Shown here one piece after another: positions 1 to 64,000 of a stretch of DNA of 64,000 bases. Source of the DNA: Candidatus Poriferisocius sp. Its GTDB lineage: Bacteria > Actinomycetota > Acidimicrobiia > Acidimicrobiales > Bin134. Where the stretch lies: positions 2,399,380-2,463,379 of the forward strand of contig OZ242341.1 in the NCBI GenBank assembly GCA_965208545.1, in the 5' to 3' direction. The notes beneath the pieces are model-generated. The model did no database searches. It had not been told where the DNA came from and saw nothing but the letters and a program-made list of their open reading frames with translations. How positions within the stretch are numbered: position 1 is the stretch's first letter; each line of letters opens with the position of its first letter. The translations under genes were made by a program, and so were the position numbers.

Positions 1-1672
1 CCGGGGAGCCCCATGTGTTGGCGATCGACTGACCGCTGTACACCTCGGTCACCAACTCTCCGACCCCAACACACATCGGCGTAGCCTTGATGCCCACCGT
101 TGCCCACATGGTCGCCAACGTCTCGACGATGCGGAGGTTCTCTGGAGACATCGTGCAGAGGGGCTCGAATTCCAGCGGCCCGCCCAACTCAGCCTCGCAT
201 TCCTCCAAAGCAACTGCCGCCGCCACTGGGTCGTAATCGGGAAGCATCGCGTGGGGCTCGAGCCACGGGGACCCCGGGGCCATCAAGGTGCGATCCATGG
301 TTCTCACTCCGCCCCAAAGGAGGGTGTTCAAAGTGTCATAGTCGATGGCGTGTGCGACGGCCACCCGACACGCCCGAACGTTGAAAGGCGCCATTTCGCC
401 ATTTAGGAAAAATATGAAGCCGTAGTTGTCAATCCTGACAGTGGAATTCACGCCGTTAGCGGCAGCAAGCCTCAGAGTCTCATCATTGCCGTCATGCGCA
501 ATGTCAACATTGCCCTCACCAAAGGCGCTATACGTGGCTGCTGAGTTGACAATCGTCTTGAAAATCACCTTGTCCAAATACGGGCAGCCGTCCCGGAAAT
601 AGTCGGGATTGCGCACCAGCACCGCCTGGATATTCCCAACCCCAGATTCGAACATGAAGGGGCCAGCGCCCACTCCAATTGGGTTGTGGTTGATTTCAGC
701 GTTGAGTCCCGTCACTGGATCCTGGCCACTTCGGTAGGCATATGGCGACATCATCCAGGCCAGTCGATCAGCAAAGATCTGTGGGAACGTGGCGTCGCCG
801 CGTGCGGCAGTGATGTTTACGGTTAGGTCATCTATCTTCTCGATCGAGGAAATCCGGGATGCCTGGTACCCGTAACGAGATCGGACCGCCGGATTCTTGT
901 GATACTCCACATTCCAAAGGAATGCATCGGCATCAAGCGGCGTTCCATCCGTAAAATTGACGCCCTCTCGCAGCTTTAGCGTGAACACCTGATTGTCCTC
1001 GGTGGTGATGCTCTCGGCCAGACCTGGGACAAGTTGCCCGGTTGTGAGGTCCAAGTAAAAGAGGGCGTCGTACAGGGCCGTCATCCGAGTTGCCCCCGAA
1101 GGGTTCATGCCATCGTCATGTGCTGGATCCCAGCCCTTCATACCTGACGGTACGCCTATGGTCAGAGTGCCTCCCCGAGGCCGGTCATCGGTGCACTCGG
1201 TGGTGAGGATGGCACCATCTATGCGGCCGGTATTTCCGGTGGGAACCGGCCCAGAATCCACACCCTCCGACGATTCAGTCGGGTCGGGCTGGCTACCGCA
1301 GCCGTCGGGCACGATCTCGGTGTCCACGTTGAACAGGCAGCGGTAGGTGTTGAGCAAGGACTCCTGGGCAACCACCAATTGGTCGCGAATCTCTATCTCT
1401 GACGAAGTGGGCACGCCCTCAAACACATCAGGCGGGATAGGGCCCGTAGCAGGCTGCCCGTCGACGCATCCTCCAGGTACCACCCCAATGTCGATGTTGA
1501 ACAGGCAGCGATAGGTGTTAAGCAACGACTCCTGCGCCGCGATCAGGTTGTTACGGAAATTGATCTCTTCCAGAACAGTTGGCTCTTGAGCCGCCGCCCC
1601 GCCCGACACCGGGGCCACAACGCCGACAAACAGCGATGCCACCAGCAAGACGCCCTTCAACCTGAACTTCAC
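1..1672 (-). CDS. ABC transporter substrate-binding protein, family 5 (DppA/OppA/NikA type); 3' end lies outside the window
   Basis: The minus-strand frame is open from GTG (1672-1670) to beyond position 1. It is absent from the ORF track because no stop falls in the window. My translation begins VKFRLKGVLLVASLFVGVVAPVSGGAAAQE (signal peptide). It continues ...GGTLTIGVPSGMKGWDPAHDDGMNPSGATRMTALYDALFYLD...FTLKLREGVNFTDGTPLDADAFLWNVEYH, which is typical of SBP family 5. Confidence 0.8.
   Translation of the reverse strand, partial: MKFRLKGVLLVASLFVGVVAPVSGGAAAQEPTVLEEINFRNNLIAAQESLLNTYRCLFNIDIGVVPGGCVDGQPATGPIPPDVFEGVPTSSEIEIRDQLVVAQESLLNTYRCLFNVDTEIVPDGCGSQPDPTESSEGVDSGPVPTGNTGRIDGAILTTECTDDRPRGGTLTIGVPSGMKGWDPAHDDGMNPSGATRMTALYDALFYLDLTTGQLVPGLAESITTEDNQVFTLKLREGVNFTDGTPLDADAFLWNVEYHKNPAVRSRYGYQASRISSIEKIDDLTVNITAARGDATFPQIFADRLAWMMSPYAYRSGQDPVTGLNAEINHNPIGVGAGPFMFESGVGNIQAVLVRNPDYFRDGCPYLDKVIFKTIVNSAATYSAFGEGNVDIAHDGNDETLRLAAANGVNSTVRIDNYGFIFFLNGEMAPFNVRACRVAVAHAIDYDTLNTLLWGGVRTMDRTLMAPGSPWLEPHAMLPDYDPVAAAVALEECEAELGGPLEFEPLCTMSPENLRIVETLATMWATVGIKATPMCVGVGELVTEVYSGQSIANTWGSP
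1328..1537 (-). repeat. Two 42-nt near-identical direct repeats (1328-1369 and 1496-1537, about 38/42 identical, 168 nt apart) inside the SBP gene
   Basis: gttgaacaggcagcggtaggtgttgagcaaggactcctgggc versus gttgaacaggcagcgataggtgttaagcaacgactcctgcgc. Both encode AQESLLNTYRCLFN. Confidence 0.85.
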
Positions 1673-1695
1673 GCCCAGAACGATAGTAAGCCTGA

Positions 1696-2529
1696 TTATC
1701 GCATGACGGAGCCGCCGGCGACGGTGATGCATTCGCCGGTGATGAACGAAGCCTCGTTGGAGAGCAGGAAGGCGATCACCGCGGCGGTTTCATCGGGGTC
1801 TTGGAGGCGGTTGAGGGCGATTTTGGACTGCACCCACTGGTCGCGGTCGCCGCCTGACTGGGCCACGGTCTGAGCAAGGTAGGGGTGGCCGCTGTCCGTC
1901 GCGTCGGGATCTACGCCCAGCGGGCGCACACCGTTGACCCGGATTCGGTACGGCGCCAGTTCCATGGCAAAGGCCGAAACCAGCCGGTCTACCCCAGCTT
2001 TGGCGGCGGCGAATGCCGACGTTCCAACATCCGCGGCCACGGTGGCATACGACGACAGCAGCACAACGGACCCGCCGTCTCCCTGCTCGACCATCTGACG
2101 GGCTGAGGCTTGGGCCACCAAGAACGCTCCAGTGAGGTTCACGTCCGTCGATCGCCGCCACGACGCCTCGGTCAGCTCCAGCAGCGGCGCCCACCCCATT
2201 TCGGGACCCAGCCCGCCAGCCACGTTTACCACCAAGTCGAGCCGCCCCAACTCCTTGGCACACCGCTCGACTGCCTCGTTTACCTGGGCAGCGTCGGCTA
2301 CATCAGCTTCAAGCCGCAGAGCCGCCTGTCCCTCGGCCCGCACCGCCTCAACGGTGGCATCCAGCGCCTCTGGCGATGCGCAAGCCGAATCCGGATGACC
2401 AACCTCCACCCGATCGGCGCAAGCCACGTCGGCCCCGGCCCGAGCCAGCCGCACCGCCACCGCCCGTCCGATCTCGGGAGGACAGGCCGCCCCCATCACC
2501 AGCGCTACCTTCCCGGCAAAGTCGTGCAT
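1696..2529 (-). CDS. Short-chain dehydrogenase/reductase (SDR)
   Basis: The track ORF is 1696..2700. I trimmed it to the internal ATG at 2529 (MHDFAGKVALVMGAA...), where the Rossmann motif begins. It also contains NVAGG and a YxxxK-like segment (SSYATVAADVGTSAFAAAKAG). The upstream 57 codons are Arg/Pro/His-rich filler. Confidence 0.8.
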   Translation of the reverse strand: MHDFAGKVALVMGAACPPEIGRAVAVRLARAGADVACADRVEVGHPDSACASPEALDATVEAVRAEGQAALRLEADVADAAQVNEAVERCAKELGRLDLVVNVAGGLGPEMGWAPLLELTEASWRRSTDVNLTGAFLVAQASARQMVEQGDGGSVVLLSSYATVAADVGTSAFAAAKAGVDRLVSAFAMELAPYRIRVNGVRPLGVDPDATDSGHPYLAQTVAQSGGDRDQWVQSKIALNRLQDPDETAAVIAFLLSNEASFITGECITVAGGSVMR

Positions 2530-2619
2530 CCCTTCAGCATCCCCCAGCCACGATGTCGGCATCCACACCGAGCGGTTTCTCCTTCCAATCGCGCCACAAC
2601 CCGCAATTAGGGTGGCCGG

Positions 2620-3129
2620 GTGCAGGTGGGGGCGGCCCGGTATCAGATGGCGGGTGGGATCCACCAGATCCCGGTGCCCGGTGCGGCCGGGCATCTCCAC
2701 GCCGCGGCATTCGCAGTAACCGGGCCTGATCCCTCGGCGGCCCTAGAAGATGTGGGCGCCGGGGTGATGGTGTGCTTGCTAACCGACGCCGAAATTGCCA
2801 TGCGATTTCCCGACTACCCCGCGTGGCTGGATAACCCTGCTCCTCACCAGGCCATTCATGTACCGATGGTCGATCAAGAGGTAGCCGGCGACGACGAGGT
2901 TCGAAAGCTGGTGGGTGACATCAACCAGCACCTAGACCAGGGCACCGGGGTGATGGTCCACTGTGGGGCCGGTTACGGCCGGGCCGGAATCGTGTGCATC
3001 TCGGTGCTCACCTCCCGGGGAATGGACCTCGAAGGAGCGGTGGCCGCGGTGCGAGCCGCCCGGCCCGCAGCGGGACCCCAGTCCCATTCGCAGGAGGCTC
3101 AGATCGCCCGCTTAGCCGCTGGAGTGTAA
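2620..3129 (+). CDS. Cys-based protein tyrosine / dual-specificity phosphatase-like protein
   Basis: It carries the P-loop signature HCGAGYGRAG (HCxxGxxR) followed by IVCISVL. The start is uncertain: GTG 2620, GTG 2626 or ATG 2647. Confidence 0.6.
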   Translation: MQVGAARYQMAGGIHQIPVPGAAGHLHAAAFAVTGPDPSAALEDVGAGVMVCLLTDAEIAMRFPDYPAWLDNPAPHQAIHVPMVDQEVAGDDEVRKLVGDINQHLDQGTGVMVHCGAGYGRAGIVCISVLTSRGMDLEGAVAAVRAARPAAGPQSHSQEAQIARLAAGV

Positions 3130-3140
3130 AAGGCCGCTGC

Positions 3141-3905
3141 TCACATGCCGCCGGCGATCTTGTAATCGTGGCCGGTGACGTATGAGGCCGCATCAGAGGC
3201 CAGGAACAGGGCCAGTCCGATGATCTCGTCGCAGTCGGCCACCCGCTTCATCATCGTGGCCCGCCCTGATCGTTCGGGAAACTCGGGGTCGAATCGCATG
3301 GATCCCTTCATCATCTCCGACATGAAGGGCCCCGGCACCAGGGAGTTGACCCGCACGTTCAGCCCAGCCCACTCCCCTGCCATGGCCCGGGTGAGGTTGT
3401 GCAGCGCCGCCTTGCTGGAGGTGTAGATCCCCACACCGGGGCCACCGCCGTATGCGCCCATGGTGGTCACGTTGATGATCGACCCGCCGCCAGCCTCCCC
3501 CATGCGGGGGGCCACTAGCCCGGCCAGGCGGATCGGCCCCTTCACGTTTACCGCGTACACCTTGTCGAAGTAGGCCTCCGTGCAATCAGCCACCGTGACC
3601 GGTGCGGGGTTGATACCGGCGTTGTTGACCAGCACATCCAACTGGCCCAATTCGTCGTACACCCGGTCGACCAGGGCGTCAATCTGGTCCCACTCCCCCA
3701 TGTGGCAGGCGATGCCCCGCACCGTTTCGCCTCCTAGCTCATCATTCAGCTCAGCGGCGGCCTCGTCGCAGCCCTCTTGACGCCGTCCGGTGATCACCAC
3801 CTCGGCCCCAGCCATGGCATAGCCCTTGGCAATGGACCGGCCGATGCCCTTGGTCCCCCCGGTGACCACCGCCACTTTCCCCGTCAAGTCGAACAAACTG
3901 CTCAT
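3141..3905 (-). CDS. SDR family oxidoreductase (FabG-like)
   Basis: It has TGGTKGIG (TGxxxGIG), NNAG and YTSSKAA (YxxxK). The 254-aa length is typical of classical SDRs. Confidence 0.85.
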   Translation of the reverse strand: MSSLFDLTGKVAVVTGGTKGIGRSIAKGYAMAGAEVVITGRRQEGCDEAAAELNDELGGETVRGIACHMGEWDQIDALVDRVYDELGQLDVLVNNAGINPAPVTVADCTEAYFDKVYAVNVKGPIRLAGLVAPRMGEAGGGSIINVTTMGAYGGGPGVGIYTSSKAALHNLTRAMAGEWAGLNVRVNSLVPGPFMSEMMKGSMRFDPEFPERSGRATMMKRVADCDEIIGLALFLASDAASYVTGHDYKIAGGM

Positions 3906-3943
3906 GGCCTGATCTTACGAACCACCGTCTGGCTGACTGCCAT

Positions 3944-3969
3944 GCAGGGCTGCCACAGCGGCAGCCTGC
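3944..3969 (-). terminator. Imperfect GC hairpin downstream of the flavodoxin-like gene
   Basis: gcagggctgcc-acagc-ggcagcctgc forms a stem of about 10 bp with one bulge. No clear U-tract follows on the minus strand. Confidence 0.25.
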
Positions 3970-3980
3970 TGGCATAAGGG

Positions 3981-4439
3981 TCAGTAGATCCCCAGTTCCA
4001 AACCGGCGGCCAGGGTCATGCCCAATTCCCGGCAGGCCTCCAAGTGGTCGTCGGTCAGCTCGCCTGTGGCCACCACCGGCGGAGCCACCGCCTTCCACCC
4101 CAACCCGGTGACCAGAGGCTCCACCGCCCGCACCGCACCGGTGCCGTCGTTGCCGGCCCGCACGAACAGGCCATAGGGCCGGCCTCGGGTGTGGTCCAAG
4201 CAGTCGTAGTACACGGTGTCGAAGAAGTGCTTGAGGGCGCCGCTCATGTAGCCGAAGTTCTCCGGGGTGCCCAGCAGGTAGCCGTCGGCGGCCATCACAT
4301 CGTCCGGGGTGGCATCGAGCGCAGCCACCTCCAACACTTCCACACCATCGATGTCGGGATGGCTGGCCCCGGCCACCACCGCCTCGGTCATGGCTTTGGT
4401 ACCGCCGGTCTTGGAGTGGGACACCACCAGCACTCGCAT
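3981..4439 (-). CDS. Flavodoxin-like fold / NAD(P)H-dependent FMN reductase family protein
   Basis: The sequence MRVLVVSHSKTGGTKAM...ADGYLLGTPENFGYMSGALKHFFD matches the flavodoxin-like FMN-binding pattern. Confidence 0.7.
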   Translation of the reverse strand: MRVLVVSHSKTGGTKAMTEAVVAGASHPDIDGVEVLEVAALDATPDDVMAADGYLLGTPENFGYMSGALKHFFDTVYYDCLDHTRGRPYGLFVRAGNDGTGAVRAVEPLVTGLGWKAVAPPVVATGELTDDHLEACRELGMTLAAGLELGIY

Positions 4440-4476
4440 GCTTCCGACGGTACTCCCCCCTCAGAGTCCTTGCGGG

Positions 4477-5721
4477 CTAACTGGCGGCAGTACCCACGTC
4501 CATGGAGGCGAATCGGCGGGTGCTCACCAGCCAGGCGGCCAGCACCACGATGGTGGCTGCGCTGATCGACACCGTGACTCGGGGGCCGATCCAGTCGTAC
4601 AGCGCCCCTTGGATCATGGTGCCCACGCCGATGGCCACGTTGATCACCATCAGGTACAAGGCGATGACCCGACCCCGCATGGACTCCTCCACCTGGAGCT
4701 GGATGACGGTGTTCAGCGTCGAAGCGGTGGCGAGGTGGCAGCCGCCGAGGATGAGTAAGAACACAATGGCCATGGCATACCAGGGCGCCAGTCCGAATCC
4801 AGCCAGCGCCAGCCCATAGATGCTCAGCCCAATACCCAGCAGCCGGGACCGGGCGGTGAACTGACCCCTTCCGGCCACCAGGGGGAAGAAGATGATCGAT
4901 CCGATGCCGGTGCCGGCGGCCAGCAGGCCCAGCTGCCAACCGCTGGTGTTGAACTCTTCTTCGGCGAAAACCACGATTAGGAAAATGATGGGCTGGGCAC
5001 AAGTAGCGGTAATGAGCACCGTCTTGAATGCCCTTTGGATGCCCGGCTGGGTTCTCCAGTAGCCCACCACCTCGCGCAGATCGGCGAACACCCTGATGGG
5101 AGGCGGGTCGTCGGGCAAAAGGCGGGGCACCTGGATGAGCACCACGGTAAACAGCACCGCAAAAAAGGAGACCCCGTTGGCGAAGAACACCCAGCCCGGT
5201 CCGAAGAATCCCAACAGCACGCCGCCCAGGGCCGGCCCTACTGCCCGGGTGGCCTGGAACTGGGTGGAGTTGAGGGTCACCGCGTTCAAGAGCAGCTCTT
5301 TGGGCACCAGTTCGGCGATGAAGGCCTGCCAGGCGGGCAGCATAAACCCGTTGAGGATGCCGTAGCCCCAGGCCAACAGCATGTAGATCACCGGCGAGCG
5401 CACACCCGCCGCCCACAGGGCGGCAAACCCGAAGGCCCCCACGCACAGCAAACTCTGAGTCACCAGGATGATGCTGCGGCGGGGCACCCGGTCGGCCAAC
5501 GGCCCGGCCCACAAATTGGTGAAAACCGTCATTATCATTTGGGTGATCGCCACCAGTCCGACCCACGCTCCCCGGTCGGTGATCTCGTCGATCACATAGG
5601 CCAGCACCAGAATCTGCATCCACGTTCCGGTGTTGGAGACCAACGCCCCAAACCAGAACAACCGGAAGTTGCGCAACCGCAAGGCCCGAGTCGAAGCCCG
5701 AAACCCCGATCGATCAACCAC
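4477..5721 (-). CDS. MFS transporter
   Basis: The 414-aa protein is hydrophobic throughout. It starts RLRNFRLFWFGALVSNTGTWMQ, which resembles EntS/MFS_3-type exporters, and has PLADRVPRR in the loop 2-3 position. Confidence 0.8.
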   Translation of the reverse strand: MVDRSGFRASTRALRLRNFRLFWFGALVSNTGTWMQILVLAYVIDEITDRGAWVGLVAITQMIMTVFTNLWAGPLADRVPRRSIILVTQSLLCVGAFGFAALWAAGVRSPVIYMLLAWGYGILNGFMLPAWQAFIAELVPKELLLNAVTLNSTQFQATRAVGPALGGVLLGFFGPGWVFFANGVSFFAVLFTVVLIQVPRLLPDDPPPIRVFADLREVVGYWRTQPGIQRAFKTVLITATCAQPIIFLIVVFAEEEFNTSGWQLGLLAAGTGIGSIIFFPLVAGRGQFTARSRLLGIGLSIYGLALAGFGLAPWYAMAIVFLLILGGCHLATASTLNTVIQLQVEESMRGRVIALYLMVINVAIGVGTMIQGALYDWIGPRVTVSISAATIVVLAAWLVSTRRFASMDVGTAAS

Positions 5722-5774
5722 CCAGCGACCCTACCCCCGCCCGGCAATCGGCAATACCTCCACAAGTTGGATCC

Positions 5775-5791
5775 GTACGGTGCTACCGTAC
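5775..5791. promoter_or_regulatory. Perfect 7-3-7 palindrome gtacggt-gct-accgtac, 6 nt upstream of the higA-like start
   Basis: Read directly from the sequence. It lies in the 75-bp divergent spacer between the MFS gene and the HigA-like gene, so it is a candidate operator. Confidence 0.4.
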
Positions 5792-5796
5792 AATCA

Positions 5797-6102
5797 ATGC
5801 CTGTGAACCCAGTCGAAATCAACATGACCCCATCGCATCCGGGCGATTTCGTTCGCACTGAGATCATCGAGGAACTCAGTCTGAGCGTTTCGAAAGCGGC
5901 CGAGATCTTGGGGGTCCGCCGAGCAACCCTGTCCGACTTGTTGAACGGCAATGCCGCCCTATCAGCAGAAATGGCACTCCGTCTTGAGAAGGCTTTCGAC
6001 GTAAGCATGGAGATGCTCCTGCGGATGCAGGCCTGGTACGACGCGGCGATGATGCGAGCCCGAGCTGACGAGGTCGATGTCAAACGATACGAGCCCGTGT
6101 AG
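5797..6102 (+). CDS. higA: HigA-family antitoxin-like XRE HTH protein (no partner toxin seen)
   Basis: This is the C-terminal 101 codons of track ORF 5035..6102, starting at ATG 5797. HPGDFVRTEIIEELSLSVSKAAEILGVRRATLSDLLNGNAALSAEMALRLEKAF matches the HigA antidote family pattern. Confidence 0.75.
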   Translation: MPVNPVEINMTPSHPGDFVRTEIIEELSLSVSKAAEILGVRRATLSDLLNGNAALSAEMALRLEKAFDVSMEMLLRMQAWYDAAMMRARADEVDVKRYEPV

Positions 6103-6255
6103 CCGTGAAGATGAAGATCGGAGAGCCGGATGCCCACCGCGAGGGCAGACTCACACTCTCGGGGTGACCAGCGCTATTTCCGCTGACCTAGTGTCAAAAA
6201 CCGTGCATGCATGGTCTGCTCCGAGCGGCAACACGGCCGCGTTTGGAGAGCGGCC

Positions 6256-7185
6256 GTGACGACGGTGGTCGAACTCGACCGCGTTTCGAAATCGTTTGGG
6301 GACCAGTCGGTCTTGCGGGAGCTCTCGTTTTCCATCGAGCGGGGTGAGATCTTCTGCCTGCTTGGACCGAACGGTGCGGGCAAAACCACCACTTTGGAGA
6401 TCCTCGAGGGATTCCTCGAACCTGATTCCGGATCGGTCCAAGTCCTCGGGTGTGATCCACTCACATCTGGTGAAACGCTCCGACCGAGCGTGGGGGTTGT
6501 GCTGCAAGAGAGCGGGTTCCCGAAATTCTTTCGGGTGGGAGAGATGATCGACACCTGGCGGTCCTACTACGACGATCCGCTGCCTTACGACGATATTCTC
6601 GACCTTGTCGATCTGCGTAGCGACGAGGCGAAGTTGGTACGAAAACTCTCCGGGGGGCAGCGTCGCCGACTCGATTTCGCACTGGCGGTTGCCGGCGACC
6701 CGGAAGTCATCTTCCTTGACGAGCCGACCACGGGCTTCGACCCAGAGGCGAGGGCGCGCTGTTGGGAAGCCATCGCCAGTCTGCGAGAACTAGGCAAGAC
6801 CATACTGCTGACCACCCACTATCTAGACGAGGCCGAACGCCTTGGTGATCGAATTGCAGTGCTCTTGGACGGCGCGGCCGGAGCGATCGGCAGCACCCAG
6901 GAACTGGCTCAGCTAGCCAATCTGGGGGTGACGGTCTCGTTCCAGACGACGGCCGAAGTTGCTGAGGAGCTTGCTCGCGAGTTCCCCGGGCTCAATGCAG
7001 CCGACGAGTCTGTGGACGGCCAGATCGACAATGTCCGCGCCCTCACTCGTCGACTCGAATTGCTCGACGATCACGCGTCGCAGCGGGCATTTGCCAGTCT
7101 CCGAGTTCAGCCTCCGAGCCTTGAGCAGGCCTACCTCTCGCTGGTCGGCAGGCAATCGCTCCCGACAGATTCGAGATCGCAATGA
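6256..7185 (+). CDS. ABC transporter ATP-binding protein (ABC-2/DrrA-like exporter type)
   Basis: It has Walker A GPNGAGKTT, signature LSGGQRRRL and Walker B IFLDEPTTGFD. I prefer the GTG at 6256 (VTTVVELDRVSKSF) as the start. The track ORF begins at 6211. Confidence 0.85.
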   Translation: MTTVVELDRVSKSFGDQSVLRELSFSIERGEIFCLLGPNGAGKTTTLEILEGFLEPDSGSVQVLGCDPLTSGETLRPSVGVVLQESGFPKFFRVGEMIDTWRSYYDDPLPYDDILDLVDLRSDEAKLVRKLSGGQRRRLDFALAVAGDPEVIFLDEPTTGFDPEARARCWEAIASLRELGKTILLTTHYLDEAERLGDRIAVLLDGAAGAIGSTQELAQLANLGVTVSFQTTAEVAEELAREFPGLNAADESVDGQIDNVRALTRRLELLDDHASQRAFASLRVQPPSLEQAYLSLVGRQSLPTDSRSQ

Positions 7186-7952
7186 TGTCGATCCTTGTCC
7201 GAATGGGTCGCCAGGCCAAGCTCGAACAGCGGGCCTTCTGGCGGAACCCCGACTATGCCTTCTTCACCTTTCTGCTGCCGCTCTTGTTGCTGGCGTTGCT
7301 CGGTTCCGTCAACTCAGGGGACGAGATCGGCGACCGGACCGACATCAACGCCATTGACTTGGTGGTGCCCGGAGTGGTCGCCTTCGCGGTAATGGTTTCC
7401 GCCTACGCCAACCTGGCATCTCGTCTGGCTGTTCTCAGGGCCGATGGGGTCTTGAAGAGGATTAGAACTACGCCGCTCGATCCGCGGGCGTATCTCACCG
7501 CGCAGCTCCTCAGCACCTTGGTCACCACCCTGTTGGCCAGTGCCGCCACCATCCTTCTGGGATTCGTCGCCTTCGACGTCTCACCCCGAGCCGAAGGAGT
7601 GCTCGCTCTCGCCCTCGGGCTCGTTCTCGGCATCATCTGCTTTGCCGCCCTCGGACTCGCCCTCAGTTCGGCCATCTCCCATGCTGATGCCGCCGGTCCC
7701 ATCACCCATGCCACCTACCTCCCCCTGGCATTGGTCTCTGGTGTCTTCGATCCCAGCATCAACATCCCCGGCTGGCTGGAGACCCTGGTTTCCCTCTTCC
7801 CCGTCCAAGCGCTCGTCGAGCTCCTGGTGGCGGCTTACGACCCGACGGCCGACGGTGTGCCCCTCGGGGCCTCATTGGTGCTGGCTATTTGGGGAATAGG
7901 TGCCATTGCCATCGCCATGCGGACTTTCAGCTGGGTCCCGTCGCGGAACTAG
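7182..7952 (+). CDS. ABC-2 type transporter permease
   Basis: Its ATGA start overlaps the stop of the ATPase gene. The 256-aa protein has about six hydrophobic segments. Confidence 0.8.
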   Translation: MMSILVRMGRQAKLEQRAFWRNPDYAFFTFLLPLLLLALLGSVNSGDEIGDRTDINAIDLVVPGVVAFAVMVSAYANLASRLAVLRADGVLKRIRTTPLDPRAYLTAQLLSTLVTTLLASAATILLGFVAFDVSPRAEGVLALALGLVLGIICFAALGLALSSAISHADAAGPITHATYLPLALVSGVFDPSINIPGWLETLVSLFPVQALVELLVAAYDPTADGVPLGASLVLAIWGIGAIAIAMRTFSWVPSRN

Positions 7953-7985
7953 ACCGTCTAGGCCGCACCGCTAGGCTTCGCGGCC

Positions 7986-9017
7986 GTGCGAGCATGGCGT
8001 GTTCATCAATACGGGAGGCCGTCGGAGGCTCTGCGGCTGGATGACATCGAGGAGCCGGAGCCGGAACCGGGCAAGATCCGAGTGGCGCCCACTCGGACGG
8101 TGCTGAACTTCAACGAGATCGACGGCTGCCACGGGCGCTACCGCACCGTGAACCCCGAGCTCCCCTACACCTTGGGCATGGAGGTGTTGGGCACGGTTGA
8201 CGCCGCTGGGGAGGGAGCCGAGGAGTGGCTCGGACGCCGGGTGCACGCCACCGCCGAGAGTGCCTTCGGAGGCTACGCCGACAAGGTGATCGCCCAGCCC
8301 GACATGGTGTTCGACGCCCCCAAATCGCTCGACGACACCGAGGCGGCCGCCTTCTTCTTTCCGTTCCATTTGGCCTGGCTGGGTTTGCACGAGCGGGGTC
8401 AGGTCCAGCCCGGGGAGTGGGTGCTGATCCACGCCGCGGCCGGCGGGGTGGGTTCGGCCGCAGTGCAGCTGGCCGTCGACGCCGGGGCCCGGGTGATCGG
8501 CACTGCGGGCAGCAAGGCCAAGTGCGAGTTCGTGCGCTCCCTGGGGGCCGAAGCCGCGGTGAACTACCGGGACGGGGACTTCGCCACCGAAGTGCGGGAC
8601 ATCACCGGTGGGTCCGGAGTCGACCTGGTGTTCGACGGCGTAGGGGGCGAGGTCACCGAGGCTTCGCTGCGGTGCATGACTCGGGGCGGGCGGCTGATGA
8701 TCATTGGCTTTGCCAGCAAGATCGAGGCCGAGGATGCGGTCGGCCTCCCCCCGAGGCTGCTGTGCTTCTCCCAAGTCTCGATCGGAGGGGTGCTCTTGGC
8801 CTACAGCGGCAACCCAGCGGTCTATGGCGGCATGGCCGGGTTCAACATCAACCCCCGATCGTTGGGCGACCAGATCCACGAGGAGCTCTGCGGCCGGCTA
8901 GCCGAGGGCCGGATCGCCCCGTTGGTGGGCGGAACGGTGGCCTTCGAGGAGCTGCCCATCGCCCTGGAGCAGATGGAGGACCGCCTCACCACAGGGCGCA
9001 TTGTGGTGGTCTGTTGA
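7986..9017 (+). CDS. NADPH:quinone oxidoreductase / MDR zinc-type alcohol dehydrogenase family
   Basis: The sequence MRAWRVHQYGRP...LRLDDIEEPEP...VLIHAAAGGVGSAAVQLA (AxxGxxG) shows the typical MDR layout. Confidence 0.8.
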   Translation: MRAWRVHQYGRPSEALRLDDIEEPEPEPGKIRVAPTRTVLNFNEIDGCHGRYRTVNPELPYTLGMEVLGTVDAAGEGAEEWLGRRVHATAESAFGGYADKVIAQPDMVFDAPKSLDDTEAAAFFFPFHLAWLGLHERGQVQPGEWVLIHAAAGGVGSAAVQLAVDAGARVIGTAGSKAKCEFVRSLGAEAAVNYRDGDFATEVRDITGGSGVDLVFDGVGGEVTEASLRCMTRGGRLMIIGFASKIEAEDAVGLPPRLLCFSQVSIGGVLLAYSGNPAVYGGMAGFNINPRSLGDQIHEELCGRLAEGRIAPLVGGTVAFEELPIALEQMEDRLTTGRIVVVC

Positions 9018-9106
9018 TCCAAGCCCGGTTCTAGTCCTGCCGGTGGTCTGCTGATCGCTGCACCCTGTTGTGGTCGATTGCCAAGCAAACAAGCCAAAAT
9101 AGAGCC

Positions 9107-10285
9107 ATGACCGAGCTCGGATATCTCGCCTTTGACGCCGACAACCACTACTACGAGGCCACCGACGCCTTCACCCGCCACATCGACCCCAAGATGGCCA
9201 AGCGCTGTATGCAGTGGGCCGACATTGGGGGTAAGCAGCGGCTGATCGTCGGTGGGCGGATCAACCGGTTCATCCCCAACCCAACCTTCGACCCGGTGGC
9301 CAAGCCCGGCATCCTCGACGAGTACTTCCGGGCCAAGACCTCGGCCAGCGACATGCGGGAGGCGTTCGGCGAGCTCGACCCCATCAGCCCCGCCTATCGC
9401 AACCGCGACGATCGGCTGGCTCTCATGGACTCCCAGGGGCTGGGCGGCTGCTTCTTGTTCCCCACCTTGGGCGTGGGCATGGAGGCCTGCCTGGAAGACG
9501 ACCTTGGCGCCATCACCGCGGCGTTTGGGGCGTTCAACCGCTGGTTGGACGAAGACTGGGGCTTCTCCTACCAGGAGCGCCTGTTCACCGCCCTGTATCT
9601 GAGCCTGGTTGACGTGGACTGGGCGCTGGGCGAGCTGGAATGGGCCATCGGCCGGGGCCTGCGGCTGGTGAACTTCCGGGCCACCTCGGTGCCCGACGGC
9701 CACGGCAACTACCGCTCTCTGGGCCATCCCGCCCACGACCCGGTGTGGCAGTACCTCAATGACCACGGAGTGTGCGTGGCCTTCCACTCCGGCGACTCCG
9801 GCTATTCGTTCATGAACCACCGCTGGGGGCTGGGCACCGAGACCGAGGCCTTCCGCTACAACCCCCTCCAGAGTCTGCTGTCGCACTCCCCCATCAGCGA
9901 CACCATGGCATCGCTTCTAGCCGACGGCGTGCTGGTGCGGTTCCCCAACCTGCGGGTGGCCACAATCGAGACCGGCTCGTACTGGGTACGGCCCCTCATC
10001 CAGAAGCTGGCCAAGACCTACGGCCAGCACCGCCACGCCTTCGAGGAAGACCCGGTGGAGACCTTCCGCAACCAGGTGTGGGTGTCGCCCTATTACGAGG
10101 ACGACCTGCACGAACTGGCCGGGCTGATCGGCACCGATCACATGCTGTTCGGCTCCGACTTCCCCCACGCCGAAGGACTGGCCAACCCGGTGTCGTTTGT
10201 GGACGACCTCTACGGGTTCAGCGACGACGACATCCGCCGCATCATGTGCGAAAACGGCGCTGGCCTGTCGCGGCTGGCCGTCTAG
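9107..10285 (+). CDS. Amidohydrolase family protein (amidohydrolase_2 / ACMSD-like)
   Basis: ATG 9107 opens MTELGYLAFDADNHYYE (metal-binding D-x-H-like motif), and the protein ends ...MLFGSDFPHAEG. The track ORF starts at an upstream TTG (9068). Confidence 0.75.
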   Translation: MTELGYLAFDADNHYYEATDAFTRHIDPKMAKRCMQWADIGGKQRLIVGGRINRFIPNPTFDPVAKPGILDEYFRAKTSASDMREAFGELDPISPAYRNRDDRLALMDSQGLGGCFLFPTLGVGMEACLEDDLGAITAAFGAFNRWLDEDWGFSYQERLFTALYLSLVDVDWALGELEWAIGRGLRLVNFRATSVPDGHGNYRSLGHPAHDPVWQYLNDHGVCVAFHSGDSGYSFMNHRWGLGTETEAFRYNPLQSLLSHSPISDTMASLLADGVLVRFPNLRVATIETGSYWVRPLIQKLAKTYGQHRHAFEEDPVETFRNQVWVSPYYEDDLHELAGLIGTDHMLFGSDFPHAEGLANPVSFVDDLYGFSDDDIRRIMCENGAGLSRLAV

Positions 10286-10336
10286 CCCAGACCACCGCCC
10301 GGCGAGAGTTCACCACCCGATTGAAAGGGGCCTCCC

Positions 10337-11641
10337 ATGGCCTGGGATTTTGAGACCGAACCCGAGTACCAGGAGCAGCTGGACTGGTCCCGGGCGTTCC
10401 TCGATGAGCACATCCTTCCGCTGGAGCCCATCGAGCTGGAGGTGACCGACGAGCAGTGGAAGGCGCTGACCGCCCCGCTGAAGCAGCAGGTCAAGGACCG
10501 GGGCCTGTGGGCCTGCCATCTCGACCCGGAGCTGGGAGGCCAGGGCTTTGGCCAGGTGAAGCTGGGGTTGATGCACGAGATCCTGGGCCGATCGTCGATC
10601 GCCCCGGCCATCTTCGGAAACAACGCGCCCGACTCCGGCAACGCCGAGCTTCTGGCCATCGGCGGCAACGAGGAGCAGAAGAAGCGCTGGATGGAGCCGC
10701 TGCTGGCCGGCGAGCTGCGCTCGGGGTTCTCCATGACCGAACCCGACACCGCCGGGTCCGACCCCACCTTGTTGGAGACCAATGCAGTGCGCGACGGCGA
10801 CACCTGGGTGATCAACGGCCACAAGTGGTTCACCTCGGGCGGATCAGGGGCCGACTTCCTGATCGCCATGGTGGTGACCAACCCCGATGTCCACCCGTAT
10901 CAGGGATCGTCCATGATCGTGGTGCCCACCGACACCCCCGGTTTGGACATCGTGCGGGATGTGCCCAACATGCACCACCCCTATCCGGGCCAGTTCGCCC
11001 GCCATCCCCTGGGCCACTCCGAGGTGATCTACAACGACGTGCGGGTGCCGGCTGAGAACTTGATCGGCGAGCCCGGCGACGGGTTTGTGCTGGCCCAAAA
11101 GCGCCTCGGCCCCGGCCGCATCCACCACGCCATGCGCTGGATCGGCCAGTCGCAGCGGGCGCTGGACATGATGTGCGAGCGGGCTCTGTCCCGATTCGCC
11201 CACGGCAGCCTTTTGGCCGAAAAGCAGATGGTGCAGGACTTCATCGCCGAGACCCGCATTGATATCGCCTCGGCCCGGCTGCTGTGTCTGCACGCCGCCT
11301 GGCACATGGATAAGCACGGCTCCTCGGCGTCGCGCACCGAGATCGCCATGATCAAGGTGTACGGCACCAAGATGCTGTTCAACGCCATCGACCGCTCCAT
11401 CCAGGTCCACGGCGCCCTGGGCTACTCGGCCGACATGCCCCTAGAGGAGATGTACCGCAACGCCCGTGCCTCCCGCCTGGTTGACGGGGCCGACGAGGTG
11501 CACAAGGTGTCCATCGCCCGCCGCACCCTCAAGGAGTACGCCGCGGTTGACGGCTTTCCCACCGAGCACATCCCCACCCGCCGAGCCGCCGCCCTGGAGC
11601 GCTTCGCCGAGCACCTCGACATCGAGGTAATGAACAGCTAG
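10337..11641 (+). CDS. Acyl-CoA dehydrogenase family protein
   Basis: The 434-aa protein has GFSMTEPDTAGSDP, WVINGHKWFTSG and a C-terminal QVHGALGYS...ARASRLVDGADEVH, which are classic ACAD motifs. Confidence 0.85.
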   Translation: MAWDFETEPEYQEQLDWSRAFLDEHILPLEPIELEVTDEQWKALTAPLKQQVKDRGLWACHLDPELGGQGFGQVKLGLMHEILGRSSIAPAIFGNNAPDSGNAELLAIGGNEEQKKRWMEPLLAGELRSGFSMTEPDTAGSDPTLLETNAVRDGDTWVINGHKWFTSGGSGADFLIAMVVTNPDVHPYQGSSMIVVPTDTPGLDIVRDVPNMHHPYPGQFARHPLGHSEVIYNDVRVPAENLIGEPGDGFVLAQKRLGPGRIHHAMRWIGQSQRALDMMCERALSRFAHGSLLAEKQMVQDFIAETRIDIASARLLCLHAAWHMDKHGSSASRTEIAMIKVYGTKMLFNAIDRSIQVHGALGYSADMPLEEMYRNARASRLVDGADEVHKVSIARRTLKEYAAVDGFPTEHIPTRRAAALERFAEHLDIEVMNS

Positions 11642-11675
11642 CTCCGGCTCAACGGGGTAGGGAGGCCGGTAGCCT

Positions 11676-12278
11676 TTGGGGATGTCCAAGCCGCTGGCGC
11701 TGCGCTTTCTGCGGTCGGCCAGCGATGCCGATCAGCTGCCCGAGTCCCGTTGTGAGGTGGCGCTGGTAGGCCGGTCCAACGTGGGCAAGTCATCGCTTCT
11801 CAATGCAGTGGCCAACCGCAAGGGCCTGGCCCGCACCTCTAAGGCCCCGGGGGCCACCCGGCTGCTCAACATCTTCGAGCTGGAGGGCGAACCCGGCCGC
11901 TGGCTGGTGGACCTGCCCGGCTACGGCTTCGCCAAAGCCCCCAAGGCCGACCGCTACCGGTGGCAGGAGATGATGGACGGGTACCTGATCGACCGGCCCG
12001 CGCTCGTGCAGGTGCTATTGCTGATCGACGGCCTGATCGGCCCCACACCGTTGGATCTTCAGACCGTGGAGTGGCTGACCCACCACGAAGTTGCCCTGCG
12101 CCCGGTGGCCACCAAGGCCGACAAGGTGAAGTCCTCCCAACGCGGCGCCCGTCGAAACGAGCTGGCCCAGGGCCTCGGCGTCGCTCCCGGCGATGTACTG
12201 TGGACCAGCGCAGCCAAGGGCCAAGGCGTACCCGAATTGCGAGCCGAGTTGGCTGCCGCTCTGCGCCTCAATCCCTGA
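11676..12278 (+). CDS. engB: Ribosome biogenesis GTP-binding protein EngB/YsxC/YihA
   Basis: It has the G1 motif GRSNVGKSSLLN, then TSKAPGATR and DLPGYGFA, which together form the EngB signature. GGAGG lies 10 nt upstream of TTG 11676. An alternative ATG is at 11682. Confidence 0.8.
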   Translation: MGMSKPLALRFLRSASDADQLPESRCEVALVGRSNVGKSSLLNAVANRKGLARTSKAPGATRLLNIFELEGEPGRWLVDLPGYGFAKAPKADRYRWQEMMDGYLIDRPALVQVLLLIDGLIGPTPLDLQTVEWLTHHEVALRPVATKADKVKSSQRGARRNELAQGLGVAPGDVLWTSAAKGQGVPELRAELAAALRLNP

Positions 12279-12894
12279 GCGAAAACCCCACCGCGGCCTC
12301 CAGCTCAGTAAGCGCCTCGTCGACATCCACCACCTTGATGGTGGTCATCCCCATGGCTCGAGCCGGCTTGAGATTCACCCCCAGGTCGTCGAGGAACACG
12401 CACTCCGACGGCTCCACGCCCAGCGCCTTGCAGGCCATCGCGTAGAACGCCGGGTCGGGCTTCCGAACCCCCACCACGGACGACTCGATCACTACGTCGA
12501 ACCACTCCAGCACCTGGGCCAGCTCCGCTGACCGATCTGAAGACCCCATCGGCGAGTAGTTATTGGTCAAGAGCCCCGTCTTCAACCGCTCCGAACACCG
12601 CCGAACCGCCTCAGCCATGCTGGGAATCAGCTCCCCACCCAGGCTGTTCAACACCGCCGTCCCGTCCACCCGAAACCCCAGTGCCGCCGCCTCTGCCTCA
12701 AACGCCTCGGCGAATTCGTCCAGCCCAATCTTCCCCCGCTCCATCTGTGCCCAGGCATTGCTATCGGGATCAGTCGAATTGATCCGCCGAATCAACCCAT
12801 CCGGCAAACCATTGGCCCGCTCATAAGCCGCAAACCCCTCCCACGGCCCCGACACGATCACCCCACCCATGTCAAACAACACCGCCTCAATCAC
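12268..12894 (-). CDS. HAD-superfamily hydrolase (subfamily IA)
   Basis: It has motif I (AVLFDMGGV), then LLTNN and FLDDLGVNLKPA. Its 3' end overlaps that of engB by 11 bp. Confidence 0.8.
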   Translation of the reverse strand: MIEAVLFDMGGVIVSGPWEGFAAYERANGLPDGLIRRINSTDPDSNAWAQMERGKIGLDEFAEAFEAEAAALGFRVDGTAVLNSLGGELIPSMAEAVRRCSERLKTGLLTNNYSPMGSSDRSAELAQVLEWFDVVIESSVVGVRKPDPAFYAMACKALGVEPSECVFLDDLGVNLKPARAMGMTTIKVVDVDEALTELEAAVGFSLRD

Positions 12895-12930
12895 CGAACG
12901 ACCTCATCGAGTTGAACTATCCAGCATTGG

Positions 12931-14148
12931 TTACTGCCGCGGGCGGACGGAGGCGGGGGTGAGGGTGGACGCTGTCGGGACGCCGATTAGGGCGAGGGTG
13001 CGGTTTAGGTCTTCGGTGAATTGGTCGATGAGGTGGTCGACGCCGGGTTCGCCGGCGGCGGCCAGGGCGTAGAGGTAGGGGCGGCCGAACATCACCGCAT
13101 CAGCGCCGAGAGCGAGGGCCATAGCGACGTGGCTTCCCCGGCGCACGCCGCCGTCGCAGATGATGTCGATGTCGTCGCCCACGGCGTCGGCCACCTGGGG
13201 CACCAACTCCAGGATGGGCGGTGCGCCGTCGAGCTGGCGGCCGCCGTGGTTGGACAGGATGATTCCGTCCACGCCCTGATCTGCCGCCATTTGGGCATCG
13301 GCCACCGATTGCACTCCCTTGAGCACCAGCTTTCCGGCCCAGCGCTCCCGGAGCCAGTCGAGGTCGTCCCACGACAGCTCCTGGTTGAACTGGTTGTGGG
13401 CGAACTCGGCCAGGCCCAGCGCCGAGCTGCCGTCGTAGCCCTGCACTCCGGTCAGGTTGGCGAAGGTGATCGGGTCGGACCGCAGCAGCGACCACGTCCA
13501 TCCCGGTCGGCGCAACCCGTCCAGCACCGTATCGGGCCCCAGCGTGGGCGGCAGGGTGAAGCCCCGGCGCACGTCTCTCTCCCGGCGGCCGAACACCGGT
13601 GTGTCCACCGCCACCAGCAGAGCCTCGTAGTCGCAGTCGGCCGCCCGCTGGAGCCAATCAGCCACCAACCCCCGGTCCCGCCAGAAGTAGAGCTGGAACC
13701 ACAGCGGGCCGTCGCTCACCTCTCTGATCTCTTCGATGGAGCGGGTGCTCAGGGTAGAAAGCGAATAGGCGATCCCCTTCCGGGCGGCGGCCCGGGCCAC
13801 GGCCAGCTCCCCGTCGGGGCACACGATGCGGGTGAACCCGGTGGGCGCCAGCGCGAACGGCACTGGATGGCGCCGGCCCAACAGGTCCACCGAGGTGTCC
13901 AGCTCCGACACGTCGCGCAGCACTCGGGGCACGAACTCCCACTGGTCGAAGGCCGCGGCGTTGCGCTCCATGGTCAGCTCGTCTTCTGCTGCCCCATCGA
14001 TGTAGTCGAACACTCCCGCCGGGAGCTGCCGCCGGGCCAGTTCCCGCAGGTCAGCCACCGACGCCGCCCGGCTCAACCGCCGCTTGGCCCGATTGGGCTC
14101 GAGGCGCCGAAACCGCGCTACCGACCGCAGCGTCCGAATCATGCCCAC
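12931..14148 (-). CDS. FMN-dependent alpha-hydroxy acid dehydrogenase/oxidase (LldD/glycolate oxidase family)
   Basis: FDYIDGAAEDE...N..AF, LVLKGV, ILSNHGGRQLDG and DGGVRRGSHV are canonical family motifs. Confidence 0.85.
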   Translation of the reverse strand: MGMIRTLRSVARFRRLEPNRAKRRLSRAASVADLRELARRQLPAGVFDYIDGAAEDELTMERNAAAFDQWEFVPRVLRDVSELDTSVDLLGRRHPVPFALAPTGFTRIVCPDGELAVARAAARKGIAYSLSTLSTRSIEEIREVSDGPLWFQLYFWRDRGLVADWLQRAADCDYEALLVAVDTPVFGRRERDVRRGFTLPPTLGPDTVLDGLRRPGWTWSLLRSDPITFANLTGVQGYDGSSALGLAEFAHNQFNQELSWDDLDWLRERWAGKLVLKGVQSVADAQMAADQGVDGIILSNHGGRQLDGAPPILELVPQVADAVGDDIDIICDGGVRRGSHVAMALALGADAVMFGRPYLYALAAAGEPGVDHLIDQFTEDLNRTLALIGVPTASTLTPASVRPRQ

Positions 14149-14209
14149 AGTCTGAACTTACAGCGGCTCTGCTCGCCGCCCCTCAATCGGGATTGTGGGA
14201 GCATTGCCC

Positions 14210-15019
14210 ATGATGGGCACTGACTACTGGCGGGAAGGCTACGTCATCCGGCGCCAGTTGGTGCCCGAAGAGATGATCGACACCCTCAACCGGAGATTCG
14301 CCGACATCGCCGAGGGCATCGTCGCCCAAGCTCCCAACATGCAGATAGCCCGCAACGTGGAGGTGGCCAAGGGATTTGTCACCCCCCGCACCCCGGCCCA
14401 CGGCATCGCCAAGGTGAACTTCGTGAATGGCGACCCGGTGCTGTCCCGCTACGCGCACTATGAGCCGATCATCGACCAGGTGGAGGATCTTATCGGCGAC
14501 GACCTGATCGCCTTGAACAGCATGTACCTGAACAAGCCCACCGATGTCGACGGCCGCCACCCCCTGCACCAGGATCTGCTCTACTTCCCCCTTCGTCCCG
14601 CCGACCGCATCGTGGGGGTGTGGACGGCGCTCGACACGATCACCCGGGAAAACGGCTGCCTGGTGGTGTTGCCCGGCACCCACACCGGTGAACTCCTCGA
14701 ACACGACTACCCCGACTGGGAGCACAAGAACTTCCTGTTCTTCGGGGCCAAGGGCATCAACGTCGACCAGCGGGTCCACCTAGAGATGGACCCCGGCGAC
14801 ACCTTGTTCTTCCATCCCCTGCTGGTCCACGGCTCTGGCTACAACCGCACCGACGACCTACGCCGGGCCATCGCCGTCCACTACGCCAGCTCCCACTGCG
14901 AAGACATCTGGCACGGTGAGACCAAAACCATCGGCAACTTCGACCCCCGCCTAGACATCCGCCTAGTTAGAGGCCAAGACCCTCACCACTACGCCCATAA
15001 CCCCGCCACATCAAGCTGA
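14210..15019 (+). CDS. Phytanoyl-CoA dioxygenase (PhyH) family Fe(II)/2OG oxygenase
   Basis: It has HPLHQDLLYFP (HxD), VLPGTHTG and HPLLVHGSG. The track ORF starts at GTG 14195. ATG codons at 14210 and 14213 are more likely starts. Confidence 0.75.
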   Translation: MMGTDYWREGYVIRRQLVPEEMIDTLNRRFADIAEGIVAQAPNMQIARNVEVAKGFVTPRTPAHGIAKVNFVNGDPVLSRYAHYEPIIDQVEDLIGDDLIALNSMYLNKPTDVDGRHPLHQDLLYFPLRPADRIVGVWTALDTITRENGCLVVLPGTHTGELLEHDYPDWEHKNFLFFGAKGINVDQRVHLEMDPGDTLFFHPLLVHGSGYNRTDDLRRAIAVHYASSHCEDIWHGETKTIGNFDPRLDIRLVRGQDPHHYAHNPATSS

Positions 15020-15976
15020 GGCCTTACCCCCGTACGCAGAATTGAACTTTGCCTGAAGCCACGGCCCGGCTTTCACGGTGCCATACCTGGCCGGGTTGGT
15101 TGCACTGACGCAGGTATCGATTGGGGTCACCTCGGTGTGCCAATTCGGCAAATGGAAGAACGCAATCGCATAGCGGTGCTCGCGCCGTGCCCGCTCGATT
15201 GCCGGGAGAGCCACGCGGTGACGAGTAGAGCGCCATCGATCGTTGGTCCATTGCGCGAGGAGGTCGCCAGTGTTGATCACGAAGCAGCCGTCGATTGGCT
15301 CGACCGGAACCCAATGGCCTTCGACGTGTTCAACTTCGAGTCCTCCAGTGCCCGCACCCGGCAACAGGATTGTGAGGGTCCCGTAGTCAGTGTGAACCCC
15401 GGCTCGCAGCTGGCCCTCCTCCGCGGGCTGGGTGACGGGTGGGTAGTGAATGCCACGAAGCGCGGCCAGGTGTTGGTCAATCGATGGTTCGAAGTGCATT
15501 GTCGGCAGGTGGAGGGCTTCGGCCATCAGTTGAAGGATGCGCCCGGCAAGGTCCTCCATCGCGTCGTAGTACGCCTCCAAGGCCGGACGGAAGGTGATTG
15601 GGTGTGACGGCCAGAGTCGATCGTTGCCCCCGAACGCGCCAGTGGGATCAGGGTGGTGTTTGGGGGGTGCCACGTTGAAGGTCTCTTTGAGATCCGGGGG
15701 AGTCGCTTGCCCCAAAGACGCCGCAAGGGTCTCTTGTTGGGGCGGGTGGTAGCCATAGGGATGGTTCGCGTCCGTCGGGTGGTGCCCAGTCATCTTGACG
15801 TCGTGGGATTGACCGAAGAACGCAACGATCTCATTCCAAGCGGTGTCGATCGTGTGGCTGTCGACGCCATGGCCAACAACGGCGAAAAACCCAACGTTCG
15901 CTGCGGCGTCATCGATCTGGCGTACGACCGAGTCGCGTGAGCCACTCAGGTCTACGACCGGAATGCTCATGGCCAT
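15011..15976 (-). CDS. 2OG-Fe(II) oxygenase (isopenicillin N synthase-like family)
   Basis: It has the N-terminal IPVVDLS...GFFAVVGHGVD, then HTDYGTLTILL (HxD) and RHRV. Its 3' end overlaps the PhyH gene by 9 bp. Confidence 0.8.
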   Translation of the reverse strand: MAMSIPVVDLSGSRDSVVRQIDDAAANVGFFAVVGHGVDSHTIDTAWNEIVAFFGQSHDVKMTGHHPTDANHPYGYHPPQQETLAASLGQATPPDLKETFNVAPPKHHPDPTGAFGGNDRLWPSHPITFRPALEAYYDAMEDLAGRILQLMAEALHLPTMHFEPSIDQHLAALRGIHYPPVTQPAEEGQLRAGVHTDYGTLTILLPGAGTGGLEVEHVEGHWVPVEPIDGCFVINTGDLLAQWTNDRWRSTRHRVALPAIERARREHRYAIAFFHLPNWHTEVTPIDTCVSATNPARYGTVKAGPWLQAKFNSAYGGKASA

Positions 15977-15978
15977 AG

Positions 15979-16101
15979 ATCCTCCCTCAGCCTCTGGCCA
16001 ATTATGCCCCGCATTACAGTGTCGGCATCACCCGCTCATCGGTCGCGACCCACCTCAGCAACCTCACGGCTCAAGGCAAGGAAAAGGGGCGCGGCTACGT
16101 C
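15979..16101 (+). other. In-frame, start-less remnant of a winged-HTH domain upstream of the psuK start
   Basis: The psuK frame is open back to the TAG at 15976-15978. It reads ILPQPLANYAPHYSVGITRSSVATHLSNLTAQGKEKGRGYVV with no ATG, GTG or TTG before GTG 16102. Confidence 0.5.
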
Positions 16102-16983
16102 GTGGCCGACGAGGCCTATGTTGTCGTCGTTGGCGGAGCGAACGTCGACATCGAGGGCCGGAGCTCCACACCGCCACTGCCAAACGAATCGAACCCTGGT
16201 GCCGTCGCGATCTCGGCTGGTGGCGTCGCCCGCAACATCGCCGCGAATCTCGCCTCGACCGGACTCCAAACCCACCTGATAACCGCCCTCGGAGAGGACG
16301 ACCACGGCCAACTCATCTACAACCGCACATCAACTAGCGGTGTTGATCTGTCTTCGGTGCTGTGGACCTCCCAGCACCCGACGGCCACATACCTGTCGAT
16401 CCTTGACCCGAGCGGCGAGCTCCTCATGGCCGTCAATGACATGGCCATCACCGCAGTCGTGGACCGCAAGGCCATCGCGGCGAGCGCGGATCTCTTACGC
16501 CACGCCCGGGTTGTGGTTGTGGACTGCAACCTCGGTGACGAGGCCCTCGATGAGATCACCAGCCTTTCCTCTACCGTGTTCGTCGACGCAACCTCGGTGG
16601 CCAAGGCACCCCGGATTCGGCCCTATTTGGATCGCGTCCACACGCTGAAGCCAAACCGCGCCGAGGCGACCGCGCTCACCGGGATCGACATTCACAACAC
16701 CGAGACAGCTCGCAAAGCTGCGCAGTGGCTCCTTGACGCTGGTGTCGCCAACGTCTACGTGACGCTCGGACCCGACGGTGTCGTCTGGGCCAACCAAGAA
16801 GGCGGCGGCGGATTCCTCTCGGCACCCCAGGTTCACGCGCTCAGCGCGACCGGCGCGGGTGACGCGTTCACCGCAGCACTTGTTATGGGATTCTGCAACC
16901 TCACCGGCCCCGACGAACTCGTCGAGCTCGCCACCGAGCAAGCCGCAGCCATCGCTACCGAACTCACCCCCGGCCCCCAGTAG
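16102..16983 (+). CDS. psuK: PfkB-family carbohydrate kinase, pseudouridine kinase type (YeiC/YeiI-like)
   Basis: It has VVVVGGANVDIEG, GGVARNIA and a C-terminal TGAGDAF. It sits immediately upstream of psuG. Confidence 0.8.
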   Translation: MADEAYVVVVGGANVDIEGRSSTPPLPNESNPGAVAISAGGVARNIAANLASTGLQTHLITALGEDDHGQLIYNRTSTSGVDLSSVLWTSQHPTATYLSILDPSGELLMAVNDMAITAVVDRKAIAASADLLRHARVVVVDCNLGDEALDEITSLSSTVFVDATSVAKAPRIRPYLDRVHTLKPNRAEATALTGIDIHNTETARKAAQWLLDAGVANVYVTLGPDGVVWANQEGGGGFLSAPQVHALSATGAGDAFTAALVMGFCNLTGPDELVELATEQAAAIATELTPGPQ

Positions 16984-17006
16984 GCCGGCAATCCCCAGGA
17001 GATGAA

Positions 17007-17948
17007 TTGAACTCGCAGCACACAACCCACATCGTGCTCAGCGACGAAGTCGCCGCCGCGGCAGCCAACCAGGAAGCGATCGTTGCTCTCGAGTCCACCA
17101 TCATCACCCACGGAATGCCCGAACCTGACAACGTCGAGACCGCCCGCCGCGTGGAAGCAGCCGTTCGCGCCAACGGCGCAACCCCAGCCACGATCGCGGT
17201 CGTCGACGGCGTCGCCCGCATCGGACTCACTGACAAGGAGCTTGAGCGGCTCGGCCAGCCCGGCCCGGAGCTCGTCAAGATCGGCAACCAGAATCTCGCC
17301 GCGTCGTTCTACCTTGGTCAAACTGGCGGCACCACCGTCGCAGTAACCATGAAGCTCGCCGCTCTCGCCGGTATCAAGATCTTCGCCACGGGTGGGATCG
17401 GCGGCGTCCACCGCGGCGCGCAACACAGCTTCGACATCAGCGGCGACCTCGAAGAGCTCGCCCGCACCCCCGTGGCCGTCGTTTCCGCAGGCTTCAAGTC
17501 GATCCTCGACGTCGCCAAAACCACCGAGTACCTAGAGACCCTTGGTGTCCCGATCGTCGGCTACCAGACGACAACGCTCCCGTCCTTCTACAGCATCGAA
17601 AGTCCCCATGAGGTCAGCCTCCAGTTGGACAGTCCCGAATCCATCGGCGCCTACCTTCACACCCACTGGAGCCTTTACCCAGCCTGCGGTGCCGTGATCG
17701 CGAACCCCATCCCACAACACGCCGCGATCCCCACCAACCGCATCGAGGCGGCAATCGCCCAAGCGTGCGTTCACGCCGATGCTGAGGGCATCAGCGGCAA
17801 AGAACTCACCCCATTCCTACTGCAATGGCTCGTCGATGCAACCGACGGCGAGAGCCTAGAAGCGAACAAAGAGCTGGTGGTCAACAACGCGAAGGTCGCC
17901 GCGCTGATCGCCCAGCACCTCACATCGCCATGTGAGTCCCAAAACTAG
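17007..17948 (+). CDS. psuG: Pseudouridine-5'-phosphate glycosidase
   Basis: VALESTIITHGMPEP.N, GGTTVA.TM and FATGGIGGVHRGA are hallmark PsuG/YeiN motifs. The start is TTG 17007 or GTG 17034. Confidence 0.9.
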   Translation: MNSQHTTHIVLSDEVAAAAANQEAIVALESTIITHGMPEPDNVETARRVEAAVRANGATPATIAVVDGVARIGLTDKELERLGQPGPELVKIGNQNLAASFYLGQTGGTTVAVTMKLAALAGIKIFATGGIGGVHRGAQHSFDISGDLEELARTPVAVVSAGFKSILDVAKTTEYLETLGVPIVGYQTTTLPSFYSIESPHEVSLQLDSPESIGAYLHTHWSLYPACGAVIANPIPQHAAIPTNRIEAAIAQACVHADAEGISGKELTPFLLQWLVDATDGESLEANKELVVNNAKVAALIAQHLTSPCESQN

Positions 17949-18020
17949 AAGGGTGGTGCCAACAACCCCACGCGTAACGACTGCAACCCGCCACCAATAC
18001 AGCAGTACGATGACCAGGCG

Positions 18021-20561
18021 ATGACCGCCCGCAAAGTCCCCGAGAAGCCCGCCCTCGAGGGCCTCGAAGCCAAGTGGGACGAAATCTGGGAAGCCAACGG
18101 CACGTATAGGTTCGACCGCACCGCCACCCGCGATCAGGTCTATTCCATCGACACCCCGCCCCCCACGGTCAGCGGCAGCCTCCACGTGGGTCACATCTTC
18201 AGCTACACCCACACCGACACCCTCGCCCGCTACCGCCGCATGCAGGGCAAGCAGGTGTACTACCCCATGGGCTGGGACGACAACGGCCTGCCCACCGAGC
18301 GCCGGGTGCAGAACTACTTCGGCGTGCGCTGCGACCCCTCCCTTCCCTACCACCCCCACTTCCAGCCCCCCGACAAGCCCGGCAAAGACCAGCTCCCCAT
18401 CTCGCGGCGCAACTTCGTCGAATTGTGTGAACAGCTCACCGCCACCGACGAGCAGGCCTTCGAGGAACTCTGGCGCCGCCTGGGCCTGTCCATCGACTGG
18501 AGCCTCACTTACGCCACCATCGACGAGCGCAGCCGCCGGGCCTCCCAGCGGGCCTTCCTCCGAAACCTGGCCCGGGGTGAGGCTTACCAGAGCGAAGCCC
18601 CCAGCCTCTGGGACGTGACCTTCCGCACCGCGGTGGCCCAGGCCGAGTTGGAAGACCGGGAGCGCCCCGGCGCCTACCACCGCCTGGCCTTCAAGCGCCC
18701 CGACGGCCGCGACCTGCTGATAGATACCACCCGCCCGGAACTTCTGGCCGCTTGTGTGGCCGTGGTGGCCCATCCCGACGACCAGCGCTACCAGCCCCTG
18801 TTTGGCCAGACCATCACCACTCCGCTTTTCAAGGCGTCAGTGCCCATGGTGGCCCACGAGCTGGCCGATCCCGAAAAGGGCACCGGCACGGCCATGATCT
18901 GCACCTTCGGCGACACCACCGACGTGACTTGGTGGCGGGAGTTGGACCTGCCGGTGCGGGCCATCGTCGACCGAGGCGGCCGCATCGTGGCCGATGCTCC
19001 CGACGGCGTCGACCCCGCTCCCTATGCCGAGATAGCCGGGCGCACCATCCACGGCGCCCAGCAACGCATGGTCGAACTGCTCAGCGAGTCGGGCGAGCTG
19101 ATCGGCGAGCCCCAGCCCATCACCCACCCGGTGAAGTTCTTCGAGAAGGGCCAGCGCCCCCTCGAGATCGTCACGTCCCGCCAGTGGTATATCCGCAACG
19201 GAGGACGCGACCAAACCCTGCGCGACGCCCTCATCCAGCGGGGCCGGGAGCTGAACTGGGTGCCCGAGCACATGCGGGTCCGCTATGAGAACTGGGTGGG
19301 CGGATTGAACGGCGACTGGCTCATCAGCCGCCAGCGCTTCTTCGGCGTCCCCTTCCCCATCTGGTACCCGCTCGATGCCGACGGACAGCCCAACTACCAC
19401 CACCCCATCGCCGCCGACGAGGCCAGCCTCCCCATCGACCCCTCCTCCGACACACCTACGGGCTACACCGAAGACCAGCGGGACGAGCCCGGCGGCTTCG
19501 CCGCCGACCCCGACGTGATGGACACCTGGGCCACCTCCTCCCTCAGCCCCCAGATCGCCTGCTACTGGGAGGACGACCCCGACCTGTTCGAGCGCACCTT
19601 CCCCATGGACCTGCGCCCCCAGGCCCACGAGATCATCCGCACTTGGCTGTTCGCCACCGTGACCCGGGCCCATTTCGAGCACGGCGGGCTGCCGTGGTCC
19701 ACCGCGGCCATCTCCGGATGGGTGCTCGATCCCGATCGCAAGAAGATGTCCAAGTCGAAGGGCAATGTGGTCACCCCCATGGACACCCTGGAGGCATTCG
19801 GGGCCGACGCGCTGCGCTACTGGGCCTCGTCGGGACGGCCCGGCACCGACACCGCCTTTGAGGAGGGCCAGATGAAGGTGGGCCGGCGCTTGGCGGTGAA
19901 GATCCTCAACGCCAGCCGATTCGTGCTGGGCCAAGAGCCCGCCACCAATGCCCAGGCCACCGAGACCCTCGACCGGGCCCTGCTCGCTCACTTGGCCGAC
20001 CTGATCGACGACACCACGGCCGCATTCGAAAAGGGCGACTACGCCCGATCCCTGGAGAGTACCGAGACGTCGTTCTGGTCGTTCACCGACGATTACCTGG
20101 AGCTGGTCAAGAACCGGGCCTACGGCGGCCGGGGCGGTGCGGCCGGCGAGTCGGCCCGCTACACCTTGGAGACGGCCCTCATCGCCTACCTCAAGCTGTT
20201 CGCCCCGTTCCTGCCCTATGTGACCGAAGAGGTGTGGTCGTGGTGGCAACAAGGCTCGGTCCACCGCTCCCCCTGGCCCGACGCCGCGGAGCTGCGGGCC
20301 GCGGCCGGCGATGTGAACCCGGAAGCCGCCGTGGTAGCAGCCGACACGCTGCGGGAGATTCGCCGGATAAAGAGCGACGCCAAGGTGCGCCTGGCCACCG
20401 CGGTCACAACCGCCACCGTCACCGACACCGCCGAGCGGCTGGCCATCTTGGAGCAGGTGGCCGACGACGTGGCCGATGCCGGACGGTGTCGGGAACTGCT
20501 CACGGCGGTGGGCCCGGAGCTGTCGGTGACCGCGGAGCTGGAAACCGAGTCCGCGGCCTGA
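18021..20561 (+). CDS. valS: Valine--tRNA ligase
   Basis: The 846-aa protein has PPPTVSGSLHVGH (HIGH region), KMSKSKGNVV (KMSKS) and the class I editing-domain layout. Confidence 0.93.
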   Translation: MTARKVPEKPALEGLEAKWDEIWEANGTYRFDRTATRDQVYSIDTPPPTVSGSLHVGHIFSYTHTDTLARYRRMQGKQVYYPMGWDDNGLPTERRVQNYFGVRCDPSLPYHPHFQPPDKPGKDQLPISRRNFVELCEQLTATDEQAFEELWRRLGLSIDWSLTYATIDERSRRASQRAFLRNLARGEAYQSEAPSLWDVTFRTAVAQAELEDRERPGAYHRLAFKRPDGRDLLIDTTRPELLAACVAVVAHPDDQRYQPLFGQTITTPLFKASVPMVAHELADPEKGTGTAMICTFGDTTDVTWWRELDLPVRAIVDRGGRIVADAPDGVDPAPYAEIAGRTIHGAQQRMVELLSESGELIGEPQPITHPVKFFEKGQRPLEIVTSRQWYIRNGGRDQTLRDALIQRGRELNWVPEHMRVRYENWVGGLNGDWLISRQRFFGVPFPIWYPLDADGQPNYHHPIAADEASLPIDPSSDTPTGYTEDQRDEPGGFAADPDVMDTWATSSLSPQIACYWEDDPDLFERTFPMDLRPQAHEIIRTWLFATVTRAHFEHGGLPWSTAAISGWVLDPDRKKMSKSKGNVVTPMDTLEAFGADALRYWASSGRPGTDTAFEEGQMKVGRRLAVKILNASRFVLGQEPATNAQATETLDRALLAHLADLIDDTTAAFEKGDYARSLESTETSFWSFTDDYLELVKNRAYGGRGGAAGESARYTLETALIAYLKLFAPFLPYVTEEVWSWWQQGSVHRSPWPDAAELRAAAGDVNPEAAVVAADTLREIRRIKSDAKVRLATAVTTATVTDTAERLAILEQVADDVADAGRCRELLTAVGPELSVTAELETESAA

Positions 20562-20562
20562 C

Positions 20563-21297
20563 ATGCGCACACTGGGCCTCGGTGTTCTGGCCGGGGTTCT
20601 GGCCTGGTTGGTGACAGGATGCGGGGGTGGAGGCGAGACCACCGTGACGGTGTACGCGGCCGCGTCGCTGGCGGAGGCGTTCGAGGACCTGGCCACCGAG
20701 TACGAGTCCGCCAACCCCGATGTCGACGTGAAGCTCAACTTCGCAGGCAGCGCCCGGCTGGCGGCTCAGATCAGCGCCGGTGCCCGGGCCGACGTGTTCG
20801 CGTCGGCCAACGCCGCCACCATGAGTCGGGTTGTGGCCGAAGACCGTACCGCCGCACCCCCAGTCTTGTTCGCCCGCAACCGTCTGGCTTTGGTGGTGCC
20901 GATCGACAACCCCGGCAACGTGACTGAGCTGGAAGACCTGTCTGATGACGGCCTGGTATTGGCAGTGTGCGCTCCCGAGGTGCCTTGCGGTGCCCTCGCC
21001 CGGGCCGTGCTGTTGGACGCCGGGGTCAACCCCGACGCCGACACCGAGGAGACCAGCGTGCGGGCCGTGCTCACCAAAGTAACGCTGGGCGAGGCCGACG
21101 CCGGGCTGGTGTATGCCACCGACGTGGCGGCCGGCGGTGACAAGGTGGCCTCAGTGCCCCTCGGCCCCCAGATCAGGTTCAACGACTACCCAGTGGCCGC
21201 AGTCAGCGATCGGGCAGTAGCCGCCGACTTCGTGGACTTCGTCCTCGGGCCTGACGGCCAGCGCATTCTCTGGAGTCACGGATTCGATTCCCCATGA
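20563..21297 (+). CDS. modA: Molybdate ABC transporter substrate-binding lipoprotein
   Basis: It has the lipobox LVTGC, then VYAAASL..AF..L and NFAGS..L..QI..GA.ADVFASA. It is followed by modB and modC. Confidence 0.85.
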   Translation: MRTLGLGVLAGVLAWLVTGCGGGGETTVTVYAAASLAEAFEDLATEYESANPDVDVKLNFAGSARLAAQISAGARADVFASANAATMSRVVAEDRTAAPPVLFARNRLALVVPIDNPGNVTELEDLSDDGLVLAVCAPEVPCGALARAVLLDAGVNPDADTEETSVRAVLTKVTLGEADAGLVYATDVAAGGDKVASVPLGPQIRFNDYPVAAVSDRAVAADFVDFVLGPDGQRILWSHGFDSP

Positions 21298-22148
21298 CCA
21301 ACCGCCCCACCTCCAAAGAGCCGAATCGCCGTCCGCCGATAGCGATTTTGGTGATGGCTCTCATCGCCGTGGCCGTTTTGGCTCTGCCCCTGGTGGGTCT
21401 GTTGCAGCGAACGCCGTGGTCATCGCTGGGCACCACGCTGGGCGAAACCGCCACCCTGGAGGCCCTCCGGGTGTCGGTGGTGGTGTCGCTTCTGGCCGCG
21501 GCGATATCGGTGGCACTCGGGCTTCCGCTGGCCTGGGTTTTGGCCCGGCTGGCGTTCCGAGGCCGGGCGCTGGTGCGCGCCGTGGTGCTGCTGCCCATGG
21601 TGCTGCCCCCGGTGGTGGGGGGCATCGCCCTATTCTTCGCCCTCGGTCGCCGGGGTCTCGTCGGCCGGGCCCTGCACAACTGGTTCGGCCTGGACACCCT
21701 CATCGGCACCACCGCAGGCGCGGTGATCGCCGCCGCTTTTGTGTCTATGCCGTTCTTCGTGATCACCGCCGAGGCCGGCTTGCGCCAGCTCGATCCCCGG
21801 CTGGAGTCGGCCGCCTCCTCTTTGGGCGCCGGTCGCTGGACTGTGCTGCGCCGGATCACCCTGCCGCTGCTGGCCCCGTCGCTGGCTGCGGGGGCCACCC
21901 TGTCGTGGGCCCGAGCCCTGGGCGAATTCGGGGCCACCATTACATTTGCCGGCAACCATCCGGGCCGCACCCGCACGCTGCCGCTGGCCATCGCGCAGGC
22001 CAACGAGGCCGGCCAGCCCGAGGCGGCCATCGCCATGTCGGTGCTGCTCATTGGAGTGTCCTTGCTCATCCTCATCGGCCTGCGCCACCGCTGGATCGCT
22101 CCCCGCACCACCCAACAGCAGAACCCACCGGAGTCGTCCCCGTCATGA
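21294..22148 (+). CDS. modB: Molybdate ABC transporter permease
   Basis: Its ATGA start overlaps the modA stop. It has the EAA-like loop SSLGAGRWTVLRRITLPLL and TFAGN..G.TRTLPLAI, as in ModB. Confidence 0.85.
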   Translation: MTNRPTSKEPNRRPPIAILVMALIAVAVLALPLVGLLQRTPWSSLGTTLGETATLEALRVSVVVSLLAAAISVALGLPLAWVLARLAFRGRALVRAVVLLPMVLPPVVGGIALFFALGRRGLVGRALHNWFGLDTLIGTTAGAVIAAAFVSMPFFVITAEAGLRQLDPRLESAASSLGAGRWTVLRRITLPLLAPSLAAGATLSWARALGEFGATITFAGNHPGRTRTLPLAIAQANEAGQPEAAIAMSVLLIGVSLLILIGLRHRWIAPRTTQQQNPPESSPS

Positions 22149-23185
22149 GCATCCAGGCTGAGGTCCAGGCCACCATGGGAGGCTTTTCGATTGACGCCGC
22201 CTTCGACGCACCGACCGGGAGTTGCACCGCCATCGTCGGACCCAACGGAGCGGGCAAGACCACTCTGGTCCACGCGCTGGCCGGTCTGATATCCCTCCAG
22301 AAGGGCAAGATCGTGCTGGCCGGACAGGTGGTCGACGATCCCGCCCAGGGCGTCCATGTGCCCCCCAACCGCCGCCCCATCGCCCTGCACAGCCAGCACA
22401 ACCTGCTGTTTCCCCACCTCAGCGTGGTGGACAACGTGGCGTTTGGTCCCCGATGCTCGGGTCTGGCCACCCGTCTGGCCCGCCAGCAGGCCGAGGAGTG
22501 GCTGCACAAGGTCGGGCTGGCCGACATGGGCGATCTGCGTCCCGCGCAACTCTCCGGCGGCCAGGCCCAGCGGGTGGGCCTGGCCCGGGCCGCGGCCTGC
22601 CAGCCAGACGTCCTGCTGCTCGACGAGTCCCTGGCCTCTCTCGACGCCGAGACCCGCACCGACGTGCGCCACCTGCTGGCCGACATGTCGGCCACCCGGG
22701 TGCTGATCACCCACGACCCGGTGGAAACCAGGGTGCTGGCCGATCAACTCTTGGTGATGGAGAAGGGGGAGATCGTGCAGACCGGCACCCCAGAGGAGGT
22801 AACCGCCGACCCCCGAACCCCGTGGACCGCCGGACTGCTCGACATCAACTTGCTCGCCGGGCAGGCCGCTGGTACCGAGGTGGCCCTCGACTGCGGGCTG
22901 GCCCTGACCACAGCCACCCCCATGACCGGGCCGGTGCTGGTCACTTTCTCCCCCGCGGCCGTGACTCTGTCAACGGCCGAGCCCCACACCAGCGCCCGCA
23001 ACACCTGGGAAGCAGAAGTGGCTCGAATTCAGCCCGAGAGCGACCGGGTCAGGGTGCTTCTGGGGTCCCCGGCACCGTGCCAGGTGTGGGTCACACCCCA
23101 AGCGGTAGGAGAACTGGATCTGAGTGCCGGATCGCGGTGCTGGGCCGCCCTCAAGGCCACTGAGCTGACCGTCCGAGAGGCTTAA
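22145..23185 (+). CDS. modC: Molybdate ABC transporter ATP-binding protein with C-terminal TOBE-like domain
   Basis: ATG 22145 overlaps the modB stop (ATGA). The gene lies inside track ORF 21416..23185. It has Walker A GPNGAGKTT, LSGGQAQRV and LLLDESLASLD. The C-terminal roughly 120 aa form a TOBE-like beta domain. Confidence 0.85.
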   Translation: MSIQAEVQATMGGFSIDAAFDAPTGSCTAIVGPNGAGKTTLVHALAGLISLQKGKIVLAGQVVDDPAQGVHVPPNRRPIALHSQHNLLFPHLSVVDNVAFGPRCSGLATRLARQQAEEWLHKVGLADMGDLRPAQLSGGQAQRVGLARAAACQPDVLLLDESLASLDAETRTDVRHLLADMSATRVLITHDPVETRVLADQLLVMEKGEIVQTGTPEEVTADPRTPWTAGLLDINLLAGQAAGTEVALDCGLALTTATPMTGPVLVTFSPAAVTLSTAEPHTSARNTWEAEVARIQPESDRVRVLLGSPAPCQVWVTPQAVGELDLSAGSRCWAALKATELTVREA

Positions 23186-23186
23186 T

Positions 23187-23207
23187 CCGCGCGCGCGGGC
23201 GCGCGCC
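23187..23207 (+). terminator. Alternating-CG hairpin just after the modC stop
   Basis: In ccgcgcgcgcgggcgcgcgcc, gcgcgcg / cgcgcgc form a perfect 7-bp stem around cggg. No U-tract follows, so function as an intrinsic terminator is uncertain. Confidence 0.3.
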
Positions 23208-23299
23208 AAATGGCGTTCTGGAGGCGTCAAGACCGTCCCCCACGCGCGAATTCCCTGGTTACAGCGTTGTCATTTGAGGCTTATTGATGAAGTTTCCTT

Positions 23300-23309
23300 G
23301 TTGTAATTA
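23300..23309. promoter_or_regulatory. Perfect 10-bp palindrome TGTAATTACA in the AT-rich nrdA leader
   Basis: Read directly from the sequence. It lies about 45 nt upstream of the SD-supported nrdA start and is a candidate operator only. Confidence 0.2.
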
Positions 23310-23352
23310 CACTGGTGTCTCACGTTGGCAGCCTCGTTCTGAGGGGGGATCG

Positions 23353-25782
23353 ATGACACTCATACAGGAGCCACTGGCCGCCGTAAGCACGAATGGGACC
23401 GATGCCGAACAGAACGGAGACCATGCCGCCAGCGCGACCGGGATGCGGGTGCGCAAGCGCAACGGCGAGCTGGAGCCGGTAGACGTCAACAAGATCGTCA
23501 ACGCGGTAGCCCGCTGCGCCGAGGGACTGGTGGGCGTCGACCCGATGCGGGTGGCCACTCGGACCATCTCCGCCCTGGCCGACGGGGCCACCACCCGAGA
23601 GCTCGACGAGCTATCCATCCGCACCGCGGCCGGGCTGATCGTCACCGAGCCCAACTACTCCAAACTGGCCGCCCGGCTCCTGTCCACCTGCATCGACAAA
23701 GAGGTCCGCAACCAGAACATCCCCTGGTTCACCGAGTCGATCAAGACCGGTCACAGCCTGGACCTGATCAGCGATGAGACTCTCGACTTCGCCGAGAAGT
23801 ACGCCCCCGCGCTGAACGCCTCCATCAGCTCGCTGCGCGACCGGAACTTCGAGTTCTTCGGCCTGCGCACGGTGTACGACCGCTATCTGCTGCGCCATCC
23901 CGACACCCGCCAGGTCATCGAAACCCCTCAATACTTCTTCTTGCGGGTGGCTTGCGGCCTCTCGGCCGACGCCGATGAGGCCATCGCCTTCTACGACCTG
24001 ATGAGCTCGCTGGCTTACCTCCCGTCGAGCCCGACGCTGTTCAACTCCGGTACCGCCCACCCGCAGATGTCGTCGTGCTACCTGCTCGACTCCCCCGAAG
24101 ACAGCCTCGAGGGCATCTACCAGCGCTACACCGACATTGCCCGGCTCTCCAAGTTCGCCGGCGGCATTGGCGTGGCCTGGCACCGCATCCGCTCCAAGGG
24201 ATCGCTCATCAAAGGCACCAACGGCCTGTCCAACGGCATCGTGCCATGGCTAAAGACCCTGGACAGCTCGGTAGCCGCCGTCAACCAGGGGGGCAAGCGC
24301 AAGGGCGCGGCCTGCGTGTACCTGGAGACTTGGCACGCCGACATCGAGGACTTCTTGGAGCTCAAGGAGAACACCGGCGACCACAACCGCCGAGCCCACA
24401 ATCTCAATCTGGCCAACTGGGTACCCGACCTGTTCATGGAGCGAGTGGAACAGGACTGGCAGTGGTCGCTGTTTGACCCCAAGAAGGTCCCCCACTTCAC
24501 CGACCTCTATGGGGATGAGTTCCGGGAGGCTTATGCAGAAGCCGAGGCTGCCGGGCTGTACGAGCGCCAGCTCCCCGCCCGCCAGCTCTACAGCCGCATG
24601 ATGCGGTGCCTGGCCCAGACTGGCAACGGCTGGATGACCTTCAAAGACGCCTCCAATCTGCGGTGCAATCAAACCGGCCAAGAAGGCCGCACCGTACACC
24701 TGTCCAACCTGTGCACCGAGATCATCGAAGTCACCAGCGCCGATGAGACCGCAGTATGCAACCTGGGGTCGGTCAACCTGGGAGCGTTTGTCGACACCGA
24801 CACCGGCACAATGGACTTCGACCGGCTTGGGAGCGTGGTCCGCTCCGTGGTGCCCTTCTTGGACCGGGTAATCGACATCAACTTCTACCCCACCTCCGAG
24901 GCGGCCAACTCCAACGCCAAGTGGCGCCCGGTGGGCCTGGGCCTGATGGGCCTCCAAGACGTGTTCTTCCACTTGGCCATGCCCTTTGACAGCGACGAGG
25001 CCCGCCGGCTGTCGGCCCGCATCTCCGAGGAGATCTATTTCAACGCCTTGTGGGCCTCTACCGAGCTCGCCGAGAAGCACGGACCCCACTTAGCGTTCCC
25101 CGAAACCCGGGCGGCCAGCGGCCAGCTCCAGTTCGACCTGTGGGGCAAGGAGTCCTCCGATCCAGCCCGGTGGCAAACGCTGCGCGATCGCATCGCCGAG
25201 CACGGACTGCGCAATTCCCTGCTCATCGCCATCGCCCCCACCGCCACCATCGCCTCCATCGCCGGGTGCTTCGAGTGCATCGAGCCCCAGGTGTCCAATC
25301 TGTTCAAGCGGGAGACCCTCTCCGGCGAGTTCTTGCAGATCAACCGCTACCTGGTAAGCGACCTCCAGGAGCTGGGCCTGTGGGACGACCAGATGATCGC
25401 TGATGTCAAGCGGTCCGAGGGCTCGGTGGCCGACATCGAGCGCATCCCCGACAGCCTCAAGGCGGTGTACCGCACCGCGTGGGAGCTCCCCCAGCGCTCG
25501 CTCATCGACATGGCCGCCGACCGAGGGGCATTCATCGACCAGTCCCAGTCGCTGAACCTGTTCATGGAGTCGCCCACCATCGGCAAGCTCAGCTCCATGT
25601 ACTCGCACGCTTGGAAATCAGGGCTGAAAACCACCTACTACCTGAGATCCCGGCCAGCCACCCGGATCAACCAGACCACCACCGGCGGCACACCCACAGC
25701 CCCTGTCTCTGCTCCGGTAACCGATGCTGAGGCGGTGGCCTGCTCCCTGGAAAACCCCGAGACCTGTGAGGCATGCGAATAA
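23353..25782 (+). CDS. nrdA: Ribonucleoside-diphosphate reductase alpha subunit, class Ia (with N-terminal ATP-cone)
   Basis: ATG 23353 is preceded by gaggggggatcg. RVRKRNGELEPVDVNKIVNAVARCAEGL resembles the E. coli NrdA ATP-cone. It also has the catalytic NLCTEI and a C-terminal CxxC-like tail (CSLENPETCEACE). Confidence 0.9.
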   Translation: MTLIQEPLAAVSTNGTDAEQNGDHAASATGMRVRKRNGELEPVDVNKIVNAVARCAEGLVGVDPMRVATRTISALADGATTRELDELSIRTAAGLIVTEPNYSKLAARLLSTCIDKEVRNQNIPWFTESIKTGHSLDLISDETLDFAEKYAPALNASISSLRDRNFEFFGLRTVYDRYLLRHPDTRQVIETPQYFFLRVACGLSADADEAIAFYDLMSSLAYLPSSPTLFNSGTAHPQMSSCYLLDSPEDSLEGIYQRYTDIARLSKFAGGIGVAWHRIRSKGSLIKGTNGLSNGIVPWLKTLDSSVAAVNQGGKRKGAACVYLETWHADIEDFLELKENTGDHNRRAHNLNLANWVPDLFMERVEQDWQWSLFDPKKVPHFTDLYGDEFREAYAEAEAAGLYERQLPARQLYSRMMRCLAQTGNGWMTFKDASNLRCNQTGQEGRTVHLSNLCTEIIEVTSADETAVCNLGSVNLGAFVDTDTGTMDFDRLGSVVRSVVPFLDRVIDINFYPTSEAANSNAKWRPVGLGLMGLQDVFFHLAMPFDSDEARRLSARISEEIYFNALWASTELAEKHGPHLAFPETRAASGQLQFDLWGKESSDPARWQTLRDRIAEHGLRNSLLIAIAPTATIASIAGCFECIEPQVSNLFKRETLSGEFLQINRYLVSDLQELGLWDDQMIADVKRSEGSVADIERIPDSLKAVYRTAWELPQRSLIDMAADRGAFIDQSQSLNLFMESPTIGKLSSMYSHAWKSGLKTTYYLRSRPATRINQTTTGGTPTAPVSAPVTDAEAVACSLENPETCEACE

Positions 25783-26879
25783 TGGCTCTGGCAGAAACCC
25801 CGTTTATTGAAGAGGACCTGGGTCTCAACCCGTCACCAGAATCGTCGCCTCCGGCACCTGAGGCGACTCCAGCCCTAGGGCGGATCCTTGATCCCGGCTT
25901 CAAGCTGACACTGCGCCCCATGCGATATCCGCAGTTCTTTGACATGTACCGCGACGCCATCAAGAACACCTGGACGGTGGATGAGATCGACTTCTCCGAC
26001 GACCTGGTCGACTTGGAGCGCACCCTTCTCCCCGCGGAGAAGCACCTGGTGAATCGGCTGGTGGCCTTCTTCGCCACCGGTGACTCCATCGTGGCCAACA
26101 ACCTTGTGCTGAACCTCTACAAGCACGTCAACGCCCCCGAGGCCCGGATGTACCTGTCCCGTCAGCTCTACGAGGAGGCGCTGCACGTCCAGTTCTACCT
26201 GACCCTGCTCGACAACTACATCCCCGACCTCGACGAGCGGGAGGCCGCGTTCGCCGCCATCGACAACATTCCCTCCATCCGCAAAAAGGCCGAGTTCTGC
26301 TTCCGGTGGATGAACTCGATGGATGACATCGACCAGTGCGACACCCCTCAGCAGCGCCGTCAGTTCTTGTTGAATTTGATCTGCTTCGCCACCTGCATCG
26401 AGGGGCTGTTCTTCTTCGCCGCCTTCGCCTATGTGTACTTCTTGCGATCCAAAGGGCTGTTGAACGGGCTAGCCGCGGGCACCAATTGGGTGTTCCGCGA
26501 CGAGAGCTGTCACATGAACTTCGCCCTCGAGGTGGTGAACACCGTACGGGCCGAGGAACCCGAGCTGTTCGACGCCGAGCTCAGCGAGCAGGTCACTACC
26601 ATGATCTGCGAGGCAGTCGACTGCGAGTACCAATTCGCCGAGGATCTGCTAGGCCAGGGCGTGCCTGGCATGTCGGTGGCCGACACCCGCCGCTACTTGG
26701 AATTCGTGGCCGACCAGCGCCTCAGCCAATTGGGTCTTCCCAAGCAGTTCGGTGCCAAGAACCCGTTCTCGTTCATGGAACTCCAAGATGTGCAGGAGCT
26801 GACCAACTTCTTCGAGCGCACCGTGGCCTCCTACCAAGTGGGTGTAGAGGGCGACGTCGCCTTCGACGAGGACTTCTAA
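25773..26879 (+). CDS. nrdB: Ribonucleoside-diphosphate reductase beta subunit (class Ia, radical Tyr present)
   Basis: EEALHVQFY places Tyr four residues after the ligand His, as in E. coli R2. It also has RDESCHMNF. The start is ATG 25773 (10-nt overlap with nrdA) or ATG 25782 (TAATG overlap). Confidence 0.9.
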   Translation: MRIMALAETPFIEEDLGLNPSPESSPPAPEATPALGRILDPGFKLTLRPMRYPQFFDMYRDAIKNTWTVDEIDFSDDLVDLERTLLPAEKHLVNRLVAFFATGDSIVANNLVLNLYKHVNAPEARMYLSRQLYEEALHVQFYLTLLDNYIPDLDEREAAFAAIDNIPSIRKKAEFCFRWMNSMDDIDQCDTPQQRRQFLLNLICFATCIEGLFFFAAFAYVYFLRSKGLLNGLAAGTNWVFRDESCHMNFALEVVNTVRAEEPELFDAELSEQVTTMICEAVDCEYQFAEDLLGQGVPGMSVADTRRYLEFVADQRLSQLGLPKQFGAKNPFSFMELQDVQELTNFFERTVASYQVGVEGDVAFDEDF

Positions 26880-26934
26880 CCGGCATCGCCCCTCCGGGGC
26901 ACTCCTCGGCGACAAACCGTTGCTGGATTCATCT

Positions 26935-27055
26935 GTTGGCCGGACGCGCTGCGCCCCTGGGCCGGAGGGGGGCAGCCCAGGGGCGCACTTACCCCGTTGA
27001 GGGATCTTCTACAAGGCTACGGGTACCGTGAGGATTCCGGGTGGATGCTGTAGGT
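26935..27055 (-). repeat. Copy A of a roughly 120-bp duplicated module: last 13 codons of the kinase gene, spacer, and terminator hairpin
   Basis: Compared with 29036-29155, the first 36 nt differ at 1 position, the hairpin arms are identical, and the last 25 nt (aggattccgggtggatgctgtaggt) differ at 1 position. Confidence 0.85.
26950..26987. terminator. Strong GC hairpin between convergent nrdB and the histidine kinase gene
   Basis: tgcgcccctgggc ... gcccaggggcgca forms a 13-bp stem with a 12-nt loop. It is positioned to terminate both convergent transcripts. Confidence 0.55.
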
Positions 27056-28261
27056 GGTGGCATTGAGGGTTACTTCGAAGCGGGCACCGCCGAGCTCGGC
27101 GGAATCGCCCACCTGAATGGCGCCCCGGTGGCGATCGACGATGGCCTTGACGAGGGCGAGGCCAATGCCAATACCGCCGGTTTCTCTGGCTCGGCTGCTA
27201 TCGAGGCGAACGAAGCGTTCAAAGATGCGATCACGGTCTTCAGAGCTGATTCCCGGTCCGTCGTCCTCAACCGCGATCAAGACTTTGGTGTCCTCAGCCG
27301 TCACAGTTACCACCACGCGACCCGCGGCATGGATGACTGCGTTGTCCACCAGATTGATCACTACCTGCTCGATCTGCGAGGCCACGCCATCGGCTCGCGC
27401 CACTGCCGGGCAATTCAATGAGATTGCGGACACTTCCTCTTCGAAACGATCAACCGCGTCACGGCACACCGCGGCAACATCAACCTCAGTGGTGTCGAGT
27501 TCCAAGCGATCCTCATCGAGCCGAGCGAGATCCAGCAGATTGGCAACCAGCAGCTGCATGCGCTGAGCCTCCCCCGACACCGTCTCGGCCAGCTTCTGGA
27601 GCTTGATTGGGTCGGGGCTGACCGACGCAATCTCGGCCGCCGCCACAATCGTCGACAGTGGGGAGCGAAGTTCATGGCTGGCGTCGGCGACGAATGCCCG
27701 CTGTCGCTCCGATGACGATTCCAGCCGGTCGAGCATCTCGTTCATCAGAGCAGCAAGCTTGGCGATCTCGTCTTCGCTAGCCGGCACCGGGACCCGCTCG
27801 TTGAGAGTAGAACCTGTGATTTCCGCGACCTGAGCAGAGATGTCTCGCACAGGACGCAAGGCTCGCCCCACTGTCCACCAAATGGCGAGACCGAGTGCCA
27901 CCACTACCACGGGCACGATGATCAGCAGCGCGTTTGACGCGGCGTCAACCCCGGCTTGCACTTCGCGGACGGAAGCATCGGCCAAGGCGCGCTGCTGAGC
28001 ATCGCCGCTGGATCCGCCGTCGGTTGATCCTTCGCCGCCCTCGCCGGCTTCTCCGCTGCCGCCGTCGGTTGATCCTTCGCCGCTAACGGAATGGGATGCC
28101 GATTCCAACGCAGTGCTGAGCGCGCTTCTGGCGTTGTCCTCCAGATCGCGCTCCACCAGCTGGACTATGAAGTACGACGCCAAGCCCAACACGAGAGCCG
28201 TCAACAAGGTGGCGGCCACCGTGGTCCTCCACCGCACCGACCGCAGCCGGCCAAGCTTCAT
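27017..28261 (-). CDS. Two-component sensor histidine kinase (2 TM segments, HAMP, HisKA, HATPase_c)
   Basis: I trimmed the ORF to ATG 28261 (MKLGRLRSVRW...), which overlaps the regulator stop (ATGA). It has the H-box ADASHELRSPLS, the N box DNAVIHA, and the G boxes DDGPGI and GIGIGLALV. The terminal TTYSIHPESSRYP lies beyond the ATPase domain. Confidence 0.88.
   Translation of the reverse strand: MKLGRLRSVRWRTTVAATLLTALVLGLASYFIVQLVERDLEDNARSALSTALESASHSVSGEGSTDGGSGEAGEGGEGSTDGGSSGDAQQRALADASVREVQAGVDAASNALLIIVPVVVVALGLAIWWTVGRALRPVRDISAQVAEITGSTLNERVPVPASEDEIAKLAALMNEMLDRLESSSERQRAFVADASHELRSPLSTIVAAAEIASVSPDPIKLQKLAETVSGEAQRMQLLVANLLDLARLDEDRLELDTTEVDVAAVCRDAVDRFEEEVSAISLNCPAVARADGVASQIEQVVINLVDNAVIHAAGRVVVTVTAEDTKVLIAVEDDGPGISSEDRDRIFERFVRLDSSRARETGGIGIGLALVKAIVDRHRGAIQVGDSAELGGARFEVTLNATTYSIHPESSRYP
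28014..28083 (-). repeat. 25-nt perfect direct repeat with a 45-nt period, inside the kinase sensor loop
   Basis: ccgccgtcggttgatccttcgccgc occurs at 28014-28038 and 28059-28083. It encodes the duplicated GEGSTDGG. Confidence 0.85.
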
Positions 28262-28929
28262 GTCGCCACGACCCGGTAGCCGACTCCCCGCAGGTTCTTG
28301 ATGGTGCTCACGTCGAACGGTTCGTCGACCTTGCGCCGCAAATAGCGCACGTAAACCTCCACGATCTTGGGATCGACATCGGCGTCGATACCCCACACCC
28401 GATTGAATATCTCCAGCTTGGGCACCGGAGTGTCGCCCGCTCTCATCAGCACTTCGAGAACCTGCAACTCAGTGCGGGTCAGATCGATCACCGTCTCTCC
28501 CCGACGCACGGCCGATGAGGCGACATCGAACACCAGATCGCCCACCTGGAGCACGGCGGGTCGCTCGACCGAGGGACGGCGGGCCAGCGCTCGCAACCGA
28601 GCCAATAGCACGACGAATGAGAACGGCTTGGACAGATAGTCGTCGGCACCGGTGTCGAGGGCCTCGGCTTCGTCCCACTCCCCGTCCTTGGCCGTAAGCA
28701 TCAGAATCGGGGTCCAGATCTCGGCCTCGCGCAGTTTGCGGCAGATCTGGTAGCCGTTGAGCCCGGGCAGCATGATGTCCAACACGATCACGTCATAGCT
28801 GCCCACTTTGGCCCGAAACAGCCCTTCGCGGCCGTCGTGCTCGATGTCGGCAGTCACGCCGTGCTCGCTGAGCCCCTCGCGGATCGTCTCGGCCAGCCGC
28901 TCCTCGTCCTCCACCAGCAGAACGCGCAT
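28258..28929 (-). CDS. OmpR/PhoB-family response regulator
   Basis: It has MRVLLVEDEERL, VLDIMLPGLNG, LTAKD and SKPF, followed by a winged helix ending GVGYRV. Confidence 0.9.
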   Translation of the reverse strand: MRVLLVEDEERLAETIREGLSEHGVTADIEHDGREGLFRAKVGSYDVIVLDIMLPGLNGYQICRKLREAEIWTPILMLTAKDGEWDEAEALDTGADDYLSKPFSFVVLLARLRALARRPSVERPAVLQVGDLVFDVASSAVRRGETVIDLTRTELQVLEVLMRAGDTPVPKLEIFNRVWGIDADVDPKIVEVYVRYLRRKVDEPFDVSTIKNLRGVGYRVVAT

Positions 28930-29035
28930 AGGGTTACATCATCCCTCACGCTTGCGAGGCAGGCGCATCACAGTCCGCAGAAGCGCGTGCGTTTGTCGAC
29001 ATTGCGCCGCTCTGAGGAGCAGATGGTGCATGGGA

Positions 29036-29155
29036 GTTGGCCGGACGTGCTGCGCCCCTGGGCCGGAGGGGATAGACCCAGGGGCGCACATGCCCGGTTG
29101 CGGTTCCTTTCTCAAATCAGGGGCATGGGGAGGATTCGGGGTGGATGCTGTAGGT
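29036..29155 (-). repeat. Copy B of the roughly 120-bp duplicated module (end of the lipoprotein gene, spacer, and hairpin)
   Basis: See copy A. This copy overlaps the last 13 codons (DTYSIHPESSPCP) of the lipoprotein gene. Confidence 0.85.
29051..29088 (-). terminator. GC hairpin downstream of the lipoprotein gene
   Basis: The 12-bp arms tgcgcccctggg / cccaggggcgca are identical to those of the hairpin at 26950-26987. The loop differs. Confidence 0.55.
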
Positions 29156-30670
29156 ATCGGGAACCACCGGATCGGCTGAAAGCACCACATCGATGGACTC
29201 GCCCGGTCGCAGGTCGACGCCGATGGTGGGTCCTAGCTCGATGACCTGTCCCTGAGCGCCCATGTGGATCTCCAACCGGGAGGCGCACACCGTTTGGCTG
29301 GTGTTGTTGGTCACCGTCGCCTGAAAGGAGTTGGTGGCCCGGTCGTAGGCAACGCGGTAGTCCAGGTTGTTGAACGTGCCGGACACGGGCTGGCTAATGG
29401 GTGTAGACGGGCTAGTCTCCTCGCCGCCTTCGCCGCCGCCTTCGCTGCCGCCGCCTTCATGGCCCGCTCCTTCGCCGCCGCTCTCGTGGCCGGGGCCTTC
29501 GCCGCCGCTCTCGCTGCCGGATTCACCGCTGCCGCCTTCCGCGCCTTCGCCGGGGTGGCTGGCAACGGAGGTACAGGTGAAGGTCTCGGTTTCGGCTTGC
29601 CACGTGTTGAACCGGGATTGGGGCGCCTCAACGGTGAAGTCCGCTCGGCCCGCCACGTCCAAGGCGGGAATCAGCACGCTTTGCGAGCCGGCTCGGCCGT
29701 CGGCGATCACCTTGACCGACGTATTGCAGATCGGAACCGCGGCCTCGTTTTTCACCCGGGCCAAAAAGCGGTCGTTCTGCTCGTCGTAAGTGATGGCCAG
29801 CTCCAGGTCATTCAGATTCCCCGCATAGGACTCACCAATGACGAGCACCTGGGACGACTTGACTCCCCGGCTCACCCCAGAGCTGGTCAGGTAGGTAGCC
29901 GAGCCCGGCCCAGCCGCCTGGCGACCGGTTTCGGTCCCCTCGGGTCCCTCGCCGCGGCCTTCGCTGCCACCGCTTTCGTGGCCCGCACCCTCACTGCCCT
30001 CGCCGCCGGAGCCTTCACCGGCTTCGCCCGATCCGACTTCGACGTGGGCGCTCCAAGTGTCGAATGGAGCTGCCGTCGAAGGCAGTGTCAGGCGAAGGGA
30101 TTGGCCGGGTGGCAGATCGGTTGGCGTGGTAGGGCCAAGCTCAGTGCCGTTGGATAGGTGAACCTCCACTCGGACTCGGGTCAGAGTCTGGTTGGTGGTG
30201 TTCTCCGCCGTGCCCACGAAGGCGTTGGCCGCCGGATCGAAGGCCAGCTGGAGACGGGCGCCTCCGATGGTCTCGTCGTAGGTCTGGTCGGGTGTCAGCA
30301 GGGTGACGTTGCCGCCCTCGGCTGCTTCGCCGCGGCCAGCTTCGCCGCCGTGGCCGGCTTCCGCCGCTTCACCCATCCCGCCGCCTTCGCCGCTTCCTGA
30401 GTGTTCCCCGGCGCCTTCGGGGCCGGTTGATCCTTCGCGGCTTTCGCCCCCGCTCTCGTGGCCGGCACCCTCGCTGGCCTCAGCACCGCTTTCGTGGCCG
30501 GCACCTTCGCCGGACTCGCCGCTGGCGCACGCACCGGCAACGAGAGCAATCGACAGCACGACGGCGCCCGCCGCGGCGGCAACCCGCTTCTTTGATTTGC
30601 CGAAGAAACCGAGAATCTTGTTCTTGCCTTCTTGGGTCTCTTGATCTTCTGGTCTGGTTTCGATGGTCAT
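29117..30670 (-). CDS. Secreted lipoprotein with three homologous beta-rich domains separated by Gly/Glu/Ser/His low-complexity linkers; function unknown
   Basis: ATG 30670 is preceded by aaggag. It has a signal peptide with the lipobox-like LVAGAC. The linkers carry repeated EGAGHESGG. The three domains end FDTWSAHVE, FNTWQAETE and PDTYSIHPE. I recognise no known family. Confidence 0.75.
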   Translation of the reverse strand: MTIETRPEDQETQEGKNKILGFFGKSKKRVAAAAGAVVLSIALVAGACASGESGEGAGHESGAEASEGAGHESGGESREGSTGPEGAGEHSGSGEGGGMGEAAEAGHGGEAGRGEAAEGGNVTLLTPDQTYDETIGGARLQLAFDPAANAFVGTAENTTNQTLTRVRVEVHLSNGTELGPTTPTDLPPGQSLRLTLPSTAAPFDTWSAHVEVGSGEAGEGSGGEGSEGAGHESGGSEGRGEGPEGTETGRQAAGPGSATYLTSSGVSRGVKSSQVLVIGESYAGNLNDLELAITYDEQNDRFLARVKNEAAVPICNTSVKVIADGRAGSQSVLIPALDVAGRADFTVEAPQSRFNTWQAETETFTCTSVASHPGEGAEGGSGESGSESGGEGPGHESGGEGAGHEGGGSEGGGEGGEETSPSTPISQPVSGTFNNLDYRVAYDRATNSFQATVTNNTSQTVCASRLEIHMGAQGQVIELGPTIGVDLRPGESIDVVLSADPVVPDTYSIHPESSPCP

Positions 30671-30774
30671 TTTCCATCTCCTTTGATGTGACCGGTTCTG
30701 CTCCTCACAGAACCTGATGGTCACAGTGTGCCGAGGAGATGGTTAAAGGAAGGTTGGAATGCGGAGCACTTTAA

Positions 30775-30791
30775 CCCTGCTTTAAGCAGGG
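30775..30791 (-). terminator. Small hairpin downstream of dnaG
   Basis: ccctgc-tttaa-gcaggg is a 6-bp stem. On the minus strand it is followed by ttaaag. This is a weak candidate. Confidence 0.25.
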
Positions 30792-30829
30792 GATTTAGCG
30801 AGACCGACGGTGTTGTTCGATGAGGAGCT

Positions 30830-32698
30830 CTAGGTCCCAGGTCGCAACATCTCTAGGAGGATGCGAGCCTGTTCGGCCTCCCACTCCGATTCCCGGAGCT
30901 GGTCCATGGATGTCTTCAAGCTGGCCACCCGGCGCAGCAGCTCCTCGTCGGCTGAGCCGGTACGGGCTTGGCGCTCCAGGTAGGCCAACTCCCGCTGGGC
31001 CTCCTCATACAACAAGATGGCCATCACAACGTCCTGTCGATGGCGACTCGTCCGCAGCTCCTCGTCCTCATCCACCACCAGCTCCCGCATGAGCTCTGTC
31101 ACCCTTGGGTCTGCCTCAGCCAGCAGCGTGTCCATATCGGGGTATTCCAGCAGAGCCTCGAATACCCCCCGATAGAGAGGATGGTGGAATAGCTCGGGAC
31201 CGATCTCCGGCCACACCCCATCGGGCTCGTTGGCCGCCAGCCACAGCACTTGGCGCTCCACGTTGTTGGGAGGAGGGCTCTCATTGGCCCCATCGCCTTC
31301 GAATTCCGCGTAGTCGCCACGGTAGCCACTGGACTCATGCACTGCGTCAGCCGGGTGGGGGGCGTCTTCCGCCGCGGGTCGGGATGCCCGGCGCGGGCCG
31401 CGGCGGCGAGCATCGGCTGCCACGTTCCGCAGGTGGTCGGCGTTCACCGAGCAGCGGTCAGCTACCTCCACCAAGTACTTGTCCCGGATCTCCGGGTTGG
31501 GGTGCTCGGACACCAGACGGGCGGCCCTTTCCCCCGCTCGGACCTGGCCCTTGACCGTCGATAGGTCGGCCTCGCCCAATACCCGGTTGATGCGGAAGTC
31601 CATGAAGTCCACCGCATCAGAGACCGCGGCCGCCAGCCGCTCCGGATCGTTCTGGGCCAAATCGCCGGGATCAGCCCCGGGAGGCAGGTCGGCCACCGCC
31701 ACCTCCAGTTCGAAGGCGTGCTCCCACTGAGAGAATCGCTCGGCCGCGGTCTGACCAGCGGAGTCCGCGTCGAAGGCCAGCACGATGCGGGGGGCGAACC
31801 GGCGTAGCACCCGAACGTGGTCCTCGGTTAGGGCGGTTCCGCAGGTAGCCACCGCTCGGGCGATGCCGGCCTGGGCGAATCCGATCACGTCGGTGTAGCC
31901 CTCGCACACAATCACCTCACTGGCGTTCACTATGTCCTGTTTGGCCCAATTGAGCCCGTACAACACCCGGGACTTGCGGTAGACGGCGTTGTCCACCGAG
32001 TTCTTGTATTTGGGACCGTCCCCGCCGGGAAGCACCCGTCCGCCGAAGCCCACCGGCTTGCCGCTGGGATCGAAGATGGGAAACAGCAGGCGGGCCCGGA
32101 AGCTGTCCTGGATGCGCCCGCCCTTGTTGCGGAATCCCAGGCCGGCGTCGGAGAAAACCTGCGCCGCCATTCCCTTGTCGGTGCCCACCCCGAGGTCGGC
32201 TGCCAGCGCATCCCAGTCATCGGGGGCCCATCCCAGTTTGTACTGGCGCACCACGTCGCCGTCGTAGCCCCGGTGGCGGAGATAGCCCCGGGCCGGGCCG
32301 GCATCGGCCGCAGTCAGCAGACGCTGGTGATACCACTCAACCGCCTGCTCCAGGGCCTCGGTGAGCTTGCCCCGCTTCTGGCGGTCGGCCCCCTCACCAG
32401 GAGCGGTGTAGCGAAGGGCAATCCCCGCCCGCCCAGCCAGTCGCTCCACCGCCTCGGGAAAGTCGGCGTGCTCCACCTCCCGAAGGAAGGTGATGGCGTC
32501 GCCGCTGGCCTTGCAGCCGAAGCAGTGGTACACGCCCATCTCGGCGTTAACCGAGAAAGACGGGGTCTTCTCGGCATGGAAAGGGCACAGCCCCTGCCAG
32601 CGGCGCCCCACCCGTTTCAGCTGAACGTATTCGCTGATGACCGCGACGATGTCCGTCGCCTCTCTCACCCGGGCCACGTCTTCGTCGTGGATGCCCAC
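30830..32698 (-). CDS. dnaG: DNA primase
   Basis: It has the zinc ribbon CPFHAEKTPSFSVN...YHCFGCKASGD, the Toprim motif VCEGYTDV, and AFDADSAG. The start is GTG. Confidence 0.93.
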   Translation of the reverse strand: MGIHDEDVARVREATDIVAVISEYVQLKRVGRRWQGLCPFHAEKTPSFSVNAEMGVYHCFGCKASGDAITFLREVEHADFPEAVERLAGRAGIALRYTAPGEGADRQKRGKLTEALEQAVEWYHQRLLTAADAGPARGYLRHRGYDGDVVRQYKLGWAPDDWDALAADLGVGTDKGMAAQVFSDAGLGFRNKGGRIQDSFRARLLFPIFDPSGKPVGFGGRVLPGGDGPKYKNSVDNAVYRKSRVLYGLNWAKQDIVNASEVIVCEGYTDVIGFAQAGIARAVATCGTALTEDHVRVLRRFAPRIVLAFDADSAGQTAAERFSQWEHAFELEVAVADLPPGADPGDLAQNDPERLAAAVSDAVDFMDFRINRVLGEADLSTVKGQVRAGERAARLVSEHPNPEIRDKYLVEVADRCSVNADHLRNVAADARRRGPRRASRPAAEDAPHPADAVHESSGYRGDYAEFEGDGANESPPPNNVERQVLWLAANEPDGVWPEIGPELFHHPLYRGVFEALLEYPDMDTLLAEADPRVTELMRELVVDEDEELRTSRHRQDVVMAILLYEEAQRELAYLERQARTGSADEELLRRVASLKTSMDQLRESEWEAEQARILLEMLRPGT

Positions 32699-32707
32699 AG
32701 CGTGAGA

Positions 32708-34237
32708 CTACGCCGAGTTAGCGACAGCTTGGGCGGCAACCGCCTGGGCAGCCGCCAGGCGGGCCACCGGAACGCGGTGAGGGGAGCAGGACACGTAGTC
32801 CATCCCCGAAGCGGCCCAGAACGCGATCGACGCTGGGTCGCCGCCGTGCTCGCCGCACACCCCGATCTCGATTCCGGGGCGAGCAGCGCGGGCCGCAGCC
32901 GCCGCGTCGGCCACCAGCCGGCCCACTCCGCCGGTGTCCAAGGTCTCAAAGGGGTTGGCCGCCAGCAGGCCGTGGTCGATGTAGGGGCGCATGATCCTGG
33001 CCTCGATGTCGTCGCGGCAAAACCCGAAGGTCATCTGGGTCAAGTCGTTGGTGCCCACTGACAAAAAGTCGGCGCAATCCGCAATCTCGGCCGCGGCCAG
33101 CGCCGACCGGGGGGTCTCTATCATCGCGCCCACGGGGATGGACCGCCCGGCCAGGCGGCTCTCGAATCGGGCGAGCTCGTCGGTCACCGCGGCCCGCACG
33201 TGGGCCAGCTCGGGGCCGCCCACCACCAGAGGCACCATAACCCGCACCCGCGGATCGCCGCCGTCAGCCACCCGGCGGGCAGCCGCCTCGCCCGCTGCTT
33301 TGGCCTGGGCCCGGTACAGCTCGGGGCGAAGTACCCCCAGCCGCGCGCCGCGCACGCCGAGCATGGGGTTTTCCTCGACCAGCTCGGGATGATCGGGCAG
33401 AAACTCGTGCAGGGGCGGGTCAAGCAGTCTCACGATCACCGGCAACCCGTCCATAACCTCCAACAGTTCGACCAGGTCGTTCACCTGGGCCTCGGCCAGC
33501 GCGTCCAAAGCGGCTTGCCCGCCATCGGTGATGGCCCGCTGGATGAGGGGCAGCCGCTCACCCAAAAACATGTGCTCGGTGCGGCACAGCCCCACGCCGT
33601 CTGCTCCGAACTCCCGGGCCAGCCGGGCCGAGAAGGCGTCGTCGGCGTTGGCCCGCACCCCTAGGCGTTCAGCGCGCAGTTCGTCAGCCCACTCCAGCAG
33701 CCGGAACAGCTCGTCGGGGATCTCCACGTCGTCCACCTCGGCGGCACCCAGCATGATGGTGCCCGCTGAGCCGTCCACGGTGATGGGATCGCCATTGCGC
33801 AGTTCCACCTCACCCAATCGGGCCGCCCCCGCGGCCACGTCCAAAGACAGGGTCTCCACTCCCACCACCGCGGGAATGCCCCAGCCCCGGGCGATTACCG
33901 CCGCGTGGCTGGCCATGCCCCCCTTGGCGGTGATGATGGCCGCAGCAACCGACATGGCCACTTCATCGGCCGGCGTGGTGAATGGGCGCACAAAGACGGC
34001 GGGAACGCCTTCGTCGTCGGCGTCGAGCACCGCGTCCACCGACAGGCATACCCGTCCCGAGGCCGCTCCCGGCGAGGCGGCCACCCCGTGGGCAGCCACC
34101 GGCCCTGATGGGCCGTCGGCCATCTTGGCGTGAAGCAGGTCTTCGATGTCGATGGGGGAAACCCCCATCACCGCCTCAGCCTGTTCCATTTCACCACGCC
34201 CGACGGCGTTTACCGCAGCGACAACCGGGCTGGTCAC
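32708..34237 (-). CDS. ppdK: Short-form pyruvate phosphate dikinase (phosphohistidine swivel and PEP/pyruvate domains only; no ATP-grasp domain)
   Basis: It has GGMASHAAVIARGWGIPAVVG (catalytic His), LCRTEHMF, NPMLGVRG, GTNDLTQ and MDYVSCSPHRVP (catalytic Cys). The proposed GTG start at 34237 lies 10 nt after the glyQS stop. The upstream part of the track ORF overlaps glyQS. Confidence 0.8.
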   Translation of the reverse strand: MTSPVVAAVNAVGRGEMEQAEAVMGVSPIDIEDLLHAKMADGPSGPVAAHGVAASPGAASGRVCLSVDAVLDADDEGVPAVFVRPFTTPADEVAMSVAAAIITAKGGMASHAAVIARGWGIPAVVGVETLSLDVAAGAARLGEVELRNGDPITVDGSAGTIMLGAAEVDDVEIPDELFRLLEWADELRAERLGVRANADDAFSARLAREFGADGVGLCRTEHMFLGERLPLIQRAITDGGQAALDALAEAQVNDLVELLEVMDGLPVIVRLLDPPLHEFLPDHPELVEENPMLGVRGARLGVLRPELYRAQAKAAGEAAARRVADGGDPRVRVMVPLVVGGPELAHVRAAVTDELARFESRLAGRSIPVGAMIETPRSALAAAEIADCADFLSVGTNDLTQMTFGFCRDDIEARIMRPYIDHGLLAANPFETLDTGGVGRLVADAAAAARAARPGIEIGVCGEHGGDPASIAFWAASGMDYVSCSPHRVPVARLAAAQAVAAQAVANSA

Positions 34238-34247
34238 CGTGTCTGTC

Positions 34248-35585
34248 TCACAGACCGAGCTTGGCGTCCAAGTGCTCGGCCAGCCCGTCGATGGGCACCC
34301 GGTCTTGGTCCATGGTGTCCCGGTCACGCACGGTGACGGCCCGGTCTTCGAGGGTGTCGAAGTCCACGGTCACGCAGAAGGGGGTGCCGATTTCGTCTTG
34401 GCGTCGGTAGCGGCGCCCGATGGATTGGGTCACGTCGTAGTCGGTCATCCATCGGGGCTGGAGCAGGCCCAGCACTTCCTCGGACACCGCTTGGAGATCG
34501 GGCTTCTTGGACAGGGGCAGCACCGCCGCCTTATAGGGCGCCAGCCGAGGGTGCAGTCGCAGCACCGTGCGGGATTCCCCCCGCACCTCCTCGGTATCGA
34601 AGGCGGCTAGCAGAAACGCCATCATCGTGCGAGTGGCCCCGGCGGCCGGTTCGATCACATGGGGCCGGTAGCGCTCGTCAGCCTGCTGGTCGTAGTAGTC
34701 CAAGTCGACGCCTGAGTGCTGGGAATGCTGTGTGAGGTCGTAGTCGGTGCGGTTGGCGATACCCTCCAACTCGCCCCATCCCCAGGGGAACAGGTACTCC
34801 ACATCGGCGGTCCCCGCTGAGTAGTGGCTGAGCTCGTCGGCGTCGTGGGGCCGCAACCGCAGCTTGTCGGCGGGAATGCCCAACTCGGCGTACCAGTCCA
34901 TCCGAGCACCGCACCAGTACTCGAACCATGTGGCGGCCTCGTCGGGGGGCACGAAGTACTCCATCTCCATCTGCTCGAACTCCCGGGTGCGGAAGATGAA
35001 GTTGCCCGGCGTGATCTCGTTGCGGAACGACTTGCCGATTTGAGCGATGCCGAACGGCGGCTTGTTGCGCACGGTGTTCAGCACGTTGGCGAAGTTGATG
35101 AACATGCCCTGGGCGGTTTCGGGCCGCAGGTAAACGTCAGCCCCGGCCCCGGCCACCGGACCGGCCTGGGTGCGGAACATCAGGTTGAATTCCCGGGCCT
35201 CGGTGAACTGGCCCCGGGCCCCGCAGCTAGGGCAGACCTCAGGGTCTTCCAACTGGTCTGCCCGAAAGCGCATACCGCAGTTGCGGCAATCCACCAGGGG
35301 GTCGGTGAAGTTGGTCAGGTGCCCCGAAGCCTCCCACACCTCAGGAGGCGACAAGATGGAGGCGTCTAGGCCGACCACATCGGTGCGGAGCTGCACCATG
35401 GTCCGCCACCAGGCATCCTTCACGTTGCGCAGCAGCAGCACCCCCAAGGGGCCATAGTCGTAGGCGCTGCGGAAGCCGCCGTAGATCTCGGCTGACTGGT
35501 ACACGAACCCCCGCCGCTTGCAGAGATTCACCACCTTGTCCATCAGATCGTCGCCCGCACCCCGGTCGACGTCGCCGCTGCTCAT
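34248..35585 (-). CDS. glyQS: Glycine--tRNA ligase (class II, homodimeric GlyQS type)
   Basis: It has LCKRRGFVYQSAEIYGG..S.YDYGPLG, RPETAQG, FRNEISPR-like FRNEITPGNFIFRTREFEQME, and an anticodon-binding C-terminus. The start is uncertain: ATG 35585 or 35543. The track gives 35624. Confidence 0.9.
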   Translation of the reverse strand: MSSGDVDRGAGDDLMDKVVNLCKRRGFVYQSAEIYGGFRSAYDYGPLGVLLLRNVKDAWWRTMVQLRTDVVGLDASILSPPEVWEASGHLTNFTDPLVDCRNCGMRFRADQLEDPEVCPSCGARGQFTEAREFNLMFRTQAGPVAGAGADVYLRPETAQGMFINFANVLNTVRNKPPFGIAQIGKSFRNEITPGNFIFRTREFEQMEMEYFVPPDEAATWFEYWCGARMDWYAELGIPADKLRLRPHDADELSHYSAGTADVEYLFPWGWGELEGIANRTDYDLTQHSQHSGVDLDYYDQQADERYRPHVIEPAAGATRTMMAFLLAAFDTEEVRGESRTVLRLHPRLAPYKAAVLPLSKKPDLQAVSEEVLGLLQPRWMTDYDVTQSIGRRYRRQDEIGTPFCVTVDFDTLEDRAVTVRDRDTMDQDRVPIDGLAEHLDAKLGL

Positions 35586-35658
35586 GGGCCGCAGGCTACC
35601 GGCCCTCAGCTCCATAGCTGGCACCGAAAACCGGTGGCTGTCCGCCGGGCCGACCCTC

Positions 35659-36372
35659 TCAGCTGTAGGCGCCGGCGGCGCGGAGGCGGCGTTCTAGGTG
35701 GTGCTCCATGGCGGAGGTGGCCAGGTGCTCGACTTCGCCGGTGGCGGGCGAGGCGGGCAGGGCCAGGGCGGCGCTGAGACTGCCGCCCAGCACCATGCGC
35801 ATCAGCTCCAGTGCGTCGGGCGACAGAGGCGATCCCCGGCGGCAGTTCCGACACAGCACCCCGCCGCTGCCGTAGTCGAAGGCCGCTAATTCGTCTGTGG
35901 CCCCACACGACGCGCACGCTCCCACCTCAGGGCCCACTCCGTCGTGGACTAGGAGCTTGAGGTAGAAGGCGGGCACCACCAGAGCCGAGTCGCCCGCGTC
36001 CAGCGCCCGCAGCCCGCCCAGCAGCATCCGATACAGGGCACCGTCGGACTCCCGGTCGACACCCACCCGGTCGACCGCCTCCAGCATGGCCATGGCCTTG
36101 CCGAGGCGACCCAAGTCCTCCCGCACGGCGCGAAACTGGTCCACGGACTCGGTCTGGGTCACCACATCGAGCTCGCTTCGACCCCGGTGCAGTTGCACCT
36201 GTACGTGGCTAGTGGGCTCAAGGCGCCCCCCGAACCGGCTGCGGGTTTTGCGAACACCCTTGGCCACTGCCCGCACCTTGCCGTGGCCCCGCGTACAGAA
36301 CACCACGATGCGATCGGCCTCACCCAACTTATAGGTGCGCAGCACGATCCCCTGGTCTCGATAGAGGCTCAC
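35659..36372 (-). CDS. recO: DNA repair protein RecO
   Basis: GTG 36372 opens VSLYRDQGIVLRTYKLGEADRIV...GKVRAVAKGVRK.RSRF, and a CxxC...CxxC zinc motif follows (CASCG...CRNC). Confidence 0.88.
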   Translation of the reverse strand: MSLYRDQGIVLRTYKLGEADRIVVFCTRGHGKVRAVAKGVRKTRSRFGGRLEPTSHVQVQLHRGRSELDVVTQTESVDQFRAVREDLGRLGKAMAMLEAVDRVGVDRESDGALYRMLLGGLRALDAGDSALVVPAFYLKLLVHDGVGPEVGACASCGATDELAAFDYGSGGVLCRNCRRGSPLSPDALELMRMVLGGSLSAALALPASPATGEVEHLATSAMEHHLERRLRAAGAYS

Positions 36373-36422
36373 TGCAACAAGCCTCTCACTCCTCAACCGG
36401 GCAGAGGCTCATGGTGCCCCCG

Positions 36423-37199
<777 letters not shown>

Positions 37200-37247
37200 T
37201 TGGGTTTCTCCCCGATTCCTTCAACGGCCACTACTAGCGTCAGGGTG

Positions 37248-39131
37248 ATGCCGGAAATCGCCGCGGTCAATGAGGCCCTGGAAGCGGCTGTCTCGTCGCT
37301 GGAGGGCGGGGGCGAGCGACGGCCTGGACAGCGAGACATGTGCCATGCGGTAGCCGAAGCCATGGAAGCAGAGCGACACCTAGTGGTGGCCGCCGGTACG
37401 GGAACCGGGAAATCACTGGCCTACCTGGTGCCTCTAGTCCTGGGCCAAGGCCCTTCGGTGGTGGCTACCGCCACCAAGACCCTCCAAGACCAGTTGGTCG
37501 ACAAGGACCTCCCCCAACTCGCCGAAGCCTTGGGGCGCCCGGTGCGATTTGCCGTGCTCAAAGGCCGGTCCAACTATCTGTGCCTCCAGCGGTTGGAGGA
37601 GCACCTCCAAGATGACCAGCTGAGCCTGGGAATTGCCGACGGTCCCAAGGCGGAGATCAACCGGCTGGCGGTATGGGCCGGGCAAACCGACACCGGCGAC
37701 CGGGCCGAGCTGGACTTCGAGCCCTCTCCCGCGGCTTGGGATGCGCTCAGCGTCTCGGGCCGCGAGTGCCCAGGGGCGCAACGCTGCCCGTCGGGTCCGG
37801 TGTGCTTCGCCGAAAAGGCCCGCCACCAGACTGATGCCGCCGACATAGTGGTGGTGAACACCCACCTCTACTGCCTGCACTTGTTCAGCGACACCCCGCT
37901 GCTGCCTGAGCACGCCACCGTGGTGATTGACGAGGCCCACGGGTTGGAGGACATCGTGTCCGACACCGCGGGCTTGTCATTGACCGGCGGAAGGTTCGAT
38001 GAACTGGCCCGCAGCATCCGGGCCGTGGTGGCCGAATCGGCCGCCGCCGGCGATCTCGAGGACGCCGGCGTGCTCTTGCGGGAGACCCTGTCCCCTTATA
38101 GGGACAAGCCGCTGCCCTCCCCGCTGACCGACGAGCTCCAGCGAGTAGCCATCGTGGCCCGGGGCCGGGTGGAGCAGGCCCTTGTCGAGCTGCGAGGAGT
38201 GCCCGACGATGCTCCCGGTGATGTCGCCCCCCGCAAACTGCGGGCCATGCTGGCCGGCGGCGCCCTGGCTGAAGACTTGGCCCGGGCGGTGGAGGCCACA
38301 CCTGCTGAGGTGGCCTGGGTATCGGGAACCGAGTCGGCGCCCGCGTGGCGAATCGCCCCTGTCCAGCTCGGCGACCTGTTGACCGAGCACTTGTGGGACC
38401 ACACCACCGCAGTACTGACCAGTGCCACCATTCCCATGAACCTGGGCGAGGTGCTGGGGCTGCATCCCGACGAGCACGACGCCATCGACGTGGGCAGCCC
38501 GTTCGACTACGAGGCCAACGCCCTGCTCTATTGCGCCAAGCACCTGCCCGACCCCCGCAATCCTGGCTACGAGCCATCCCTGCACGAAGAGCTGGCCGCA
38601 TTGATCGAAGCCGCCGGAGGCCGGACCCTTGCGCTGTTCACCAGCTACCGGGCCATGGACCGGGCTGCCGAGGTGCTCCGTGATCAGCTCGATTTCGAGA
38701 TCTACACCCAGCGCGACCTCCCCAAGCCCGAGCTGCTGCGGCGCTTCTCCGCCGAGGTGGAGAGCTGCCTGTTCGCCACCATGAGCTTCTGGCAGGGGGT
38801 AGATGTGCCCGGGGAGTCTCTGTCGCTGGTGACGATCGACCGGCTGCCTTTCCCCCGGCCCGATGATCCCCTGTTGGAGGCCCGGCGGGAGCGTTATGGC
38901 AGCGATGCATTCCGCCTCGTCGACCTGCCCCGGGCCGCCACTCGACTGGCTCAAGGAGCAGGGAGGCTGATCCGACGGGGCGACGACCGGGGTGTGGTGG
39001 CGGTGCTGGATTCCCGGATGGCCACCGCCGGTTACCGCTGGGAGCTGGTGCGTGCCCTGCCCCAGTTCCCCCGCACTGCCGAGCGGGACCGGGCCGTGAC
39101 CCTGCTGCGCTCGATCCGCGACGGGGTCTGA
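37248..39131 (+). CDS. dinG: ATP-dependent DinG/Rad3-family DNA helicase
   Basis: This is the 3' 627 codons of track ORF 36411..39131. It has AGTGTGKSLAYL (Walker A), DEAH (VIDEAHGLED), four Cys in the Fe-S position (C...C..C...C around GRECPGAQRCPSGPVCF), and a C-terminal RLIRRGDDRGVV. Confidence 0.85.
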   Translation: MPEIAAVNEALEAAVSSLEGGGERRPGQRDMCHAVAEAMEAERHLVVAAGTGTGKSLAYLVPLVLGQGPSVVATATKTLQDQLVDKDLPQLAEALGRPVRFAVLKGRSNYLCLQRLEEHLQDDQLSLGIADGPKAEINRLAVWAGQTDTGDRAELDFEPSPAAWDALSVSGRECPGAQRCPSGPVCFAEKARHQTDAADIVVVNTHLYCLHLFSDTPLLPEHATVVIDEAHGLEDIVSDTAGLSLTGGRFDELARSIRAVVAESAAAGDLEDAGVLLRETLSPYRDKPLPSPLTDELQRVAIVARGRVEQALVELRGVPDDAPGDVAPRKLRAMLAGGALAEDLARAVEATPAEVAWVSGTESAPAWRIAPVQLGDLLTEHLWDHTTAVLTSATIPMNLGEVLGLHPDEHDAIDVGSPFDYEANALLYCAKHLPDPRNPGYEPSLHEELAALIEAAGGRTLALFTSYRAMDRAAEVLRDQLDFEIYTQRDLPKPELLRRFSAEVESCLFATMSFWQGVDVPGESLSLVTIDRLPFPRPDDPLLEARRERYGSDAFRLVDLPRAATRLAQGAGRLIRRGDDRGVVAVLDSRMATAGYRWELVRALPQFPRTAERDRAVTLLRSIRDGV

Positions 39132-39146
39132 CCTACGAGTCGGGGT

Positions 39147-40106
39147 CTAGAGATCGGGACTGGCCATGGACCCCGGTCCGTAGCCGAAGCGGTCGAGCAT
39201 CTCGGGACGGCGCTGCCAGTTCTTCTCTACGCCCACGTGCAGCTCGAGGAACACGCCCTTGGGGAGCTGAGCTCGGGCCGCGGTACCCACTTGTTTGAGC
39301 ACCGAACCCTTCTTGCCGATCACCATGGGCTTCTGCGACTCCCGCTCCACCAAGATCTCCACTTTGATGCGGGGCCACTCCCACTCGGTCACCGCCACGG
39401 TGATGGAGTGGGGCAGCTCCTCTCGGGTCACCGCTAGAAGCTGCTCCCGCACCAACTCGGCCACCCAGCGGGCCTCGGGCATGTCGCGCACCATCTCGGG
39501 CGGGTACAGGGGCGGGCCGGGAGGCATCAGTTCGCACAGCCGGTCCACCAAGGCATCCACTCCCTTGCCTGTGCGGGCCGAGGTGGGGAAGTACTCAGCG
39601 AACCCGAGCTCGCCGGCCACAGCCAGCTGGGCCACCACCTTCGATCGGGGGGCGGCGTCGGTCTTGGTCACCACCACGATGGAGTCGGGGCCGAGCCGCT
39701 CGGCGATGAACCGGTCGCCCCGGCCCAGCGGGCGGGTGGCGTCGATGCACAAGCACACCACGTCCACGTCGGCGGCGGCGTCGGCCGCAGTGGAGTTCAA
39801 CCGCTCCCCCAGTGCCGTGCGGGGCTTGTGGATGCCAGGAGTGTCCACGAAAACTACCTGCACATCGTCGCGGTGAAGCACACCGCGCACGGCGTGGCGA
39901 GTGGTTTGGGCCTTGTCGGACACAATGGCCACCTTGGTGCCCACGATGGCGTTCACCAGGGTGGACTTGCCCGAATTGGGCCGCCCCAGCAGGGTCACAA
40001 ACCCCGAACGGAAGCCCTCCCACGGGTTTTGACCTCCGAGGTCGCCGACTGCCTCGTCTGTCGGCGTGTCTTCCTGCTCGGCCACGCCAACCAGGCTACC
40101 CCTCAA
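39147..40106 (-). CDS. era: GTPase Era
   Basis: It has GRPNSGKSTL (G1), DTPG, TKTD and a C-terminal KH domain (VIGKKGS.LK.VG). The start is TTG 40106 or GTG 40085. Confidence 0.9.
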   Translation of the reverse strand: MRGSLVGVAEQEDTPTDEAVGDLGGQNPWEGFRSGFVTLLGRPNSGKSTLVNAIVGTKVAIVSDKAQTTRHAVRGVLHRDDVQVVFVDTPGIHKPRTALGERLNSTAADAAADVDVVCLCIDATRPLGRGDRFIAERLGPDSIVVVTKTDAAPRSKVVAQLAVAGELGFAEYFPTSARTGKGVDALVDRLCELMPPGPPLYPPEMVRDMPEARWVAELVREQLLAVTREELPHSITVAVTEWEWPRIKVEILVERESQKPMVIGKKGSVLKQVGTAARAQLPKGVFLELHVGVEKNWQRRPEMLDRFGYGPGSMASPDL

Positions 40107-40147
40107 TTGCCGCCGCCCTTCCCTAGTGGTCCAGGTACCGTGAGCAA

Positions 40148-40663
40148 ATGGCCGGGACCAAGCCGGGACCCAATAGTGAACAGGAGCGCACCAAAGTGGT
40201 GGCCACCAATCGCCGCGCCCGTCGGGATTTCGAGATCCTCGACGAGTACGAGGCCGGCCTGGTGCTGGAGGGCTCAGAGGTTAAATCACTGCGGGAGTCC
40301 AAAGTGACGCTGGCCGAGTCGTATGCCCGAATGGCGGAGGGTGAGTTGTGGCTCCAATCCCTGCACATCGCCCCCTACTCCCATGCCAGCGGAGCCGCGG
40401 GCCACGACCCCGACCGGCCCAAGAAGCTGCTGCTGCACCGGGGCGAGCTCAACCGCATCAAGGCCCGCCTCGAGCAAGACCGCCTCACCGTGGTGCCCCT
40501 GTCGCTCTACTTCAAACAGGGACGGGCCAAAGTGCTGATCGGAGTGGCCCGAGGCCGCCGCCGGGCCGACAAGCGCCAAGCCATCGCCGAACAAGACGCC
40601 CGCCGCGAAGCCCGAAACGAGATGGGCCGAGCGGCCAAATCCAGGGGATCGCTGTCAGAGTGA
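40148..40663 (+). CDS. smpB: SsrA-binding protein
   Basis: N.RARRDFEI...EAGLVL.GSEVKSLR and the C-terminal basic tail identify it. It lies immediately upstream of the tmRNA gene. Confidence 0.92.
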   Translation: MAGTKPGPNSEQERTKVVATNRRARRDFEILDEYEAGLVLEGSEVKSLRESKVTLAESYARMAEGELWLQSLHIAPYSHASGAAGHDPDRPKKLLLHRGELNRIKARLEQDRLTVVPLSLYFKQGRAKVLIGVARGRRRADKRQAIAEQDARREARNEMGRAAKSRGSLSE

Positions 40664-40702
40664 GCCGGTATCATGGCAGGGCACCTTGACAAGAAGTGCA
40701 CA

Positions 40703-41092
40703 CGGGGCTGATCGGTTTCGACGTTGGGACCGGGGGCTGCGCTGTGCGACCCGAGTTGCTCAGACTCGCAAAACGGGGCAACCAACTAAACGGCAATGAC
40801 CGTGAACTTCTCGCAGCCTGATCATTCTGGCCAAGAGAAGAACCGCGACCGGTAACGGCACGCGGGGCCAGTCCACCGCAGCCCGGCAACAGAAGCGGCG
40901 GAGACAGTAGGGACAGACCACTGACGGCGGGAAAGACCGCTGGCTCCGGGGAACAGACCCGGTGGCGGGCCCCCAAGCGGGGGCCACCCGACCCGGCGAC
41001 GCAGCTGCCATTGACGCCGCAGACCGGGAATGGTCGTATCACAGACAGGCACCGCCCAGCGGACGGGGGTTCGATTCCCCCCAGCTCCACCA
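40703..41092 (+). ncRNA. ssrA: tmRNA (transfer-messenger RNA)
   Basis: The 5' GGGGCUG pairs with the 3' CAGCUCC-ACCA, giving a 7-bp acceptor stem with the G3:U wobble used by AlaRS. The T-arm is GGGGGTTCGATTCCCCC. An internal tag frame at 40777-40821 (GGC AAC CAA CTA AAC GGC AAT GAC CGT GAA CTT CTC GCA GCC TGA) reads GNQLNGNDRELLAA-stop. Confidence 0.9.
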
Positions 41093-41472
41093 TCACAGAA
41101 GCAGAAATACTCGAAGCAGCCGCAGACGGCCAGAGGGCATTCGACTGCCAGACCGAAGATGAACTGCTTGGATACCAAAGCACTTTCGCCGAACGCTGGG
41201 CCACGCAATAGCCCTCAGCATTGCCATCCAGTGAGTGGTGATGGGGCAATTAACGATCGCATGATGTCCAGACAATTTGGCCGGTTTAGATCAGTTGATA
41301 AATCAAATATTCATGTCTTTCTCTTGTTTTGTGATCCAATAACACAACAATGACTAGAGCTATCAAAGGGGTTTATTAGACCAGGGACAAGGGGAATTCG
41401 ATCATGTGGTGTTGCTTTCTCGGCATCTGTTAGGGTGAGCAATTCCATGAAGTTCCCGACAATCCATGTGTC

Positions 41473-41970
41473 ATGACGTCTCATTCGAATGATCCCAATT
41501 CGGTCTCACCCGAAAACTTTGGCAAAGACGAGCTGCCAGCAGCCTTTGAAGACTGCGTTGCACTGCTGGCTCAGGCAACATCATTCGCAGTGGCTCTTGA
41601 ATTGGAGCGGAGCGATCTCGATCCCAATGAGTACGCGGTATTGGAGCTCTTCTGCCAGCAAACCGAATGGACCGCAACCCAGATTGTCGAGAAGCTCTCG
41701 CTTGACCCCTCACACATAAGCCGATTGGTAGCCCATCTAGTAGATCGGCGTCTATTGCGCCGGCGGCGGTCGAGAACCGACCGCCGGGTAGTCCATCTTG
41801 CTCTAACCGAATACGGAAGCGAGATTATTGGAGACGCGCGCGACAGAGTCCTCTCCTATCAGGGCAGTCTCCTGGAAGACGTGGACAGCAAGGAACTGGA
41901 TGGCTTTTTTTCCACCGCCTCCAAGGTTTTCCAGAAACACAACGAGATCAAGACCACCTTCCACGAGTAG
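41473..41970 (+). CDS. MarR-family transcriptional regulator (paralog 1)
   Basis: It has a winged HTH: WTATQIVEKLSLDPSHISRLVAHLVDRRLLRRRRSRTDRRVVHLALTEYG. Confidence 0.85.
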   Translation: MTSHSNDPNSVSPENFGKDELPAAFEDCVALLAQATSFAVALELERSDLDPNEYAVLELFCQQTEWTATQIVEKLSLDPSHISRLVAHLVDRRLLRRRRSRTDRRVVHLALTEYGSEIIGDARDRVLSYQGSLLEDVDSKELDGFFSTASKVFQKHNEIKTTFHE

Positions 41971-42082
41971 GCCAATCATTACCCGTCGGTATTTCAGGCG
42001 CGTCTAGCGACTACACCTTCAAGATCGCATCCCCGCATGAATGCGACGCTACTTGTACCTGACTACCGCCTTCAGCTATAAC

Positions 42083-42105
42083 CATTGTCAATAGACAATG
42101 TTGTC
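42083..42105. promoter_or_regulatory. Overlapping palindromes TTGTC-AATA-GACAA-TG-TTGTC (core cattgtc-aata-gacaatg is a perfect 7-4-7) upstream of MarR paralog 2
   Basis: Read directly from the sequence. MarR proteins typically bind palindromes overlapping their own promoters. Confidence 0.45.
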
Positions 42106-42116
42106 ATGAGAGCGCC

Positions 42117-42635
42117 GTGACCCCGGAAACGAAGAGCCAGTATGCGGGCTCAGTTGAACTGCCCATGTTGGGCGACTTGTCGGCTGCTTTTGGCGACTGC
42201 GTTTCGTCATTGGCGAAGGTGATCTCCGCAGCGGTCGAATTCGAGTTGGAACGAGGCAACCTCCGTCCAATCGAGTTCGCCGTGATGCAATTGTTCTGCT
42301 ATCAACCCGAGTGGACTGCAACCCAGCTCGTCGAGAAGACGTCTATCAAAGCAGCGCACATGAGCCGCATAGTCGCCAATCTGGTAAATCGGGGCCTGCT
42401 ATGCCGACGGCGTTCGAGGACCGACCGGCGAGTCATCAATTTGTTGTTGACCGACTACGGAGGCGAGATGATCGCCGAGGCGCACACCAGGATCATCTCT
42501 TACCAAGCAGCCCTCTTGAAAGATGTGAGTGACCAGGAATTGAGCGGCTTTCTTGCCACTGCCCGCAAGGTCATCCAAAACTACGCCGACCTGGCGCCCT
42601 ATCAATCCCAGGTGTCCGGCTTGGGCATGCGGTAG
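42117..42635 (+). CDS. MarR-family transcriptional regulator (paralog 2)
   Basis: It has WTATQLVEKTSIKAAHMSRIVANLVNRGLLCRRRSRTDRRVINLLLTDYG. The start is GTG 42117 or ATG 42165. Confidence 0.85.
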   Translation: MTPETKSQYAGSVELPMLGDLSAAFGDCVSSLAKVISAAVEFELERGNLRPIEFAVMQLFCYQPEWTATQLVEKTSIKAAHMSRIVANLVNRGLLCRRRSRTDRRVINLLLTDYGGEMIAEAHTRIISYQAALLKDVSDQELSGFLATARKVIQNYADLAPYQSQVSGLGMR

Positions 42636-44986
42636 CCGACACGGGGAACGGTGATGATGTAGCGAGGGCTTTTGGCCCGGTCGCCGAGCTTGTGTCTCAG
42701 ATTCTTGACCATTGTTCGCATGGGGCGGAAGTCACCGGTGCTATTCGGACCCCAAATCTTCTTCTGCAATTGATCGTGGGTCAGTGCCACCCCGGGATTG
42801 GCTGACAGCTCCACGAGAAGTCGATATTCGGTAGGGGTCAGGTCGACGATGCGACCGGCTACCGACACCGAGCGTTCGGCGAAATCAATAGCCAGCTCGT
42901 CGAAGATGTAGGACGCCTGCGTGCTCGACCGCTTGCGCAGGGCGGCCTTGACCCGTGCGGTCAACTCAGTGGTAGAGAACGGCTTGACCATGTAGTCGAC
43001 GGCCCCCATCTCAAAGGCCTTGGAAATGAGGTCCTCCTGATCGAATGACGACAGCAGGATTACCGGCGTGCCGCGGGTCAAGTGGATGTCCCGCATCAAC
43101 TCCATTCCGTCTGCGCCCGGAATCATCATGTCCAACAGCACCAGATGGGGATCCGTCTCCTCTATCAGAGCGACCACTTGCTGGGGATCCCCGGTGACGA
43201 CCGGGTCGCATCCCGCGCCCTGAAGCGCGTCCCGAATGTGCTTGAGAGTCCTGGGCTCGTCGTCGACGGCGAGAACACGCGGCTGGTCGCTGTCGATCGA
43301 CTGCGGGAAGCTAACCCCGGTAGGCATCACCCTGCCAGGGCCCTCTTCGGCGGTCGGAATGGTGAATGTGAATCGGCTGCCCAAGCCCGGCCCGTCGCTC
43401 TCGGCCCAAATCCTGCCCCCGTGGGCTTCCACGATGCCCTTGCAGATAGCCAGACCCAAATCGAGGTCTCGACCGTGGCCGTTTCCTGGCGGCCGGGAGT
43501 ATTTGCTGAACAGGTGCGGAATCCACTCGGCGGCAACGCCCCGCCCATCGTCGGTGACGGAGAAGGCGACGTGGACATCTTCGGCAACGGCGTCAATTCG
43601 TATGGGCGACGTATCGTGGGAGCTGCGAGATGCGTTGGACAGGAGATCGCCGAATACCTGGACGAGGCGACGTCGGTCGGCGTACACCAGGGGCAGCCCT
43701 GGGGCAAGGTTGATGCGAACGTTGTCCCGGCCGCCGGCGCTGATGAAAGTGTTGCGAGCCTCATCGACCACTCGAGACACCTCCAATGGCTCCGGATTCA
43801 CCGACAGCGTGCCCGTGTCGATCCGCACGACATCGATCAGGTTGCCGACCAGATCCCGCATGTAGTCGGCTTGCTCGCTGATTATCCGGTGATATTGGGA
43901 AACCTCGGCGGGGTCTAACGACGATTCCGCCTCCAATAGCGTGGCCACTGAGCCCTTGATGCTGGCCAGCGGCATTCGAAGCTCATGGCCGACGACTCCC
44001 AGAAATTCGGCGCGCAGCCGCTCCAGCTCTGATTCCTGGGTCATGTCCTGAAATGTGGCCATGACCGACTTCAACTGCCCGTCGGAGGATCGGACGGGCG
44101 TGGCGTTAACCAAGATGATCACGGTTTGCCCACCGGGACTCTCGATGACGATCTCCTCATCTCGCACCGTCTCCCCAAAGCTCAGGGCCTCAACGATCGA
44201 GGTGCCCTCCTGAGAGATCTTCCGACCATCTGCCCGGCTGAATACCAGGGCGCTGAGGAGGTCCTCCACGGAACCGTCGGGAAGGCGCCTCTCACGGATG
44301 ATCCTGCGAGCCTCACGGCTGACCGACCGAGTTGCCCCGGTCTCGGCGTCAAACACCACCAACCCCAGCGGGGCGGTGTTCACCAAGGTTTCCAGGTCTA
44401 CCCTGGCCTGAAGCTCCTGTTGGTATCGACGGGCGTTAGAGATGACTAGGGCGGCCTGCGAAGCGAACATGACCAACGTCTCCTCGTCATCGGCCGTAAA
44501 TCCCCCATCTCCCTCTGAGGCCGGGAATTCTCTTTGTTTCTCGGCCAAGAAGATGCCGCCAACCCGCTCACCTTGGAAGCGGATCGGTGCCCCCAAGAAG
44601 GAGACCCCCGAACTCGCCGGCACCGGTAGACGCACCTCGGGAATACCCAATTCCTTGATGTGGCTGAGCAGATCCCGCACTCGAAGCGGATTCTCCTTCC
44701 CAAACACTGCCTCTAGGACCTCCCACTTCTCCGGAAGTCCCCACAGATCCTCGTTCTGCTCGGGCGTGAAGCCAGAAGAAAGAGAATCCACAACCTCTGC
44801 GTGGTCATCGACCAGAACGATCACCCCGTAGCGGGCACCCATCAATAGCCGGGCGCTGTCCAACACCCCCTGCAAAACCTCACCGAACTCCAAACTCTCA
44901 TTGATTCGCAAGCTGGCTTGACTCAGCTTGGACAAGCGCTCCCGCAGTCGCCCGACCTCCAATGCCAGCTCATCAACCCGATTCAC
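42602..44986 (-). CDS. Cytoplasmic GAF-PAS sensor histidine kinase fused to a complete OmpR-type response regulator (REC plus winged helix)
   Basis: It is a single 794-aa ORF with these parts in order. GAF-like N-terminus: LRINESLEFGEVLQGVLDSA. H-box: GHELRMPLASIKG. ATPase boxes: LLSNASRSS, TDDGRGV, GLGLAICKGIV. REC: VDDEP, LLDMMIPGADG, VKPF. Winged helix: LTPTEYRLLVEL...VPRVGYRM. Confidence 0.85.
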   Translation of the reverse strand: MNRVDELALEVGRLRERLSKLSQASLRINESLEFGEVLQGVLDSARLLMGARYGVIVLVDDHAEVVDSLSSGFTPEQNEDLWGLPEKWEVLEAVFGKENPLRVRDLLSHIKELGIPEVRLPVPASSGVSFLGAPIRFQGERVGGIFLAEKQREFPASEGDGGFTADDEETLVMFASQAALVISNARRYQQELQARVDLETLVNTAPLGLVVFDAETGATRSVSREARRIIRERRLPDGSVEDLLSALVFSRADGRKISQEGTSIVEALSFGETVRDEEIVIESPGGQTVIILVNATPVRSSDGQLKSVMATFQDMTQESELERLRAEFLGVVGHELRMPLASIKGSVATLLEAESSLDPAEVSQYHRIISEQADYMRDLVGNLIDVVRIDTGTLSVNPEPLEVSRVVDEARNTFISAGGRDNVRINLAPGLPLVYADRRRLVQVFGDLLSNASRSSHDTSPIRIDAVAEDVHVAFSVTDDGRGVAAEWIPHLFSKYSRPPGNGHGRDLDLGLAICKGIVEAHGGRIWAESDGPGLGSRFTFTIPTAEEGPGRVMPTGVSFPQSIDSDQPRVLAVDDEPRTLKHIRDALQGAGCDPVVTGDPQQVVALIEETDPHLVLLDMMIPGADGMELMRDIHLTRGTPVILLSSFDQEDLISKAFEMGAVDYMVKPFSTTELTARVKAALRKRSSTQASYIFDELAIDFAERSVSVAGRIVDLTPTEYRLLVELSANPGVALTHDQLQKKIWGPNSTGDFRPMRTMVKNLRHKLGDRAKSPRYIITVPRVGYRMPKPDTWD

Positions 44987-45122
44987 CGGCCCACCCCTCG
45001 CCCCATGCGATCCGGTTGCTCACACCCTAAAACCCATTCCAATCGCCGAAGCTCATAACTGCCTCACAATGTAGTGGCTTGAGCATCGGCCCACATTTGG
45101 GCCTCCGAGAATCCGGAAACTT

Positions 45123-45605
45123 CTACCGACCGGAGGATTCTTCGAGCTTTTGGAGGTTCTTGTTGATCTTGTCGGTGGTCGTGTGAAAGCCAGCCAGCTC
45201 TCTAGCCCCCACTCCCCGCAAGAGCATCGCCTCGTGAGCCTTCATCTGCTCGGCGATCTCCTCGGACAACTGGGCCCCCCGGTCGGTGAGCGTCAAATAG
45301 ACAACGCGGCGGTCTGTGCGACCCCGCCGTCGACGCAGAATGCGATTGTCAACCATCTTGGCCACGAGCCGGCTCATGCGCGATGGGTCGATATCGAGGT
45401 GGTCCAGAAGCTGGGTTGCGCTCCACTCATCTCGCTTGGCAAAAAGTTGCAATACGGCAAACTCATTCACATGAAGGCCGTGGCGCTTGACTTCGCTTCT
45501 CACACCCAATGCGATCGCGCTATCCAGGCACGCCACGCTTTCTTGCAACGTCATGGGCTGGTCGTCCTGTCCAGATTGAGAGGATTGTTCAGACACTTGA
45601 TGCAC
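45123..45605 (-). CDS. MarR-family transcriptional regulator (paralog 3)
   Basis: It has WSATQLLDHLDIDPSRMSRLVAKMVDNRILRRRRGRTDRRVVYLTLTDRG. The start is GTG 45605; an internal ATG alternative opens MTLQES. Confidence 0.85.
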   Translation of the reverse strand: MHQVSEQSSQSGQDDQPMTLQESVACLDSAIALGVRSEVKRHGLHVNEFAVLQLFAKRDEWSATQLLDHLDIDPSRMSRLVAKMVDNRILRRRRGRTDRRVVYLTLTDRGAQLSEEIAEQMKAHEAMLLRGVGARELAGFHTTTDKINKNLQKLEESSGR

Positions 45606-46069
45606 CTTGCTTGTTGTATTGGGCCTATGACTATGAAATGCGCCACTCAGTAGCTCATCTCATCTGAGCAGAATACAGGATCAAATGCGCTACTTTCGTG
45701 TCTTGTAGACAACTCCGGCCTCAATATTGCCTGATCACCCTCTTCAAATATCTCGACCATTGGCAGAATCAACCGTAATAGTCATGACTAAATCACATAA
45801 AGATCACAATTGGTTTTGGGTGATATTGCGGTTGACATCACCCACGTTCAATCCTTGAATACAACCCTGACAAAATACACACGGCAACTGTAGCAATGAT
45901 TTATTTTTACTACTATTTTTTTATGTCTCGTTATATTTCTGCCACGTTTAGCGAATGTCAACCGGATAACCAGGTCAAACCACCGTTGGAAACCAAGACA
46001 GCACCCGTGGTGATGCTAAGAGCATTGAGAACCAAGGATCGACAGCTCTCAACAGGCCAAGCAGGGATA

Positions 46070-46681
46070 TCAGACCTCGGTGGCTCGCCAGCAATACCAA
46101 GCGGCGACACTTCGGTAGGGACGGAATTGGTCGCCCAGCGGTCCCAACTCATCGGCAGAGGGGGCTTCAGTCCAGCCGTGGGCCAGGCCGTAGCCCTTGC
46201 GGACCCCGAAGTCGCCCACCGGCCAGACGTCGAGGCGGCGCAGCGAGAAGATCAAGAACATCTGGGCGGTCCAGGTGCCGATGCCCCAGACCTGACTGAG
46301 CTGTTCGATCACCTCCTGGTCAGACAGCCGGCCCAAGCAGGCCAAATCGAGCGAGCCCTGCTCGCAATGAGCGGCCAAGTCGAGCATCGCCCGGGTCTTG
46401 GCCCCCGATAGCCCGGCACCTCGCAGCGGCTCTTCCCCTAGCGCCAGCACCGCACCGGGAACCCACTCCGGTGCCTGTTCCCGCACCCGTCCCCAGATGG
46501 CGCTGGCCGCCTTGCCAGCCAACTGCTGGTAGGCGATTTCGCGGCTCAGCACTTCGAATCGCTCCCCCACCGGGGGCTTGGGGCCGAACCGGGCCGGCCC
46601 GAATCGATCCACAAGATCGGCCATCACCGCTGATGTCTGGGCCAAGGCACGGCTGGCCTCGGTCAAGCCAGTTCTGCTCAC
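46070..46681 (-). CDS. DNA-3-methyladenine glycosylase II family (HhH-GPD, AlkA-like)
   Basis: It has QQLAGKAASAIWGRV, GLSGAKTRAMLDLA, and VWGIGTWTAQMFLIF...D.WPVGDFGVRKG (the HhH-GPD motif with catalytic Asp). Confidence 0.8.
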   Translation of the reverse strand: MSRTGLTEASRALAQTSAVMADLVDRFGPARFGPKPPVGERFEVLSREIAYQQLAGKAASAIWGRVREQAPEWVPGAVLALGEEPLRGAGLSGAKTRAMLDLAAHCEQGSLDLACLGRLSDQEVIEQLSQVWGIGTWTAQMFLIFSLRRLDVWPVGDFGVRKGYGLAHGWTEAPSADELGPLGDQFRPYRSVAAWYCWRATEV

Positions 46682-46718
46682 GCCTACGCCTCAGTTTCGA
46701 TCAGGTCAGGGATCTGCG

Positions 46719-47564
46719 CTACCCGTCGGGGGCCTGCTGTGTCGCCGGCTTGACGATCACCCTAGCGATGCGCCGCCCGGTGACCCGCTCTACCAGTAAC
46801 TCCCAGCCATCCATGACCAGCGTCTCCCCCTCTTCGGGCACATGGCCCAGAGTGTTGAAGATCAGACCCCCCACCGTGTCCCAGTCGCCGTTGGGCAGTG
46901 GCGCCGCTAGCACCTCGCTGAGCTCGTCGATGGGAACCCGGCCGTTCACTCTCACCGTGCCGGGGGCCAACCGCTCGATCATGGGCTCCTCGACGTCGAA
47001 CTCGTCGACGATCTCGCCCACCAGTTCCTCGATGAGGTCTTCCAACGTGACAACGCCAGCGGTGCCCCCGTACTCGTCAACCACGATGGCGATGTGAAAC
47101 TTTTCAGCCTGCATCTCCCGCAGCAAGAGAGCGATGCGCTTGGTCTCGGGCACGAAACGAGGCGTGCGGGCCACCGCCACCGCCGGAGAGTGCTCCCCTT
47201 GGTCCCGCTCGGCCCGCATCAGGTCTTTGGCGTGCACTACGCCCACCACGTCGTCGATGCCCTCGGCGTACACCGGCACCCGGCTATAGCCGTGCTCGAT
47301 GACGATGCCGATGGCCTCGCTTACCGTGTGCTGGTCGCTCATCGCCACTGTGTCGGTGCGGGGCACCATCACTTCCCGCACCACCGTGTCGCCGAACTCA
47401 ATTATCTGGCCGATCAGCTCCCGCTCCTCGGGCTCGATAGCGTCCGAGGCTTCAGCCGCCTCCGCCATGGCCAGCAGCTCTTCCTCCGACACCTGGGGTG
47501 CCTCGCGGCGCCAGCTGGCCTGCACCAGCCGGCGAAGCAGCCCGAAACGGCCCAACACGCTCAC
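46719..47564 (-). CDS. corC: CBS-pair plus CorC/HlyC C-terminal domain protein (CorC/YbeX type, no membrane DUF21 domain)
   Basis: It has VREVMVPRTD, VVDEYGGTAGVVTLEDLIEELVGEI and GGLIFNTLGHVPEEGE. Its position after phoH-ybeY matches E. coli ybeZYX. Confidence 0.75.
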   Translation of the reverse strand: MSVLGRFGLLRRLVQASWRREAPQVSEEELLAMAEAAEASDAIEPEERELIGQIIEFGDTVVREVMVPRTDTVAMSDQHTVSEAIGIVIEHGYSRVPVYAEGIDDVVGVVHAKDLMRAERDQGEHSPAVAVARTPRFVPETKRIALLLREMQAEKFHIAIVVDEYGGTAGVVTLEDLIEELVGEIVDEFDVEEPMIERLAPGTVRVNGRVPIDELSEVLAAPLPNGDWDTVGGLIFNTLGHVPEEGETLVMDGWELLVERVTGRRIARVIVKPATQQAPDG

Positions 47565-48094
47565 GATGATCCCAATTTCGCAGAAGCAACAGCATCCGTG
47601 GGCGCATCCAGGGCGAGCATCTCCTGCTCCCGGCCTTCCATCTTCTCGGCGTCAAGGTCTTCTGCATGGTCATAGCCCAGCAAGTGCAGTGCACCGTGCA
47701 CCACAAGCAGGGCCAACTCATCTTGGACAGACCTCCCGCTGGCCTCAGCGTTGGCCGCGGCTACCGAAGGGCAGATCACCACGTCGCCCACCAGTCGGGG
47801 CTCATCGGCCCCCCGGGGGGCGCTGCCGTCGTCCGCGCCGAAGGCGAGCACGTCGGTGGGCCGGTTGACTTTTCGATGGGCGGCGTTGAGGGCGGCCATC
47901 TCGTCGGCGCCCACGAATGAGAGCCCTGCCTCCCAGGGAACCGACACCTGCTCTTCAGCGAGGACTCGGCGCATCAGCCTGGCCCAACGGCCCTCGTCAA
48001 CTGTCAGGTCCTGCTGGAGGTCGAAAACCACGACCACCGCGCCATCAATGTCGGAATCGCCGGGTTTAGGAACCCCGTCGCCTTCGGCCATCAC
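47561..48094 (-). CDS. ybeY: rRNA maturation endoribonuclease YbeY
   Basis: It has the zinc motif HGALHLLGYDH and PTDVLAF. Confidence 0.9.
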   Translation of the reverse strand: MMAEGDGVPKPGDSDIDGAVVVVFDLQQDLTVDEGRWARLMRRVLAEEQVSVPWEAGLSFVGADEMAALNAAHRKVNRPTDVLAFGADDGSAPRGADEPRLVGDVVICPSVAAANAEASGRSVQDELALLVVHGALHLLGYDHAEDLDAEKMEGREQEMLALDAPTDAVASAKLGSS

Positions 48095-49038
48095 TGCTGG
48101 GCCCGCTCGTAGGCGTTGACGATGTCAGCCACGATGGGGTGGCGGACCACGTCGCGAGAGCTCAGGTGGACGAACGACAGGCCGTCGATGCCTGCCAGGA
48201 TCTTCTCCAAGGACACCAGTCCGCTGCGGCCGCCTTCGACGTCCACCTGGGTAACGTCGCCGGTCACCACCGCTCTTGAGCCGAACCCGATACGGGTCAA
48301 GAACATTTTCATCTGCTCTGGGGTGGTGTTCTGGGCCTCGTCAAGAATGATGAAGCTGTCGTTCAGAGTGCGGCCCCTCATATAGGCCAGCGGAGCGATC
48401 TCTATGACCCCCCGGTCGATCAGGGACTGGACTTCCTCGGTGTCGAGCATGTCGTAGAGGGCGTCGTAGAGCGGGCGCAAATATGGGTCCACCTTGGCGA
48501 TCATGTCGCCGGGCAGAAACCCCAGGCGCTCCCCCGCCTCCACCGCGGGCCGGGTCAAGATGATCCGCTCCACGGTATGGGCCTTCAATTCCCGCACTGC
48601 GGTGGCCACCGCAAGCCAGCTCTTGCCCGTACCGGCCGGGCCGATGCTGAAGGTGATGATGTTGCTCCGCATGGCGTCGACATAGCTGCGCTGGCCAGCT
48701 GATTGCGGCCGGATTACCCGGCCTCGTGCCGACCGCAACACATCGGTGTCCATCACTCCCGAGGGGCTCTCATCTGCCTCTACCATTTTGATCGCCCGAC
48801 CCAGCGTACGGGAATCGAGCTGGTGGCCGCCCTGAACAAGCAGAATCATCTCGTCGAATAGGCCCGCGACCCGGTCGGCGCTTTGGCCCGACACCGTGAT
48901 CCGGTTGCCCCGCACAAAGATGTCGGCATCGGGGAACGACTGCTCGATCTGGCGGAGGTGTTGATCGCGCTCTCCCAACAGGGCTGCCATGAGCCCGTTG
49001 CGCGCAATGTCTATAGTGACCGGCGCTGCGGTGGTCAT
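48091..49038 (-). CDS. phoH: PhoH-like ATPase (YbeZ)
   Basis: It has GPAGTGKSWLAV (Walker A), ILDEAQN, and RPAVEAGE.LGFLPGD. Confidence 0.9.
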   Translation of the reverse strand: MTTAAPVTIDIARNGLMAALLGERDQHLRQIEQSFPDADIFVRGNRITVSGQSADRVAGLFDEMILLVQGGHQLDSRTLGRAIKMVEADESPSGVMDTDVLRSARGRVIRPQSAGQRSYVDAMRSNIITFSIGPAGTGKSWLAVATAVRELKAHTVERIILTRPAVEAGERLGFLPGDMIAKVDPYLRPLYDALYDMLDTEEVQSLIDRGVIEIAPLAYMRGRTLNDSFIILDEAQNTTPEQMKMFLTRIGFGSRAVVTGDVTQVDVEGGRSGLVSLEKILAGIDGLSFVHLSSRDVVRHPIVADIVNAYERAQQ

Positions 49039-49311
49039 TCAGGAGTCGGAGTCTGCGTCGCTGTCATCGCCCTCCGCATCGGCGCTGCCGACGGGGACAG
49101 GGTCGGGATACAGATGACCGAGTGTCCCAGGCTCGATGCGGCTGCGCTCGATGAACGCATCCACGTCAGCCTGTTTGACCCGGATAACTCGACCCATTCG
49201 ATAGGCGGGCAGACCCCCCTCATTGATGAACCGGTACAGCGTACGCGTGGTGATTCCTAGCCGCTTTGCGGCAGTCTCGGTGTTCAGCCACACAATCTGG
49301 GTGTCGCTCAT
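49039..49311 (-). CDS. Excisionase-family (HTH_17 / MerR-like) small DNA-binding protein with an acidic tail
   Basis: It has LNTETAAKRLGITTRTLYRFINEGGLPAYRMGRVIRVKQADVDAFIE. Its stop abuts the phoH start with zero gap. Confidence 0.75.
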   Translation of the reverse strand: MSDTQIVWLNTETAAKRLGITTRTLYRFINEGGLPAYRMGRVIRVKQADVDAFIERSRIEPGTLGHLYPDPVPVGSADAEGDDSDADSDS

Positions 49312-49411
49312 CTACCCACACTCTATCCCGTTCACACGCCTCCGCACCCCAAAATCTCGGCAATCTAGATGCCGGCCTGCTATCCCGATCAATACTGACT
49401 TTCATGAACTG

Positions 49412-50209
49412 TCATACCGCTTCGCTGGGCGGAGGAGGATCGTTGGCGTGGCGCAGCATCTGTACCGCACTGACGATGAGCAAGATTGCGAAAAGGGCGC
49501 CCGACAATCGGGGGCTGAGCGCACTGGCGCCCAGCGCGCCAACGAACGCCGTAGCAACCCCTGATGCCCCCACGACCAGCGCCGACTTGGGGTCGATGTT
49601 GCCAGAGTGGCGATTCCTGAGGGTGCCGACGACCGCCGTGGGAAGGATAACCAGCAACGAGGTTCCCTTGGCAGTGGGGTCAACGAAACCGAACAGCAGG
49701 ATCAGCGCCGGAATCATGATCACGCCCCCGCCCACCCCCATGGTCCCCGACAGCAAACCAGTGGCCAGGCCGCAGGCCACATAGGCAAAAGCCAAGGCGA
49801 CGGTAATGTCACCGTGGCCGTCGGTGTCAGGAGCGAAAGCCAAGAAACGGGCCGCAGTGGCCAGAAGAAGTAGGGCGAATCCAATCCGGAGCGATCGGAT
49901 GGGGACTTCGTTGAGCAATGACGTGCCCGCGGTAACCCCCACCGATGAGCCGGCAAAGATCAGCAGGCCGGGCAGCCAGGCCACCGACCCTTCCAGTAGG
50001 AAACCTCCCAGCGCCGACGCGGAGATGAGCACCATGGCCCCCAGGGAGGTGCCGTGGGCTCGACGCTGCTCCATGCCCAGCAGCAGCACCAGGCAGGGCA
50101 CCATGAGGATCCCACCGCCAACACCGAACAGGCCGGACAAGAAGCCAGTTGCCACCCCGACTCCGACCGGCCCCCACTTCGAGTTGATTCCCCATTTCGA
50201 CTTGTTCAT
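49412..50209 (-). CDS. TauE/SafE (TSUP) family sulfite/organosulfonate exporter-like permease
   Basis: The GFLSGLFGVGGGILMVP motif is repeated in the second half (GLLSGTMGVGGGVIMIP). The protein has about 8 TM segments. Confidence 0.8.
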   Translation of the reverse strand: MNKSKWGINSKWGPVGVGVATGFLSGLFGVGGGILMVPCLVLLLGMEQRRAHGTSLGAMVLISASALGGFLLEGSVAWLPGLLIFAGSSVGVTAGTSLLNEVPIRSLRIGFALLLLATAARFLAFAPDTDGHGDITVALAFAYVACGLATGLLSGTMGVGGGVIMIPALILLFGFVDPTAKGTSLLVILPTAVVGTLRNRHSGNIDPKSALVVGASGVATAFVGALGASALSPRLSGALFAILLIVSAVQMLRHANDPPPPSEAV

Positions 50210-50249
50210 GACATGGCGATGATTGCAGTGTCAGGGGCTATAACAGCAG

Positions 50250-51827
50250 TCACTCGGCGGAGGCCTGCTCGCGGAGCACGTACTTCAGCACCTTGCCCGA
50301 GGCGTTTAGGGGCAGGGCGTCAGTGAATCGCACCCGGCGGGGCACTTTGTAGTTGGCCATCTGGTCGCGGCACCAGGCGATGACGTCGGCCTCAGCGGGG
50401 TCGGCCCCAGGAGCGGGCACCACCGTGGCCACCGCCACCTCTCCCAGTCGGTCGTCGGGCATCCCAATCACCGCCACCTGCCCGATTTGGGGGTGGACCA
50501 GCATGATGTTTTCGATTTCGGCTGGATAGGCATTGAATCCGCCCACGATGAACATGTCTTTCTTGCGGTCGGTGATGTCGATGTTGCCCTGTTCGTCCAT
50601 CACCCCGATGTCACCGGTGTGCAGCCAGCCGTCGGCGTCGATGGCCTCAGCGGTCTGCTCGGGGTCGTCCAGGTAGCCGAGCATCACGTTGTAGCCCCGC
50701 ACCACGATCTCGCCGGGTTCGCCCCGGGGCATCTCGTTGCCGTCGTCATCGGTGATCTGTACCTCTACGTCGGGGATGGCCCGGCCCGAGGTGTTGGCGA
50801 TGGTCTCGGGGGCGTCATCGTGGCGGCACATGGTGGCTATGCCCGACGCCTCGGTGAGGCCATAGCCGGTGACGATGGTCTCAAACCCCAAGCGGGCCCG
50901 CATCTGGAGGATCATCTCCACCGGGATGGCAGCGGCCCCGGTCACCGCCAGGCGCAGGGTGGACATGTCGAAGCTGTCCAGATCGGGATGGTTCAAGATG
51001 GTCTGGTAGATGGCCGGTGGTCCGGGCAACATGGAGATGCGCTCTTCGGGTACCCGAGCCATCACCGCGGGGACGTCGAACACTGCGTGGGGGATGTTGG
51101 TGGCCCCGGTCATTAGGCAGGCCAAGATGCCCGAGTTGAGGCCGAAAGCGTGGAAGTAGGGGTTGACGATCAGGTATCGGTCGCCCGCCCGCAGGCCAAT
51201 CACCTCGCACCACGACTTGAACCCCCGGCAGATGGCGGAGTGGACGAGCATGGCCCCTTTGGGCAGGCCGGTGGTGCCCGAGGTGAACATGATGTGGCAG
51301 AGATCGTCGCCGCTCACCGAGGCGGCCCGGGCGTCGCCGTCAACCTCGGATATCTGGGCGGCACGCTCTAGGAAATCGGCAAAGCCGGTGGTGCCCTCGG
51401 GGACGGACCCCCGCAGCACCACAATCTCGTCGAGGGTGTTTCCGCCGTCGGCGTCCCGAAGCAGGGCGACGTAGTCGGTGTCCAAGAAATCGGTCACGGT
51501 GAACAAGATGCGGGCGCCGGACTTCTGGAGGATGAAATCGGCCTCGCGGCCCTTGAACCGGGTGTTGACCGGCACCAGCACTCCCCCGGCTAAATGGACC
51601 CCCAGGCCGGACACCACCCACTCCCAGATGTTGGGGGCCCAAACCGCCACCCGGTCTCCCGGCTCGATGCCCGAGGCCACTAGTGCCCGAGCTGAGGCTC
51701 GGATTTGGTCCCGCAACTCCGGGAAGGTCCAACGCACATCGCCGTCTACCAGGGCTTCCAAGTCAGGGAACCGTCGGGCCGCGTCGTCAACCAACTCGCA
51801 GATGGTGGTCCACGGAGCATCTGACAT
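50250..51827 (-). CDS. AMP-dependent acyl-CoA synthetase/ligase (FadD-like)
   Basis: It has the AMP-binding motif I (MFTSGTTGLPKGA), then YGLTE, TGDIG, and the C-terminal PLNASGKVLK. Confidence 0.88.
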   Translation of the reverse strand: MSDAPWTTICELVDDAARRFPDLEALVDGDVRWTFPELRDQIRASARALVASGIEPGDRVAVWAPNIWEWVVSGLGVHLAGGVLVPVNTRFKGREADFILQKSGARILFTVTDFLDTDYVALLRDADGGNTLDEIVVLRGSVPEGTTGFADFLERAAQISEVDGDARAASVSGDDLCHIMFTSGTTGLPKGAMLVHSAICRGFKSWCEVIGLRAGDRYLIVNPYFHAFGLNSGILACLMTGATNIPHAVFDVPAVMARVPEERISMLPGPPAIYQTILNHPDLDSFDMSTLRLAVTGAAAIPVEMILQMRARLGFETIVTGYGLTEASGIATMCRHDDAPETIANTSGRAIPDVEVQITDDDGNEMPRGEPGEIVVRGYNVMLGYLDDPEQTAEAIDADGWLHTGDIGVMDEQGNIDITDRKKDMFIVGGFNAYPAEIENIMLVHPQIGQVAVIGMPDDRLGEVAVATVVPAPGADPAEADVIAWCRDQMANYKVPRRVRFTDALPLNASGKVLKYVLREQASAE

Positions 51828-51873
51828 GGCTGCGACCCTAATTCACTGCTTTGGCCACTTCGGAGTTGGCCAC

Positions 51874-53031
51874 TCAGTCAGCGGCTTGGACCGCCCCCTG
51901 AGCGATGAGGTGGGCGATTTCGAGGTCGCTTAGACCCAGATCGTCGGCCAATACCGAGCGGGTGTCCTCGCCCAGTCGGGCGGATCGGTGAGTGACCCCC
52001 ACGGTGGCGTCGCCCATGGCAAATGGTTTGGCCGGCACCGGGATGCCAGGGCGGATCTCAGCTATTAGCCCCCGGTCGGCAGCCCAGTCGGAGGCGGCTA
52101 GCTCGGCTACCGAGCTGATGCGAGCCGCGGGCAACGGCTGGCGCTCCACCACTTCGGCCAATTCCTCGTAGGTAGAGAAGCCGGCAACCAGCCCTCGTAG
52201 CAGAGAAAGGGCCTCTTCCCGGGTGGGCTGGTCGGGGCAGTCGTCTGCGTTGCCTCCAAGAGCAGCCACCCACCGGGGCAACATCTGTTCGGGATTGCCG
52301 ATCAGCGACACCGCCTGTCCGTCGGCGGTGCGGGCGACGGCGTAGTTCCACGTGTCGAAATCCCTGGGTCCGTCGTAGCCCGAGAGGTCGTTGCCCGCCT
52401 GGTCGTTGGCGTAGACGAGGGTCTCAGCCATGGCGACATCGAGGTGCTGGCCGTTGCCGGTGTGCTCCCTCTGATAGAGCGCGGCCAACACCGCGGACAC
52501 CGAGATGAACCCGGCATATAGATCACCGTGCTGGTGGATCTCCTGGAGTGGCTCGGCCTCCCGGAGACGAGCGGCCAGCTCGATGGTGCCAGCGACGGCG
52601 TGCATCATGGGAGCGTGGGCCCGGCGATGGGTCCACGGCCCGGTTTGGCCGAACCCGGTGATGGAGCAGAAAACCAGCCGGGAGTTGCGCGCCGACAGCT
52701 CCTCATACGACAGCCCGTAGCGGGCCATGACGCCGGGGCGGTAGTTCTCCAACAGCACGTCGGCCCGGTCGGCCAGCGCGGCCACCACCTTGGGACCGCC
52801 TTCGGCTTTGAGGTCGATGCAGATGTTGCGCTTGCCCGCGTTCATGTGGCTGAACGTGACCCCGATGCCGTCGTCGTCCACCGGGGGCACCGGCCGGGTG
52901 AGGTCGCCGGAGGGGGGCTCAACCTTGATCACGTCGGCGCCTAAGTCGGCCAGCACCCGCCCGCAGATCGGTCCTGAGAAGATCCGGGTGAGGTCCACCA
53001 CCCGGATGCCAGCGAGCGGCCCGTCCTTCAT
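51874..53031 (-). CDS. Family III CoA-transferase (CaiB/BaiF)
   Basis: It has GIRVVDLTRIFSGPICGRVLADLGADVIKVEPP and ENYRPG. Confidence 0.88.
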   Translation of the reverse strand: MKDGPLAGIRVVDLTRIFSGPICGRVLADLGADVIKVEPPSGDLTRPVPPVDDDGIGVTFSHMNAGKRNICIDLKAEGGPKVVAALADRADVLLENYRPGVMARYGLSYEELSARNSRLVFCSITGFGQTGPWTHRRAHAPMMHAVAGTIELAARLREAEPLQEIHQHGDLYAGFISVSAVLAALYQREHTGNGQHLDVAMAETLVYANDQAGNDLSGYDGPRDFDTWNYAVARTADGQAVSLIGNPEQMLPRWVAALGGNADDCPDQPTREEALSLLRGLVAGFSTYEELAEVVERQPLPAARISSVAELAASDWAADRGLIAEIRPGIPVPAKPFAMGDATVGVTHRSARLGEDTRSVLADDLGLSDLEIAHLIAQGAVQAAD

Positions 53032-53046
53032 GGCCTACAGGACGCG

Positions 53047-53091
53047 GCCGGGCCCGACCCGCCGCCGAAAGGGCAGCCGATCGGGCCCGGC
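53047..53091 (-). terminator. Perfect 11-bp GC stem (gccgggcccga / tcgggcccggc, 23-nt loop) between the binding-protein gene and the CoA-transferase gene
   Basis: Read directly from the sequence. It could be an intra-operon attenuator or an mRNA-stabilising hairpin. No U-tract is present. Confidence 0.35.
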
Positions 53092-53115
53092 ACAGTCGCT
53101 ATTGGTTCAGTTGGC

Positions 53116-54603
53116 TTACCGGTCGGGGTCGCCGTAGCAAACGAATTCGTAGGCCACCGCATATTCGGCGTCCACCACCTGCACCATGCCGGTGCAGTCG
53201 GGGGCAATGACGTGGTCGGCCGGCCACTTCACCGAGCCGAGACCGCCGGACTGCTGGGTGGTCGCAAAGCCGTCGATGTTGACCGCCTGGTAGAAGCTGG
53301 CGGTGTTCAGATCCTCGCCGGCGGCGGCGATCATCTGGATCATCAAATCGGCCGACCAATAGCCCACCAAGCTGCCGAAGCCGGGGAAGGCCCCAACTGC
53401 CTCGTAGTCAGCCAAGAGCTGCTGAATGGCCGGCTGCGAAGAATCTTCAACAGGGGGCACCTGGGTCACGGCGTAGCCGCCCTCCAGGGCCTGACCCAAG
53501 TCAGGGCTCGACCCGGGAAGGCCAGGAACATAGGTCAGATAATCGGCCACCGGGCCTTCATATCCCGAAGCGGCGATGGTCGCCTTCAGGGTGATGGCTC
53601 CGGCGAAGTCGGTGGACAGGATCACCAAATCGGGCTCGTGCTCCAGCACTGTGTTTACGAACCGAGTGGGATCGGTGATGCCGCCTGCACTTGCAGTAGG
53701 AACGAAATCGTTGAACGCCAGCTTGCCGGCCCACAGCGTTTCGTACAGCGCGTGACCGGCGCGACCAGCGTCGTCGTCGCTGTTGAAGATGCCGACCACA
53801 ATGTCCTCGGTGCCGAAGAAGTCGTACCAAATGTTCTGGACTGACACCAGAGGATCGGCGCCCTCGACTCCGAAGGCGAAGCCGCTTAGGCAGCCGTTGA
53901 AGCCGAAGCCCCAGTCGTTGGGGGCGCAGAACCCGGGCATGAATCCCCAGCCGGTGAACGGCACTTGGTTCTCGGCCAGGTAATCGGTGGTCTGGGGAAG
54001 CGACACCGCAGAGGTGACCATGATGCCGAACACCTCGTCGTTCTCCACCATGCTGCGGGCACCTTCGAAGTTGGCCTGTGGATCGCTGCCATCGTCCACG
54101 TATTGCACGAGTTCGACTTGCCGACCGCCGGGCAGCTCGCCGTCGCGGTTGGCCCGACCGAGTCGGGCGTTGATGCCGTCGGTGAATCCCCCGTACAGAG
54201 CATCCTGAGTCATGGCACCCAGGCGCACCGTGTCGTCGCTCACACCCCGAGTGGATGGCTCGAAGTCAATCTCGTAGGTGTAGGCACCCCAAGTGCGGGA
54301 GGTTGCCATCTCCTCGTCGTCCATGGGCTCGGCGTCATCCATCGGCTCTTCGTCGTCCATAGGCTCGTCATCCATGGGCTCTTCGTCGTGCTCGTGGTCG
54401 TCGTCGTCCTCGTGCGCATGGTCGTCGTCGTCCTCGTGCTCATGGTCGTCGTCGTCATCCATGGGCTCCTCAGCAGGCTCATCAGCCGGGGCCGGAGCAG
54501 CGTCTGGGGCCGGAGCGTCATCGTCGTCGTTGCCGCAGGCAGCAACCACCAACGCCAGCGCGGCCAAGAGCGCGAGAAGCTTGTGCAACAGTGATCGTCT
54601 CAT
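53116..54603 (-). CDS. ABC transporter substrate-binding lipoprotein, type I periplasmic binding fold (LivJ/branched-chain amino acid-like), with an N-terminal Asp/His/Glu repeat
   Basis: ATG 54603 is preceded by ggagggg. It has the lipobox VVAACG, followed by DDDDHEHEDDDDHAHEDDDDHEHDEEPMDDEPMDDEEPMDDAEPMDDEE. The Peripla_BP_6-like core follows (VRLGAM...GRQVELVQYVDDGSDP). Confidence 0.8.
   Translation of the reverse strand: MRRSLLHKLLALLAALALVVAACGNDDDDAPAPDAAPAPADEPAEEPMDDDDDHEHEDDDDHAHEDDDDHEHDEEPMDDEPMDDEEPMDDAEPMDDEEMATSRTWGAYTYEIDFEPSTRGVSDDTVRLGAMTQDALYGGFTDGINARLGRANRDGELPGGRQVELVQYVDDGSDPQANFEGARSMVENDEVFGIMVTSAVSLPQTTDYLAENQVPFTGWGFMPGFCAPNDWGFGFNGCLSGFAFGVEGADPLVSVQNIWYDFFGTEDIVVGIFNSDDDAGRAGHALYETLWAGKLAFNDFVPTASAGGITDPTRFVNTVLEHEPDLVILSTDFAGAITLKATIAASGYEGPVADYLTYVPGLPGSSPDLGQALEGGYAVTQVPPVEDSSQPAIQQLLADYEAVGAFPGFGSLVGYWSADLMIQMIAAAGEDLNTASFYQAVNIDGFATTQQSGGLGSVKWPADHVIAPDCTGMVQVVDAEYAVAYEFVCYGDPDR
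54316..54471 (-). repeat. In-frame tandem repeats: 3 x 24 nt (54388-54459, DDDDH[EA]H[ED]) flanked by 15-18-nt EPMDD units
   Basis: The 24-nt units are gtgctcgtggtcgtcgtcgtcctc / gtgcgcatggtcgtcgtcgtcctc / gtgctcatggtcgtcgtcgtcatc. They are preceded by four units of the form gtc[ga]tccat[gca]ggctc... Confidence 0.85.
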
Positions 54604-54669
54604 TTCCCCTCCGATAGTTGGATTGGCGACATAGTAGGCCAAGTGCTTTCTACTGTCACCCCGACGGAG

Positions 54670-57669
54670 TCAGTCTGAGTTGGCCGTTACCTCTCCCAGA
54701 TAGGCGGCGTCGAGCTGGTCGTGATCCACCTCGGAGCGGGGGCCGTGCCAGGTGATGTGGCCCAAGCTGATGAACGCCACCGAGTCGGCAATCTCCAGCA
54801 CGTCGCGGGCCTTCTCCTCTACCAAGAGCAAGGCCACGCCCCGCTCCTTGAACTCAATGAACAGTTCAAGGATCTGATTCACGATGAGCGGGGCCAAACC
54901 CAGCGACGGCTCGTCGGCGATTAGCACTTCGGGCGGGTGGGCCAGCAGCGGAGCCAGGGTAAGGATCTGCTGCTCGCCCCCTGAGAGATTGCCAGCCAGC
55001 TGGTTCTGGCGCTCGCCCAGGATGGGGAACCGATCACAGCACAGGTCGCGGTCCTCTGGTTTGGGCAGCCAGAGTTGCAGATTCTCCCGCACGGTCAGCC
55101 CGCTGAAAATACCCCGGGCCTCGGGGGCCAGCACTACGCCCCGTCGGGACCGGCGGTGGCTGCGCAGCGCCGTGATGTCCTCCCCGTCGAACCGGATGAT
55201 GCCGTGGGTGGCAGCCAGTAGGCCGGAGGCCACCGCGCAGGTGGTGGACTTGCCGGCGCCGTTGGGACCCAAGAGTGCAGTGATCTCACCCCGGGGTACT
55301 GACAAGTCAATTCCGTGCAGAGCCTCCACCAATCCGTAACTGGCCCTCACCCCCACGAGTTCGAGGGCAGGCGGGTGATCGCCGATGTATTGGTCGCCCA
55401 TCTCCTCGGCAACCGCAGGAGTCTCTGACGCCGCCGGTGCGGCTGGGACCGATTCAGCAATCCGACTCGAACTGGCAATCTCGAACTCTCCCCGCCAGGC
55501 AGCGAGCCGCCGACGCCAAGCATCGCGGCGAACCCGGTTTTGGGCGGCGGTGAACGCGAGGATTCCATCGGGCTCGCGGGCGAGTTGCATGGCGCCGAGG
55601 CCGAACATGAAGGCGGTGATGTTGCGGGCCTCGTCGTACTGGTCGAACCCGTCCCAGTCGATGGGATACCAGGAATACACGCGTGCCAGGCAGATAAAGG
55701 CCAGCACCGCCAGCACTCCGAGAATGGGCGGCGAGAACGGCAGCCCCACTTGGCGGTCTCGGATGGCGGTGAACAATGCCGCCGCCCCGAATACCGAGGC
55801 CACCAGCACCACGTGCCACGACTCCATCCAATCCCAGTGCCAGCCAGTGCCGAATGTGTGTCCGCTGGCCGCCACCATGATGCCGGCCATTACCGCGGCC
55901 CCAGGCCGGCGGATGCCGACCAAGATCACCACGGCCAGCCAGAACAGACCGGCCTGGGTGGTGGCGGTGAACGGAGTCACATTGCCGATGAAGGTGGCGA
56001 AAAACACCCCACCGAACCCGGCTAGCAATGCCGACAGGGCAAACACCGCCAGCTTGGTGCGAACGATGGAATGGCCAGAGGTGGCTGCGGCGGGCTCGGA
56101 GTTGCGCACCGCGATGATGGCCCGTCCGGTGACCGAGCGCTGGAGGTTTCGCACCAACCAGCCCGCGGCCAACACCAATATCACTAACAGCACTGCAAGG
56201 GATTTCTCGTCTTCCAAGTCGAACGGCCCCAGTTGTGGGCGGGGGATATCCCATCCCTTGGAGCCTTGGCCGTTCTTGAACCAGCTCCACTCGAACAGCA
56301 CCCGCTCGCTCATGAAGGCCAAGGCCAGGGTGGCCAATGCCAACGGCAAACCCCCCAGCCGCAGGGCGGGAAGTGCCACGACTACGCCCAGCACTCCGGC
56401 AACAATCACGCCCACGATCAGCGCGGGAATGAACGGCAGCCCGGTTTTGTCCAAGATCAGACCAGCGGTCATGGCCGCCATGGTCACGAAGGCCGCTTGG
56501 GCCAGGCTGACCATGCCGCCGAGGCCGGTAAGCAGCACCCAGGACATGAACACCAGGCCAAAGGCCAAGCCGGTGACCCACAACCCGAGCCAGAACTGGT
56601 CGGCAAAGACAAAAACCTGAAGCACGATGAACGCCGCGCCCAGGAACCACGGCAGTCGAACCCGCCACGCCGGCAGGTCGTCGGTGTAGACGGTGGCCGG
56701 AGGGGCGTCGGCCACCACCCCGCTGCGGCGAGTCCGCTCCCGGGCCATAAACAACAGCCCCACCAACAGAACTACGAACGGCACTGAGCTCTCGAATCCC
56801 CGAATGTCCTGGGCAAAGGTGGCGTACCGGCCCACCCAGCTGGTGACCACTCCCAAGGCCACGCCCCCGGCGAAAGCCAGCGGAATGGAGCGCAACCCGC
56901 CAACCACCGCGGCGGCGGTGGCGATGAACATGAACACGTTGTATTGATTGGACTCCAGCGAATTGAACACCGGGGCGCCGACCACTCCGGCCATCCCGGC
57001 CAGCATGGTGCCGATGATCCAAGCGGCCGACGAGGTGAACTTTTCGCTGACCCCCCGCAGCCCGGCCAAATCGGGTCGGTCCACCACTGCCCGCATTTGA
57101 AGCCCCATACGGGTGTGGCGCATCAGCGCCCACAGTCCAACGGCGACGACCACGGCCACAACCAGTACCGCCCACTGATTGCTGCTGATGCGCAGGTCGA
57201 AGCTCCCGAGGTCGTAGGTCCAGGTCTCGCTGGGTACTTTCCACACCCCGGGGGTGAGGAACACGTAGTCGGTGGATTGCAGGCTCCAGTCCCACGTCTT
57301 GGTACCCAAGTCGACAATCAAGTCGGTGAGCGCGGGTAATGCCACCAGAATTCCGATGGTGGCCATGACTTTGGCCGCGTCGTTGGCCCGGGCCAGGGGA
57401 CGAAATACCGCCACGTTCAGGAGTTGGCCAAGCAACGGGCAAAACACCAGCACCACGAGGAAGAACGACAGCAGCCGCATGCCCAGGCTCTCTATGCCCA
57501 GAGCGTTGATCAGCTGGAAATAGAGCATGGCCGAGGTGTAGGCGATGCCCCCATAGGCCAGGTTGAAGATTCCGGTGGAGGTGTAGCTCAGCGTGAGCCC
57601 GGCGGCGATCAGCGAGTAGATGGAGCCGGCGATGGCCCCGCTCACTAGCAATTGGATGAACTCGCCCAC
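54670..57669 (-). CDS. Fused ABC importer: LivH-like permease + LivM-like permease + LivF-like ATPase in one 999-aa polypeptide
   Basis: I trimmed the ORF to GTG 57669 (VGEFIQLLVSGAIAGSIYSL..., with gggggaa about 10 nt upstream). The second permease module begins near LPWFLGAAFIVLQV...LLTGLGGMVSLAQAAF. The C-terminal ATPase has GPNGAGKST, LSGGEQQ, LIADEPSLGL and LLVEE. The upstream 146 codons of the track ORF are Arg/Pro-rich and I rejected them. Confidence 0.8.
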   Translation of the reverse strand: MGEFIQLLVSGAIAGSIYSLIAAGLTLSYTSTGIFNLAYGGIAYTSAMLYFQLINALGIESLGMRLLSFFLVVLVFCPLLGQLLNVAVFRPLARANDAAKVMATIGILVALPALTDLIVDLGTKTWDWSLQSTDYVFLTPGVWKVPSETWTYDLGSFDLRISSNQWAVLVVAVVVAVGLWALMRHTRMGLQMRAVVDRPDLAGLRGVSEKFTSSAAWIIGTMLAGMAGVVGAPVFNSLESNQYNVFMFIATAAAVVGGLRSIPLAFAGGVALGVVTSWVGRYATFAQDIRGFESSVPFVVLLVGLLFMARERTRRSGVVADAPPATVYTDDLPAWRVRLPWFLGAAFIVLQVFVFADQFWLGLWVTGLAFGLVFMSWVLLTGLGGMVSLAQAAFVTMAAMTAGLILDKTGLPFIPALIVGVIVAGVLGVVVALPALRLGGLPLALATLALAFMSERVLFEWSWFKNGQGSKGWDIPRPQLGPFDLEDEKSLAVLLVILVLAAGWLVRNLQRSVTGRAIIAVRNSEPAAATSGHSIVRTKLAVFALSALLAGFGGVFFATFIGNVTPFTATTQAGLFWLAVVILVGIRRPGAAVMAGIMVAASGHTFGTGWHWDWMESWHVVLVASVFGAAALFTAIRDRQVGLPFSPPILGVLAVLAFICLARVYSWYPIDWDGFDQYDEARNITAFMFGLGAMQLAREPDGILAFTAAQNRVRRDAWRRRLAAWRGEFEIASSSRIAESVPAAPAASETPAVAEEMGDQYIGDHPPALELVGVRASYGLVEALHGIDLSVPRGEITALLGPNGAGKSTTCAVASGLLAATHGIIRFDGEDITALRSHRRSRRGVVLAPEARGIFSGLTVRENLQLWLPKPEDRDLCCDRFPILGERQNQLAGNLSGGEQQILTLAPLLAHPPEVLIADEPSLGLAPLIVNQILELFIEFKERGVALLLVEEKARDVLEIADSVAFISLGHITWHGPRSEVDHDQLDAAYLGEVTANSD

Positions 57670-57740
57670 CCGACAATTTCCCCCTGGACTATTCGACCTG
57701 CGCCACTCTAGTGGCCCGCTCTGATCGGTACATTCGTCCC

Positions 57741-58475
57741 ATGGACGAAGTGCTGTTAGACGACCTCGCTGCCGAACACAAGGTATTGGACGACCTGGTA
57801 GCCCGGCTGCCTCAAGAATCGTGGACGAAGCAGTCGCCGTCGCCAGGCTGGACGCTGGCCCACCAGATACACCATCTCGATGTGAGCGAGGGGGCCGCCT
57901 TGCTGGCCCTGACCGGCCACAGCGACCGAGTATTTGCTCCCACCGGCCGCTGGCCCGACCGCCCCTTGCCCAACGATCCCACCGAAGTGCTGGACAACTG
58001 GCGGTCTTCTCGGACGGCCAGTTTTGAGGCAATGGCCGGGCTGGACGCCAAATCACCGGTGATCTGGGGCGACGGCCCCATGACCTGCCGCTCCTTCGCC
58101 ACCTCACGGCTCATGGAGACCTGGGCCCACGGACTCGATTGCTTCACCACCCTCGGAGTTGAGCCGGTTGACACCGACCGGCTCCGCCATGTCGCCCACA
58201 TTGGCTACCGTGCCCTCCCCTACGCCTTCCGCAGCCAAGGCGTGAACCCTCCCGCCCCCCTCTCCGAGCTTCGCTTGGAACTGTCCTCGCCGTCGGGCCA
58301 GCTCTGGACTTACGGCGAAGAAATTGCCCTCCAATCCATCACCGGCTCAGCCGCTCACTGGTGCCGAGTAGCCACCCGCCGCATGGCTGCCGAAGACTCC
58401 GACCTACTCGCCAGCGGCCCTCTGGCCCACTCAGTCTTGGCCGTCGCCCGCGCTTACCTGTCGGATGGGGCATAG
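57741..58475 (+). CDS. Mycothiol-dependent maleylpyruvate isomerase N-terminal (DinB-like) family protein, TIGR03084-like
   Basis: ATG 57741 opens MDEVLLDDLAAEHKVLDDLVARL....W...SP.PGWTLAHQIHHL, the pattern of the actinobacterial DinB_2/MDMPI family. Confidence 0.65.
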   Translation: MDEVLLDDLAAEHKVLDDLVARLPQESWTKQSPSPGWTLAHQIHHLDVSEGAALLALTGHSDRVFAPTGRWPDRPLPNDPTEVLDNWRSSRTASFEAMAGLDAKSPVIWGDGPMTCRSFATSRLMETWAHGLDCFTTLGVEPVDTDRLRHVAHIGYRALPYAFRSQGVNPPAPLSELRLELSSPSGQLWTYGEEIALQSITGSAAHWCRVATRRMAAEDSDLLASGPLAHSVLAVARAYLSDGA

Positions 58476-58502
58476 CCCCGGCACGCCTAGACCAAGAAAA
58501 AC

Positions 58503-59684
58503 GTGGCAAAATTCGACATGGCCGCAACGCGAGATCAGATCCGAGTCATCGACGTCGATACCCACCTGACTGAACCCCACGACCTGTGGAGCAGCCGGGC
58601 GCCCGCGGACTACGTCGACCGCCTGCCGAGGGTGGCCGATGTGGACGGGCGGCCCCACTGGATCCTCGACGGAGAGCCCCTGGGATTCGCCACCGCCAGC
58701 GGGGTGGTGCGCCCCGACGGCAGCAAAGCGCTGGGCACCGACTTCATGGGCTGGACCATCGACGAAGTCCATCCCGGCGCATACGACATGGACGCCCGGG
58801 TGGAGGTCATGGACCAGGTCGGCATTCACGCCCAGATCATCTACCCAAACCTGGCCGGCTTCGGCAGCCAGAAGTTCGGCCAGATCGAGGATGTGGAGCT
58901 CAAGCGCCTGTGCGTGTCGGTGTACAACGACGCCATGGCCGAGATCCAAGAGAACTCAGGAGAGCGCCTGTTCCCGATGGGGCTGATCCCGTGGTGGGAC
59001 ATCGAGGGTTCGCTGGCCGAGGCCGAGCGCATCGTGGACTTGGGCTTGCGAGGGATCGTGATGTGCAGCGATCCCCAGCTCCGAGGTCTGCCCGATCTGG
59101 GCGAGGAGCCGTGGCGACCGCTGTGGGAGTTCTGCTGCGACCACGAGCTGCCGGTGAACTTCCACATCGGGGCCAGCGAGAGCTCGATGGGCTGGTTCGG
59201 CACCTCGCCATGGCCCTCGCAGGGCGACGACGAGAAGCTGGCCATCGGCTCGGCCATGATGTATCTGACCAACGCCCGGGTGCTGGCCAACCTGATCTTC
59301 TCCGGTGTGCTGGAACGCCATCCGACGCTCAAGATCGTGTCGGTAGAATCGGGAGTCGGCTGGATCCCGTTCGTGCTGGAGTCGCTCGACTACCAGATGG
59401 AGCAGCTGCGCACCGACGTGCAGGCCCAGTTCAGCCTGAGCCCCAGCGAGTACTTCCGCCGCCAGATGTACGGCTGTTTCTGGTTCGAGGACCTGTCCCC
59501 CGACAAACTCATCAACCAAGTGGGTCCCGACAACGTGCTGTTCGAGACCGACTTCCCCCACCCCACCTGCCTGTACCCCTTCGGTTTAGACCAAGCCACC
59601 GATGCGTTGAGCGATGTGGGCGAGGACGTGGCCCGCAAGGTGCTCCAGGACAACGCCGCCGAGCTCTACAAGATCGCGGTCTAA
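58503..59684 (+). CDS. Amidohydrolase family protein (amidohydrolase_2)
   Basis: It has VIDVDTHLTEP (HxH-like metal site), NFHIG, and LFETDFPHPTC. It is a paralog of the gene at 9107..10285. Confidence 0.75.
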   Translation: MAKFDMAATRDQIRVIDVDTHLTEPHDLWSSRAPADYVDRLPRVADVDGRPHWILDGEPLGFATASGVVRPDGSKALGTDFMGWTIDEVHPGAYDMDARVEVMDQVGIHAQIIYPNLAGFGSQKFGQIEDVELKRLCVSVYNDAMAEIQENSGERLFPMGLIPWWDIEGSLAEAERIVDLGLRGIVMCSDPQLRGLPDLGEEPWRPLWEFCCDHELPVNFHIGASESSMGWFGTSPWPSQGDDEKLAIGSAMMYLTNARVLANLIFSGVLERHPTLKIVSVESGVGWIPFVLESLDYQMEQLRTDVQAQFSLSPSEYFRRQMYGCFWFEDLSPDKLINQVGPDNVLFETDFPHPTCLYPFGLDQATDALSDVGEDVARKVLQDNAAELYKIAV

Positions 59685-59687
59685 GCC

Positions 59688-60428
59688 CTAGAGGTCTTCG
59701 TAGTCGATCCGGTCGCTGCGAGCCGGTTGTCGGCCGGTGCGGAACGGGGACAGCGGGGCGTCCACTAGGAGGAACCGGTGCCAGCCCTGTACCAGGTCGT
59801 CCACCGCGGCCCGCCACCGGAGCAAGCCCTGATCAGTGCCCTGGGCCTTCTCGAATTCGGCCCAGGCCTCCCAGGTGGGAATGGCCCACAGCAAAAAGGC
59901 CTCGTTGTCGGCCACCATGGCCGTCTCCCATGCTCCGGCCAGCTCCCAGCCGAAAGGCTCATAGGCGGCGATGGCGTCGGTTCGCACCCGCTCTAAGAAC
60001 TCGGCTGACGCCCCCTGCTTGAGGCTCACCTGCTCGTGGGCGTAGCACTCGCCGGTCATCCCGTCGGCGCACAACTCCTCGATGGTCCGGGTCCACGGCG
60101 CGGGCACCAGCAAGCGGTCGGTGCCCGAGCGCCGGTAGTTGGCCGCCTGCGCCCACCACTTGGCCAGCTTGGGGTCTTGGGCCCCGGCGCCCTGGCATTC
60201 GAGGCGGAACGAGGTGGCCATGCCGTCCCAGCCGTCCTCCTCCCACAGATTCAGCACCTGCGGCCAGCCCCTGGTGGTGCCGACGATGGCCCACACCCCG
60301 TAGCAGAGCTGGTCGCGCTCGTCTTGGGCGATGGGCGACCAGTTGGCCGTCATGTGGTGCATGTAGTTGGCCCGGTGATGGCCGATGATGTCGATGAACT
60401 CGTGGATGTAGAGCTTCTCGTTGGCCAC
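59688..60428 (-). CDS. Hypothetical protein, possibly a tandem NIPSNAP-like alpha+beta domain protein
   Basis: The ORF has clean GC-rich codon usage, and its two halves share a ...G.W......NE...LW..P.W..W..FE pattern. I cannot assign a family with confidence. Confidence 0.5.
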   Translation of the reverse strand: MANEKLYIHEFIDIIGHHRANYMHHMTANWSPIAQDERDQLCYGVWAIVGTTRGWPQVLNLWEEDGWDGMATSFRLECQGAGAQDPKLAKWWAQAANYRRSGTDRLLVPAPWTRTIEELCADGMTGECYAHEQVSLKQGASAEFLERVRTDAIAAYEPFGWELAGAWETAMVADNEAFLLWAIPTWEAWAEFEKAQGTDQGLLRWRAAVDDLVQGWHRFLLVDAPLSPFRTGRQPARSDRIDYEDL

Positions 60429-60430
60429 GG

Positions 60431-61243
60431 TCAGCCCTTGTCGCCGCGGTCAAAATCGGGTGTGCGCTTGTTCAAGAAGGCGTCCACCGCCTCCCGGTGG
60501 TCGTCGGTGTCGAAGGTGATGGCCTCCAGCGCGAAGGCCAGGTCGTAGAGGCGGTTGACCCGGTCTTCCAGCTCCTTGTTGCACAGCCGCTTGTTGAACT
60601 CGATGGCATGGCGGGGTCCGGCGGCCAGCCGCTGGGCCATGGCGGAGGCCGACACCAGCACTTCGTCGGCCGGCACCACGTGATTTACCAACCCGTAGCG
60701 CTCGGCCTGGTCGGCGTCCAACAGGTCGCCGGTCATGAGCAGCTCCTTGGCCCGGTTGAGCCCCACCAACAGCGGCCACAGCACCGCTCCCCCATCGCCG
60801 GCTACCAACCCGGCATTCACATGGGGGTCGCCGATTCGGGCCGCATCGCTCATGTAGACGATGTCGCAGAACAGAGCCAGCGACGCCCCCAGCCCGATGG
60901 CGTGGCCGTTTACCGCGGCCACCATGGGCTGGCGGACCCGAAGCGCCCCCCGGGCAATGTCGATGCCGTCGTCGAGCAGGTCGGGACGGCCCTCGGGATA
61001 GCCGGTTTCCAGATTCTCCTCCATGACCGCAAAATCGGCCCCTACGCAAAACGACCGGCCTGCCCCGGTGAGGACCACCGCCCGCACGTCAGCGTCCTCT
61101 GCAATGCGGCGGTACAGGTCCCGCAGGTCCAGGTGCATTTGCTTGTTGAGGCCGTTGCCTCGATCAGGACGATTCAACGTGGCGGTGAGCACCCCGCCTT
61201 CTAGCCCGGTGGCGATGGTCTCCAATCCATAGCGGTCAGTCAT
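60431..61243 (-). CDS. Enoyl-CoA hydratase/isomerase (crotonase) family
   Basis: It has VVLTGAGRSFCVGADF and AAVNGHAIGLGASLAL.CD, which form the oxyanion-hole motifs. Confidence 0.88.
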   Translation of the reverse strand: MTDRYGLETIATGLEGGVLTATLNRPDRGNGLNKQMHLDLRDLYRRIAEDADVRAVVLTGAGRSFCVGADFAVMEENLETGYPEGRPDLLDDGIDIARGALRVRQPMVAAVNGHAIGLGASLALFCDIVYMSDAARIGDPHVNAGLVAGDGGAVLWPLLVGLNRAKELLMTGDLLDADQAERYGLVNHVVPADEVLVSASAMAQRLAAGPRHAIEFNKRLCNKELEDRVNRLYDLAFALEAITFDTDDHREAVDAFLNKRTPDFDRGDKG

Positions 61244-61309
61244 AGGGGTAGCTTGGCACTTCGGTGGTCGGGTGGTGGATTTCAGGTCAGGTGGGGAATG
61301 CTTGGAGCC

Positions 61310-62299
61310 ATGAGAGCTTGGGTGGTTGAAGGTACGGGGGCGCCAAGTGAGGTACTGCGGCTGATCGACAAGCCCGTGCCCGATGCTCGGGAAGGGGCAT
61401 TTCTGATGGAGGTGGGCGCGGTGGGTGTCGGCCTGCCCGACGTCTTCATGTGCAAAGGGACATATCCGCTCGCTCCGAAGGAAGGATCGTTCACCTCAGG
61501 CCAAGAGGTGTGCGGGACGGTGGTCCAGGCGGGCGACGGGGTGGAATTGGAGCCCGGTCAGCGGGTGATGACCGTCACCTCCTTCCAAACCGGCGACGGC
61601 GGATTTGCCGAACAGTGCCTAGGGCTGGGCCACTCGTGGTTCACCGTGCCCGACTCCATGGACGACGCCGCCGCAGCCGGTTTCCTGATCCCCTACCACA
61701 CCGCCTGGATCGGCCTGGTGCGACGGGGCGGATTGGCGGCAGCCGAGACCTTGCTGGTGCTAGGCGCAGCGGGCGGCACCGGGGCGGCGGCCTGCTCGCT
61801 GGGCGCCGCGCTAGGCGCGAGGGTGATCGCCGTGGCCGGAGGGCCGGAGCGGTGCGAGGCGGCGGCATCATTCGGTGCCCACCAGACGGTGGACCATCGA
61901 GAAGGCGACATCGCCGCCGCGGTCATGGAGCTGACCGACGGACGGGGGGTGGATGTGGTGTATGACCCTGTGGGGGGCGACGCCTATACCGCCGCCACCC
62001 GATGCGTGGCCCGCGACGCTCGCATCGTGCTCATTGGCTTCGCCAGCGGCGAGTGGGCGCCGGTGAACGTCCGCCACGTGGTGCAGCGCAACTACTCGGT
62101 GGTGGGGGCCATCCCCGCCCGCTACAGCCGTGAGGAGCGCCTGGACGACCACCGCGAGCTCAGCGCGTTGTGGGATGCGGGCAGTATCAACTCGGTGGTC
62201 ACGTCCTCCTATCGGTTCGAAGAACTTCCCGAGGCTATGAGGGCCCTGGAGTCCAGAGAGGTGATCGGCCGGGTTGTTCTCGACCTATCGTCGGGCTGA
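61310..62299 (+). CDS. NADPH:quinone oxidoreductase / MDR family
   Basis: ATG 61310 opens MRAWVVEGTGAPSEVLRL, and it has VLGAAGGTGAAACSLG. It is a paralog of the gene at 7986..9017. Confidence 0.8.
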   Translation: MRAWVVEGTGAPSEVLRLIDKPVPDAREGAFLMEVGAVGVGLPDVFMCKGTYPLAPKEGSFTSGQEVCGTVVQAGDGVELEPGQRVMTVTSFQTGDGGFAEQCLGLGHSWFTVPDSMDDAAAAGFLIPYHTAWIGLVRRGGLAAAETLLVLGAAGGTGAAACSLGAALGARVIAVAGGPERCEAAASFGAHQTVDHREGDIAAAVMELTDGRGVDVVYDPVGGDAYTAATRCVARDARIVLIGFASGEWAPVNVRHVVQRNYSVVGAIPARYSREERLDDHRELSALWDAGSINSVVTSSYRFEELPEAMRALESREVIGRVVLDLSSG

Positions 62300-62355
62300 G
62301 CCTGCCAATAAACCGGCGAGTAGTCTGCGGGCGCAGCGACAGAGGGAGGAGCGTC

Positions 62356-63549
62356 GTGGAGTTCGCCATTTTCTTGCAGGGATCACCTCGCCGGGGTGGG
62401 GCCCGGAGCCCCTACTGGGAGCATCAGGCCTTTGAGAACGAGCTGGAGATGGTGCGGGTCGCCGACCAGCACAACTGGAAGTACATCTGGGTGAGCGAGC
62501 ACCACTTCCTGGAGGACTATTCCCACACCTCGGCCAGCGAAGTGTTCATGGCCTATTCCTTCGCCCAGACCTCTCAGATCCACATGGGATCGGGCATCTT
62601 CAATCTAAACCCCATCGTGAACCATCCCCTCAAGCTGGCCGAGCGGGTGGCCATGCTCGACCACATGAGCAAGGGCCGCTTCGAGTTCGGCACCGGCCGG
62701 GGGGCGGGCAGCCACGAGATCGGCGGCTTCGGCATCGACCCGTCGGAGACCAAGGCCAACTGGGACGAAGTGATCTGGGAATTCAAGAAGATATGGGGCA
62801 GCACCGCCTACTCCCACCCCGACGGCACCGCCTTCCAGACCCCCGAGACCGGCACCTGGGGCACGTTCAACGTGCTGCCCAAGCCCTATTGCCACTCCCA
62901 CCCGCCCATGTGGGTGGCGGCGGGCAACACCCCCACCTATGAGAAGGCCGCTCGCCACGGCCTCGGGGTGCTGGGTTTCAACGTGTCGGCCATCTACGAC
63001 ATGGCCCCCCACGTGGAGGCCTACAAGAACGCCATCCCCCAGGCCGAGCCGGCCGGCGAGTATGTGAACGACAACGTGATGATCGCCAATGGCCTGGTGT
63101 GCCTGGAAGACGGCCAGGAGGCCCGCCGGGTGGTGTGCGAGCAGATGCAGCTCAGCTACCTCCAGTCGCTGGTGTTCAAGTACCACGACACCTTCCCCAA
63201 GCCTGAGGGCCTGCCGGTATACCCCGAGTTGGTCCCCGAGCCGACCATCGAAGACGTGGAGGAGCGCATCGCCGCGGGGTTCCTGCTGTGCGGTGACCCC
63301 GACGAGGTGCTGGAACAGGTGAAGCGCTATGACGAGATCGGCTGCGACCAGGTGTCGTTCGGCCTCCCCATCCAGCTAGACCACGAGGTCTGCCTGGAGA
63401 CCATCCGGCTGTTCGGCACCCATGTGATCCCCAAGCTGGACAAAGACCCGCTGCACCGCAGCACCCGCCAGCGGATCGAGCACGGCGGCCCGCTGGAGAT
63501 GACTCCCGACCCGCTCTATGACGTTCCCCGAGCTGAGGAATTCAAGTAA
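62356..63549 (+). CDS. LLM-class (luciferase-like) flavin-dependent oxidoreductase
   Basis: GTG 62356 follows agggagga. It has VSEHHF...YS, and GRFEFGTGRGAG. The track ORF 62170..63549 begins inside the previous gene. Confidence 0.8.
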   Translation: MEFAIFLQGSPRRGGARSPYWEHQAFENELEMVRVADQHNWKYIWVSEHHFLEDYSHTSASEVFMAYSFAQTSQIHMGSGIFNLNPIVNHPLKLAERVAMLDHMSKGRFEFGTGRGAGSHEIGGFGIDPSETKANWDEVIWEFKKIWGSTAYSHPDGTAFQTPETGTWGTFNVLPKPYCHSHPPMWVAAGNTPTYEKAARHGLGVLGFNVSAIYDMAPHVEAYKNAIPQAEPAGEYVNDNVMIANGLVCLEDGQEARRVVCEQMQLSYLQSLVFKYHDTFPKPEGLPVYPELVPEPTIEDVEERIAAGFLLCGDPDEVLEQVKRYDEIGCDQVSFGLPIQLDHEVCLETIRLFGTHVIPKLDKDPLHRSTRQRIEHGGPLEMTPDPLYDVPRAEEFK

Positions 63550-63557
63550 TCGGCTAG

Positions 63558-64000
63558 ATGAGCGACGACGGCCCAGACATTCTGGGAGCAAGAAGCGACC
63601 GATCCGAGCTGCGAGAACCGCTGGCCAGGTGGCTGGCCGATCGGCTCGGCGCTCAGAATGTGGACATCGGGCCCTTCGAGGTGCCGTCGGGGGGCTACTC
63701 AGCAGAGACTCTGCTGTTCGATGCTGACGTAAATCGGGGAGCCGGCCCGGAGGTCGAGCGCTATGTGCTCCGCCGGGAGCTGCCCGAGCCGCCGGTGTAC
63801 CCCCAGCAGGCGCCGGGCGAGCTGGACGTGGAGGTGGACATCCAGTACCGGGTCATGTCGGCGGTGGCCAACCACAGCGACGCCCCCATCGCCCCACAGG
63901 TGGGGTACGAAGCTGATGATTCGGTGCTAGGCGGGCCGTTCTTCGTGATGGGATTCATCGGCGGGGATGTTCCCCGGGAGGACCCCATCTACACCAGTGC
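63558..64000 (+). CDS. Phosphotransferase (APH/choline kinase-like) family protein; 3' end outside the window
   Basis: My translation reads MSDDGPDILGARSDRSELREPLARWLADRLGAQNVDIGPFEVPSGGYSAETLLFDA...YVLRRELP...GGPFFVMGFIGGDVP. This is typical of the N-lobe of actinobacterial APH-like kinases found near acyl-CoA dehydrogenase genes. Confidence 0.65.
   Translation, partial: MSDDGPDILGARSDRSELREPLARWLADRLGAQNVDIGPFEVPSGGYSAETLLFDADVNRGAGPEVERYVLRRELPEPPVYPQQAPGELDVEVDIQYRVMSAVANHSDAPIAPQVGYEADDSVLGGPFFVMGFIGGDVPREDPIYTS

Follow-up and report, generated by a model that had tools for sequence, protein, structure and literature searches.

The window analysed here, a stretch of 64,000 nucleotides from Candidatus Poriferisocius sp., carries a fused sensor kinase and response regulator gene, for which we use the name HKRR, together with three MarR-family genes and the tmRNA gene (Table 1). 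HKRR begins with GTG and encodes 794 amino acids in a single uninterrupted reading frame; it lies on the minus strand, a point not given in the preliminary description of this DNA. MarR3, the gene directly upstream, starts either at GTG (45605) or at ATG (45557) and is syntenic in relatives. A consensus scan found no terminator-like site between MarR3 and HKRR, and the two are probably co-transcribed. MarR2 runs convergently and overlaps the 3′ end of HKRR by 34 nt; a perfect inverted repeat, CATTGTC-aata-GACAATG (42083-42100), stands just upstream of it. The three MarR paralogs are 38-57% identical to each other. Together with HKRR they occupy a low-GC block (41.1-46.05 kb) of which the tmRNA gene forms the left border. 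The ORFs that fill this block around HKRR are the three MarR genes, with no Hpt gene among them.

Table 1. Positions in the window of HKRR, its domains and key codons, the candidate operators and the neighbouring genes.
Feature	Position	Strand	Basis
tmRNA gene, tag peptide GNDRELLAA	40704..41092	plus	ARAGORN; Rfam RF00023, 64 bits; GC profile
MarR1, third MarR paralog of the block	41473..41970	plus	Pfam
MarR2, MarR paralog convergent with HKRR	42117..42635	plus	Pfam, sequence, synteny
Terminator-like hairpin, directly 3′ of the HKRR stop codon	42583..42597	minus	Consensus scan, pattern match only
HKRR, fused sensor kinase and response regulator	42602..44986	minus	ORF, translation, Pfam, homologs
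OmpR/PhoB-type winged helix (Trans_reg_C), residues 713-787	42626..42850	minus	Pfam PF00486, 69 bits
Receiver (Response_reg), residues 571-680	42947..43276	minus	Pfam PF00072, 85 bits
Asp619 codon, receiver phospho-acceptor	43130-43132	minus	Motif position in translation
Flexible tether, ~24 residues (547-570), kinase to receiver	43277..43348	minus	Sequence, AF2
HATPase_c, residues 437-546	43349..43678	minus	Pfam PF02518, 80 bits
HisKA (DHp), residues 325-392	43811..44014	minus	Pfam PF00512, 49 bits
His334 codon, phospho-accepting His	43985-43987	minus	H-box position in translation
PAS-like domain, residues 199-317	44036..44392	minus	Several PAS models, 20-23 bits, below cut-offs
GAF domain, residues 33-182	44441..44890	minus	Pfam GAF, 39 bits, above cut-off
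Candidate operator O2, TGTGAGgcagtTATGA, 11-bp-phased direct repeat	45053..45068	minus	Window scan, <=1 mismatch
MarR3, MarR-family regulator directly upstream of HKRR	45123..45605	minus	Pfam MarR, MarR_2, SarA/Rot
Palindrome TAGTCATGACTA, following O1	45779-45790		Sequence
Candidate operator O1, TGTGATctttaTGTGAT, exact 11-bp-phased direct repeat upstream of MarR3	45792..45808	minus	Sole exact window match

Domains of the fused protein

Pfam arranges the protein in the order GAF, weak PAS, HisKA, HATPase_c, receiver and Trans_reg_C, and gives no match in it to either an Hpt or an AraC domain. No transmembrane segment was found (the maximum 19-residue Kyte-Doolittle mean is 1.4) and HKRR is a soluble protein. 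The preliminary description, made from the sequence, had proposed one uninterrupted 794-residue ORF without transmembrane segments, and the reading frame, its translation and the hydropathy values bear this out. Its domain order agrees with Pfam, the PAS models falling just below their cut-offs, and all of the motifs that it quoted were located in the translation: the H-box GHELRMPLASIKG (His334), VDDEP (Asp575/Asp576), LLDMMIPG (Asp619), VKPF (Lys668) and VPRVGYRM. Every part of a pathway from signal to DNA binding is thus present in one protein, as had been claimed.

Kinase and regulator genes are often neighbours, and a single indel, introduced by sequencing or assembly, could fuse two of them into an artificial ORF. 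Such an origin for HKRR has a vanishingly small probability and is effectively refuted by more than 120 colinear clusters, from independent assemblies, which cover 97-100% of its length with the same domain order. The six-domain order, scored by homology to HKRR's own domain segments, is repeated in 76 of the best 150 representatives at 50% identity, and a single ORF is found at loci from NCBI, ENA, JGI and Logan.

All residues needed for phosphotransfer are intact. His334 sits in GHELRMPL and column counts show it kept in 47 of 48 family members; in member P0039 Asn replaces the phospho-accepting His. The N box (Asn451), G1 box (Asp479, Gly481, Gly483) and G2 box (Gly511) of the HATPase_c domain are retained in all 48, while position 509 is Asp in the clade of HKRR versus Gly in 44 of the 48. 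Among the key residues of the receiver, Asp575, Asp576, Asp619, Tyr665 and Lys668 are likewise present in 48 of 48, and position 646, Ser in HKRR, is Ser in 47 members and Thr in one. Judged by this conservation in the 48 members, the catalytic residues of the family are under selection, and HKRR is predicted to autophosphorylate. Kinase and receiver are joined by a tether whose sequence varies across the family and whose AF2 pLDDT is below 50 at residues 548-566. The AF2 monomer has a pTM of 0.33, a value at which domain packing and the choice between cis and trans transfer are not readable from the model.

In the PDB, the receiver and winged helix match MtrA (2gwr, E 6e-37), KdpE and BaeR, and Foldseek matches for the output region were MtrA, PrrA and KdpE. 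The alignment with MtrA takes in residues 565-791 and the whole of MtrA, with the receiver active-site residues intact. HKRR reaches the equivalog cut-off of none of the named regulators (152 bits versus 300 for MtrA; 142 versus 296 for PhoB), and differs from these proteins in the covalent link between its regulator module and its own kinase. Classical hybrid kinases such as TorS, ArcB and ShkA resemble HKRR in carrying, after the kinase core, a receiver whose phospho-acceptor residues are intact, and HKRR gives partial matches to the TorS and NahK/ErcS models. Their chain stops at the receiver or an Hpt domain, from which the phosphate is handed on, whereas HKRR ends in a DNA-binding domain; because an Hpt domain is missing, it gives no sign of a multistep relay.

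The sensor module opens with a long helix (residues 2-28 in the AF2 model), which precedes the GAF domain. In a profile search of the PDB the family GAF domain found the GAF-A domains of Mycobacterium tuberculosis DevS, also called DosS (E 8e-33; 2y79, 2w3d, 4ynr), and DosT (7e-27; 2vzw), far better matches than other solved GAF domains such as that of PDE5 (2e-11). By BLASTP the N-terminus of HKRR is 29% identical to DevS (E 7e-16), and DevS, DosT and HKRR are all soluble, GAF-containing sensor kinases of Actinomycetota with homologous GAF domains. This closeness would suit a heme sensor of O2, NO, CO or redox state to which an OmpR output has been fused, as would the Tyr found in 33 of 48 family members at the position of the distal Tyr171 of DevS, and the retention of both His and Tyr of DevS in a member from Dehalococcoidia (L020). 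The residues of HKRR itself make such a sensor improbable. Arg119 aligns with the heme-ligating His149 of DevS (His147 in DosT), and a His occupies this column in 4 of 48 and 1 of 18 family members, being absent in about 90%. No alternative His was found within three residues of the ligand position, nor any conserved His or Cys across the GAF domain of the family, and the Tyr171 position is Phe146 in HKRR (Phe in 12 of the 48 members). The DevS variant H149A does not retain the spectrum of a His-ligated heme, and in DosS H150A of Mycobacterium smegmatis the heme is not stably bound (PMC4082495). With the heme ligand missing, therefore, the signal of HKRR is probably something other than heme-bound gas as in DevS.

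The remainder of the protein also departs from the DevS plan, in that a PAS domain stands in place of GAF-B, the kinase is of the Pfam HisKA type (PF00512) and the output is fused and OmpR-like. In DevS the phosphoacceptor domain is of the HisKA_3 type, and the partner, DevR, is a separate protein of the NarL type. The PAS-like region is strongly conserved, with RRADGREIS, GETVRAEE and NATPI kept across phyla, and AF2 predicts a mixed helix/strand domain there.

A candidate operator

Upstream of family genes we find a direct repeat, TGTGA-N6-TGTGA, with a phasing of 11 bp. The discovery set comprised 25 non-redundant upstream regions, in which pentamers were scored as direct repeats at 10-12 bp. 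TGTGA ranked first among the 1,024 pentamers, occurring as a repeat in seven of the 25 regions against a mean of 0.73 in shuffled sequences; none of 1,000 shuffles reached seven, and the family-wise count was 13 in 1,000. With up to two mismatches allowed, the discovery set contained 16 sense and three antisense sites, and the coding control none. Thirteen further loci, fetched once the pattern had been fixed, served as a hold-out set, and six of them were positive (shuffle mean 0.28; 0 of 5,000 shuffles reached six). The background in these same loci was seven of 544 windows (binomial P 7e-9), and the strands were again unequal, with six sense sites versus one antisense. The repeat is thus statistically associated with the family genes. 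At no more than one mismatch it is present in only 13 of the 38 upstream regions tested, which may mean that in many paralogs the operator is degenerate, has another spacing or is missing; some Dehalococcoidia have a differently spaced repeat, TTGTAA at 12 bp.

Five sites with at most one mismatch occur in the window, two of them on the sense strand in the regulatory DNA of MarR3 and HKRR. O1 is exact in six of seven fetched loci from close relatives, a set in which one contig recurs, and sits within a conserved footprint. O2 is found within the 136-nt spacer between MarR3 and HKRR, 67 nt ahead of the HKRR start codon, and is also conserved in the relatives' spacer alignment.

Direct repeats with 11-bp phasing are the geometry typical of the OmpR/PhoB family (MtrA, KdpE, BaeR, PrrA, PhoB), and a target of this kind is predicted for HKRR. 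The repeat points to autoregulation through the OmpR domain. TGTGA is also the classical CRP half-site, O1 borders on a palindrome to which a MarR protein could bind, and MarR genes flank HKRR, so that the repeats may instead be bound by a CRP/FNR/GlxR-type protein or an adjacent MarR, the targets of HKRR lying elsewhere. We regard this as rather unlikely, though the most plausible of the alternatives considered here. Sites of the CRP/GlxR type are inverted, not direct, and the 11-bp phasing and sense bias in both sets fit tandem binding of OmpR/PhoB proteins, not symmetric dimers of CRP or MarR. Moreover, the repeat accompanies the fused gene across phyla at loci without a MarR neighbour. HKRR probably switches on its own gene through the TGTGA direct repeat.

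Proposed mechanism and insulation

The reading that we favour, and hold to be likely, is that HKRR is a soluble, dimeric and self-contained two-component system with predicted autoregulation through the TGTGA direct repeat. The N-terminal helix, GAF and PAS module would receive a cytoplasmic signal, which would alter the autophosphorylation, by HATPase_c, of His334 on the HisKA helices. The phosphoryl group would then pass from His334 to Asp619 of the receiver on its flexible tether, and phosphorylated receivers would pair, placing two winged helices on TGTGA-N6-TGTGA. We infer the transfer within the protein or dimer, the binding of the repeat by HKRR itself, the sign of the regulation and the nature of the signal. 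With repeats upstream of both MarR3 (O1) and HKRR (O2), the predicted target of HKRR is the MarR3-HKRR unit, which would amount to autoregulation. A further regulatory layer is probably supplied by the three MarR paralogs, acting at nearby palindromes.

The closest known design is that of the Bacteroides HTCS proteins (BT4124, BT4663), in which a sensor, HisKA, HATPase_c, receiver and DNA-binding domain likewise form one polypeptide, and which the preliminary description had aptly chosen for comparison. HKRR is a variant of this already known one-polypeptide two-component design. The HTCS sit in the membrane, sense glycans through periplasmic domains and have outputs of the AraC type (HTH_18), whereas HKRR is soluble, with a cytoplasmic GAF-PAS sensor and an OmpR/PhoB winged helix. 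They demonstrate that a protein in which kinase, receiver and DNA-binding domain are fused can function (PMC11253607), and they share a problem with HKRR: a constitutive kinase dimer would keep its two tethered DNA-binding domains together, and a mechanism for an off-state must exist (PMC11253607). Whether kinase and regulator are fused correlates with whether a transmembrane sensor and a DNA-binding output are present, according to a passage in PMC3018481 on the work of Cock & Whitworth.

That phosphotransfer in HKRR is insulated from cross-talk is a reasonable inference. The kinase might also serve other regulators, or the receiver be fed or drained elsewhere, making HKRR a branch point or phosphate sink. 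Branched networks include many hybrid kinases, as a passage in PMC8175716 states; several paralogs with very similar HisKA and receiver domains occur per genome, so that heterodimers or cross-phosphorylation are possible; and a canonical kinase and OmpR regulator pair is encoded at 27017-28929 of the window. Such leakage nevertheless appears unlikely to us. Beside family members there is no conserved gene for an orphan receiver, an Hpt protein or a kinase, the neighbours vary by clade (MarR genes, PEP carboxylase, others), the fusion from kinase to winged helix is colinear down to about 35% identity, and tethering would make the receiver very concentrated locally.

The family and its spread

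HKRR belongs to a large family found in several bacterial phyla. Its architecture is common to all of the best 120 clusters at 90% identity, and kinase, receiver and winged helix are fused in about 125 of the best 150 representatives at 50% identity. At least 581 pattern matches in JGI metagenomes encode relatives (581 of the 600 listed). Together with the 76 representatives that have all six segments, these counts contradict the initial view that a soluble kinase fused to an OmpR-type output is uncommon. One member already bears the label [quoted passage not shown] in one source. The fusion is thus widespread, and our literature search found no paper characterising any family member. Acidimicrobiia, Dehalococcoidia and Caldilineaceae all contain full-length relatives with 48-54% identity, often as paralogs side by side, and sponge-associated Acidimicrobiia and Chloroflexota seem to account for many of the carriers.

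HKRR had also been called a horizontally mobile regulator, and the three MarR genes and HKRR might have been acquired recently, as a genomic islet integrated at the tmRNA gene. As in a tmRNA-associated genomic island, the block adjoins the 3′ end of the tmRNA gene and deviates in GC (0.565 for the block and 0.610 for HKRR versus 0.652 for the rest of the window). In one relative (L004) the tmRNA gene is separated from the block by four extra genes, so that the site varies. Full-length relatives in other phyla, an offset of 4-6 points between gene and flanking GC at some Dehalococcoidia loci, and an element with a serine recombinase that disrupts one copy (L034) could be read in the same way. 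We nonetheless consider recent acquisition improbable. Neither an integrase-like ORF (41.1-46.1 kb) nor a transposase was found in the block, and no att duplication or direct repeat of the tmRNA 3′ end, the features in which it departs from such islands. At least four related assemblies have the block in synteny, at 85-88% identity, and in a neighbour-joining tree most sequences cluster with their own lineage, L014 being one possible exception. Low GC is, moreover, frequent in regulator genes and their AT-rich promoters. Of the mobility claim, then, the low GC and the tmRNA neighbour speak for it, while the search for integrase and att sites, the synteny and the lineage-wise tree speak against it.

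Tentatively, the relatives of HKRR might form an unnamed family of autoregulated, single-polypeptide two-component systems that crosses phyla and is often expanded into paralogs. A GAF domain with the DevS fold, but without heme, would sense a common cytoplasmic cue, each paralog would have its own operator of the TGTGA direct-repeat type, and the whole could be a shared and partly laterally exchanged module of the sponge-associated community. If this is true, the family would offer a tractable soluble model for how an OmpR-type DNA-binding domain is held off in a fused kinase dimer.

The fused gene and its product

The kinase-receiver-winged-helix gene HKRR is one unbroken ORF of 794 codons, located where the preliminary description had placed it but on the minus strand; a plus-strand reading of the same interval was rejected since stop codons occur throughout. 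The Pfam scan bears out the domain anatomy proposed there, with the several PAS models each scoring slightly below the cut-off, and every motif quoted from the sequence was recovered. The absence of a transmembrane segment also stands: the maximum 19-residue hydropathy mean is 1.4, so that no membrane segment is predicted. NCBIfam gave only partial, sub-threshold matches (e.g. MtrA, PhoB, KdpE, PhoR, WalK and TorS), from which we conclude that HKRR is orthologous to none of the named systems.

Features of the window and domains of the HKRR product
Feature	Position	Strand	Remarks
Separate kinase and regulator	27017-28929	-	459-aa and 223-aa ORFs
Longest ORF of this interval	36411-39131		906 aa
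UPP-synthase-like ORF	36423-37199		Prenyltransf in L001
SmpB	40148-40663		upstream of tmRNA gene
tmRNA gene	40704-41092		tag GNDRELLAA
MarR1	41473-41970	+	MarR family, Pfam
Inverted repeat	42083-42100		CATTGTC-aata-GACAATG, perfect, precedes MarR2
MarR2	42117-42635	+	MarR family, Pfam
HKRR	42602-44986	-	fused gene
O2	45053-45068	-	TGTGAGgcagtTATGA, 67 nt 5' of HKRR start codon
MarR3	45123-45605	-	MarR family, Pfam
Palindrome	45779-45790		TAGTCATGACTA, follows O1, before MarR3
O1	45792-45808	-	TGTGATctttaTGTGAT, candidate operator upstream of MarR3
GAF	residues 33-182		Pfam, 39 bits
PAS (several models)	residues 199-317		Pfam, 20-23 bits
HisKA	residues 325-392		Pfam, 49 bits
HATPase_c	residues 437-546		Pfam, 80 bits
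Response_reg	residues 571-680		Pfam, 85 bits
Trans_reg_C	residues 713-787		Pfam, 69 bits

The output half is a genuine module of the OmpR/PhoB type. No Hpt domain was matched by Pfam in the protein, and for this reason HKRR is not a phosphorelay hybrid kinase. Like the Bacteroides HTCS proteins it holds a whole pathway in one polypeptide, but their periplasmic membrane sensor and AraC output are both absent. To our knowledge, work on two-component systems of one polypeptide has dealt almost exclusively with these membrane-bound, AraC-output proteins. The window also encodes a separate canonical kinase and OmpR-type regulator, which share only 29-30% identity with the fused protein; the split and the fused design thus coexist in this genome.

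In an alignment of 48 family members, the phosphoacceptor His334 is kept in 47, while Asn451, Asp479, Gly481, Gly483 and Gly511 of the kinase and Asp575, Asp576, Asp619, Tyr665 and Lys668 of the receiver are found in all 48; at position 646, 47 members have Ser and one has Thr. Judged by residue conservation, the phosphotransfer chemistry of the family is intact. The exception at His334, a 792-aa protein (P0039), has Asn at this position (GNELRSPL) with all the receiver residues retained; its own kinase may be dead, in which case this paralog would depend on another kinase. The kinase-receiver linker of about 24 residues is variable in sequence among members, and residues 548-566 are predicted to be disordered (AF2 pLDDT < 50), which fits a flexible tether that would bring the DHp histidine within reach of the receiver. 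The AF2 monomer (pLDDT 73, pTM 0.33) backs the single domain folds, the packing and interdomain geometry being unsupported at this pTM. Foldseek searches with the model returned kinases and OmpR regulators only, namely WalK, VicK, phytochrome-type and LOV kinases, and MtrA, PrrA and KdpE.

A DevS-like sensor module

A whole-protein search of PDB sequences gave kinase and regulator matches only, and the sensor match required a profile restricted to residues 1-322, built from 18 loci across phyla. Conservation is high in this profile (mean column identity 63%), with DEETLV invariant and the PAS motifs conserved. Its best matches by far are the heme-binding GAF-A domain of Mycobacterium tuberculosis DevS/DosS (E = 8e-33) and DosT GAF-A (E = 7e-27), cGMP phosphodiesterase GAF domains reaching only about 1e-11; the window protein alone is 29% identical to DevS (E = 7e-16).

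Despite this likeness to DevS and DosT, the heme ligands are not retained. The proximal ligand of DevS, His149, aligns to Arg119, and His occupies this position in only 4/48 aligned members and 1/18 of the profile loci. The distal Tyr171 is replaced by Phe146, Tyr being present in 33/48, and no His or Cys of the GAF domain is conserved across the aligned members. Mutation of the proximal His abolishes the His-ligated heme spectrum in DevS (H149A), and in M. smegmatis DosS the corresponding H150A protein does not bind heme stably (PMC4082495). With His149 replaced and no conserved His or Cys in the domain, the sensor has a DevS-like fold in which heme is most probably not bound in the DevS manner. 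One Dehalococcoidia member (L020) keeps both His and Tyr and may still bind heme. A DevS-like GAF domain lacking the heme ligand does not justify annotation as a gas or redox sensor by homology alone.

Distribution and genomic setting of the family

A search of 5.8 billion proteins yielded 6,620 matches at E ≤ 1e-10 among 8,000 candidates. The best 120 clusters (779-835 residues, 55-88% identity) are colinear with the query over 97-100% of its length, which rules out an assembly artefact as the source of the fusion, and the Pfam domains, Trans_reg_C among them, are the same in all 120. HMMER, run exhaustively over 1.84 billion 50%-identity representatives, found at least 100 that match colinearly over the full length, with identity down to about 35%. 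When the best 150 representatives were scored by phmmer with the window protein's own domain segments, the identical six-domain order was found in 76, and kinase, receiver and wHTH were fused in about 125, some of these being longer (up to 1,327 residues) with different N-terminal sensors. The fusion had been described as uncommon; in sequence space this is wrong, given the 120/120 clusters and 76/150 representatives sharing the architecture.

Among reference genomes, full-length relatives are 85-86% identical in Acidimicrobiia and 48-54% identical in MAGs that bear a Dehalococcoidia or Caldilineaceae label; a Gammaproteobacteria MAG has a truncated copy where a contig ends. In JGI metagenomes, 581/600 pattern matches encode relatives, among the matches listed; 8/80 kept loci are full length, and many are HisKA-to-wHTH fusions at 33-39% identity. 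Seven Chloroflexota loci (L010, L015, L016, L017, L027, L028 and L033) contain two to three paralogs within a few kb, 45-54% identical to the window protein, and chromosome OZ220675.1 carries at least four family copies across L017 and L021. Many carriers have a sponge-associated look (L005-L033, P0103, L002 and L124), hinted at by names (genus Candidatus Poriferisodalis; bins RHO1, RHO2, SB0662 and CO36405) and by sample labels (KELL22-1, NGUY21-1).

In their sources the proteins are named "ATP-binding protein" or "response regulator", one member being labelled [quoted passage not shown] Our literature search found no characterised kinase-receiver-OmpR fusion, nor any paper on a family member. 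According to the summary in PMC3018481 of the work of Cock & Whitworth, fusion of minimal two-component pairs depends on the presence or not of a transmembrane sensor or DNA-binding output. The family is widespread, unnamed and uncharacterised in the literature; as an architecture, the fusion is not rare, nor is it new in concept.

HKRR lies in a 5-kb block 3' of the tmRNA gene with a GC content of 0.565, versus 0.652 elsewhere in the window. It is convergent with MarR2, which overlaps its 3' end by 34 nt. The three MarR proteins are 38-57% identical to one another and share a wing motif near RRRSRTDRRV. No integrase is encoded in the block, and a search of 40.6-47 kb for an att site, as a second copy of the tmRNA 3' end in direct orientation, revealed short chance repeats only. 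The block, with its three MarR genes and HKRR, is found in synteny in relatives 85-88% identical. In L004, four metabolic genes (amidohydrolase, CoA-transferase, thiolase and ChsH2-like) lie between it and the tmRNA gene; the low-GC site directly 3' of the tmRNA gene is variable. Other Acidimicrobiia members are found after a PEP carboxylase gene or elsewhere. Linkage to MarR genes was rejected as a family-wide trait, being limited to the window clade, L020 and L042 (about 2 kb away), and no conserved partner genes were found, the neighbours varying between clades.

In a neighbour-joining tree the Acidimicrobiia and Caldilineaceae members are separated, and those of Dehalococcoidia fall into several deep paralog lineages; L014 is one possible cross-class exception. 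The suggestion that HKRR is a mobile regulator is weakly supported: the low-GC block beside the tmRNA gene speaks for it, and the lack of an integrase or att site, the synteny and the mostly lineage-specific tree speak against it. The picture is one of old inter-phylum sharing followed by lineage-specific expansion, not of a recently mobile island.

In L034 (Dehalococcoidia), a 2.3-kb insertion at 7535-9817 splits the family gene exactly between residues 521 and 522. The insertion carries the gene of a serine recombinase, recognised by its Resolvase N-terminal domain, along with a 550-aa ORF without a Pfam match, and no Rfam family was detected in it. In L124, a Cas9-like gene (1-924; Cas9_a, HNH_4, RuvC_III) is divergent from the family member, 576 nt from its start, which is probably a coincidence. 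The longest ORF at 36411-39131 of the window seems over-extended at its 5' end, its DinG-like helicase homologue in L001 (DEAD and Helicase_C_2 domains) having 627 aa; the UPP-synthase-like ORF overlaps it on the opposite strand.

A candidate operator and a proposed mechanism

Footprinting of intergenic DNA from five related loci revealed a conserved direct repeat, phased at 11 bp, at O1. Nowhere else in the window is there an exact match, and 6/7 close-relative loci, some of which are same-contig copies, have the repeat exactly; similar direct pairs are also found upstream of distant members. O2, a second such site in the window, is likewise conserved in relatives. In 25 non-redundant 250-nt upstream regions scored for direct repeats at 10-12 bp with ≤1 total mismatch, TGTGA ranked first of 1,024 pentamers, being present in seven. 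Dinucleotide shuffles gave a mean of 0.73 for TGTGA, with 0/1,000 reaching seven, and the maximum over all pentamers reached seven in 13/1,000. At ≤2 mismatches there are 16 TGTGA pairs in the sense orientation, three antisense and none inside the gene.

Thirteen further loci, fetched once the pattern was fixed, served as a hold-out. Six were positive, with exact repeats in L121, L123 and L124; the shuffled mean was 0.28 and 0/5,000 shuffles reached six. Against a background of 7/544 other 250-nt windows, the binomial P is 7e-9. All 13 sites at ≤1 mismatch in the two sets of loci are on the sense strand, 54-203 nt upstream. Enrichment within the window alone was rejected (two found versus 2.8 expected at ≤2 mismatches), and the operator signal therefore comes from conservation and from comparison of loci across the family. 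No terminator-like site was found between MarR3 and HKRR; a hairpin lies directly 3' of the HKRR stop codon. A sigma-70 consensus scan of 41-46.2 kb, which is uninformative for this organism, gave no match.

Dimers of OmpR/PhoB proteins bind direct repeats one helical turn apart, and CRP-type and MarR-type sites are inverted repeats. Given the direct-repeat geometry, the simplest reading is that HKRR would be autoregulated through its own winged helix at the TGTGA repeats. Seven loci of one Dehalococcoidia subgroup (L015, L016, L017, L021, L027, L028 and L033) have upstream TTGTAA-N6-TTGTAA at 12-bp spacing, not TGTGA at 11 bp, which suggests that operator and recognition helix co-diverged between paralog lineages.

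We propose that a cytoplasmic cue, acting on the helix-GAF-PAS module, would shift the kinase/phosphatase balance of the HisKA-HATPase core, and that phosphate would pass from His334 to the tethered Asp619. Phosphorylated receivers would then place two winged helices on TGTGA-N6-TGTGA at HKRR's own promoter(s), and presumably at such sites elsewhere. As the kinase is a permanent dimer, an off-state must exist. MtrA and PrrA have closed forms, and a form of this kind is one candidate; another is an inhibitory contact between REC and DNA-binding domain, which Bacteroides HTCS have been shown to make (PMC11253607). Ligand-responsive repression is probably contributed in addition by the MarR paralogs, acting at palindromes such as that preceding MarR2.

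Interest in the family comes mainly from the operator predicted here, from a DevS-type sensor without heme and from its use as a soluble model of fused two-component signalling. In contrast to the HTCS, its members are soluble proteins of about 790 residues whose output is OmpR-type, whose phosphotransfer chemistry is intact and for which an operator is predicted. The path from signal to DNA could be reconstituted in vitro with one protein and one DNA probe, whereby cis versus trans His-to-Asp transfer, and the off-state of a DNA-binding domain within a permanent dimer, would become directly testable. The predicted operator offers a concrete route to regulon prediction in uncultured Acidimicrobiia and Chloroflexota.

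Follow-up and report, generated by a model that had tools for sequence, protein, structure and literature searches.

A fused LivH-LivM-LivF transporter chain in a Candidatus Poriferisocius genome and its putative LivG partner encoded 1.2 Mb away

The fused gene and its neighbourhood

Analysis of a 64,000-nucleotide stretch of Candidatus Poriferisocius sp. contig OZ242341.1 (the window) revealed a run of co-oriented genes headed by a gene that encodes LivH-type and LivM-type membrane domains and a LivF-type ATPase in one chain (H-M-F; H-M-G and similar strings denote other domain orders). The run and its boundary comprise the following genes.

49412-50209, minus strand, co-oriented: TauE/SafE-type membrane protein, last gene of the run (Pfam TauE, 1.5e-46)
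50250-51827, minus strand, co-oriented downstream: AMP-forming acyl-CoA ligase (Pfam AMP-binding and AMP-binding_C)
51874-53031, minus strand, co-oriented downstream: family III CoA-transferase (Pfam CoA_transf_3, 9.5e-82)
53116-54642, minus strand: Peripla_BP_6 solute-binding lipoprotein, next gene downstream of the fusion (Pfam, 1e-26)
54670-57669, minus strand: fused LivH-LivM-LivF gene, 999 aa, GTG start at 57669 (ORF, translation, Pfam)
57711-58475, plus strand: divergent DinB/MDMPI_N-family gene, the upstream operon boundary (Pfam MDMPI_N, 1.8e-21)

The Pfam matches to Peripla_BP_6 and MDMPI_N bear out the first-pass annotation in its placing of a binding protein downstream and a divergent gene upstream of the fusion. 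The stop-free minus-strand frame spans 54670-58107, with the conserved start at the GTG at 57669, and H-M-F homologues align with the fused chain from residue 1-3 on. The portion of the frame upstream of this GTG is antisense to the divergent DinB/MDMPI gene, whose start codon lies only 41 bp from that of the fusion. Within the 999-aa product, Pfam found BPD_transp_2 (PF02653) in two stretches (E 7e-57) and ABC_tran at residues 784-922 (E 1e-26), and the LivH-like and LivM-like halves were told apart by purpose-built H and M profiles. From these matches, the alignment of homologues and an AlphaFold2 (AF2) model of the chain (mean pLDDT 79, pTM 0.78), the gene can be divided as follows, all on the minus strand.

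56740-57669: LivH-type membrane domain (aa 1-310), first BPD_transp_2 stretch, with a UrtB-like match at residues 7-280 and AF2 helices at 2-310
56671-56739: short basic, Pro-rich LivH-LivM linker (aa 311-333), pLDDT below 50 at 314-321
55495-56670: LivM-type membrane domain with a C-terminal amphipathic, basic helix (aa 334-725), BPD_transp_2 at 364-622
55645-55830: genus-specific insertion of about 60 aa with two extra hydrophobic helices and Trp-rich flanks (aa ~614-675)
55375-55494: variable low-complexity LivM-ATPase tether (aa 726-765), unaligned and of varying length among homologues, pLDDT below 50 at 731-759
54670-55374: LivF-type ATPase domain (aa 766-999), Walker A GPNGAGKST, signature LSGGEQQ, Walker B LIADEPS, switch LLVEEKAR

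The presence of LivH, LivM and LivF in one chain is thus as first described, and the motifs quoted for it (GPNGAGKST, LSGGEQQ, LIADEPSLGL and LLVEE) were all found in the translation. A frame of this length could in principle be an assembly or frameshift artefact joining separate livH, livM and livF genes, since long chance open reading frames arise in high-GC genomes and this one reaches 58107. Yet a colinear protein of 995-1040 aa is encoded in over 35 independent assemblies (79-96% identity), over 100 homologue clusters contain it at 46-57% identity, and the domain junctions are conserved sequence showing no frame slips. A colinear full-length orthologue was found in 26 of 30 other genomes of the genus (82-96% identity), only one carrying an internal stop. 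We consider the artefact excluded because colinear orthologues are kept across independent assemblies, which leaves it a vanishingly small probability, and the 3.0-kb open frame stands as one intact gene.

A fusion family in Acidimicrobiia

More than 100 full-length homologue clusters of the fused chain were found in Acidimicrobiia, with 46-93% identity and 99-100% coverage. Among the best 150 representatives from clustering at 50% identity, 37 have the order H-M-F, 44 the order H-M-G-F or H-M-F-G, and 21 the order M-F. The same genome encodes eight H-M-G chains, seven preceded by an MFS-LivF gene and one by a LivF gene in which no MFS match was found, as well as one H-M-F-G chain. The claim that two membrane domains followed by a single ATPase domain form an atypical order therefore fails, because this architecture is abundant both in public databases and in this genome, a finding that the first-pass annotation had named beforehand as counting against it. 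The LivH-LivM-LivF fusion is instead an old, widespread family trait in Acidimicrobiia; the genus is distinguished by a livG that has left the operon and by two additional helices inserted near the LivM end. A literature search found no paper describing fused HAAT chains, the matches using "fused" in other senses.

The junctions and ends of the membrane domains carry recognizable family features. In the family alignment, the LivH-LivM linker shows conservation of the segment RDRxRRGGS...DLPxWR, and the end of the LivM domain contains an LFGLGAxQLARxPDG...AAQNRxRR segment conserved in all homologues. The Trp-rich segment that had been read as a C-terminal membrane extension of LivM is present, but the homologue alignment places it inside the LivM end as a genus-specific insertion, not as a family-wide extension. 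It has hydrophobic peaks at 615-633 and 643-661, is modelled with pLDDT below 50 at 614-671, and is missing in most homologues at 47-55% identity; two of the homologues (P0046 and P0091) have independent insertions at the same site. We also considered whether aa 620-770 might be the remnant of a deleted LivG and rejected this, as the segment is hydrophobic, helical and mostly the genus-specific insertion; a search of it for ATPase-domain similarity found none, returning only two self-type matches. Neither the best 60 sequence matches nor the best 50 fold matches included a solved HAAT membrane domain, and a PDB fold search with the AF2 model returned solely ATPase-domain matches (1ji0, LptB) among the best 50.

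The probable LivG subunit and composition of the transporter

As first reported, there is no LivG in the locus: no LivG-type ATPase domain was found inside the window. The nearest one (C1:2465172-2465894) begins 1.8 kb past the window end, close to where, according to the first-pass annotation, a livG of the same operon would have counted against its reading. However, it belongs to a different and complete H-M + G + F system (C1:2464429-2468076), about 8 kb from the fusion and separated from it by opposite-strand genes.

A genome-wide inventory counted 20 ATPase domains of LivG type and 20 of LivF type, and 19 of each share a locus with a counterpart. The unpaired remainder consists of one LivF, that of the fused chain, and one LivG with neither permease nor LivF beside it (C1:1248935-1249744), which is intact and lies 1.2 Mb from the fusion. 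This orphan LivG scores 226 bits against the LivG model and 41-45 bits for the BCA_ABC_TP_C tail (PF12399), is 87-97% conserved across the genus, and sits in an NMO-ACAD-ACAD-LivG-...-ACAD neighbourhood kept in all five genomes checked. The distance between H-M-F and this LivG in closed genomes of the genus is 0.45-1.4 Mb.

Several lines of evidence connect the orphan LivG to the fusion. A separate LivG with a BCA_ABC_TP_C tail lies within two genes of H-M-F in five of six distant loci (47-53% identity). Adjacency is not universal in the family, because the closest outgroup locus (L049, 57% identity) has no adjoining LivG in the 6 kb visible upstream or among the two genes that follow downstream. 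On the tree, the orphan LivG and five H-M-F-adjacent LivGs of relatives form one clade (100/100), matched by a clade of the fused F domains (also 100/100); the nearest paralogue pairs likewise mirror each other (G_2465172/F_2464429 and G_310063/F_310923). Across the 30 other genus genomes, H-M-F and the orphan LivG are both present in 23, both absent in three that are 95-98% complete, and mismatched in four, all of them fragmented assemblies of 240-310 contigs, although these genomes are not independent and only one to three losses might suffice to explain the joint presence and absence.

Taken with the bookkeeping of ATPase domains, the tree, the adjacency in relatives and the joint presence and absence across the genus strongly support one of the two options first offered, the recruitment of a LivG encoded elsewhere. 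The other, in which the fused chain homodimerizes through its single LivF domain into a four-TMD, two-NBD assembly that needs no LivG, would suit an operon without livG and the long flexible tether that precedes the ATPase domain. It is left unsupported, and we hold it to be very improbable, now that a dedicated orthologous LivG has been found that is conserved, is co-present or co-absent with the fusion and adjoins H-M-F in most distant relatives. Moreover, the chain already has a LivH and LivM pair, and ordinary HAAT systems supply such a pair with a single LivG/LivF pair of ATPases; an F/F dimer would also bring together two non-canonical VEEK switches.

Alternatively, the fusion might borrow the LivG of another HAAT system, such as the one at C1:2464429-2468076, and the orphan LivG might have a different role. 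G_2465172, the partner clade's closest paralogue, lies 8 kb away and could cross-serve. We rejected it as the partner and regard borrowing in general as unlikely: G_2465172 has its own LivF, which mirrors it in the tree, and its own H-M permease in the same operon, and is merely a sister paralogue of the partner clade; the orthologue of the H-M-F-adjacent LivGs in relatives is the orphan LivG; and the genome has no other LivG-less system for the orphan LivG to serve.

We therefore favour recruitment of the orphan LivG in trans, and the complex very probably consists, judging from sequence, of the H-M-F chain, this LivG and the binding protein. The fused chain would supply LivH, LivM and LivF, three of the four core subunits of a binding-protein-dependent ABC importer of the HAAT family, and the fourth, LivG, would be provided by the single orphan gene (G000:C1:1248935-1249744) in the conserved acyl-CoA dehydrogenase cluster. 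The working complex would then have the usual two TMDs and a LivF/LivG heterodimer, and would receive its substrate from the binding lipoprotein of the neighbouring gene. In composition the transporter would be an ordinary four-module ABC importer, because the fusion is common in related bacteria and LivG is intact elsewhere in the genome. A locus that seemed to lack an ATPase probably belongs to a complete four-module importer once the whole genome is read. The finding of H-M-F, H-M-G, H-M-F-G and MFS-LivF proteins within one 3.6-Mb genome indicates the extent of HAAT fusion in Acidimicrobiia, and such transporters in sponge symbionts will be miscounted by annotation pipelines and length filters built on the assumption that livH, livM, livG and livF are separate genes.

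ATP sites, substrate and comparison with known systems

The fused ATPase domain scored highest against the UrtE (161 bits) and LivF (144 bits) models of NCBIfam, both below the equivalog cut-offs, compared to 102 bits for UrtD and 93 bits for LivG. The tree groups it with the fused F domains of relatives inside the LivF clade (100/100), and its best solved relative is 1ji0 (41% identity; TM 0.85 for the target). Alignment with 1ji0 places the switch VEEK opposite VEQN, putting E where LivF has Q, a non-canonical residue; VEEK (E951, E952, K953) is invariant in 62 H-M-F homologues. The orphan LivG, in turn, carries LPIARAR in place of the LSGGQ signature, its LPIAR aligning with LSGGE of an LptB-like structure. 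From these motifs we infer that the site formed by the LivF Walker A and VEEK switch with the LivG LPIARAR may be degenerate and that the other site would be the catalytic one.

A bolder reading, which we put forward tentatively and think rather doubtful, is that the H-M-F/LivG family is an obligately asymmetric HAAT importer with one catalytic ATP site whose uptake is tied to a beta-oxidation-type pathway. The non-catalytic site, composed of the LivF Walker A, a Glu-for-Gln/His switch and a LivG LPxGK/R pseudo-signature, would bind nucleotide only. In this sponge-associated genus, the free LivG would have moved into the acyl-CoA dehydrogenase operon, so that expression of the downstream beta-oxidation-type pathway might govern how much catalytic ATPase is available, and with it uptake. 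If true, this would be an ABC importer controlled by the amount of one subunit, LivG. Inspection by eye of the intergenic regions that precede the operon (41 bp) and the orphan livG (about 65 bp) showed no evident shared regulatory motif. For ABC-transporter biochemistry, the stable, genus-wide separation of one ATPase gene from the rest of its transporter and the family-wide non-canonical ATP site are modest, testable points.

Genes around the fusion encode a CoA-transferase III, an acyl-CoA ligase, an enoyl-CoA hydratase, an amidohydrolase and a luciferase-like oxygenase, with similar sets in relatives; a CoA_transf_3-family gene also stands beside the H-M-F loci of relatives L034 and L052. 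This gene context suggests uptake of a carboxylic acid that is then converted to its CoA thioester, and not of a branched-chain amino acid. The binding protein, which likely starts at Met14 of its ORF, has a lipobox (LVVAAC) followed by an Asp/His/Glu-rich N-terminal tract with acidic/His repeats, and matched none of the NCBIfam equivalogs.

Like the HAAT systems (TC 3.A.1.4) LivJ/K-LivHMGF (LIV-I) of E. coli and UrtABCDE, the system described here has two different BPD_transp_2 domains (LivH/UrtB-like and LivM/UrtC-like), LivF/UrtE-type and LivG/UrtD-type ATPases and a Peripla_BP_6-type binding protein. Unlike them, it has three of its four core subunits in one polypeptide with livG 1.2 Mb away, reads VEEK at the LivF switch (VEQN in the family) and LPxG/A-K/R at the signature of the partner LivG, and has a gene context that points to the uptake of organic acids, not amino acids. 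It is also close to the Acidimicrobiia H-M-F family with an adjoining LivG (GCA_035525225.1 L034; L036, L050-L052): the two are colinear along 99-100% of the length (47-57% identity) and share VEEK, the partner-LivG clade, a binding-protein neighbour and often a CoA-transferase neighbour. It differs from these relatives in its unlinked livG and in the two-helix LivM insertion of about 60 aa found throughout the genus. The paralogous H-M-G and H-M-F-G chains of the same genome are likewise fused HAAT subunits with two TMDs first and the ATPase last, but they fuse LivG or both ATPases and have a free ATPase partner directly upstream. Finally, the fused ATPase domain can be aligned with the LivF-type TM1139 of Thermotoga maritima (PDB 1ji0), itself a stand-alone, soluble protein with the usual switch Gln, and the orphan LivG aligns end to end with the LivG-type MJ1267 (PDB 1g6h), a stand-alone soluble subunit.

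The fused permease-ATPase chain

Analysis of the HAAT locus showed that H-M-F, in which a LivH-type (H) and a LivM-type (M) permease are joined to a LivF-type ATPase (F), is a real, intact chain. The stop-free frame containing it spans 54670-58107 on the minus strand, with its 5' portion antisense to a divergent gene:

54670-57669, minus strand: H-M-F, 999 aa
57711-58475, plus strand: DinB/MDMPI_N gene

The true start is the GTG at 57669, which gives 999 aa and is conserved, since homologues align from residue 1-3. Pfam matches comprised BPD_transp_2 twice (E 7e-57) and ABC_tran at residues 784-922, and NCBIfam placed the ATPase domain in the LivF/UrtE type (UrtE 161 and LivF 144 bits versus UrtD 102 and LivG 93 bits); its closest solved structure is the LivF-like 1ji0 (171 bits, 41% identity). 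Whole-genome searches with LivG and LivF models found no LivG-type ATPase domain within the 64-kb window. These results agree with the first-pass annotation, which had described one LivH-LivM-LivF chain with no LivG in the locus.

An AF2 model built from an alignment of 62 sequences (mean pLDDT 79, pTM 0.78) was confident for LivH (residues 2-310), LivM (334-612 and 679-725) and LivF (767-991), and poor for the short H-M linker, residues 614-671 and the tether at 731-759. Residues ~614-675 form two hydrophobic helices with Trp-rich flanks and are restricted to the genus Candidatus Poriferisocius; in most homologues GFHxxF runs straight into LxWDG without this insertion, and two homologues (P0046 and P0091) have independent insertions of their own at this position. 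With an even number of added helices, LivM would still end in the cytoplasm, where the ATPase would then also lie. In all family members LivM ends in LFGLGAxQLARxPDG..AAQNRxRR, followed by a variable tether.

Fused HAAT chains in the genus and in databases

Colinear H-M-F orthologues with 82-96% identity were present in 26 of the 30 other genus genomes, one of them with an internal TAG. When 5.8 billion proteins were searched with H-M-F, over 100 clusters matched 99-100% of its length at 46-93% identity, every one of them combining PF02653 with PF00005. Their source labels were Acidimicrobiia, Acidimicrobiales or 'Candidatus Poriferisocius', and JGI already names them as fused permease/ATPase components. 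The orthologues and clusters together rule out the possibility that the long frame is an artefact.

Among the best 150 representatives at 50% identity, classified with profiles made from the source genome's own domains (G denoting a LivG-type ATPase), the architectures included 37 H-M-F, 29 H-M, 21 M-F, 6 M-G-F and 5 H-M-G; the four-module orders H-M-G-F and H-M-F-G were both common, with 22 each. The 3.6-Mb source genome itself contains 56 BPD_transp_2 matches, and its chains include eight H-M-G, one H-M-F-G, two M-G and two H-M. In this genome and its relatives HAAT subunits are, as a rule, fused, and the first-pass description of the TMD-TMD-NBD order as atypical therefore fails. H-M-F represents a widespread, unstudied subfamily of HAAT importers that is already catalogued in databases; our literature search found no papers on H-M-F or other fused HAAT chains.

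Other fusions were observed on the source contig (C1). The H-M-F-G chain (C1:924595-928449, minus strand, 1284 aa) combines all four core HAAT modules. Seven genes, with products of 725-784 aa, join a full MFS_1 membrane domain (~400 aa) to an ATPase of the LivF type, an odd tethering of an MFS domain to an ABC ATPase; in every case the next gene downstream is a LivH-LivM-LivG fusion:

C1:394325-396526 (L033:5326-7527), minus strand: MFS_1-LivF fusion examined in detail, with a weak Peripla_BP_6 gene alongside
C1:2006812, 401839, 1084621, 624585, 1104686 and 2859873: further MFS_1-LivF fusions

A stand-alone LivG as predicted partner

A genome-wide ATPase inventory, which combined PF12399 (the tail of LivG) with equivalog models for LivG and LivF, identified 20 LivG-type and 20 LivF-type domains, with 19 of each paired within HAAT loci. 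This leaves two domains unpaired, the LivF of H-M-F and a LivG that stands alone at C1:1248935-1249744. The latter scores 226 bits with the LivG model and 41-45 bits with PF12399, and its neighbourhood lacks any permease, LivF or binding-protein gene. This orphan LivG lies behind two acyl-CoA dehydrogenase (ACAD) genes in the order nitronate monooxygenase, two ACADs, LivG, small SRPBCC-like ORF, LMW-phosphatase-like gene and third ACAD; the neighbourhood was colinear in all five genomes examined, with no match for the SRPBCC-like ORF or third ACAD in one compared genus locus (L055).

In public assemblies, five of six H-M-F loci from distant relatives had a separate LivG no more than two genes from the fusion, placed upstream (L034, L051, L052), downstream (L036) or divergently (L050); the sixth (L049) lacked one both across the 6 kb of visible upstream sequence and in the two genes downstream. 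The LivG of L051 (3582-4463; contig_25085 of ERZ25039554) is called at just 193 aa, with its Walker A part upstream in a different frame, indicating a frameshift or assembly error in the record. In a maximum-likelihood tree of 52 ATPase domains, the orphan and the five adjacent LivGs formed one clade (100/100), as did the fused F domains (100/100), and the nearest outgroups were mirrored (G_2465172 and G_310063 versus F_2464429 and F_310923), which marks the orphan as the orthologous partner, relocated from the operon. Both genes were present in 23 of the 30 other genus genomes and absent from three (G005, G012 and G046, 95-98% complete). H-M-F occurred alone in three and LivG alone in one, these four all being assemblies of 240-310 contigs with 68-92% completeness. 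This joint distribution gives consistent support for pairing rather than a statistical test, since genomes of close relatives do not count independently. The distance between H-M-F and livG in closed genomes is 0.45-1.4 Mb, so the unlinking of livG predates the genus.

The H-M-F importer is very probably completed in trans by the orphan LivG, its predicted partner on sequence grounds. Recruitment of a LivG encoded elsewhere was one of two options offered by the first-pass annotation; the unpaired LivG, the tree, adjacency in relatives and joint distribution all favor it, while the other option, a homodimer of the fused chain, found no support. The H-M-F/LivG pair has its closest paralogue in a complete sister system that starts 1 kb beyond the window end (C1:2464429-2468076, minus strand), where a 732-aa LivH-LivM fusion precedes separate genes for LivG and LivF. 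If a system arranged like this lost or relocated its middle livG, livF would come to lie beside the H-M gene, and the H-M-F fusion could plausibly have arisen in this way.

Operon context and ATP sites

The genes co-oriented downstream of H-M-F are:

53116-54642, minus strand: Peripla_BP_6 lipoprotein
minus strand: family III CoA-transferase
minus strand: AMP-forming acyl-CoA ligase
minus strand: TauE-type membrane protein

The binding protein matched no NCBIfam equivalog. Amidohydrolase, enoyl-CoA hydratase, Zn-dehydrogenase and luciferase-like oxygenase genes lie near the operon; in relatives CoA-transferase, hydratases, thiolase/ChsH2 and similar genes flank the fusion, and the orphan LivG is surrounded by ACADs and CoA-transferase subunits. 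This context points to a carboxylic acid bound for CoA activation and beta-oxidation-type breakdown as the predicted substrate. Right after its lipobox Cys the lipoprotein carries a ~90-aa Asp/His/Glu tract (54316-54471, minus strand; DDDDHEHEDDDDHAHEDDDDHEHDEE, then EEPMDD repeats), which may be a metal-binding or spacer segment. Between the amidohydrolase and enoyl-CoA hydratase genes lies a 246-aa ORF (59688-60428, minus strand) that Pfam left unmatched at E 0.001.

In the fused LivF the Walker A is normal, the signature is LSGGEQQ and the Walker B is DEPS. Its switch reads LLVEEKAR, with E951, E952 and K953 invariant across the 62-sequence alignment, whereas 1ji0 and all 19 LivF paralogues of the source genome have VEQ(N/S/F). 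Walker A and Walker B are normal in the partner LivGs, as is the VEHD switch; the signature is LPIG(K/R)xR in relatives and LPIARAR in the source genome, and an LptB-like structure has LSGGE at the aligned position. These motifs suggest a degenerate site where the LivF Walker A and switch meet the LivG signature, with catalysis predicted at the site made by the LivG Walker A and LivF signature.
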